DNA from: Pocillopora damicornis
Taxonomy: Eukaryota
NCBI RefSeq assembly: GCF_003704095.1
Contig: NW_020847757.1
Coordinates: 186,001-250,000 of the forward strand
Length of the DNA: 64,000 bases
Direction of reading: 5' to 3'
Part shown: positions 1 to 64,000 of the stretch, piece after piece
Position numbering within the stretch: the first letter of the stretch is position 1
Layout of the letters: each line of letters starts with the position of its first letter
Translations under genes and position numbers: made by a program
The notes under the pieces: generated by a model
Database searches by the model: none
What the model saw: only the letters and a program-made list of their open reading frames with translations
What the model was told of the DNA's origin: nothing

Positions 1-3000
1 GACTCAAAAGAAGTTATATCAGTTTATTTTCATCCAAAATCAATTTGTCACTTCTGCTTCAAAACGAAACATAGCTGGGTCGAGCACTCACGGAAAAAAT
101 ACTAAATGTTCTTATCAACCAAGGGGTTTGGAGGCCTTTGGCAGATTTGAAATCAATGCAAATGATTTTATATAAATCCAACAATAATAGATTTTCTTCA
201 AACGAGAAACCTATCGAATGATACTGAGATATATCAAAGGTAAAGCATTTTCAAGACCTGAAAACGCGTATAGGCAATTCAATTCCTAGAAAGAATATCA
301 ATTAACACGATTTATATTCGAGTTTGACAAGGGTGTTTCATGTTTTAACTTAAATTTCCCCATTTTCAATTTCAACGAATTGTATACCAACCATTATTTC
401 CATCGTTTTTCGAACCTGACGCCGTCAATTTGAAACCTTCTGCCATACTTCGACGACCAGATCACTAACACCCCTGGCCAGCATAAAGATTTTCAACTGA
501 GAGAAACATTTCCTCAAAAAAACAAATACACATTTGTTCTCCTCCAGAATCCACCTAAAATTCAGAGCTTGACAGAGACGCGCTTGCGCATTGTGGGCTA
601 TTTTCAGCTGTTCGCGTTCTTCCGGTTTTGAGAAGATCACCCGACGATTTTGTGTTTATGTTGCTCCAGGTGTTTTTAAATGGCTTCAAATGTTCGATAA
701 GATCACAGGAAAAGCTAAGTAACCCGCTTCAAACGTAAAGGCAAGACCTTAGAAGACATCACCGGCGAAAGAAAACAGAAACTGCAACCGCGATCAAATG
801 GCCTTTGGAAAACAATTTATTTAAAATAATTCAAACCTTTTTGCTATCGATCGGACAGGAATGCACTTAATTTGTTTTTAAATGGTTGAAACTGATCAAA
901 TATATTGATATAGTATAAACGTTTTCTCAATTCTACTTGTGAACTCTAAACAAATGAAGGACAAGCCGTCATTGAACCATCATTTTGTCTGATCCTGCTC
1001 CACTTCCATCGAGGTCGTTGATATCCAGCTCTCGAAAGCGAAATCACAACACTTACCTGCAGCGCTGGTTTCCGAACTATCTAAGACGTCAATCAGCTCC
1101 GATGAACTTCTCTTGACTACAGGTCTGTAGGATGCTTTAGAAGCCATGTTTCAGTTTAAGGAAAAGCTCGATCGCTTACATGTTGCCCGCCAAAGAAGCA
1201 ACGAAGTGAAATGTGCCCAGACCTCGCTCATATTAGGCCGGAAGATACGTTTCCGGTGTCTTCGGCTGCCAAGTATCTTAAGAGCGGAGTGATGGAGCAT
1301 GGAAAATTTGAATTACGGCCAAATTTATCTCTTCATTTCAGAATACAGCATGATTACAGTATACCAAAAGTTATATTTTTCGGTATCCAAGCAGGTTTGG
1401 TTTAGACTCCTCTATACACCTGCCGAAACAGTGTTTATCTGAAGGAAACAAGAATATAAATTTACGGAAATATAAATCACTTAATCTCACTGTTTGTCAT
1501 CTGGATCAACTTCATTTGCATTGACCTTCAATGTGCCATGGACATGGATTAGAAGGGTGCAGTGTGTGCTGGGAACTGGGTAAGAGGGAGGGGGGGTCCA
1601 AACTTTGGCTTTTCTTTTCAATCTCAAATTTCATTTTCAGTTTTCCAGTTAGAAAAACTGATAGATTGAAAAAAAATCTTTGCCACCTACATTCACCTAG
1701 AACTTGTACCAGAGCTATCTCCAAACATCTCCCACAACTGACCATCCTCACAAAAATTTCATTATTTATCATCATAGGTTTATATATATTCAAATTCACT
1801 CTGATTGTTTTAGTGCAGTGAGTGGCTGTAAAACTGAAAATAGAGTGTTAGTTTTCTGTGTTAGTCCTTTCACCCCTAAGACTGACAAGCATCTAATTTA
1901 TCCTTACAGTATAACCCCTAAATCAAACCAAAACATTCAGGTCATGAGAATTTACTTCTAAGTCAAACATTAAAGTCATGAGAACAAAGTTAATGATCAC
2001 CACCAAAAACCTCTTGATTGTTAAAAAAAGCATGTTACTATTCTTACCCTAAACTCTGTGACTTATGGTTAACATGCATATTCCTTTTAAGTACCTACAT
2101 TATGGAACACTCTCCCCAATTCTCTAAGTACTTTTTTGGTTTTGTCTTTCAAAGCTGCCATCTTTCAAAAATTTTTATTTCAGAAGTTCTTTCATAAGCT
2201 ATGAGAGTTAGTTTATATGTTTTTACTTGTTTAGTGTTAAAGTTACTTTGTGATGGAGATTGATTTCATAGGTGACATGTAAGTGCAAATTTTGAGGCTT
2301 GAAATGCGCACATAAAAACATTGTGGTTATTATCATTATTGTCAACACCACAGGAAATGTTAATGCATAGAGAACAGTAGGGAGAAAATGCACACTAATC
2401 ACATAAGGGTTCAGTCCTTGACAGTGTATAGTTTACTGCACTGTATCATAAGTATGAAAAAATCTTACTGGACATGCTTTGTAATTTAAATTAACAAACA
2501 CATTATTTTTCTAACTACAACAAAAATGCACTCACTACTATAATTTTTATTCAAAAAGAAACTTATTACAAAGACATTTTGAATGTAACTTTGATAATGG
2601 TTACTATCCATGGGACTGTGATAAAGGAATGAAACATTCAACTCCTATCTAGAACTTTGCCATGATAAACTCCAAATCTTGGAGTGTACTGCTACTTTAA
2701 CACTAGCTTGTAACTGTAACAGCATCAAAGTCTTAAACTGACAGACTGATGAGTCTTGTGTCATTAGAGCCTTGTACTAAGGTGACTGGTTGTGATATGT
2801 AACTTAAAATAATTTATTTTCACACAAATTTATGAGAGCAACTGATGTAGGACACATTCTGAATACAAGGAAATCTTATTGACGTAATTTATTAAATTTG
2901 AGTTAATATTGAAAATAAATTATGTAATCAACAGCTGTTAACAGAGCCCCAAGCTAAGTGCTATTCTGTTTCTTCTTAGCAATCTTGAGTCAAAATAGCT

Positions 3001-3707
3001 GGCAGAACAATATTTAGGTCCCCCCATGGGAGAAAAAGAAATAAAATATGTGCATGTCGGATGATGCAATACACAAAAAAACAGGTTTTTTGTTTAAAAC
3101 ACACCTTAGCTGTGTCAGAGGTTTATGTGCCACCTTAAAAAAAATGACAGAGTATTCACACTACTGTATTTAATGTCTATCTTACTTTCACATTACACTA
3201 GAATCACACAGTAATTCAGGAATTCAAATTTGAGACTTGAGCAGCAGATTTACATGCCTAAGTATTTTTCTCTTTGAAGTAGAGAGATCAAATTGGTCAC
3301 GGCTTGGAGCACTGATTAACATTGTAAGTTTGGTAACACACTGATGGAAAACCTAACTCTACATGAGGAAAAAAGGTGAAATTCCCCATGTTAAGAAAAT
3401 TTGTCACCAATTTTTTTCTGAAATCAACAACACTAGGGTAACAATTAAACCTTAATTAGCTTCCTACTTTGCAATTTTTGACATTCAGCTCAAAACTTCA
3501 TGAAACCCCTGAAGAGAATGCTAGAATTATGATTCAGCACGATATCAATCTGCATTGATCTCCTCAACGTTTACCTATACATATCTACAACACCAGGACC
3601 ACTCTAATGTATTTACACATTAACATATTTGTTTACATCATCTTTCCCACTCCAAGTTCAAATGAAATTCTATACAGAGATTACAGCAAATGGGAGATCA
3701 TCTGTCT

Positions 3708-5956
3708 TCAGTTACTGTCTGGTTTTTGGTCTAACTTGCTCTTGTGGGTTTTGATCATGTAGATAAAATAAGTAACTGTCTCCTTTTCAGGGCAGGGAAT
3801 CTGTTTGAAGTGTCTCTGGATGGTCTTAAAACAATAAAAACAAAGCTTCATGTAAGAGATGCACCATCAAATAAAATTTCATTTGAGAAGTAAATAACTT
3901 AGGATTAAGAATATAAAAAGGAAGGATAGAGATTGTTTGGCATGGGGAAGGTTTTTATGTGAATTGAAAATGGAGAATTAAAAATATTTAGGCTACACTG
4001 ATAAAGATAACATAAAAAAAGAATTTGTATAGTGCTAAGACTATAAAATATTCAAAAGCACTTAACATTAAGTTACAATTAACAGCTAAGATTAAAATTC
4101 CAACAAAGCTAGTAATAACAATAATTACAATAACAAATTTCCTTGCTAAGCTACAATCTAAAGAAATGAAAGTCTAAAAGTCAACACAAAATTAAAATTA
4201 AAGTATTTAAAGCACTAAACATTACGAGCTATTCTTATAAATTATAAGCTTCCCTTAAAAGAAATGTTTTAGGATGCTTTTTAAAAATGCCAAGGCTACT
4301 ACAGATACACTGAAGAGGCTACTAAAGATATCCTAAGGAAGGACTAAGCCTTTCATGTGGACCACTCAAAAGCACCGTGATCAATACTAAATAATCCTAA
4401 TTCCAGAGATCTCTAGAATTTTTTGATGAATCCATTTTAATAAAATGAAAACCAGAAGATATAACTAACTGAAAAACATCAAATTCTTCTTTCCCTTAAA
4501 CAATATGAAAATCTGGGACTCCTTAAAACATGGCAGCAAAAAGGAAAATGATGATATTTGTATTAACTGGATAACATTGCTAGGGTTTGCAGTATTTGGT
4601 ATTTTGACAATTTTGGTTGAGATTTTTTTTTGGTTTAAATCACTAACATGTCCATTCAGTCAAACTTACTCATTTCTTCTGAACAAATTTTGAATTTTAG
4701 GAAAACTTTTTTTATGAGCACTGAAAGTTAGAATGAACCTTTAACTCCCAAGATCTCATTAGTAATTCTCCTTAGTGTCTGTCAAATGATTCTCATTATG
4801 TTAGTTTGGATAATTTGATATTGGATCCATTAATAATCCCATAATTTATATTTTTTTAATTCTCATCACTTGTCTGCATGATATTGCATAGATATAGTAA
4901 GGAGAAATTCTGTCTTGGTCACTCATTGGAGTTAAAGGGTTAAGTCTTCTGTAAAGGACAAAGTATAGCTTCCGACCTACTCCACTCCCCCAGAGGAGTA
5001 TCGACCGACAAGAATGCATTTTCTATGGGGAGGAGGGTAGAAATCCACGTACAGCACGAGTTTTCTCTAGAATTTCGTACTTTGTAAGAAAAAGAAACAT
5101 TCTTCAAATATCCGAACTAAGCCAAATTAAAAGGGACTACTCAAAGATAAAAAGACATTAAAATTTGTTGGCTCACATCGAATTACGTTTATCGTAAAAA
5201 AAAAGGTGACTAACGACATTTGTAATGATGATACAACGAGTGTTTTGCCATCCAGGCTTCGAACCAAAAATATAAAAATCTCTTCAGTTCAACCATACAT
5301 ACCTCAACAAGCTGTGATTTGTTCAATCCTGGTCGGGTTTGTAACTTGTAATGTCGTTTATATCTTCTTAGAGTGTTCACCTGCAATTGACAGAAATCGA
5401 CCTGTGCGAGATGAAAGAGAACACGTCAAAATCTTTCCTAAGAATATCAAACACGTAACCAACAAGTTTGAGCACGAATGGTAAGGAAAACCGTCGCAAA
5501 CAGCAGGGTAAATTACTCCAGGTGCTTAAAAAGATAAACACAGAGTTGTCCTTCTTACCTCAGCTGTGTCCGCTTCATCGTCGGAATCTTTACGTTTTCT
5601 CTTGCTGCGAACGCTCTGAATCATATTTTTGTGATGCTCGCAAATATAGATGTGTCTTGCCTGAAATAAAACCGGTTTAAAATGAATTTAATTCGAATTA
5701 TCCCAGCTCTATCAAACAAAAGCTTACAGTTCAGTCAGCAACCTCGGATCTGTGAAAGGATTCAGTCGGAAAAAATTTCGCTTACGTTTACGTCCAAAGC
5801 CAACTTCAGTTTTCTCTGAGAAACTGTCTTCTGAATTCGCTTGGAGTAGCTTGCGTTGCTGGCTGGTCGCTTACAGCGGTCGTTGTCTTCGACAAGGCAG
5901 CAAATCTGCCCGACAGTAGAGCTTTGTTCTTCCTGTTCGCTTCGATAGCCGTTCAT
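3708..5956 (-). CDS. SAP30L: Sin3-HDAC complex subunit SAP30/SAP30L (4 coding exons)
   Basis: Exons 5956-5786, 5660-5559, 5401-5303 and 3824-3708 are all GT-AG and phase 0. The spliced protein has the SAP30 zinc finger ([13 protein letters not shown]...ASYSKRIQK...HIYICEHHK), an NLS (RSKRKRK) and the Sin3-binding domain ([20 protein letters not shown]...RPGLNK...HF...[16 protein letters not shown]). Confidence 0.95.
4735..4943 (+). mobile_element. TTAA-flanked piggyBac-like MITE, family A
   Basis: ~210 bp with TIRs (aa)cctttaactccca...tggagttaaagggttaa and an internal sequence shared with 22591, 30979, 34467, 39403 and 58568. Confidence 0.8.
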
Positions 5957-6825
5957 TACTGCCAATCCCCGACACACATTAGCTTACCGCCGATCTTGAA
6001 AATCGCTCCTTTCCTGTTTGTTGTACACATGCGAGTGACGTCATGTCACATGGTTGAACAATGAAGAAGATGCCAAGTCAGTTTTGCGCGCATTTTTCCA
6101 GCCGATTTTTCGATCGTCACGCAATATCAATAGTATTGTTTATCCATGGAGTAGTACATGTCAGCTCGATTATCAACCATCGCATCTTATCAAATTGTTT
6201 GTTTGACTTACATGTACTTTGTACTGGAGAATATTGCCTCACAGTCAATCAGTTTCGCTCTCGTTTTTTTGTATTTTCAAGTAGGGGTGCGGTGGGGGAA
6301 AGTTATTGGAGGTACTTACGCACGAGTATCATTTCTTATATTTAAACCTTTCTGACTGAGATCAAATTTCACCTTGCCATTTTGTTTTGCCTAGAGTGGT
6401 AGATTCTAATGAGCACTGAATACGGCCCAAATCTAAATCAAAGGCGTCTTCTAAAGGGCTTAGCAGAATTAAACTGATCACATATTCCACGTGCAAGAAG
6501 TTGTTGATCACATAATCGTCAGCTGTTGTAAATCAAATTTTATAGATAACTATAGGGATGGTTTTCCACGATCATTTCCCAACACCTGGGAAGCCTGTGG
6601 TTCCAGGCAGAGGCTACGAATTGCACACGTAGGACAGGGAACAAACAGCGGGAAAAGTAAACCAATCACTCGCGTTCTTCGGCTCGGCAGAGGTTGTCAG
6701 CTTCGGAAGGTTCGCGCTTTTCAGTTTTCGCTTACGGTCTTCCTTTAAGCTTACTATAAACTATCTATAAAACTTGTAACGCAGTGAATAGTTAACACTT
6801 CCTTCAAATCAACTTCTAGTACGAA
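5957..6825. promoter_or_regulatory. Divergent promoter region SAP30L/HMGB
   Basis: CpG-rich. Perfect CRE TGACGTCA at 6036-6043 abuts E-box GTCACATGG at 6045-6053. CCAAT at ~6662 and CGGAAG at ~6704 lie upstream of HMGB. Confidence 0.55.
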
Positions 6826-7875
6826 ATGTCGACACGCAAAGACCCAAACAAGCCCCGAGGAAAAATGAGTGCCTACAATATTTTTGTCAAGGAAGAAACC
6901 GAGGCGATGAAGAAATTACAAAGCGAAGCTACAGGCGACAGTTCTGAGACAAAAGAAGATAAAGCAGTTCGGCAAGCGTTTATACCGGCCTGTGCAGAAA
7001 AGTGGAAGAAGTTAACTGAGGAGGAGAAAAAACGTTTTGTGGAGGCCGCAGAGAAGGACAGGATGAGGTATAACAACGAAATGGCTAATTACACACCGCC
7101 GAGATACGAAGGTAGTGAAAGGAAAACTCGAAAGCAGAAGAAGATGAAGGATCCAAATCAACCCAAGAAGTGGATGTAAGTCTAAACCTAAATAAAAGTT
7201 GCTACTTTCATGTCGACTTAGTACAAGCATCCGTTCCAGCTGTTTCTCCATAAGTATGAATTTACACTATCCGGAAAACTGAATCTGGTCAAGTTTATAT
7301 AGTGATAAAGCGCTGTGCTTTATAAAGTTTATCTGAGCTACGACTTGCATGATTCCTCACATTTTAAAAAAAATTCGGATCTGTACGCCGCTGACGACTT
7401 TAGACCTTTGAGAAAATGAATGTAAGCAAAAAATTTCTTTAGTACGACTCAAATTTAACCAAAGCGCCATTTTGGATCAGTTTTCTGCAGAGTGGTTTAT
7501 TTTCTAGATAAGTTTCAGTGAAAAGGTTCACGTAATCCTGTTTCATTTCTGATTAGTTCATTATTACTCACAGTTCTCTTCTTCGAAACCCATCTTAAGC
7601 TGACGCTTAATTTATTTTGTATTCCCCCTAGGTCTTCCTTCATGTTTTTCTGCCAAGACAAACGCGCTGCGATGAGAGAAGAAAATCCAGAAATGAGAGT
7701 TAGAGCTAAAATGCTCGGTGAAATGTGGGCCAAGATGGAAGAAAAAGAGAAAGAAAAGTTTGAACAAATGGCAAGGGAAGATAGAGAGAGATACGAAGAG
7801 GAGATGAAAGCTTTTAGAAGGGGAGACTATGTAGTTCCTAGTACAAGCCAGATAGCAGTGGAAGCCGAGGAATAA
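6826..7875 (+). CDS. HMGB-family two-HMG-box protein, divergent
   Basis: Exons 6826-7175 and 7632-7875 (GTAAG...TAG, phase 2). Box A is DPNKPRGKMSAY...AEKWK...DRMRY. The linker and box B read KDPNQPKKWMSSFMFFC...LGEMW...DRERYEEEM. There is no long acidic tail. Confidence 0.9.
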
Positions 7876-8567
7876 TTTAAAAGCAGGAGAACTATTCAAT
7901 GGCGGCTGACCTATTTGTGTTACACCAGTTGTTTTGATGATACTTTAGCGATTAAGCTGGGATTAAACTACGAAAACTGAAAAATGGAAGCCTTCACTGC
8001 AAATTCATGACGGTTTTAGAACTAAAGTAATTTAGAATGTTTCTGTTCTTTCTAGACGGAAATATTAAAGGTATTACCTTTCATACTTACCGAGGCTTGC
8101 AGAATAATTGATTTTTTTTTTTAATGATGACTGCTTTGCAAGACTGATTTATAATATAATAACCCTATATATTTTAAACTAGGAACAACTTCTGTTGGGA
8201 TAAATTATCCCTTGTTTTCGAAATAAGAACACGTTTTGCATAAGTTAGTGAAATAGAAAACCTAAAATGTTCCTCCTTTCATCTACTTGCAAGTGAAGCT
8301 CACCTTTTTGGTTTTCTATTTCCTTTTGATAAAATCAGTGAACAGGACAGTTTCAATAACTAAGTAACTGTTAAGAGTAAGCTTTTTTCCCTGTGTAGAA
8401 CGCATATTAAGCGTTTCCTACAGTGATCGAACTCTTTCTTCTCGCGCGCTGTCTGCCAGAAAGAACCCCTAACAAAAAGCTAGACCATTTTTACGTCCGC
8501 AAGATTCTTGTCATGGCGCTTTAAAACCATTATTCGTCTCCTCATAAATGCCACATCATTACATGTA

Positions 8568-8813
8568 TTAATCTGGACCACAGTATGCTCCATCTACGCT
8601 CGACACAGCTGCACTACCAGATCTCACTTTGATAACACGCGTCTTTTTAGATTTCGTTCCGCAGTTGAAGAGTCGTGACAGGACTGAACGCCCTTCTCCA
8701 TTCTCGGCTTTTCCCTCACTGGCACTTTCCGAATTTTCCTTCACAGGTCTACGCACATCATCCAATTCACCAGGCTTGATAACTTTCACACGAGTTTTAG
8801 TACTGCAAGGCAT
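8568..8813 (-). CDS. Putative small orphan protein or terminal exon (81 aa)
   Basis: Open ATG-TAA frame, locally GC/CpG-richer than its flanks, with an internal repeated motif KTRVKVIK / KTRVIK. The ATG is directly preceded by TTTAG, so it could be a spliced exon. No family recognised. Confidence 0.35.
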   Translation of the reverse strand: MPCSTKTRVKVIKPGELDDVRRPVKENSESASEGKAENGEGRSVLSRLFNCGTKSKKTRVIKVRSGSAAVSSVDGAYCGPD

Positions 8814-9626
8814 CTAAATAATGAGAATTCTTCGATGTCATCGTCAAAATTCCCGACGCGCGCGCGTGTACGCACTTTCTGTCGTTACGTCAAATGCAAA
8901 ACCATCGTTTTTGTTTATGACGTATCAGTAGTATTTATGACGTAGCTAAGCATTCAGATTAGGGTGAATGGTACTGGATGGACCAAAGTTCTCAAGCTGC
9001 AGCATAGTAAGGGTAACTAAAGCATGGAGTCAGTAGAGGCCACGAACGGTTGTGACAGCTGATCTCTGGAAGAGTGGTTGTCGTATCAAATGCTATTGCT
9101 TCGCGGTGAGCGCCCTGCACATTAGCAGTTACAGTAAACTCCAGTTACCTGCCGAAAACCTTAAAGACCGACGACAGGAGTCCTCCTGAGAGAGGTTTGA
9201 CTGATAAATCAAGTGTACATTCATTTGTTTTATTGTCTACAGTTCCATTGTCAGTTTTAGGGTACGAGATTTGAAACTGGTGATATAACAGTTGATTGTG
9301 TAGTCTGATCGCTCAGGTGAGGAGTCCTCAGAAGGACCGTTGTCGGTAGAAGTGACTAAAAACGTTTCGACAACCTGTGTAGGAGTCACTCTAAGACTGA
9401 GTCAAGTGAGAAGTTTTTTCTCAGTCAGGTGTTATAAGTTTGGCTTGTCGTAAGCAGATCGGTCGATGTTCTCGTGATGTTAATGATCGTGAGACTCATA
9501 TCAAAAATCGCTCGTCAAGGGTCCCTCTAATTTAACACACTCAACAGACTTGAAACACCACAGGCGCCTCAACCTTAATGGGAGAGTAGGTTTAAGTTTT
9601 ACAATGCATTGCGCAAAACTATACAA

Positions 9627-9868
9627 GGATTCAAGTGAATAAAGGAGGTAAGTTTGTAAAGAAACTGTGGTGCTGCGTCGGTGAGAGAGTATAACAGGGT
9701 AATTTAGTATTATCAACTGAGTTGATAACGTAAATTGGCCACCGTAAAGAGTTTAAAAGCAGACGTTTCCAGGCTAACACTCGAAATTTCAGCTTTTAAA
9801 CTCTTTTCGGTGGCCACTTCTCTTTATCAACTCAGTTGATAATACTAAATTACCATGGATTCAAGTGA
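9627..9868. mobile_element. Penelope-like fragment with inverted arm and 12-bp flanking direct repeat
   Basis: GGATTCAAGTGA occurs at 9627-9638 and 9857-9868. An internal inverted repeat spans ~9698-9854. The body is homologous to 47056-47215, 24525-24612 and 40197-40282. The Penelope assignment is inference from the CTGACGAAGGGCTAAC..CTCGAAA motif. Confidence 0.65.
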
Positions 9869-10426
9869 GCTTGGGGCGCCTCGCCTATGATAACACCGGT
9901 GTTAAAAAATCCTTTTCAAACAAAGAGCTCAAGTCTAATATCTGAATTTAAAGGTCTGATACATGTATCAAATTGAATATAAACATTTAACTGTAAATAA
10001 CGCCTTCCACATGTCTCAGACTCCCAACAAAAACAAGCGACACATTCGACATAATCGAAGGCTAAAAACCAAAACTCAATTGAAGAACGAGTGTTCACTT
10101 CAACCCAAATTCAAGTGCCCGCGTTAACTTCATATTTAAGTTCAAGGTTTCTGGAGATTGGCTGAAATAATAAGAACATTACAATTACGTCTTACTCCAA
10201 TTCGAAGACAGGTTGTACTTTACTATACGGTGTTATCACTTTTCTCTTAATGAAGAAGTGGTCATATGCACATTCTACCCCCCCCACCACGCCCTTCCGC
10301 TAAATGTCAACAGGAGTCCATTCGAAGATTATATCAAGGAGGCGGCTTATATGGACTATGTGTGATTTTTAATTGCTTAGAAAAAGACTAATAGCTATTT
10401 ACAAATACTGATTATAAATAAAATCA

Positions 10427-13400
10427 CTAAGAAGTTTGCGATGTTCTGTTTCCAGATATCCTCTTCCTCTTTTTTTTTTTGCTGTTACTGTTCTTTCCGC
10501 TGTCACTTTTCAACGCCCCACTCAAACCTAAGGTTTCCTGGGTACGCATTGGCTGAGAGCTATGGAAGAAAAGAAAAACAGAATTCACAAATAGTTTTAT
10601 AACTTTGCCTTTCTGTAACCGTTTTTTTTATAGTCCAAACATACCTCTTCTGAATCACATCACTTCTTTCGGCAGTCAGTATTATAACGTCTTCCTCCTC
10701 GCTGTCATCATTATCCACGATGGAGTGAACGACTGCAACAAAGACAAAACGAAGTAAGGAGCTCTAGAGATCGTTAAAAGTAGTTTCTGTGTTGGGCTTC
10801 GTTCGGTTCAAATTCTTCCTGTTTGTTTTTTTTTCACGTGCTCGAACGCTGTTTACTCGCGCTTGGTACCAAGCGGCATAGTTTCCCGCGCTTTCTGGCG
10901 GTTGCATGTCTCAACGAACTTGACACATGTTTTCCGGTGTGTTTAGTATTGGTTACATATATATCCACACTTTGCACCAATTGCATATTTTCCCGCACTC
11001 ATCATTGGCTGCATATTTGCCTCGCACATGGACCAGTGACATACTTTCCCACTCTTGGCACTACTAGAAGTTGCATATCCGTCAGCGCTCAGCACTGTTT
11101 GCATATTTTCTACGCGCTTGGAGCCATAAGCATATTTTCCCACGCTTGCCAATGATTACATATTTTTCTGCCTCTGGCATTAGTTGTCTCACTCCCTCGC
11201 TTACGAGAAGGATATGTTACATTGCCATTTCGAGATCTGATTGGTTCCCTGGGGCGTGTGGGTCTTGATTGACAGGGATTTTAAGATCAATTCTGGTCTA
11301 TGCGATACGCTTAGGAAAATCAGAATATAAAGCATAAAGTTCAACATTTTTCCCTCTTCACCTTTGCTGCCATTCTTCTGCTGTGATTCTGGTGTCGGAG
11401 ACTCACTATTTCTTTCCTCTCCAGTTATTTCAACCTCCTCACTTTCTTCCATTTCTCCATCTTCTTCATCTAAAACGATCCAAGAATTGTCTCCTCCTTC
11501 GCCAATTTGAGCAGTTCCCGGTCCCTGTCAGAAGCAAACAATAAGAAAAAAAGTAAACCAACACACAAATACACAAATATAGGTTGGATTTAAGCAGTGA
11601 TGCAGAGAAAAATTTCCACTTGAGAGTCAAAAATATTCCGGGGTTGCTTTGGCTTACATCGCTCGGTGATTGGTCCAGGAAACTCGCGCCATCCTAGCAA
11701 CCAATCAGAATCAAACCTAAAACCAATCGTGACCTGGTCACTCGCGTTTTCCCGCGCTTCATGCAGTTTGCTTATTTTTAATCTGCGTTCTCATTGGCTC
11801 CTCGTGATCTTTTCATTTCCTTTGATTGGCTTTTGTGATTTATTTGCCTTTGCTTTACGACCCTCTCGCGAAATACGCTCTATTAAGAGAGGCGGCTTTT
11901 CGTTCATTGTTCCAAAATCAATTTGAGATCCGGAGTGCTGGAAAATGTCATAGTGAGCAGCTAATGAGAACACAAAGTAAAAATAAGCGAATTGCCCATA
12001 GGTTGGGAAAACGCCAATAGCCAAGTCACGTTTGGTTTTAGTTTCAAACTTGATTGGTTGAAAAGATAGTAAAATTTTGTGGACCAATTACATAGCAAAG
12101 AAAAGCAAACCCAAAGTAATTATGAATTATTTTTGAAACTCAATCGCAAATTGCTCCAATAACAAATTACCTTCAATTGTGCTCCCCATGGACTGCAAGA
12201 TTATTCATTGTCAAGGAGTCTAGTAACTCTTTTAGATTGTTCTTTGTAATTTGTACTTTTGCTTAATGAAACAAAAAAAAAGGTTACAGTTGCCTTTGAA
12301 GAATCTCACACTGGCACTTAAATCATTATTAAAAAAAAAAAAGATTATGAAGACTGCAGTACAGTACAGAATACTCCTAAAAATTGGTTTGATTTTATAC
12401 AGTGAGAATAATTTCCAAATGACAAATTATTTGTAAAGGATACTTTTCTTCCATTGCTGTCATATCATCATGTTGTCTTTCTGTGAAGTAAAGAGTAAAA
12501 TAATGTATAACTCTTTTATACCATTCTCAAGTCTGAGTCTCATCATAGGTCAAGCTTGCTCAACTGTTTTCCTTACACAGCTAAAATTCTACCATCTACC
12601 TCATCTTTCTGCTGTTTTTATGCAATCCATACCTACTCTAAAACGATTCTAGTTTATCACTGACTAATTGTTAAGCTTTTCTTTGCCTTCCTTACAGTCT
12701 TCACTGCCAACCATTTTGTGCTCATTCTTTAATCAAAATCTGTTAGCTTTATTTAGGTTTCAATCTGAATCTGTGAATCACTCCTTCCAGCTGAGAATTT
12801 ACACTTCATGACTAGACTATGTTATACATGTTTATTAAGTATTCTTGGAGTATGTAATTTGGTTTGGAAATTACCTATTTAATAATTGCTTCTTCTGAGC
12901 AATATGACTCTGCTAGGATGAAAAACAAGAGAACTAGCTACACCTAAGTTGAGGCACATCTGTAAAATTGGTGCATTAAACATTTTGTGTTTTTCGGTGG
13001 CACAAGGAAAACACCTTAAATTGGAGTAAGTCCTTTGAGTAAAGATGAGCATCAGTAAGAAGTCTGACTCACATTTAATACCAGGCATGAAAATTGAACC
13101 AGGACCACAGTTGTGGGATGCAAGCAGTCTCATCACTGTTTTGTCACTAAATTATGCCTGCTTCCCTATGGGGTAATTCTCCAATTTGTACCTGTTACTT
13201 TTTCCACAGCTCCACTAATATCCACCTCAGACTCATCAGCTGATGTCACAGTAATAATGGATGGTGTTGTATCTGATTCTATCAATCCTGTTTTCCCAAG
13301 AGCTCTGGTTGAAAAAAAGAAATAAGACATAATAGAGTACAAATTTATTAGTCTTTGATATAGTTTTACTGAACTCAAAACTTATACAAATCACAACTTT

Positions 13401-16400
13401 ATCACTCAAACTTCTATCCTTCAAATTTTGACTTCTTAGTGGTTCTTACTGACATCCACCTTGTTAAGCTTGGCCTCTGTCAGTAGCAACTGTGATTCTG
13501 GTTTTAAAATACTCCATTGAAAGGTGTTTTTATAATGCAATAGATTACACTGAGTTAAGCATTCAAAAATAATCATTTGATAATTGTTATTGGAATGTTA
13601 ACAATCTATTCCTTTTGATTACTTAACCCTTTACATCCTAACATCAGTTAACTTATTCTCCATACTGTTCTCTATACATTTCCTAAGGTACTGACAAGGA
13701 GATTTTATGTAATAATCAAGAGCTTCTGTAGTTGGTGATTATTTAATTTATTCTCATGACCTAAATGTCTGGTCACTCTTAGACGTCAAAGGGTTAGCTG
13801 GTCTACTACTTGACTAGACTCTAGGTTCAAAGACTTATTCTAATATCTCTTTCATCATCACACTTACCTTTGTTTAGAATCCTCCTCCAGTGCCTCTTGT
13901 ATAAGAGCGACAATTTCAGTAACCTTAACTGATGCAATCTTGGAACATCTCAGGATCTAGATAAGCAACATGATGATCATTTCATATTCTGTTGTTCACA
14001 AAGCAAACTTTTTGGAACGAAATTGTCCTGGCTTTTTTTATTTCTCTTTTAAATCATTTGTTCAAGGTAACAATGAGCCAAATTAATGTGAAAATTATAC
14101 TATTGTTTGAAATTTGAGATAAAAAATAAAAATTAAAAAGATATTACTAAGAAAAAGTTAAGGAGTAGGATCTCTGGTATTGCCAAGGATATCTACCATA
14201 AAAAAAAAACAAAAAAATAAAATCTTTAGTCAAACATTTTGAAAGAGATTGAGATAGTTTTCAGTAAGATGATTATAGGTGGAAATCCTTAAAACCATCC
14301 CTTAAATCCTTTGGCAGAGTAAATATTCTTGAAGATCTTTGAAAGAATGATATCAGCAGTGTTCTTCAGATTTCTTTTAGTGGTCAGTCACACTTAAATA
14401 TCAACTTACTTCAGTTCTAGACACTGGTACTTGTCTAACTGAAGAAGCCAGTGCTTCAGAAAAGAGTGGCTGGCAAAAATGCTAACTACCTGCACTTCTG
14501 GAGAATACTGGTATCAGTCAGAATAAATGCACCTGTTCAGATTCTAATGAAACTCCACCACCCATCACTGCTCCACAGATTTCACGATGAATATTCATTG
14601 CCATGATCATTCTCCCATCCATTACAATTTCCTCTTTATCTGTTGGATCTACAAGCAACTGTTGCCTGGGAAAAATATTTGAATTGTTAGTTGAAAAAAA
14701 TGATTGCAGTGTTTTTGTGTTTTTTCTTTAAATTCCCATCAATTTTGGGAATGCCGATTTCCCTGGAGTAGCTTTAGGGGACGCATGCTTCTGGGTTTTT
14801 TTTTTTATTTCAAAGTTCATACTTTGTTTCAGAAGAATAAATTAACATGTAAAAAATTGCACAGAAGCTTTTCAGAAACACAACAAAGACAAAAGTTGTG
14901 ACCCTTGAAGGCCACCCAAGGTGTTTGTCTCATTGAAGTCATAGCATATGTCCCACAGTCTGAGTGGTTATTTAAGGCAGGTTTGACCGAATTTTATAAT
15001 TATCGTAGAAATGCTCCAAAATATCATCACATGCAGATTGAAATGCTTGAAAACATGAAATAATGGCCTACCCTTCATTGAAAAAGCCAAATGTTATACA
15101 GACAGGCATATGAAGGATACTGAGGGGGACTGGATCACGGTCCTCTGGAGAGTACTGATAAAATAAGACAGAGCAGAGTATATCATTATTGCTATGTCAG
15201 GCCTGAAATCAGCACTTTTATTGCCATGAACATCATCATCCCAACCATTATCATTATAAGAATTACTTATAATCACTATCATTAATAACAATTTTCATAC
15301 ATTAAAATCATTATGATCATCATTATCATTGGTACTGGGATTGATCTTCATAATATAGCAACAACCTTGTTAAGTTTCTGTAGATGAAAAGATTTGTTCC
15401 TGTATATCTAGCTACCAGTACAATTGAGTCTGGGCAGTCTAAGAAAAAGAGTCTTATCCCAGGAAATTAAAAATGACTGCTAAGTGATACACTAGTCTAT
15501 TATCAGCCTTTTTCCATGTTGAAAATAAATCCCACATTGAAAATAAAATTTTGTGCCTTGCCTCTATTGAACACTTACAATTGTGACATCTTCACCGATA
15601 ACAGACACATCTGGCCGCCTAGAAAAGCAAGGGAATATTTTTTTGAGATCAGGTCAAGGGTACATTTGATTTTTGTTACACAAAAGAAAGTCAAAATTTT
15701 AGAGTTTTTGCATGTTTTTTTGTGAATTTCTTTGGTTGAAACTGAAAAAATTCAAATCTTTGAGCATTGAAGACAAGATAAGACATTGATTTCTGGGCAC
15801 ATTATCTTGGAAGAATGATTATTTGCTTAAAAGGAAAATTCATGCCAAAAATTAGTTAACAAATGAATTTTTAATCATTTTTGTCTTTGTTTGGAGTCAC
15901 AATCAACTGATAAATCAAGCTATCATTAATATGAAAATCACTGAGAGTGTTTTGAGTCAGTCTTCATCAGGTTACCACCTAAACAACTTATTTAAAACAT
16001 TTATTTATCACTATGATATTGATTATAATCACAATGAAAAAAAGCACAGACATCTTCAACAAAAAAAGCAATTTCAAGGTTTTGATAAACAAGCATACCT
16101 AAAGTGAGCCAAAGCTGTAACTGCAGCAATACTTGCGCAATCAGCAATGTTACCACCATTGTCCAATACATGCACATCAACCCTTATTGACCAAACCTAT
16201 GTCACATAAAATATTTCCTGGTATTAATCATGATAATTAGAAAATAAATGTATTCAACAAGAAATCACTATGATACAATCAAGATCAATATTCATTTCAC
16301 CAGAGTACGTGATTTATTGATTTTAAGTGACAATAAATTATAAATAAAAATACAAAAATGGTACTTTTGGTGACCTCATTACAAACATTATTCTACAATG

Positions 16401-18000
16401 GAGAGTGTCTTAAGTTTATAAAACTGAGAATAAAGAGAACAAGACAAAACATGTAATTCAGTTTAATTAATCCAAACCTTTTCACCAGCAACAATGCATA
16501 GAGATTCTACATCAATAGCTCGTGACTCTACGTAACACCTCTCCATAAATCGGTTAAGTTCAGTGCCAAATTCCGTCATTCTATAAGAGGATGTAAGGGC
16601 ATATTCAAGGAAGATATTAAAAATTTATAATCTGTAGTACACTCCTTGTTATGTTAGTTCTGAATTGGCTTTAAAACAATTTAAACTTGTCAGTTGATAA
16701 TTGTTATTGTTATTCATCTGTCTGTGTGTTGTGTAACATGTTGATCTGTACTGAGAAATTACTTTGTTGCCATTCCTGATGGTGAAATATCTAACTTACC
16801 TTCCTGACTCAAAGGCTGGTGATGCCATTGGTGAAAGTTCCACATTGAGAAATAGCTGGCCTTCTGTGGGTCTATTTGGCTTTGGTTGAACAACTTCACA
16901 AGACACTTGAGCTAAAACCCTATCCAAGACAAATATAATGTGCCTATGTTTCATTGTTGTTTTAGACAATCAGAATTCTGAGGGCACCAATTAACCCTTT
17001 ACACCCTAACATCAGTAAGTATATTCTCCATACTGTTCACCATACATTTCCTAAGGTGCTGAGAAGGAGAATTTGTTTAACAATTAAGAGCTTTCTTAGT
17101 TGGTGATTATTTCTTTCATTCTTGTGTCAGTAATGTTTGATTCAGGGATGGTATTGTAAGGAGAAATTAGATGCTAGTCACTCTTAGGGGTCAAAGGGTT
17201 AATAAATTATTCCCAAGATACTCTGTGTATCTGCTTAGAAACAAGGGTAAAAAATTTGAGAGCCTTTGAATAATACATCTTCACAAAAGAGGTTTTGCAC
17301 TTGGCGTTGCAGTTGTTTAAAAGGCGGATAGCATTATCCACTGGAAAAATGATTATCCAGTGGATAGCCTAGTGTAATTTGCTGAGTAGCGATTTACCTA
17401 TTGGAAGGCGCTATCCTCCCCTTAAACAGTTTCGCCCAAACCCTTGGCCCTGGTCCACTTATTTAGGTATTTCCACTTTTCACTGTAATGACTAATACAT
17501 CCGTTTTAAAATCATTGGTCTTCCTTCCTTTCTGATTAGCGATTTATTAACTGATAACTATTTTACCCAGCCATTGAGATCGCGGGAACGATTCCAGACG
17601 AAATTGTATTCCACTCAGTTCCTTCCATTATCACTATCTACTAATGTGAATAATCAAAACGTTTATAACACAAGTCCAGATTGCGACCAATTTATAGAAA
17701 GGGAATGCCTCAGAACCATCCAGAATGACTTGTTGCCGTACCTTGTTTCACCCAGTTGAACCTCGCAATGTCCTCTGTCTACACCAAATAAAATTCTGAG
17801 TTTCCGGTAGTCGTAGGCTTCGCGTCCATCTATGCGCTGTTTATTAATACAAAAAGACTTTAGCAGTCTATTCCAATCAACAATAAAGGGAAAATAAAAG
17901 CAAAAGTAGGTAATCTGGTGTTGTAAACCTTTCTCGATTTGATTCCCTCGAGGAGAAAATCTCTTTCGCACGTAGAAAATGGCACGCTGGATGCTTTCAT
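10427..18000 (-). CDS. EXOSC9: Exosome complex component RRP45 / PM-Scl75
   Basis: Exons 18000-17929, 17836-17742, 16919-16800, 16580-16478, 16196-16099, 15618-15579, 15154-15072, 14665-14533, 13956-13868, 13304-13199, 12912-12875, 12192-12171, 11524-11362, 10732-10645 and 10559-10427. The two micro-exons and the 13199 donor are less certain. Motifs: RIDGR, VQLGETRVLAQVSCEVV, IDVESLCIVAGEKVWSIRVDVHVLDNGGN, RRPDVSV, DPVPLSILHMP, PGTAQIGEG, acidic SIM-like DSEEEDVIIL and a basic C-terminal NLS. Confidence 0.93.
10845..11245 (+). repeat. Degenerate ~30-bp minisatellite in EXOSC9 intron
   Basis: About 11-12 units resembling TTGCATATTTTCCCGCGCTTGGCACC. Confidence 0.75.
13623..13796 (+). mobile_element. 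TTAA MITE, family B (internally deleted)
   Basis: ttaaccctttacatcctaacatcag...cactcttagacgtcaaagggtta; homologous to 16991-17202. Confidence 0.8.
16991..17202 (+). mobile_element. TTAA MITE, family B
   Basis: TTAA-CCCTTT...AAAGGG-TTAA termini, 212 bp. Confidence 0.88.
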
Positions 18001-18299
18001 GGTGTTCAAGGTTGTTTTCAGTCAGGCGTTCCTAGCTACAAGATGAAGCTAATCTTATACCTGGCTCTAATTTGATAGCCGCTGATTATATAAACTGCGG
18101 GTGAAGGGTGCAAGCGATGACTTTCCGAGGACGGAGTAGAATAGATAGGAACTTCACTGTGTCTTTCTGTTGGAAATGTTACGGTGACAAAATATTAGTA
18201 ATCTTCACCCGTTTATGGCTAAAGGTGTGAAGTAATTCCTTACTCTTGAGATAATATTTGAAAAGAAAAAAGCTTGATGCGGGCAGATCTGCTTCTAAT
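18001..18299. promoter_or_regulatory. Bidirectional promoter EXOSC9/PRORP-1
   Basis: 299 bp separate the divergent ATGs. Segment ~18020-18100 is repeated upstream of PRORP-2. Confidence 0.6.
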
Positions 18300-19673
18300 A
18301 TGCGACTGAGGTACATTACACCGTTATGGAGAGGTGGTTACGTAAGCACGTGTTCGTTTCAAAGAACGTTTCTGTCTTCAGAGGCTCCACATTACGGTAA
18401 GACCCTTGAAAACGGCCAAAATTTGGATTCCGAAACGAAGGAAAATGGCAACGGAGATATTATAGGAGCTGTGAAGTTATTTGAAGCCATCAAACATTAC
18501 ACTAAATCCAGTAATATACAAAACAAGACTAAATTGCTGAAATCTTACTGCGACTGGGGACTTTACGAACAAGCCATGAAAATTGTGCGTTCCATCGTCA
18601 ATCTTAAGGTTTACGACACAGATGCTTATGACTTGGTAATAACCAGTATGGCAACGCGTAGACAGATAGGAAAAGCCATACAGGTCTTCGAGGAGAAATT
18701 GAAGAGGCAACAACACTTTCCAACCAAAGTATACTTAAGTGAATACGTCACGGAAATGATTGAACTGCTCCTCAATCCTGAAAATCTGATAATTAAGGGA
18801 GAGGTTTTTGATGAACATCGTCATACTAGAACATCACAGATAGTGTTTCGTTATCTTGAACAAAATGGGGAAAGATTACCATTAAGATTAATTCGTGCAA
18901 TTCACTCGTGGCTCATGCATGATCCAAATAACTACTGGACTTGGCAGAACTGCACAATTAGTGAAGCAGGAAAATGCTCTTTCTGTGGTAATATGTTGAT
19001 AAACCGCTTACCCTTAGAGGATGTACGCCAGTTGAAATTTGAAATCCTAAGGCTTTTTGAAATTCCACAGAAGTCTACTTTTAAACTGAACGATATAAGT
19101 TTAGAAGACCAGATGTACCAAGAGATACAAGAATTGAAGATGTTTGTCAAAGAAAAGGGGCCATTTGACGTAATTATTGATGGCTTGAATGTCCTTTGCA
19201 CAGAATCAAAATTTAAGTTATCATCACACAGGCTATTAGAAATGGTAAATCACTTTGCCATACAACAGAAGAATGTTATGGTTGTATTATCTAAGAAAGA
19301 ACTGGAAAATAGGAAAGCCACTAGGGCTCTCAAAACTACTAATTGTGCTGTTTTCATGAGCAGCTTTGGAAATGATGATTTGTACCTTTTGTATGCTGCA
19401 GCCATGAGTGGATTGCGATATGTTGAGGTTGTCACCAATGACAAACTCCGAGATCACCGCCTTTTATTCCCAGCTGAAGTGGGATGGATATTCTCAAGAT
19501 GGACACGGTTAAACCGTGTAAGCTTTACAAAAGGAGGAAAAGGAAAACTGCAATTTTTCAGAGACAGAGTTGACCCTGTTGTGCAGTACAATGGGAATTC
19601 ATGGCACTTTCCTGTTGCTAATGAAGCATGGAGGTGTTCAAGGAGATCAAAACGGTTCAAAAATTTATTTTAA
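18300..19673 (+). CDS. PRORP: Protein-only RNase P catalytic subunit (PRORP/MRPP3-like), paralogue 1; intronless
   Basis: Single ORF; the first ATG is at 18300 (the ORF track starts at an upstream TTG). It has an Arg-rich presequence-like N-terminus, PPR-like helical repeats, CxxC (CSFC), the NYN nuclease motifs GPFDVIIDGLNV, NDDLYLLYAA and VVTNDKLRDH, and the C-terminal Zn ligands SWHFP...WRC. Confidence 0.9.
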   Translation: MRLRYITPLWRGGYVSTCSFQRTFLSSEAPHYGKTLENGQNLDSETKENGNGDIIGAVKLFEAIKHYTKSSNIQNKTKLLKSYCDWGLYEQAMKIVRSIVNLKVYDTDAYDLVITSMATRRQIGKAIQVFEEKLKRQQHFPTKVYLSEYVTEMIELLLNPENLIIKGEVFDEHRHTRTSQIVFRYLEQNGERLPLRLIRAIHSWLMHDPNNYWTWQNCTISEAGKCSFCGNMLINRLPLEDVRQLKFEILRLFEIPQKSTFKLNDISLEDQMYQEIQELKMFVKEKGPFDVIIDGLNVLCTESKFKLSSHRLLEMVNHFAIQQKNVMVVLSKKELENRKATRALKTTNCAVFMSSFGNDDLYLLYAAAMSGLRYVEVVTNDKLRDHRLLFPAEVGWIFSRWTRLNRVSFTKGGKGKLQFFRDRVDPVVQYNGNSWHFPVANEAWRCSRRSKRFKNLF

Positions 19674-19775
19674 ATGCACATTTTTTAAAAGCTATGTACA
19701 ATAGAGAATTTTGAAACTTGTTTATTGAGGCATAACTGAATGGCTCTTCCAGTAAACAAATATAATGGTATATTT

Positions 19776-19872
19776 GATAAATTATGTGATTCGGGTCACC
19801 CTGTGGCACTTATGTAAATGTTAAGATAAATTATGTGATTCAGGTCATCCTGTGGCACTTATGTAAATGTTA
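19776..19872 (+). repeat. 49-bp tandem duplication
   Basis: gataaattatgtgattc(g/a)ggtca(c/t)cctgtggcacttatgtaaatgtta occurs twice with 2 mismatches. Confidence 0.9.
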
Positions 19873-20869
19873 TTACTGTTGGAGGAAAAAAATTGGCTTT
19901 TTGTTAAATGATAGTTGTGAACTTCTTCTTTCCTTAAGTTATGTATTTCCGTTATGTGCCAATTAATTCAAAGTTTGAAATTCCCCCCTCTTCCTCCCTG
20001 TCTACCCATGGGCATTTTACTGTCATCTGTGCTCATGGGGCAGGGAATTTCAATCTTGCTTAGGTGGGGAGGGGAATTTGAATCAGAACTGTCAAGTTTT
20101 CCCTAGGTCTACAAGAAAGTCACAGTGGCAGATCTTACCTTTACTTTGATCAAACTGGTCTTCAAAAGTTCAAATGCCTTGTGGAATATGTGATAAAATG
20201 AAGGTTGTTTACAGGAAAATGACACATGATGGGGTGAAGCTCAAGGCAACATAAGGCAAATTTGATTGGTAGTTAATGCCAAAGCATGGGAGTTGTGTGG
20301 AAATTTACTAACAATAGCATTTAGTTTCATGTGAGATTTTTTAGTGGGTTGAGATGATATTGAAAATTTAGGCAGTTTACTGGGAAATGTCATTTTATCA
20401 GGGAAAACCTAATTGGTAGTGATAAGGAAACACAGAACTGTTCTAGGAAAGTACCATTAAACACAATATGTAATTCATGGAGAACTTCTAAAAGCAAAGA
20501 AACAAATATTTACATGGCAGAGGGAATCAGTTTCGGCTGGCTACACGCTTATTTCCCGCGCAAAATTTTAAAGGAACAAATTAAGAAACAGCGTTAATTG
20601 ACCGCTCTCTCGCAAAGTGAGCGTCGTGTTTAATTCAGACAGGCGTTCCTAGAGCGGAACTAAAACTCGAGCATCAACTGGCACTAATTTGGTAGGCGCT
20701 GATTAGATGACTGCAGTTTCATGATGATTTAGGGGCACAGGGACCAGAGAGCGGGGAAGGATAGAAATAATTCAGTCCGGGTCTTTGTTATCTTCTCAAC
20801 TGTTGTATGACTTTTGTTTTTGGAAACAGTTTAGGAACATTCAGCTGCTTTATCCAACGGGAACCCGGT

Positions 20870-22384
20870 ATGATTCGGCTGAGGTGTCGTACATCGAGAA
20901 AGAGAGCTTGTGTAGCAAGCACGTGTCTGCTTTTCAGATCCTTTCTATGTTCAAAAGCTTCAACTTCTGTTCATACCCATGGAAACGGCCAAAATGTAGA
21001 GACTGAAACGACGATGAAACACTACATTAAGACTGGTAAGGTAACGGATGCCGTAAGGCTATTTGAAGAGAGCAGGAACGGTGGAAAGTCGTGGAAAATA
21101 GACGGTTGTTACTCTTGGCTATTACATTTGTTTGTGCAACACAATGAACATGAAGCTGTAGACAAGCTGTACGAAGACATTAAACGAAATGCTATTTTCA
21201 TTGGCGAAGGAGCTAAATTCTCGATGATTAAATCTTACAGCAATCGGGGACTTTTTGACCTGGCTGTCGGCATGCTGCACGCCATTGTGGAAAGAAATAT
21301 AGCTCACCACACTCGTCATTATGATTATATCATTACCTCTATGGCCAAGAGGGGACAATCGAGAAGAGCTTTGCGGGTCTTTGAGGAGAAACTAGAAAGG
21401 TTGGAAAATTTCGGAATTAATGAAAACATGTCTGCGCCAATCAAAGACATGATTGAATTGCTTCTTAACCCTAAAAGTCTCCCAGTTAAAGAGAACGATC
21501 ATGGTAAGGAAGGCAAAGTTGATACAAACCATCACAAGAAAATGTCAAATATGGTTTTTAGTTATCTTCAACAAACTGGTGAAAGGTTACCGGTTAAATT
21601 GCTTGTAGCAGTTCGCTCTTGGCTGAATCACGACCCTGTTTATCACTGGAAGTGGAAATACAGCAGAATAAGCGAAGTAGGAACATGCTCATCTTGTGGA
21701 AATCAATTGATGAGTGGCATCCTCCCAGGAGATATACAACAATTGGAAAGGGAGCTAATCAAACTGTCCAACAGCCCTCAACTGGTTATTTCCAAAGTGG
21801 CAGGTGAAAATCTGGACAAGAAAATACAGAAAGAGTTGGAAGAATTGAAGAGCTTTATTCAAAGAAGAGGACCATTTGATGTGGTAATTGATGGCATGAA
21901 TGTTGCTGCCTATGGCTCAGGAGCAAATATGTCATTTTCCACAGACAGGCTGGTAGCCACGGCACATCACTTTGCGGCGCAACAAAAGAAAGTGCTTGTG
22001 ATAGTAAACAAAGTTTGGAGAACTTCTGTCTACAAGCTTGAAGATGTTTGTGCTGTTTTCAGGAACAAGTTTAAAAATGATGACTTGTATGTTTTGTATG
22101 CTGCAGCTTTCAGTGGAATGCAACAAGTTGAGGTTGTCACCAACGACAGACTCAGAGATCATCGCCTTCTGCTTCCTAGCAATGTTTGGTGGACATATTT
22201 AAGATGGACAAGACTAAACTGTGTATCCTTCACAGTCAATGAAAGAGGGAAACTGGAATTTTTCAGGCAAAAAGTTGATCCAGTGGTGCAGCGTAGTGGC
22301 AGCTCCTGGCACTTCCCTGTTGAGGATCGATCATGGAGATGTGCGACAAAATCAGGAATTAAGAGATCACAAATCAAAAATTAG
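20870..22384 (+). CDS. PRORP: Protein-only RNase P catalytic subunit (PRORP/MRPP3-like), paralogue 2; intronless
   Basis: Single ORF. ATG 20870 (MIRLRC) aligns with the paralogue 1 start (MRLRY); an upstream in-frame ATG lies at 20807. It has about 4 PPR-like repeats, CSSC, GPFDVVIDGMNV, NDDLYVLYAA, VVTNDRLRDH and SWHFP...WRC. Confidence 0.92.
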   Translation: MIRLRCRTSRKRACVASTCLLFRSFLCSKASTSVHTHGNGQNVETETTMKHYIKTGKVTDAVRLFEESRNGGKSWKIDGCYSWLLHLFVQHNEHEAVDKLYEDIKRNAIFIGEGAKFSMIKSYSNRGLFDLAVGMLHAIVERNIAHHTRHYDYIITSMAKRGQSRRALRVFEEKLERLENFGINENMSAPIKDMIELLLNPKSLPVKENDHGKEGKVDTNHHKKMSNMVFSYLQQTGERLPVKLLVAVRSWLNHDPVYHWKWKYSRISEVGTCSSCGNQLMSGILPGDIQQLERELIKLSNSPQLVISKVAGENLDKKIQKELEELKSFIQRRGPFDVVIDGMNVAAYGSGANMSFSTDRLVATAHHFAAQQKKVLVIVNKVWRTSVYKLEDVCAVFRNKFKNDDLYVLYAAAFSGMQQVEVVTNDRLRDHRLLLPSNVWWTYLRWTRLNCVSFTVNERGKLEFFRQKVDPVVQRSGSSWHFPVEDRSWRCATKSGIKRSQIKN

Positions 22385-22590
22385 CCTACAATAAATACAT
22401 CCTCATCGACAACAAATAAAGATAACTTCAAAGGTGTAACATCGAGACAGGGTTGACTGACTTTGCGATACAAATGTAAAGTGCATGTATTTGAGACTTG
22501 TATGCCAAGCTTGAGTTCAAACTGGGTAGGATTAATTTGAATTAGTCAAAGAAAGGCCAAAATTCACATGTGATGTGTCCCTTGCATGTC

Positions 22591-22806
22591 TTAACCCTTT
22601 AACTCCCAAGATCTCATTGGTATTTCTCCTTACTGTCTACCATACAGTTCTTGTGATCTTAGTTTGGAGAATTTGGTATTGGATCAACTAATAGGTAATC
22701 CCCTAATTGATATTTTTCCTTTTTCTTGTCACTTTTCTGCCTTATATTGTCTTGATATTGTAAGGAGAAATTCTGTCTTGGTCACTCATGGGATGTAAAG
22801 GGTTAA
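22591..22806 (+). mobile_element. TTAA MITE, family A
   Basis: TTAA-CCCTTTAACTCCCA...TGGGATGTAAAGGG-TTAA. Confidence 0.88.
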
Positions 22807-23426
22807 TGTTGTTCATGCCAAGCACCTGTCCAAGATTGGGCCTTCTCCTGAAAATCATGGTATTTTATGTAATCTTGGAATATTTGGTAGGTGCTATCAG
22901 AAAAGGATAAACGCATCCAGCCATTCATGGAATTTTAAAGAAAACTAGAAATTCAGTTTTTATTTGCTGTTTTCCTCAACATTGCCATCCTGTGTGTGTG
23001 TTAGGCCCTAATGTTAAGTAGGACATGTTGCATGGTGGCCCCAACAAAATCTGTGAAGAAGACTAGATCATTATATGGTTCATAATTTCTGGTGTTGTGG
23101 ATACTGTACTTTGTTAGTTTACTGATAATGTAACCCCTCCTTTCTCCCTAAACAAGATGGGCAAAACCAAAACTGGTAAATTATACAATAAACCACTTTG
23201 CATTGTTTCACTGTTTAATCTTAAACTACTTTCCACTTGGTAATTAGTCAAGTTATGACTACACTTTATAGAAAAAGTGAACACGTGATTTGAGCAAATG
23301 TTAACCACTTCACTTGCTGTAATGTAAGCTTTGCCTGAAAACATGGCTGTAAATCTTGCTTTAGCACCTCACTTGAATAGGGCAAAGTTGAAAGGGTAAA
23401 GTTCCGCAAACATTGTCAAGTTTTGG

Positions 23427-26400
23427 TCATTTGCCAAACATCTTTGAATAGATTTGTTTTTCTTTGTTGCGTTGCTCCTCCTTTAACTTCTTTAGTCTTG
23501 CCATCTCATTCTTTATGCCTGAAAAAAACCAAGAGTGCAAATCTAAATTATTTCACCAGTATAACAACTTGTTTTTACTGGTATGATACCACATTCTGAC
23601 TGGGAATGATTGAGTTGGGTGACAATGTTCAAAGCCCAATAAGCTAGACAACAAATGCAACTGACATGGCAATGTCATAACTTTGCACCCAAGGAACATT
23701 ATAACAGGGTTTTGCACAACTCCGCTCTACAACAAATGCAGTACCTTAGCAGTGAAGGAGGGACCCCAACAAATGGCTTTCCCCCCACAACCTACCTGTG
23801 TGGTAGATTGTCTTAAATCCAAATTCCTTCAACAACAGGACTGCATATTACTGATCAACTTGACATATTTAAAATGAACTTATCTTCCTACTTTGAAATA
23901 TTTCTTACTAATGTCCACCCTTGTTAGAGGTGGTTGACAAATTGGTTAAAAAGAAGTTCCTTGAACACTAACTTATTCAAGGAAATAAAGAAACTTACTC
24001 TTGTCATTAGGTTCCAATTTAGCAGCAGCCTGAAAATCAACCTGTTAAACAGCAACAAAAAAAAGGGTATTCATCTCAATTGTTTGAATTAAATGTCAAA
24101 AACCTAAAAAAACACTAGAAAGAGTGGGTACCATTGCTTGATCAAAGTCTTGCATGTTCATTTTAGCCTGTCCTCTTCTGTAGAGAGCTTTTACATTTTT
24201 ATCATCAAGATCCAGCACCTTGAAGAAGGAAAAATATGTATGATTTGCCTTGAATTTATATTTTTACAAGAAAAGAAAGGCTAAAAAGTTGACATAACCT
24301 CATTAGAGCTTCCCTCTCCTAAAACGAGGGGGAGAAAGGATTTTTTTTCCAGGGAAGGGGGCAGATGTACACAGGCCTGAGACCAGGGATAACCAGTGGG
24401 GTAACTAAAACAGAAGTACTGCAACTGGTATGGAGATTTTAATAACACTTTAAAACATAAATTTTAATTGGGAGTTGGTTTCAAAAGAAATTGTGGAGCT
24501 GTATTTGTAGAAGAGTACAACAAGGTAGTTTGATATTATCAACTGAGTTAACACAAATTGGCCACCATAAAGAGTTTCAAAGCTGATATTTCAAGCATTA
24601 GCCCTTCATCAGAGGGACAGAGGGAATTATTTTTAGCCGCATGTTACACAAGGCAACTCTTGATGCTGATTTGTGGTGGCAACTGTCAATTTGTCCTTGC
24701 AAACTTTCCAAGGAACACTGCCTCTACCATGTGACAGATGTTTCAAACTCTCTAGTTGGTAGTTTGAAGTACAAATGAACTGTACCTCATTACAATCTTC
24801 TACAGCTCCTGCATGGTCTCCCAGCTTAATTTCACAAAAGGCTCTGTAAATGTTAAATTCAACAATCTGTGATACCTTTTTCTTGAAAGACTAAAAATGT
24901 AATTAAAAATGGCTTTCTTCACCATACACAAAATCCATACTTTTTATCCACCAATTTTTGTTTTTCAATAAGGGAATCAAAAGAAGAGTTACTTGTTAGT
25001 GGAGAAATTTATGATCTATAGACTATTCTAAAATAACGTTTGTGCTGATACACATAAGTACAGTGCAATACATCAGGAAATGTTTGGCTTCAGATAAATT
25101 AAGAGAGGGTTCTTGGTGTATAGCCTCACCTGTTTAAAAAGCAACTTATTGTCAAGGATTGTATCTTCTCCTCCTGTATATTTTCTTCCTTTACTTTTTC
25201 AGCTTTTTCCCCTTCTTCTTCACTCGAGGATGTTTCCTCATCAGAATCAGAGTGATTTAGATAGCTAGAGGATAGAGACAAAGTCATTGATCAAGACTTA
25301 AGGCCCCTTTTCTGTCATTTTTCTTTAAAAAATTTGAGGCGATAGCTTAAAAAACAATTTAAGTTCATCTTACCGCAGTGTCTTGGAGTATTTCTTTTTG
25401 GCTAGTTCATAATTTTGGGCCTTGAACTGTTCATTTCCAATACCCTTCAGTGCCTCTGCTGCAGCTAATACTTCTTCGGGCTGAAATAACAACAACTCCA
25501 CTTTCAGCAAATTTAGGACATCCATTTGCTATGCTATAGGTACACAATCATGTTAAAAAAACAAAAATGCCTTACAGATTAGTATTAAGCTTGTTCTGTC
25601 TACCTTATCTAATGAATGAAAAATGTGGAAAAATGAAGCCCCTACATTTGCAACAAAGAGACTACCTTGCTGAAATCTAGATCAGAGTCTGTTGGCCAAT
25701 CTGGAAGCTTGTCTCCTGTTCCATCATCAGCGCATATGCCATCATCTTCCCCTGGTTGCAGCTCACCACAGTCATCAATGACACATAGCTAAGAGAGGAA
25801 ATGACACAATTAAATCTGGTCAAATCATCACCATCATCTTTTATTTACATCATTAACACAATTACACATTACATTAACCCTAAACCCTAAGCCACATCAA
25901 AATATTTGAAACTGATTTATGCACCTTGCATATCAGACCTGGCAATGTTCCTAGCTTGCCTTCTTTCAATATCAGAAATGGCCCATTAACTCTTTTACTT
26001 CCAAGAGTGACTCCACATATATTTCTCTTAAAAATTTTAATACATTTTCAAGCAGAAATTAAAGGTGATGAGAGGAAGAAATAAATCAGCTGATAAAATT
26101 TTTTTATTTAATAACAAGCTCTAAGCACCAAAATTATGAGAAAAGTAGGGCATACAGAACAGAGAAGTAACGTTTAGTTCTGTAGAGTGAAAGGGTTGAG
26201 GTGCTGCCCCAGGTTACAAGGCTACAGGAAGGCCAATAAACCCTCTGCACCCTGCTATCATCAGTATGCATATTCTCCACACTGTCATCCATACATTTCC
26301 TAGGGTCCTGACAAGGAGAATTTGTTCAACAATCAACAGCTTCTTTAGGTGACCAACATTTCCTTTGTTCTCATGACCTTAAAGTGTGATTTAGGGGGAA

Positions 26401-28250
26401 ATAATGTAAGGAGAATTTAGATGCTTGTCATTCTTAAGGATCAAAGAGCTAATAACAAAGTAGTATCAGTGACGCACCTTTTTAGGTTTACTTTCATCCA
26501 CAGGTGTATTTTCAAGTTCTTTAACAACACTCCATCCCTTGGTGACCTTACCGAAGACAACATGCTTCCCATCAAGATGTGGTGTTGGTACCGTTGTGAT
26601 GAAAAACTGTGAACCATTAGTGTTTTCACCAGCATTTGCCATTGAAAGAAGGCCACGTTTATCATGCTGTGATAAGATAAACAAAACAAAAAAGTTAAAG
26701 CAAGGGATTTCTTGACTGTTTTTGAAGGAAAACAACCCTAGAGTAGTCTATAAAAGTTTTTGGAAGTCTTAGGGATTTAAAAGCAATGCTTGTATTAAGA
26801 AAAACTTTTTAAGTGCAATGTTTAGTACTATGAAAGATTTTGCAGATTTTTTGGTAATTGTGCATCATTGTGCAGGTGAGGCCAAATTTTGCACACCCAA
26901 CTCGTGTACCCAGATAGAAGCCCTAACTCATTGGACAGAAGGCCGACTGAAGGGTTTTGCAGCTTGGGCTTGCACCTTTAAGTGGCAATGAACCTTGCAC
27001 CAGTGATTTATGAGAAAAATGTTTCCTACAGTGTACCTTCCTAACTACCTAATGGTAAACTCATGGCATGTTGCAACAAAGCAAGATTGGTCATGGACAA
27101 AATACCAGAGATGGGAGATCAGCAAAATATAGGAATTTTAAAACACCTTTCTTTTAAACTAAACAAGTCATGACAAAACCCCACAGAAACATTTGCTACC
27201 TTTAATTCAAAGTTCTCATCCTCAAACTTTTCACCATAGATAGATTCTCCCCCAGTTCCATCACCATTGGTGAAATCTCCACCCTGCACCATGAAACCTT
27301 TAATGACTAAAGCCAGAAATCAAAATTGTCAAATAAGCAACAGTTTTCCTATACTGTCATTGGCTGTGTTTATTATGGTATAAATATAATTATGAAAAAA
27401 TGGTGAAGACTGGCAAATCATACCTAACACAAGATTGTCTGTAATGACTTATTGCAGGACAACATATGAAAGTACTTACTTCTGTGAAAGGTGCAGCCTT
27501 TGTAATGAAGTGGTTTCCCAGATATAGAAGCATTCCCTTTGTCTCCAACACACAAAGCCCGAAAGTTCTCTGCAGTCTTTGGGCACTTGTCAGCAAATAA
27601 TTCGAAGACTATTCTACCTACTGATGAATGACAAAGGTAGATAATGGCATGATCAAAAACTCAATTCAGGGTCCTGATTTGTTTAAAGAGGCACTCAATT
27701 CTATAACCATGGATGCTAATTCTTACATTTCCCTTCATATTATCCTTGATAAATTTGCAATTTTTTATTCAGAAACCATCCCCCCCCCCCCAAAAAAAAG
27801 TTTCAATGATCCCCTGTGGGGAGGGGGCACGTTTAATCAAGCAATAAAGTACAAAGTACCACCAAGGCAAGTTTCTGCATGGTAACCTTAACTTTAACAC
27901 AGATCAAACATGGAACCATTTTAAGCTTAAGTCGATCAAAAATAGTTGACAAATGATAATTGAATTAACATGCAGCAAATTTTGAAAATTAATCTATTTT
28001 GGTCTAAAGAGTTCTTCAACACCATAACGACCTCTTTTTCAGACCGCATCAAAATGTACAGCTATCACTCAATTTGCACTCTGCTATATCGATTTTCAAT
28101 TAATTTTGAGCATGGATCAGTGAAACTAACTTGCACATGTTGTAATTTCGTTTTTAATCATCGCCTCGGAAAGAGAAAATCTGGTTCCTTACCTCTCTCG
28201 TCACCGATGGAAACGTCAAAGAAACATCTTGGGTTTTCATTGTCGGACAT
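23427..28250 (-). CDS. PPID: Peptidyl-prolyl cis-trans isomerase D (cyclophilin-40, cyclophilin + TPR)
   Basis: 11 exons: 28250-28193, 27620-27480, 27306-27200, 26666-26478, 25788-25666, 25480-25374, 25264-25130, 24843-24786, 24218-24132, 24041-23999 and 23518-23427. Motifs: [37 protein letters not shown]-like, [40 protein letters not shown]-terminal EKQIYSKMF. Confidence 0.96.
25986..26452. mobile_element. Two adjacent degenerate TTAA MITEs (25986-26199 reversed; 26236-26452 family B)
   Basis: Degenerate TIRs and internal homology to the other copies, inside a PPID intron. Confidence 0.7.
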
Positions 28251-28499
28251 TTTAGCTAAGAATTCTGCAGAAAAATATTGAGGACACAAATAAGGTTTGA
28301 CGAGGAACTCCGCACACGAGTACAGACAAAAAAATTTGTACTGTCACATGTGTTGTGTCACATGGTACCAAAGAGAAACCGCTGAATCAGCTGATTGTCC
28401 ACGGGACATTATATGGATGTTACATAATGGATTTATTGTTGACGAACAAGATGGCGTCTGGCAAAGTATATTGAATCATGCAAAGTTGCATCAAAAGTC
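28251..28499. promoter_or_regulatory. Bidirectional promoter PPID/SMIM20
   Basis: 249 bp separate the divergent ATGs. Tandem GTCACATG E-boxes at 28343-28350 and 28357-28364. YY1-like CAAGATGGCG at ~28447-28456. Confidence 0.6.
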
Positions 28500-29639
28500 A
28501 TGTCTAATAAAGTTAAGACAGGGATCTTTATCGGGGGATTTGTAGCATTCACTCTTGCCGCGTTGTATCCTGCTGTGATCTATCCAAAATTGCACCCAGA
28601 GGTTTTCCGTAAGTATTTAAGGCTATGATATGATATGTAACTTAAAGTAGGCTGCTGAAGCTTTTAGAAAATTGTTGATGTGTGTAAGGTTCCTTGTGCA
28701 TCAAAATGTTGGTAGTTCTTTCAATGTTGTTAACTTGGTACTTGATCGAAAAAAGAACTGATAATTGCAGTGTTCCATTGTCATGGTTGCTGCAGGTCAG
28801 GAAATTGTCTAAGAAAAATAAATTTCTTCATGATCAAGGCCAGGCCCGTAGAGGTCAATTGAATGTCGGGGGATTTTGCTTTGAGTCAGGGAAATTTAAA
28901 TCTTGGAGAGAAGTCAGAGGAAAATGAAATGTTGGGAAAATGTGAAGTCGTTCATCTTTTCTTGGTCCTTTTTATGATGACAAATGATGACACTTTCCTT
29001 TTTGGTGATTTGTTTGTGAAAATGTCAATTCAGTTGATTTGGTCAGAGATTAATATGACGTTTTTTCTGGGGAAAGTCAGGGAATTTCAAAAACCTATGA
29101 CTGTGACAACCATAATTGTTTTCCTATTTTCCTTTTGTAGAGCAAATTCAGAATGAAACAAGAAAAGATATAAAACAGGAAGAGATTCAACCTGGAAGTA
29201 AGTCATAGCTTGGGTTTGGTGTATAATTCAGTTCTGTTTCATCTTAAAAAATATGGGAAAGATGTTAAGTTATAGCATTTGATATTGTTAAGAGGGAGAG
29301 GCTGTTTTCTTACAGTTGCCGCACTGGACTTAATGTGTAAGGCTTGGGGTTTGATACCTAGCTGGGTCATGGTGCTGTATTCTTGGTTAGATACTTTCAA
29401 AGTGCCCCACTCCACCGGAAAAAGTTCTGAAAAATTGTCAGGGAAGCCTGATGAAATGCTGGAGAGTAACCTGCAGTGAACAGCAGCCCATCCAGGGGAG
29501 AGTTAAGTAACTCTCTCAGTCACTTCTTGCTATAGAAACCAAGAAACCTTTTGGCTCAGGTGCAAACTTGGCACTTTTTTTAATCATTTTTATATTTTCA
29601 GATATGAAGGTCTGGTCTGATCCATTTTCAAGAAAATAA
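28500..29639 (+). CDS. SMIM20: Small integral membrane protein 20 (MITRAC7 / phoenixin precursor)
   Basis: Exons 28500-28608, 29141-29197 and 29602-29639 give MSNKVKTGIFIGGFVAFTLAALYPAVIYPKLHPEVFQQIQNETRKDIKQEEIQPGNMKVWSDPFSRK. This matches the SMIM20 pattern of a TM helix plus the QP-x-x-x-KVWSDPF tail. The gene is absent from the ORF track because the exons are short. Confidence 0.93.
29320..29570 (+). repeat. Degenerate SINE-like repeat
   Basis: Shares blocks (ctccacc..., aacctg...aaat.ctg, cagcccatccagg..gag) with 49260-49510. Confidence 0.55.
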
Positions 29640-30471
29640 ATCAAAAGAAGATGTTACAAAAAGACCTACTTTCAACTGCTTTTGGAGAAGAGGAACAGAG
29701 AGTGGAAAAGAATGCAAAGGGCACCTCTAGATATATTCTGTGAAAGAATTTTGTTGTGACAAGACCCCTGTTATCAGGAACAACATTCAGTGATGTAATG
29801 TGACTCGACAATAAAAAAAAAAAAAAAAAAAATTTGCAACAGAGATGTAATCTTTGAGTTTTAAATTGCTTGCATAAAAATAAGGCAGATGATTTTACAG
29901 TTTGGCAAACAGTTCATGGCAAAAAGTAATCTGTACTTTAAGGGGCTTATTCAGGGGTGGCACTTATTCAACAAAATTCATCACTCCCTTGTATTCATAA
30001 TTGTACTTTTCCTTGAATGTTGGAGATTCCACATTAATTTTGTGGCAAGGATTGCTACAACATCACAGTATCGGCAGACAGCTCACATCATACTGTTATA
30101 AAACACTTTATTTGCAGAAGTTTTGTCTTAAAATAACTACTAAAACCCAATATTATTGCAACTGCTTCTAAGCTTGGTTTATATTATTCCTTTAGTTCAC
30201 AATGTTGGAGTAATTTGAGAAGCCATCAATCTGCTAATGATAAATACGAATTCTTTGTACATTAAAATTTATTAATCACAGGTGCTTTGTGTTCTGGAAA
30301 AAAATAGCCTATGAGCCCATCATCATTTAGTTAATTATATAATAGTGGCTGCTTGGAATTCTGGTACATTTACATCAAGTGGAAACTATGGTCACTTGTA
30401 GTTGTAATTAAATTTGGAATAATTATATTTCTTTTCAAACTGCAACTTAGAATTTCTTGGTAAGATGAGTG

Positions 30472-33400
30472 TCATGTGACACGGCAATCTGATTTTTTTT
30501 GTTGCTCCTGAAATTAAAATTATAATTAGTCAAAACAAATATTCATGAAAGAATTGAAAATCAAAAATAACTGCATTCAGTCAAATAAAACAACAATGCT
30601 GAAAAATGAAATAATTATTTGGCTATCAACAGTAAATCAAGCTACTTGACAGCCACATCTAATGTTAAAAAGCAGATGTTTCAAGCATATGCCTACACTT
30701 GAAGTTGTTCCCATGTATTTCCTAACAGCAGTCATTGCAAATTATGATCAGGTTCCCCCACAGGTAAGAAGAACACTCTTAAGTGTTCCCCACTCTCAAC
30801 ATGTGGCTTCGTAGCCATCCGCAGGTCAAATGGAATTTATTTCATTACAAACAGTGATCTGATTCCTCTAAGGGAACCAAGATCACTCCAAAATGTGCCC
30901 TGCTCCCAACATGTGGCTTCAAAGCTCAGTTGGTAGTAATGCCCAACTAGTATCTGGGAAGCACAGGCTTGAATCCTGTTAACCCTTTAACTCCCAGATT
31001 AAATTTGTAATTCTCCTTACTGCCAACCTTACAATTCTTATAATGTTAGTTGAGAAAATTTAATATTGGATCAACTAATTATTCCCAAATTGATATTATT
31101 CTTTATTCATCACTCATCACTCATCTATTTGATATTGTATTGATACTGTAAGGAGAAATTCTGTCCTGGTCACTTATGGGAGTAAAAGGGTTGTAGCCAT
31201 TTGCTTGAATTGCAGGTCACCTCCAAGGATCATTGCTTTACTTGATTTTCATCCACTGGTCAAATGAAATTTATTTCATTACATATTAGGTGCTTTCATT
31301 TTTTCTTTGCCATGTTAACATTTCTTCTGATTGGCTTTGGTAATTAGCTTGGAGACTTCAAGAAAATGCACATACCTGTTGTCGTCTCCTTTGCTGCTCC
31401 TCTCTTTCAGATTCTGCCAGGGCTCGTGCTAAAGCTCGGTCTTCCTCTTCTTGTGTTGTGGGTGGTGGACTGGGGGACTTTGTCTTTGACTGATCTTGTA
31501 GAGAAGCTTGTATAGCTAAGGCTAAGGCCTCATCCTCACTCTATGAACAATAAAACATAGATATTTAAAAAATTATCTACAAGACTAGTGTTCTATGTTG
31601 TAATTTGATTGCCTGTCGATATTGCCATGCATCTGTACTGTAATAGATTACAGATGATGTCAAAATGATGAAAGAACAAAAAAGTGGCAAGTAAAGCAAA
31701 GCCAAGTGTGTTGCTGATGTTCTTACCACACTTTGATGTCATCTGTGATCTGAACAAACTTGCAGCAACATGGAAACTATTTGTTGTCTTATATAATAAA
31801 GAAAAAACATTTTCTTGGTTGTTTTGTCATCTACGGGTCTGTTCTTTAACAGATCATGAGTAAGAACCAATTAAAAAATGTGTGTTTAACCCTTTACACC
31901 CTAACATCAGTATTCATATTCTCCACACTGGTCTCTGTACATTTACTAAGGTGCTGAAAAGGAGAATTTGTCTAACAAGCAGGAGTTTCTTTAGTTCATG
32001 ATCAGTTCCTTTATTCTCATGACATTAATGTGTGATTCAGTGGTGATATTGTAAGGAGAAATTAGATGCCATCACTCTTAGGGGTAAAGGGTTAAGGGTT
32101 AATTCGGCTGATCCCATGAAGATGACAAATAAAGTGAGTGGCACTGTATTGTTGTTAAGTTTTGAGTGACTAAACTTTTCAATACTCATCCAGAACAAAT
32201 TAGATTCAATAAATTTGTGATTTTTTTTAATTGATATCAGTTGGTAATTGAAGAAGAGGACTTCCCCCTCACTAACAATCAAGTAATAAATCAAAATCTT
32301 GAGCTCATAACCTAATGTATAATTATCATAATAATTATAGAGGCTTATGACATCAGCTTCTGACAATAAGCTGCTGACATTATGACTGTCAGAAAAAATT
32401 TGACTCTGAAACAGTAGTAGAGGAAAGTATTTACCAATGCTGGTTGTGGAATTGGTTGAGGATTTGGGGCAGTCATTTGTCTTTCTCGTCTGGACCTATA
32501 AATCACACAGAAGTATGTCACACAAGAATTTTAGAATCCTGGGAATGCAACACTTGCAAGAGATTATGAGGCTCTAAACAAAAAGCTCTCTGATGATGCA
32601 CAACCTTACTGTTGAACATTACAACTAATAAAAATATTTGATTATCATAAAAATTTGATTGTGATGCCTAATTTAGTTGGATAAAATCCTGGATACACAG
32701 TACATTATGATTGGTCAGTTTTTTTTTTCAGTTAACCATTGCCTGTTTCCAATCAGAAAACAAGTACAAACCACATTAGAGGTTTTTTTTTAATTTTTTT
32801 TGTTTTCTCCACCTGGATGGGCAGTTTTTTAAATAACTTCTAGATTTTTCTGAACAGGGCAAGAGGAAATTTTAGAAAAGTTCAGCAGGAGCTTTTTACA
32901 AGATAGAACAAAAACAAACAGAAGCAAAATTTGATCTTCTCAACAACTACCAAGCTACCTACTCCATTGATACACATCTGGCTGCCACTAATGGGACAAA
33001 TATTTTAAGTAACCACCTTTTGTTGGCTTCTGTTATTTCTAAATGGTCAGGCAAAAAATATTAATTAAAACATAACCACCTGGCACAAAAATACATTCCA
33101 CAAGTGTACCTGTCCAAGTCTCTTCCTATTGATGACAAAGATGTTTGTTGTGGTTTCTTGTGTACTTTTGATGATGAAGCCACATTCTTTGCTCTGGTGG
33201 CTGCAGCTTCTCTTTAAATCCAAAATATAAAAACAATTTAAACAAAAACCCAAATAGCTTGAGGAATCAAATTTTACATTATTAAGGACAATTTAAAGAC
33301 AACTATTTGTGAAAGGGTTTATTGTAAATCACCAATTCTTTGAACAAATTTTTTTAAAGGGAAATATAAGACAAAAGTAAGAAACTTACCCTGCTTTCAA

Positions 33401-36228
33401 GGAAGCACTTGTTTTACTACAAATAAAAAGGAATACTTTTAATCACTTGTGTGCTAAGCATTGGCAGACTAAAATTACAACTTAAGTAATAAAAAATCAG
33501 GATAGATTGACAATCAATTGAACAAAACTAGGGCATCTGCTGAACTAGAAATAAACACTGGCTTCCTGTGAGATATATACTAACCTTCTAGATGCACCCC
33601 TTATGACCCCAGAGCAGTTGTGATCTTGTTCATGTCTGTGTTTCAGACAAAAGTTTTGCCGACAAGATTCGCACCTAACAGGGATAAGCTGAAATAGTGA
33701 AAGGAAAGAGGATAAGTTATTAGTCTTGTGAGCCTTGTGGTCAATTACTATAAGAATTGATAATGATTACATCTAGAAAGATACCTAATGTCACTTCATG
33801 CAAGAAAGAGCTTTAGCAGCAACTGAAGTTAAACTTTGCAATGCAGGCAACTTCCTCCCTAAGCAACCCTCCTCCTAAGGGCTTCTCTAGCTTGAATTGT
33901 CAGCTTGCATGACTGACTAATAATGACAAAACTCCCAGACACCTTTTTTGGAATATCTACTGTCTCCCCTTCAACTTTTAATGTTAGTCTTCAAGATGGC
34001 ATAGACAGACTGGGACTTAAAAAAATTAAAAGGGACAGAGAGGTGAAGGAACATCACAGATGTTGCTCTGGAAAAGTGTCTAGTAACCTAATTATGTCTA
34101 GGAATGCAGGTTCAAACCAATTAATGCAATTAATAGTGAATATGTATAAATATCTATTGGTATAATTATAGTGTACATTACAATTGTTTGTAAACAGACC
34201 TCTTTTTGTTTACATCCTTTGAGAGAACACCTATTCTGGTATGCCTATGGTGATACAAAAAAGGGAAATTCAAAATCCTATATTCAAAATGTGGTACCGT
34301 ATATTTTCTTTTCATGTTAGAGACTGCATGATTACTTGGCTGACCTGAATTTTTCTTGCAAAGATCAGCTTACAGTCTGTGACACAGATTGATAATTGCA
34401 GTGACATTGAGTGAACTTTTTTTCAATCCCTGCTCAGCAACAGCCAATGACATTGTCATTTACTTTTAAAACCCTTTCACTCCCAAGATCTCATTTGTAA
34501 TTCTCCCTGCTATCTGCTACACAAATTCTTATTAGCATGTCAGTTTGGAGAATTTGATATGGGATCAATTGATAATCCTCTAATTGATAATTTTCTTTCT
34601 CCACTTTAACTGTCTGCTTGATATGGTCTTGATGTTGTGAGGAAAAATTCTGTCTTGGCCACTTATGAGAGTTCAGAGTTAAGTATAAAGTAAAGAATTC
34701 CTTTGATAACAAACAGTAAGACAGATATTAGAGAGAGATTCAAAATTAATCAAGTGAACAAAGTGATACCAAGTGCACTAATAGTGTGAGTGAGAAAAGG
34801 CCATATCTCTAGTAAACGCAACAAAGTTTATGAAATTCAGTGATGTGTCTAATAAAAAAAGAACAACAATTTTAAATAACCTTTCTTTTAGCCACTGCTG
34901 GGTCAGACTGACAATCTCTGTCAATATGTTCTCCAACCTATGGAATAAAATATTTCACAAAAATGAATCAAATTGTTAAAATCCAAGTTTTCCTCTAAAC
35001 ATCCAAAAAAAGATGCAGCATAGTTTTCCTATAGATAACCATGATTAAATTTAAATCTATCATTTGAAAGGAAATCAAATTTGGAAAAAAAAAAATACAA
35101 CTGCATCACCTTTATGTCAGGTTGTTCCCCTCTAGGGACTGGTACTGCTTTGTTACATAATGGACAAACTGGAACTTGAAAGTCCTAATGAAGACAAAAA
35201 TTAAGAAACAAGTCCACATTTATCCTTTACCTTTAGCAGCACAAAACAATTAATGAGACTCTCTAGATAGCTAGTTTAACCACGATGGGGGTTACCTTTC
35301 ATTTCATCAAAGAACACCTTGCCAATTTGCCGAAACTCCTCCGTCAACTCTTAGACTACTTATTTAGATTATCCCACTTGTCATAGAGAAGTTTCCAGGA
35401 GTTTGGCAAGTTAACCCTAGTGGTGGCAAATTGAGTGAAGACATCGGTGAGTTGGTTTTTGGCAAGTTGACAAGTTAGTAGCCTGACCAGTATCAATCAC
35501 AGGTCACACCTCACTGGCAGATGTAGAGGGGAAGGGAGGGGAGGGGAGGGGAGGGGAGATCCATGTCATTAAAAACATATTGACTCTCCTTACACTATCT
35601 TGTGATAGATTTTCTATTTTCGACTGATCAATTCTTACTGAAAAAGGTAAAGAAAATGAAAAATAAAAGTAAAGAAAAGTGTAAGAGAGTACACAAAGTA
35701 ATAAAAAATGTAAGGAATAGGTTATACTGTTGCATTTACCTTTTTGTAGGCATTTTCACAACTGTGTTCTGTATACTTGATATGATCCTTACTATAAACC
35801 AGGAAACAAATAAATTATTTTTGTCACTTACTAGTGCTTTAGAAAGTGATGGAACGTCAGTAAATAAAAATAATCGTTGAATAGTCTTACCAAAACAACT
35901 TGGAACAAGCATCACATTTCATGGGAAGGAAATCTACAGAAAGTCAATTTTAGGAAAATCATCACTTAAGTTTTCTCCATTTGGAAAGGAAAAAGCTTTT
36001 TCCTCACGAAGTTTATGTCTTAGGTCGGAGGCATTTGGTGAAAATAAAGGAAGTTAAATAACGAAAATTTCTGCGAAGTCATTTCATATTGACAAACCTT
36101 TTCTCGGTGGAGTTAAATACCACAGTAATCAACGAAAAAAAAATATCTCTCAAAGACTTCAGACAAAACTCACCTAACTGTTTACAGGTATTCAGGGTGC
36201 AGTTTGCTCCTAATTCGGGAAATTCCAT
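30472..36228 (-). CDS. ZFAND2B: AN1-type zinc finger protein 2 (AIRAPL/ZFAND2B-like: AN1 fingers, UBZ, two UIMs, CaaX)
   Basis: 12 exons: 36228-36174, 35933-35891, 35791-35740, 35184-35110, 34937-34881, 34244-34200, 33688-33585, 33416-33390, 33211-33110, 32495-32435, 31540-31376 and 30507-30472. Motifs: MEFPELG..C...CKQLDFLPMKCDAC..FCKDH, QVPVCPLCN..VPV.RGE.PD.KVGEHIDRDC, NFCLKHRH..DH.C, UIMs SEDEALALAIQASL and EEEDRALARALAESE, C-terminal CRVT. Confidence 0.93.
30979..31192 (+). mobile_element. TTAA MITE, family A, inserted in a tRNA-like repeat
   Basis: ttaaccctttaactccca...tgggagtaaaagggtt. The left flank is a decayed tRNA-like head (gctcagttggtag...ttgaatcctg). Confidence 0.8.
31886..32095 (+). 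mobile_element. TTAA MITE, family B
   Basis: TTAA-CCCTTTACACCCTAA...TTAGGGGTAAAGGG-TTAA. Confidence 0.88.
34467..34682 (+). mobile_element. TTAA MITE, family A (degenerate)
   Basis: accctttcactcccaagatctc...cacttatgagagttcagagttaa; homologous to 22591. Confidence 0.75.
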
Positions 36229-36376
36229 GTTCATTAACTAATTATTAGGGACCGAAGTATGATTCATAAGTGATTCGCCTTAGTTTAAATTTAGTACTTT
36301 ATATAAACTAAAATATTTTGTAACCAGGCCTAAAGTCCCAAAATGCACTCTGAAATGCGCGATATTGCTTAAAAAC
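36229..36376. promoter_or_regulatory. Bidirectional promoter ZFAND2B/unnamed PPR-like gene
   Basis: Only 148 bp separate the divergent ATGs. A YY1-like AACATGGCGGC overlaps the + strand start. Confidence 0.6.
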
Positions 36377-38289
36377 ATGGCGGCGAACGTGGTGGGGAGA
36401 GTATCACCAACTTGTTGTAGACTATTTTTGGTCCCAGTTTCGAGAAAGATAGCAAAACCACCTAGCTTTGGTAAGTTTAATATTTAAGCAGTATTTCTGT
36501 TCTAGTATTTTGCCAAATTTGGCATGAATTACACTTATTTTTGTTTGATTTTGTTCGTTGATCCAGTCGCCCGGCGATTTTCATCTAGTCTTAAAGCAAA
36601 TCTCAGACCGGTGTGTGTTCCTCAACAACATTACTTCAGACGATTTGGTGCAACGTTTACGGGTCATGGAGAACATGGCTCGCCTGTAGCTGACGAAGAA
36701 TTACAGAAGTGGTTAGAAGAGGCAAAAAACAAAAGTTGGCTATGGAGATATTTTCACGACGTTGACGAAATCGAGAGAAGCGTTAGTATTTGATCTTTTG
36801 ATGTAGCTCTTTTTTAAGTGTAATTTAACCTTGAGGATTTTGCCCTCAAAAGATCGGAATTATTTCCAGTATTTCGTGTGATGAAAAAGTTGTAGCCTCT
36901 GAAACTATAACAAATTTTGAAGTGCATGCTGTGTAACATATTAAGAAACCAGTCATTTAATTGATATTCGTAAGCTTTTACGACCCAACATGCTGTTTAT
37001 TAGAAAAATAATTTCAAAACAAATTCTTGCACGAAGGCTGCATGCAATGGTGCAATTAGAAACAGGTAGAGCTGAAGGGCCCAGCTTACAGCCCCTTGAT
37101 ACCTAGCGAAAGATAAACAGAGATAGTGGTGGCCGTATGATAATGTGCTTATCTACACTATTGGGACATCTTGACCATAAGTAACTCGTTTTCCTCTCTG
37201 AAACTTCCACTCTGTCAAGAAGTACATATTATATCACTTGAAAAAAAAAACTGCCTTAGGGGACAACTGAGGGTTGTTTAAATTATTTAATTTAAACAAA
37301 GGTCTTTAGCTCCAAATAACTGAATTCAAATTTGTTATTTCCAGCTTATGTCTGAACAAGAGTACAATGATCGGGAAAAAATGGTTGAAAAGGTAGTTCT
37401 ACTTTGCTTTGATAATCTGCTTTGTCAATGTCAGGGGAAAAAGCTTGGCTTTATTGATTTGTGAGTTCACAGTTATTTCACTGTTTTAAATTAACTTCTG
37501 CTCACCATTGTGTTATGTATGATTTTCGATAAATTTTTTTTGCATTATATATAGTTAATGGATAGATACTTTGACAAGCCAGATGCAAAGTTTGATCTAG
37601 ATATTTTCGAGGAGTCGATTGATCTGCTTATCAAGTACAATGACAGAGATGGTGTGACAACATTTTGGAGACTAATGGAAGAGATGAATGTTGAACCTCC
37701 TGAAGAGCTCAGAGAGAAGGTTTCTCTTTTTTTTTTTTTTTTTTTTTAATAAGCAGCATACTGAATTGCAAAGCAATACTCCCTTTTAGGGGGGTCCAGA
37801 GGCAAGCTCTCTTGTTGAAATTTAAAACTCTCTGAAAATGATATCCAGCATTGTGGGACATATTTTGAGTCACTTTTTTTTAACCAAAAAATGATTTTAG
37901 AATCAGTTGGTTGTATTTGATCACAATTCACAAAGTAGCCAGCATAAAATGGTCTGTCTGGGTTTCCATAATGCACCAGCCTCTAATGACAATTCTGGAA
38001 GTGTGCTCGAGATTGATTATGTATCATGATTATCCAGATTAAGGATTGTTGCAAAAAGGACTTTGATTGGTGACAATGGCTCGTGTTTGGCTCCATAAAA
38101 TTAAGAATAAAATATTTGTAACTTCCCAAAAAGCCTCAAAAAGCAGATTTTGTAAATTTTACCACTTAGATGAAATCTCCTGGTAGGTGCAATGATGAGA
38201 AGACCAATAACATTTTGTATGATTTGGATTTCTCTCCTCAGGTTGAAACTTTCCTTGTGAAAGCAAGAGAGGCTTCATGGTATGAGTAG
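36377..38289 (+). CDS. Uncharacterised 189-aa probable mitochondrial protein with a PPR-like repeat
   Basis: Exons 36377-36470, 36567-36781, 37345-37392, 37555-37719 and 38242-38289 are all GT-AG and frame-compatible. The start context is AAACATGGCG. The first ~65 aa are Arg-rich and acid-free. DLDIFEESIDLLIKYNDRDGVTTFWRLMEEMNVEP is a 35-aa PPR-like unit. Confidence 0.8.
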
Positions 38290-39402
38290 AACACTGCAGG
38301 AAATTGAGATTCTCAAACCCTTCAATAAAGTTGAAGTCTGCTAAGATGAAAATTTTGCAACGGAATGGTTTACCATGTTGGTTTGGTTTTAGAGCTGGCT
38401 TGATTGTTAGATTGGTGGTAGTCTTGTCAAACACAGTCAAATCACCTGGTACAGTCTTACATTTTGATCTTGTGAATTTGTCTTCTCCCTCCTTATTGTG
38501 AAAGATTAATCAATCAAGGTGTATTCCTTCAAATCTTGTCCAAATTTGAATTGTAAATTCACTGAAAATTCTGATAATTTGACATCCACTTTTTTGACTA
38601 GTTGTAATGACCAATAATCTTTTTGACTAAACAATTTTGTACATACACAGTTTGCCAACTTAACTGCACAATATTGAAAGAAGAAATAAACTTGGAGCAG
38701 GGCTCGAGATCCCCTACAGTATTTCAATCTGTACCAGATGATTTGATTCCAATCTAAGTGTGTGAAAACAAGGCTAAGTTTAAAATGAGGATGTTATTTT
38801 ATAAACTGTGCATTGAAAATAAACAGTGATATTTTAAGAGGTTGCGTATGTCATTCACTTTTCTTTGTGTTCATTTTCATTCTTGTAACAATCAAAGCTC
38901 TCTTAATGAGCACTACCCATAAATTCTCCTGTTTCTGAAATTTTGTTACAAACTGTATTTCAAATTCAAGATTTAAGCCTGCTCCAGAAGAGAGTTTTTT
39001 ATTTCTTGTGGTACCCTTCCCAAAATTTTCCATTATATTAGGAGTGCCAGTTAAATGCTCCGCCTGAGCATAGACCCCTTCTCTGTTGATGCATAGGAGG
39101 CAACAAGCCACATCAATTTTGGTTCTGTTTCCACTGCTTCTTATACAAGTTTCTGAAACATACTCCTTTTTGTTGTCATTTATCTGGATTCTAATCAGTT
39201 TAGAATTAAGAAACTTGTCTGGGGACTAAATTGTTTAAGGGTAAAAAACAAAGTACTTTTATTTCAGTTAGGCTTAAATTTATTTCAATTCATTACAATT
39301 TTGCCTAATATTACAAAAATATTGCCAAACCACTATTCTCACATACAGGAAAAAAAAATACAATTTACTTCATTGGAAGTGTTGATTTAGATTTTGCAGC
39401 CT

Positions 39403-39605
39403 TTAACCCTTTAACTCCCACAAGTGACCAAGAGAGAATTTCTCCTCACAATATCAGTACAATATCAACCAGATAAGCAATGAGAATAAAGAAACTTAAT
39501 TGGGATAATTAGTTGATCCAATACTAAATTCTCTGAACTAACATAAGAATGTTACTGTTGACAGTAAGGAGAATTACGAATTTGATCTGGGAGTTAAAAG
39601 GTTAA
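39403..39605 (-). mobile_element. TTAA MITE, family A (reverse orientation)
   Basis: ttaaccctttaactccca...tgggagttaaaaggttaa; the interior is the reverse complement of 30979-31192. Confidence 0.85.
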
Positions 39606-41171
39606 CAATGATGTCCTGTACCAATTACTAAAGAGTAACATGCCACTTCATTTCCCTTGGAATACAACTTCAGCTTGGTAATCTTGAAGATAGAGAAATG
39701 ACTTGTTTGGTACCAAGTATAACTTTTTCTTTTAAAATAAGTCCTTCTATAACTCTTAGAATTTGATATTTTATCCTATGTCAAATGAATGTTTTTTAAT
39801 TGAATTAAGTACAACTCGCAACACTTTGGAAGCAAATTGATGTACTCACATCCTTGTAACCTGGCAAGCAAAGTCTTCTAGAATCGTCCTAGTTCTTAGA
39901 CTTCCCCTTGCATTCTTCAATTTTTTTACACCTCAGTTTAGGAGATCAATGAAGACTCTGCCCACAGCCAACTTGACTAAAAATGTTGAAAAAATTTTCC
40001 TACATGATCACCACCTTTGAAAATTGACATGAACCTTCCTAAACTGTGATTAAAACAGTCTTTCTTAACATAACATTTCTAAGAATAAAAGTCACATCAA
40101 GTGGTCCAGTCAAATAATGCTCCATGGTAGGCTGAAAAAGGGGATAAGTTCCAGGAGAAACCAAAGTGCTACCCTGGTGTACTACTGGAAACTGGGTTTG
40201 ATCAACTGAGTTGATTATGTAACTTAGCTATTGTTAAGAGTACCTAAAGCTGGCATTTTGAGTGTTGGCCCTGCGTCAGAGCAAGAAAAAGCAAAATGAA
40301 TGATGTCTCAGCTTAATGCTTAAGTGAAAATTGTTCTATACATCCTACTTGATTAATGAAAACAATGCTTTAAATTTTCCCCTTCTCGTTCTTAAAGACA
40401 ATTTTTCCCGGTTAGATTTTTAGAGGTACTCTTTTGATTAAAAGAGAAACCAGAAAGAAACTTGCTTTCCTGGAAAACAAACTACTCGTATATTCCTTTT
40501 TTTTAATCTCAAACAAGGACAAAAGTAAAAAAGATGTACGAATGACAAGATATGATTGGCAGTAAGTTACATAAAGTTAGGGGATGTTTTGTGGTTATTT
40601 AATAAACTAAGCAAATTTGCCTATTTAACAAACACTACATAACATCGCAGTTGATTCTTTGAGGAGAGCGAATGAATATGCAAGGGGTATTGGTAGCATG
40701 TACGACTTCTATTAACAATAATTAATTCTTGAAAGTTTTTACATTAATATAAGGAATTGTAAGTCGTAGATGCAGATGCAAATGAACTAACTCTTTCTAC
40801 ACTGAATAAGAAAGAGGATTTATTTTGAGCTCAAATAGTGGAATAAAGAAAGGCGTTATTTGTCTCGTCACAAGAATGGGACAAACAAAAATCTGAGTCC
40901 AAAGCAGGAATTATATTCCAAGACCACCACATTCCCTGCTTAGTTGCTAACACTGAGCTGCAAAGCTCTATGTTATGAGATGGCCCATTACTAAATTCAT
41001 ATGTTCAATCCAGAGTTCTGTGGAATGATTAGCTGAACAAAATGAGATTCTTTTGTCCTATGCACATGATAAAACAAGCAACATCTTTCCTTAACTTCTA
41101 AGTAACTTTTTATACCATTCCACGACAGATATAAACCCAATACTAACAGTAACTTAGTGGTTTTACACCTC

Positions 41172-52549
<11,378 letters not shown>

Positions 52550-52730
52550 GCTCTGTCTGTTAACTACTCATCTCAGACGTGAAAACCGGCAAGAGGGATA
52601 AAATCAACTACAAGGTGGCACGAAACGAACTTGTACTTGTTTTCTCCAGGCATGTAACCAGGCCTTTCTCCGACGAAAGCGAAACGTGGTTCCTCAGCTC
52701 CAGACAACAACAACGTCCTATCGCGTAAAA
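52550..52730. promoter_or_regulatory. Bidirectional promoter CLCN3/YIPF5
   Basis: 181 bp separate the divergent ATGs, within a CpG-rich island spanning both first exons. Confidence 0.6.
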
Positions 52731-55827
<3,097 letters not shown>

Positions 55828-55871
55828 TAAGTGTTTCTTGAATGTTATACTTTTCTTTAAGATACAGTATG

Positions 55872-55971
55872 NNNNNNNNNNNNNNNNNNNNNNNNNNNNN
55901 NNNNNNNNNNNNNNNNNNNNNNNNNNNNNNNNNNNNNNNNNNNNNNNNNNNNNNNNNNNNNNNNNNNNNNN
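55872..55971. other. Assembly gap (100 N)
   Basis: Run of 100 N, a typical unknown-size placeholder, lying inside the last identified YIPF5 intron. Confidence 0.99.
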
Positions 55972-56529
55972 ATTCTTTCTGCCAACAAACCTAAGAGGAG
56001 GCGTGCGGCATTCACTTGATCTTTTCATGTTTCGTACATTTTAGCAGGATAAAAATCAAACAATGTAGCAGACAAATATACCCCGTCCACAAAGATTTTT
56101 GTTGGGAAAAAGCAGTCACTGTTATCAATAGCTAGAAAAGATTGGCTAGGTTATATAACTTTGAAATAAGGAGTTTGCCATTGGTTTGCTCTCTTTCTAA
56201 CATAGTTATACCTGATAAAGAGAGACTTAAAACAGTGGACAAAAGATACAAGGGAGAAAGGAGTTCTCTTGCAGTACAGTGTATTGTGTATACTGAAAAA
56301 TTTGCGAAGGTTTCTTTCTGCGCGGACTATCCGCAAAAATTGAAACCTGCAGAATTTTCACAGAACATAGCTAGTGTATTTCTTTACTAAATAACTCAGT
56401 TATTAAAAAGTTAATTCTCGTGATTTGATTCGCGTTGTAAAAAGGATGTTGTGAATAAAAGATTACATTATTATCAAGTGCATGGTTTTTTTTTCCAATT
56501 TTGCGCGAATTCCTCCAAAGTCACACTCT

Positions 56530-56912
56530 GCCGTCTGAAATGGGTTGGAATGTTCGAAATCAGACGGAATCGTCTAAAATCGGATGGATCCGTCCAATAT
56601 CGGACATAACCGTCTGTGATCGGACGGATCGATCCAAAATTAGACGCATCGACGTAAGGCGGATGAAACCATCCGAAATCAGGAAAACCAGTTGAAAACG
56701 GTGCCCTTTAAAAGGTCTTTAAGAAAGGACGGAAAAGTCTAAGAACGGTCGCATTCGTAGATCCAATCGTCTAGAAATCAGACAGGAAAAATCAACTGAA
56801 AAGACGAAACCATTTCAAATCGGTCACAATAGCCGAAAGTCGTCGTGTATCGAAACCGTTCGAAAATTGACGAAAACGTCTAAAATCGAACCAGATCAGC
56901 CTAAGATCGTCG
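56530..56912. repeat. Degenerate array of ~19-20-bp palindromic units
   Basis: Units such as tcgtctaaaatcggatggat, ccgtccaatatcggacataa and ccgtctgtgatcggacggat; consensus about CCGTCY-AAAT-CGGACGG-AW. Confidence 0.7.
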
Positions 56913-57460
56913 TCATCATCATCAAAAGAAACTTTAGCAGTCAGGACGGCAACGCCAAAGTAGAATTTGATTGAAAATAAATTTATGCTTTTGGTTGTAA
57001 TTTCGCAAATGGCTTGAAGTGTTTATCGTCTCTAACAGTGCCGCACCTCAACTTTAGCATAACCTAAGGGAGTTCCAAATGGAAAATTAAAGAGTTTTCC
57101 GTCGGGGTTTCTCATCGCAGACCACGCAAATTTTGCGATTTCACCTTGTTGTTTTGCAGAGCACGGCTAACAAATGCACAAACTCGTGCTTAGCTTTTGT
57201 CCAGCTCACCAGATCTTTTATTCTGTCACGTCCTCGTGTTCGTAGCCGCCCTTATTTCCTTGTGTCCGTTCTCATTGCTCTGCTTAGAAAGCTGGGTGCT
57301 AGTTACCAAGACCTCAAGACCTCTTGGGAAAGAGGAACCGCTAAGCATCCTCGCCATGTTTTTAATAAAATAATTTCGTATTTTTTTGAACACGGTTCAT
57401 TGATCGCGTGCCTATGCATGTCCATTCATCGTAATCTTTACGAATAGTTTGAGTTAGGAC

Positions 57461-60400
57461 ATGAATCTTCGTCGTCTTTTCCAAGATTTTAATCCAAGGT
57501 AATTATGAATAAAAAGCCCTTCGTGTGTAAGAGAAATGTGTGATGGATATCAAACATTCGTGATCAATTTTTCCTCTCATTTTTTTCTTCCAGTAAATTT
57601 CTACTGTTCTTTACACTCTTCATCTTTTCGATCTTGCTCGCGTTGCGTTTGGATGGAACTATCACGTGGAGTTACTGGGCGGTTTTCACTCCTGTTTGGA
57701 TTTGGAAAATCATGGTTTTATCAGGTGCTTTCACTGGAATTTACATTTGGATTCGACATCCGGAGTACAGGTAATAAATTTAAATAAGTTTTGGTTACTC
57801 ATGGGACTTAAAAGAGTTAAAACTCAACGCTTCTTAGGTTTGCTATCATTTCATTCATTCTCGTGATCTTGCTGACTGATTTAGCAGAATTACTGAAAGG
57901 AGAAATTAGATGCTGGTCACTCTAAGGGTTTGAAGTGTTAAGCCAACAAGAATTGCTTTCAGCTGAATATCATAACATTAATCTCCTTTCCATCTTCGCA
58001 GAGGTGAAGGAGATAGTCATGTGGATTTCAAGGCAATGATTATCTGCCTTGCTTTGCATCTTCTCTTGCTGATGTTTGAGATATTTGTATGCATTAATCT
58101 TGGTGGTGGTCAAATGTTTCCATGGAGACTCATGTTTATGCCTTTGTATGTGCTATCATCATTGTCAATCATCGCTTGTATCTGGGGATTCAGACATGAC
58201 AGATCAGTAGAGGTTTGTAATCATAAGATAAGCCAATTATCAAGAGTGGTGTCCATTAATGGTCAAGAGACACTTTGTGTGTGGTTTTAATACCTCAATA
58301 CTAATCAATCACAGATGAGATGAGTTACTCGCAAACAGCTTCTTTCTTTTTGAAAGCAATAAAGATTTATTGGGGGGTTAATACCTGTTGTAAAAGGTGA
58401 CATTTTGAGCATCAACTTTCATCAGAGTAATTTGTTCCAGGGAAAGGCCAATGTTCTAAATTTCACCTTCTCATATTGGTGACAGCTTTTTATCAAACTT
58501 TATCAGTTCTCAAAGGTAAGGTATAAAGTTCAAAATGTCAGCTTTAGAAACTCTTTACAGTGGGCAATTAACCCTTTAACTCCCAAGATCTCATGAGTAA
58601 TTCTCCTTACTGTCTGCAATATAGTTCTTGTGATGTTAGTTTGGAGAATTTGGTATTGGATCAACTAATAATCCCCAAATTAAGATTTTTTTCTTTATTC
58701 TCATCACTTGTCTGCTTGCCATTGTATTTATATTGTAAGGAGAAATTCTGTCTTGGTCACTCATGGGAGTTAAAGGGTTAACATCATCAACTCAGTTGAT
58801 AATTAACCAAGTTATCTTGGGATACCCCCACTGACACAGCACCTTGATTTTTTTTTTTTAACTTACTAGGACTGATAATCTGTTGTTTTTGGTTCTGTTG
58901 GTTCTGGTGTGGCTTGAACTGAGTGATTTTCTTTTCCCTTCTTTTATGCAGCTTGAAACAGTGTTCTCAGTAAATGTTCTGCAGTTTATCTTCCTTTCCC
59001 TACGCCTGGACAGAGTTATCCTATGGTCATGGGTGGTGAGTGTGAATTGACTTCTAAGTGGTATGGAAATTTCAAGAGTCAGAGTTTTCGTCAACAGATT
59101 GGCAATTTTCTTTTGTATTTTCAGGGAAAAATTCTTTTTGCAGTTTGAGAGGACTAAGATTTCTGCTGTGAACCAACTTTTGCAATGTTCTTAACTTCTA
59201 GCAACACATCATTAACAAGAAAAGAAACCAAAGATTCTCAAATTTACTAAACATAACCTGGTATTAAGAATTTGTTTTGCAATCAAGAGATTTTCTTGTT
59301 GGTGATCATTTCCTTTATTCTTATATCTTAATGTGTGATTCAGGAGTGAAATTGTAAGGAGAAATTAGAAACTGGTCACTCTTTAAGGTTGAAAGGGTTA
59401 AGGAATTGCCAAGAGTGACATTAAGTATGCTAAGGGGATTCCTGTTTTAATTTGTTTTGCAGGTTGTGTTTGTTCCTATGTGGATAGTGCTGTCCTTACT
59501 TTGTCTTCTAGTGTTGTATTATGTTATATGGTCTATAATATTTGTCAGGACAGCAGAAGTTCTTCCAGCACAGCGTCGAGGCCATGTCATGGTGGCTGTA
59601 GCTTCTGTTCTCCTTGTCATTCCACTTCTAACATTTCAGGTATGTTATTTTACAGGGCAGTCATCTAACTCGCAACTTGAGTAAGGAGGATTTGCCTTAA
59701 CCCTTTATACACTGTTATCAGTAAAGGTTTTCTCCATACTGTTCCCCATACATTCCCTAAGGTACTGACAAGGAGAATTTGTGTGACAATCAGCAACTTC
59801 TTTTGCTGCTGATAATTTTTCTTTATTCTCATGACTTTACTGCATGATTCAGGGGTGATATTGTGAGGGGATATTAGATGTTAGTCACTCTTCGAGGTTA
59901 GAGAGTTAAGGGGATGCGAGTGTCAGCTGATATGTAAGAATTAGACCATATATTATGGAGACAAAAAAAGGCTATTTCTAAACTTGTCACATACAGGTTC
60001 TTCCATTTCCAAAGGGAAAAAAACTTTTACATGTCTCTGTAAATAGTTTCCATTTTCTCTATATTTCTCTCAAGAAATCCAATTTTTAATGCAGTTGAGA
60101 ATCTCAGAAAACGGTTTTATGAAAATATTGTTTGTAAAGAGAGTTGGATGTGGATTTTGTAATTTTGCTTCAGATCATCCTCTGTAACAGACTTGATGGC
60201 ATTACACAAGACATGTTTGTTGGAGTCGTTGCTCCCCTTCAAATCTCTCTTCTGAGTCTACTGGCCACTTCCTTTTATCACAAAGGAGGCAACCACTGTA
60301 AGTTGATTCAACTAATCAAAAGAGTCGGGAAATCTCTGAGTGAATGGTTTTGGGGTCTCATCATTGTGGTTTTCCTTTGACTCTTTTGCTCCCAGGTTTG

Positions 60401-64000: not shown

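Follow-up and report, generated by a model that had tools for sequence, protein, structure and literature searches.

The window, a 64,000-nt stretch of a Pocillopora damicornis contig, holds two genes for protein-only RNase P (PRORP), which we call copy 1 and copy 2. They lie on the same strand, each as a single exon, with 1,133 nt between the two open reading frames. The features of the locus are the following (clade A being one of the two PRORP clades described below):

17741-18014, minus strand: 5' exons of an RNase_PH-domain (exosome-subunit-type) gene, head-to-head with copy 1, placed by synteny
18022-18088, plus strand: conserved promoter-proximal blocks of copy 1, TCAGGCGTTCC ... CTGGC-CTAATT ... 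TAGCCGCTGA, from alignment
18132-19805, plus strand: extent of the copy 1 transcript, from unspliced polyA RNA-seq contigs, one of which runs to 19897
18300-19673, plus strand: PRORP copy 1, the fast-evolving clade-A paralogue lying upstream; 457 aa counted from its first ATG
20640-20705, plus strand: the same promoter-proximal blocks before copy 2, from alignment of the upstream regions
20739-22617, plus strand: extent of the copy 2 transcript, from unspliced polyA RNA-seq contigs
20807-22384, plus strand: PRORP copy 2, the conserved clade-A paralogue lying downstream; 525 aa counted from its first ATG

Mechanically, the copy 1 frame runs from a TTG start at 18258 to 19673 on the plus strand (471 aa), its first ATG being the one at 18300. 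For copy 2, the ATG at 20870 is the start conserved with Stylophora, Oculina and a third coral, species X; it gives a protein of 504 aa (20870-22384). The two proteins are 41% identical (E 1e-128) and share human MRPP3/PRORP as their best solved relative (88.6 and 86.9 bits). The Pfam PRORP profile (PF16953, cut-off 39.1) scores 99.1 bits on copy 1 and 94.0 bits on copy 2, and each copy has a Stylophora counterpart: XP_022807593 is the orthologue of copy 1 (65% identity), and XP_022807595 is 83% identical to copy 2. AF2 models reached a pLDDT of 83.8 (pTM 0.81) for copy 1 and of 85.5 for copy 2. The best PDB fold match of the copy 1 model was human mtRNase P PRORP (7onu_E, E 1.9e-20), and its matches at E < 1e-13 were exclusively PRORP (7onu_E, 4xgl, 4g23, 5ft9).

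Both copies retain a complete active site. Each carries the four aspartates of the DG-N, DD and TND motifs, which are invariant or near-invariant in a 55-sequence PRORP alignment and which correspond to the catalytic residues D399, D474, D475 and D493 of AtPRORP1 and D409, D478, D479 and D499 of the human enzyme. The zinc site is split, with CxxC ahead of the NYN domain and His and Cys behind it; it is found in both copies as the motifs C-S-x-C-G, W-H-F-P and W-R-C, and its ligands (C226, C229, H436 and C446 in copy 1 numbering) are kept family-wide in the alignment. The sequence-only reading had described two strongly diverged, intronless PRORP genes with intact catalytic and zinc residues among intron-rich neighbours, and this description held: RNA contigs are colinear with both frames, without any internal joint, and the flanking genes are multi-exon, as judged from collinear exon blocks. 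In the RNase_PH gene, the intron at 17837-17928 (CT..AC) is confirmed by an RNA joint at 17836/17929, and a mechanical open reading frame (17663-17971) falls within the region of this gene; the Pfam RNase_PH domain was found in the syntenic neighbours of Stylophora and Oculina. The downstream neighbour of copy 2 is a cyclophilin-TPR gene on the minus strand.

Both genes are transcribed, each open reading frame having its own unspliced contig in polyA RNA-seq assemblies from two studies. The RNA evidence consists of contigs; expression levels and exact transcript ends lie beyond its reach. Copy 2 contigs stand apart from those of copy 1 in three of the four runs, where the intergenic region (19900-20740) is nearly uncovered, while in run X3 one contig extends into it. 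The promoter-proximal blocks of copy 1 lie 25-65 nt ahead of the 5' ends of its contigs, and their columns are invariant upstream of both copies in Pocillopora, both in Stylophora and the single gene of Oculina. Since the blocks are repeated before copy 2, the duplicated unit brought its own promoter. The leader of copy 1 contains upstream ATGs at 18176, 18215 and 18277. A short uORF starts at the third of these and overlaps the main ATG; Stylophora has a counterpart of it.

The main difference between the paralogues lies in the N-terminal arm. Solved PRORPs have an N-terminal PPR domain of about five repeats. Copy 1 is about 36 aa shorter than copy 2, which corresponds to one PPR repeat (the gap falls at about nt 18525), and its Stylophora orthologue has the identical deletion. 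On copy 2 the PPR_2 and PPR profiles score 38.1 and 36.6 bits, both above cut-off, and its AF2 model places eight helices ahead of the central domain; copy 1 reaches 17 bits for PPR, below the cut-off of 25, and has five such helices. A reduced PPR arm is what Pfam, alignment and AF2 model show copy 1 to have retained. Among 106 sites invariant in scleractinians, copy 1 is altered at 27 in both Pocillopora and Stylophora, against seven for copy 2. The changed sites of copy 1 concentrate in the PPR domain, where conserved residues have reversed their charge from basic to acidic (H147D/E and R149D are examples). With the changes clustered there, a split of substrates between the paralogues is possible, as far as their sequences go.

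We estimated a dN/dS of 0.55 for copy 1 (bootstrap CI 0.42-0.73; none of 2000 resamples reached 1) and of 0.26 for copy 2 (bootstrap CI 0.19-0.35), a significant difference. Both copies are under purifying selection, weaker for copy 1. A ratio near 1 or a lack of expression in one copy had been named beforehand as findings that would count against the proposed role of the pair; both were absent, since the two intervals lie below 1 and polyA contigs cover both genes. Neither copy has a stop codon in either genus. Copy 1 proteins from other Pocillopora samples are 99.2-99.4% identical to that of the window, and the three RNA variants listed for copy 1 in Pocillopora are all synonymous.

Synteny and phylogeny agree on the age of the pair. 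Between collinear flanks, Oculina, likewise a stony coral, has one clade-A gene, and Stylophora and the window have two. The copy 1 and copy 2 clades are joined with a support of 96/89 in the PMSF tree, and a four-point dS check likewise unites them. On this comparison the tandem duplication took place in an ancestor that Pocillopora and Stylophora share, once Oculina had branched off; as read from these genes it is young and local, confined to one coral family. The single Oculina copy and the tree rule out a cnidarian-wide duplication. Species X has a recent tandem duplicate of its own, neutral (omega 1.04) and at a dS of 0.08; its two copies group together at that distance, which rules out that they stem from the duplication seen in the window.

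The tandem pair is not the whole PRORP complement of P. damicornis, whose genome contains a third gene on another contig:

G000:C4204, about 479507-484313: third PRORP (clade B), six exons

This gene was viewed exon by exon, and its Stylophora orthologue (P0209) stands for it in trees and alignments. It had been overlooked in the sequence-only reading. The careful PMSF tree comprised 40 rows, picked from a FastTree overview; beside its rows labelled 'Pro_', Pigoraptor, Amoebidium and Pythium appear by name. It recovered clade A (100/99) and a group of clade B plus Bilateria (98/88). Clade B and Bilateria both sit on long branches, and monophyly of A+B gave a borderline result in the AU test (p 0.049). 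Clade A spans Anthozoa, with sea anemones, stony corals and octocorals, the octocoral relative being a basal protein (P0032) with 60% identity to a Dendronephthya protein. In the window, as in Nematostella, Oculina, Stylophora and species X, its genes consist of a single exon. Clade B is multi-exon, and all five intron positions of the Stylophora gene are common to amphioxus MRPP3. Human MRPP3 scores 87-89 bits with clade A and 65 bits with clade B. From intron positions and tree, clade B appears to correspond in structure to bilaterian MRPP3. The pair had been taken for the coral's MRPP3, but it is clade B that groups with the bilaterian gene and shares its intron positions; clade B is thus a putative MRPP3 orthologue, the higher human score of clade A speaking the other way. 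The intron-bearing clade-B gene rules out the pair as the coral's only MRPP3. Clade A in turn looks like an ancient retrogene, its intronless genes standing beside a clade B that retains ancestral intron positions. Any poly(A) remnant or target-site duplications would be gone, because the origin of clade A precedes the hexacoral-octocoral split.

Loss of mitochondrial tRNAs is cnidarian-wide, and the host conforms to the tRNA-poor mtDNA assumed for it: the 17,415-bp mtDNA contig of P. damicornis gave two tRNA matches only, tRNA-Met, the only one found by ARAGORN, and a second from an Rfam model (30.3 bits). Both copies begin with homologous, basic, acid-poor N-termini that are disordered in the AF2 models, and judging from this crude N-terminal composition all three coral PRORPs look mitochondrial. 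The genome also encodes a nuclear RNase P RNA of canonical type (151.9 bits). Neither a Pfam TRM10 scan nor a search for paralogues detected TRMT10C (MRPP1) in the 234-Mb assembly, which is incomplete and in which exon-split genes can escape; the lone TRM10 gene matches human TRMT10A at 216 bits versus 60 bits for TRMT10C.

The account that we regard as probable is that the promoter-inclusive tandem duplication within clade A left two mitochondrial nucleases, with the substrate preference of copy 1 narrowed or shifted. A clade-A PRORP was duplicated at the DNA level, together with its promoter, between the RNase_PH and cyclophilin-TPR genes. Copy 2 remained conservative. Copy 1 passed through a burst of change, in which a PPR repeat was lost and conserved basic residues of the PPR domain became acidic, followed by weaker yet real purifying selection. 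In both, the two-metal NYN active site is complete and the zinc site is kept, and each is transcribed from its own promoter. A presequence-like N-terminus is predicted to import both into mitochondria. There they are predicted to be Mg-dependent endonucleases, cleaving RNA on the 5' side of tRNAs or tRNA-like structures, copy 1 having, with its shortened and recharged PPR arm, a predicted narrower or shifted preference (sub- or neofunctionalisation).

Copy 1 could instead be a redundant duplicate that drifts under relaxed constraint and is still intact through slow decay or dosage. Its omega, double that of copy 2, the missing PPR repeat, the 27 altered sites and the three upstream ATGs in its leader would all fit such a gene, and the locus is duplication-prone, as the neutral second copy of species X attests. 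We nevertheless consider this unlikely: the confidence interval of omega stays below 1, copy 1 is transcribed and 99% identical within Pocillopora with synonymous RNA variants, and its open reading frame and all catalytic and zinc residues have been kept in two genera that are separated at this gene by a dS of about 0.37.

The sequence-only reading had suggested that retention of the pair may reflect a so far undescribed PRORP-based machinery for cleavage at tRNA-less junctions of cnidarian mitochondrial transcripts. The two tRNAs of the host mtDNA fit this idea, and so does the PPR arm of copy 1 in its remodelled form. Octocoral mitochondrial mRNAs are made into units by unknown factors without tRNA punctuation (PMC5474008), plant PRORPs cleave tRNA-like structures at mRNA ends (PMC10941002), and anthozoans have two PRORP lineages in our tree as against the one assumed for animals (PMC4558845). 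Yet with a single gene at this site in Oculina and two in Stylophora and P. damicornis, the duplication fails to follow the loss of mitochondrial tRNAs across Cnidaria; it is found only in Pocillopora and Stylophora, and the duplicate of species X is neutral. At most the older split between clades A and B, and not the tandem pair, could suit such a system, and as an explanation of the extra genes we give it little credence. A broader conjecture, for which we see only a slim chance, is an anthozoan PRORP system unlike that of bilaterians, in which two old mitochondrial PRORPs (A and B) would work, possibly without TRMT10C, one of them recruited to non-tRNA sites of polycistronic mitochondrial transcripts and, in pocilloporids, copy 1 with its altered PPR arm adding a third specificity. 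A division of compartments, with one paralogue nuclear or cytosolic like plant PRORP2/3, is highly improbable: plants and trypanosomes do split their PRORP paralogues in this way (PMC10941002) and the upstream in-frame ATG of copy 2 at 20807 would bury its presequence-like segment, but the N-termini of both copies are basic and acid-poor, the genome has a gene for the nuclear RNase P RNA, and according to a review no compartment has been found to contain both PRORP and RNP forms (PMC10941002).

The pair compares with known enzymes as follows. Human and bilaterian MRPP3 (PRORP, KIAA0391), the catalytic subunit of mitochondrial RNase P, has the layout of the coral proteins: it combines a PPR domain and a split zinc-binding domain with an NYN nuclease, and its four aspartates and Cys/His zinc ligands recur in them. 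The tandem pair differs from it in being intronless and belonging to clade A, and copy 1 in its shorter PPR arm. Plant PRORP1/2/3 (Arabidopsis, Physcomitrium) likewise exist as several paralogues per genome with the same fold (4g23, 5ft9), but similarity to the Arabidopsis proteins is far lower (39-45 bits, against 87-89 for human MRPP3). In plants the paralogues are shared out among compartments and stand in for the RNP enzyme; the coral, by contrast, keeps its nuclear RNase P RNA. Plant PRORPs act alone (PMC10941002). RefSeq lists Stylophora pistillata models orthologous to copy 1, to copy 2 and to the third gene (XP_022807593, XP_022807595 and XP_022798076, named automatically 'mitochondrial ribonuclease P protein 3-like'), and Nematostella genes for clades A and B (XP_001641723 and XP_048577081), so the genes are already in public annotation. 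Our literature search found no description of multiple cnidarian PRORPs, and MRPP3 has been treated as single-copy in animals (Pett & Lavrov 2015; PMC4558845).

Taken alone, the tandem duplication is ordinary gene-family turnover. The wider comparison shows at least two PRORP lineages in anthozoans and three genes in pocilloporid corals, all apparently functional. The maturation of cnidarian mitochondrial transcripts with one or two tRNAs is unexplained (PMC5474008), and the three PRORPs are candidate enzymes both for pre-tRNA-Met/Trp and for tRNA-less junctions. Copy 1 offers a natural experiment on a shortened PPR arm and PRORP specificity.

The tandem pair consists of two open reading frames on the forward strand of the window, which is G000:C4392:186001-250000 of the assembly:

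18258-19673, + strand: copy 1, the upstream PRORP ORF (457 aa from the ATG at 18300)
20807-22384, + strand: copy 2, the downstream PRORP ORF

Both copies scored well over the Pfam PRORP cut-off, and they share 41% identity. For each, the best solved relative is human MRPP3 (the bilaterian mitochondrial PRORP), and the closest named proteins are those of Stylophora pistillata, from the same family as Pocillopora. Aligned with 53 other PRORPs, both copies have the catalytic Asp residues in DG-N, DD and TND and keep CxxC, WH and the last Cys. AlphaFold gave confident models (pLDDT 83.8 for copy 1 and 85.5 for copy 2) with a disordered N-terminal segment of 51 and 39 residues, respectively, and a structure search with the copy 1 model returned PRORP structures only. 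ORFs, profile scan, alignment and models confirm the sequence-only reading of two tandem, catalytically intact PRORP genes.

Both copies are transcribed. In polyA RNA-seq assemblies of two independent studies, copy 1 (18132-19805) and copy 2 (20739-22617) are covered by separate, genome-colinear contigs, while the intergenic stretch 19900-20740, taken as a silent control, is nearly devoid of coverage in three of the four runs; because these runs are contigs, they give neither expression levels nor exact transcript ends. No splice joint was found within either ORF in the RNA-seq contigs, confirming the intronless state proposed for the pair. In this neighbourhood the contigs show one intron-type joint only (17836/17929, CT..AC), and it lies in the minus-strand RNase_PH gene, which is arranged head-to-head with copy 1. 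The copy 2 transcript is followed immediately by a MITE-like element (22591-22806, about 216 bp) with 21-nt terminal inverted repeats. A first look yielded over 3,000 candidate copies genome-wide at 87-92% identity; the summed depth of the element in the RNA-seq contigs is enormous, and a related copy is present in a further coral assembly (species X, ENA ERZ25067556).

Alignment of upstream regions revealed conserved blocks ahead of each copy:

18022-18088: conserved upstream blocks of copy 1
20640-20705: conserved upstream blocks of copy 2

The same blocks (TCAGGCGTTCC, CTGGCACTAATT and TAGCCGCTGA) precede both copies and are invariant across five upstream regions from three genera, being found 5' of all PRORP copies of the intronless anthozoan lineage (clade A) in Pocillopora, Stylophora and Oculina, although synonymous divergence is saturated. 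They are likely promoter elements, likely common to the RNase_PH gene and PRORP where the two adjoin head-to-head; and since they are invariant upstream of both copies, each copy would have its own promoter. The copy 1 mRNA leader (18176-18309) carries three upstream ATGs; from the third runs a 10-codon uORF overlapping the main start codon, with a counterpart in Stylophora. Copy 1 may accordingly be under translational control.

The locus is collinear in the window, Stylophora, Oculina and species X. Oculina has one PRORP there, flanked by the RNase_PH and cyclophilin-TPR genes, and Stylophora has two, one-to-one orthologues of the window copies. In a tree of 40 proteins under a site-heterogeneous model, the clades of copy 1 and copy 2 group together as sisters (96/89); species X branches outside them, and Oculina outside these in turn. 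Synonymous distances, compared in a four-point scheme, give the same grouping. Synteny, tree and synonymous distances therefore place the window duplication specifically in the Pocillopora+Stylophora lineage. Species X has a pair of its own:

L009 10001-11515 and 16992-18380: tandem PRORP pair of species X

This pair (dS 0.08, omega ~1) arose independently and very recently by tandem duplication at the same locus, so the PRORP locus has been duplicated more than once. Both of its copies have Tyr where the RDH motif has His, and the second has lost the Asp as well (RAY). Just 3' of the species X pair is a retrotransposon integrase.

The two window copies have evolved at different paces. Between Pocillopora and Stylophora, copy 1 shows dN 0.208, dS 0.377 and omega 0.55 (bootstrap CI 0.42-0.73), and copy 2 dN 0.091, dS 0.351 and omega 0.26 (0.19-0.35). 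Omega differs significantly between the copies, and both intervals stay below 1. The copy 1 stem branch (0.60) has four times the length of the copy 2 stem (0.14). The same 36 residues, one PPR repeat, are absent from copy 1 in both genera, and the AF2 models have five helices ahead of the central domain in copy 1 and eight in copy 2. At 106 positions invariant among 21 other scleractinian clade A proteins, both orthologues are changed at 27 for copy 1 and at 7 for copy 2. The copy 1 changes are concentrated in the PPR domain and include G-x-G to N/D-x-Q and a reversal of H-x-R, otherwise kept even in sea anemones and an octocoral-type sequence, to D/E-x-D. Copy 1 proteins from other Pocillopora samples are 99.2-99.4% identical to that of the window, and all three listed RNA-level variants are synonymous. 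Of the ten differences listed for copy 2 between RNA-seq contigs and window, seven are non-synonymous, in the presequence and PPR region (20904-21366); in this small sample they probably reflect between-species variation within Pocillopora. Copy 1 is judged to be constrained, not decaying.

Beyond the tandem pair, a Pfam scan of the whole 234.35-Mb assembly (4,393 contigs) recovered no clade A copy but one further PRORP match outside the window, which exon-by-exon reading resolved as:

G000:C4204 ~479507-484313 (loci L005-L007), + strand: third PRORP gene, six exons

All six exons are open, with CxxC, DG-N, DD, WH and the final Cys present and SSD/SNH in place of TND/RDH. The gene is 70-90% identical to Stylophora XP_022798076 and orthologous also to Nematostella XP_048577081; its exons were kept unjoined and the Stylophora protein served as proxy. 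The Stylophora and Nematostella genes share a zf-U11-48K/dsrm neighbour. Nematostella too has two PRORP genes. Clade A (100/99) comprises Nematostella A7RFT7, Actinia, all scleractinian matches and, at its base, a group with affinity to the octocoral Dendronephthya; clade B (95/90) contains the third gene of Stylophora, Nematostella XP_048577081 and Hydractinia, and groups with Bilateria (98/88). Clade A genes have just one exon in Nematostella, Oculina, Stylophora, species X and the window, whereas clade B genes are multi-exon, all five intron positions of the Stylophora gene matching amphioxus MRPP3 introns within one residue. Given this contrast, clade A has the appearance of an old processed copy that dates back at least to the origin of Anthozoa; it may have arisen within Cnidaria or before. 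Forcing A and B to be monophyletic costs 6.9 lnL units (AU p 0.049). Clade A outscores clade B against human MRPP3 (87-89 vs 65 bits), so long-branch effects on the grouping of clade B with Bilateria are possible.

The N-terminal segments of all three PRORPs are basic and acid-poor. The assembly includes the mtDNA (contig G000:C4393, L017 and L018; 17,415 bp), whose COX1 reads through 10 in-frame TGA (code 4). A tRNA search of this contig found only two matches: tRNA-Met, which sits at the start of the contig and immediately precedes the large rRNA, and a weak one at L018:5902-5971; the host mtDNA is indeed tRNA-poor. The genome also holds a canonical nuclear RNase P RNA (151.9 bits). According to a review (PMC10941002), human PRORP requires TRMT10C-SDR5C1, plant PRORPs also cleave tRNA-like structures at mRNA ends, and PPR motifs 2-3 bind the tRNA elbow. 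A TRM10-family scan and paralogue search of the draft assembly found no TRMT10C (MRPP1) or TRMT10B candidate, the only family member being:

G000:C2915:350875-351822 (L020), - strand: TRMT10A-like gene, single ORF (216 bits vs human TRMT10A, 60 bits vs TRMT10C)

The MRPP1 partner may thus be missing, as far as the draft assembly goes.

Octocoral mt-mRNAs are matured without tRNA punctuation, by unknown means (Shimpi et al., PMC5474008), and the sequence-only reading had linked the pair to such tRNA-less processing in cnidarians. The distribution of the pair across the phylogeny lends that link no support; at most, the A/B paralogy, which is older, could be relevant to it. The pair is best explained as an ordinary tandem duplication, restricted to one lineage, of a functional mitochondrial PRORP; the upstream copy would have had its RNA-recognition arm reshaped and been retained under selection. 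The Stylophora and Nematostella genes are already in RefSeq under automatic names; MRPP3 has been regarded as single-copy in animals (Pett & Lavrov, PMC4558845), and our literature search for multiple PRORPs in cnidarians found no paper describing them. Three leads are useful and open to testing, namely the set of three genes, the retrogene-like clade A, and the TRMT10C that was not detected. If TRMT10C is absent, coral PRORPs may work without the bilaterian methyltransferase subunit.
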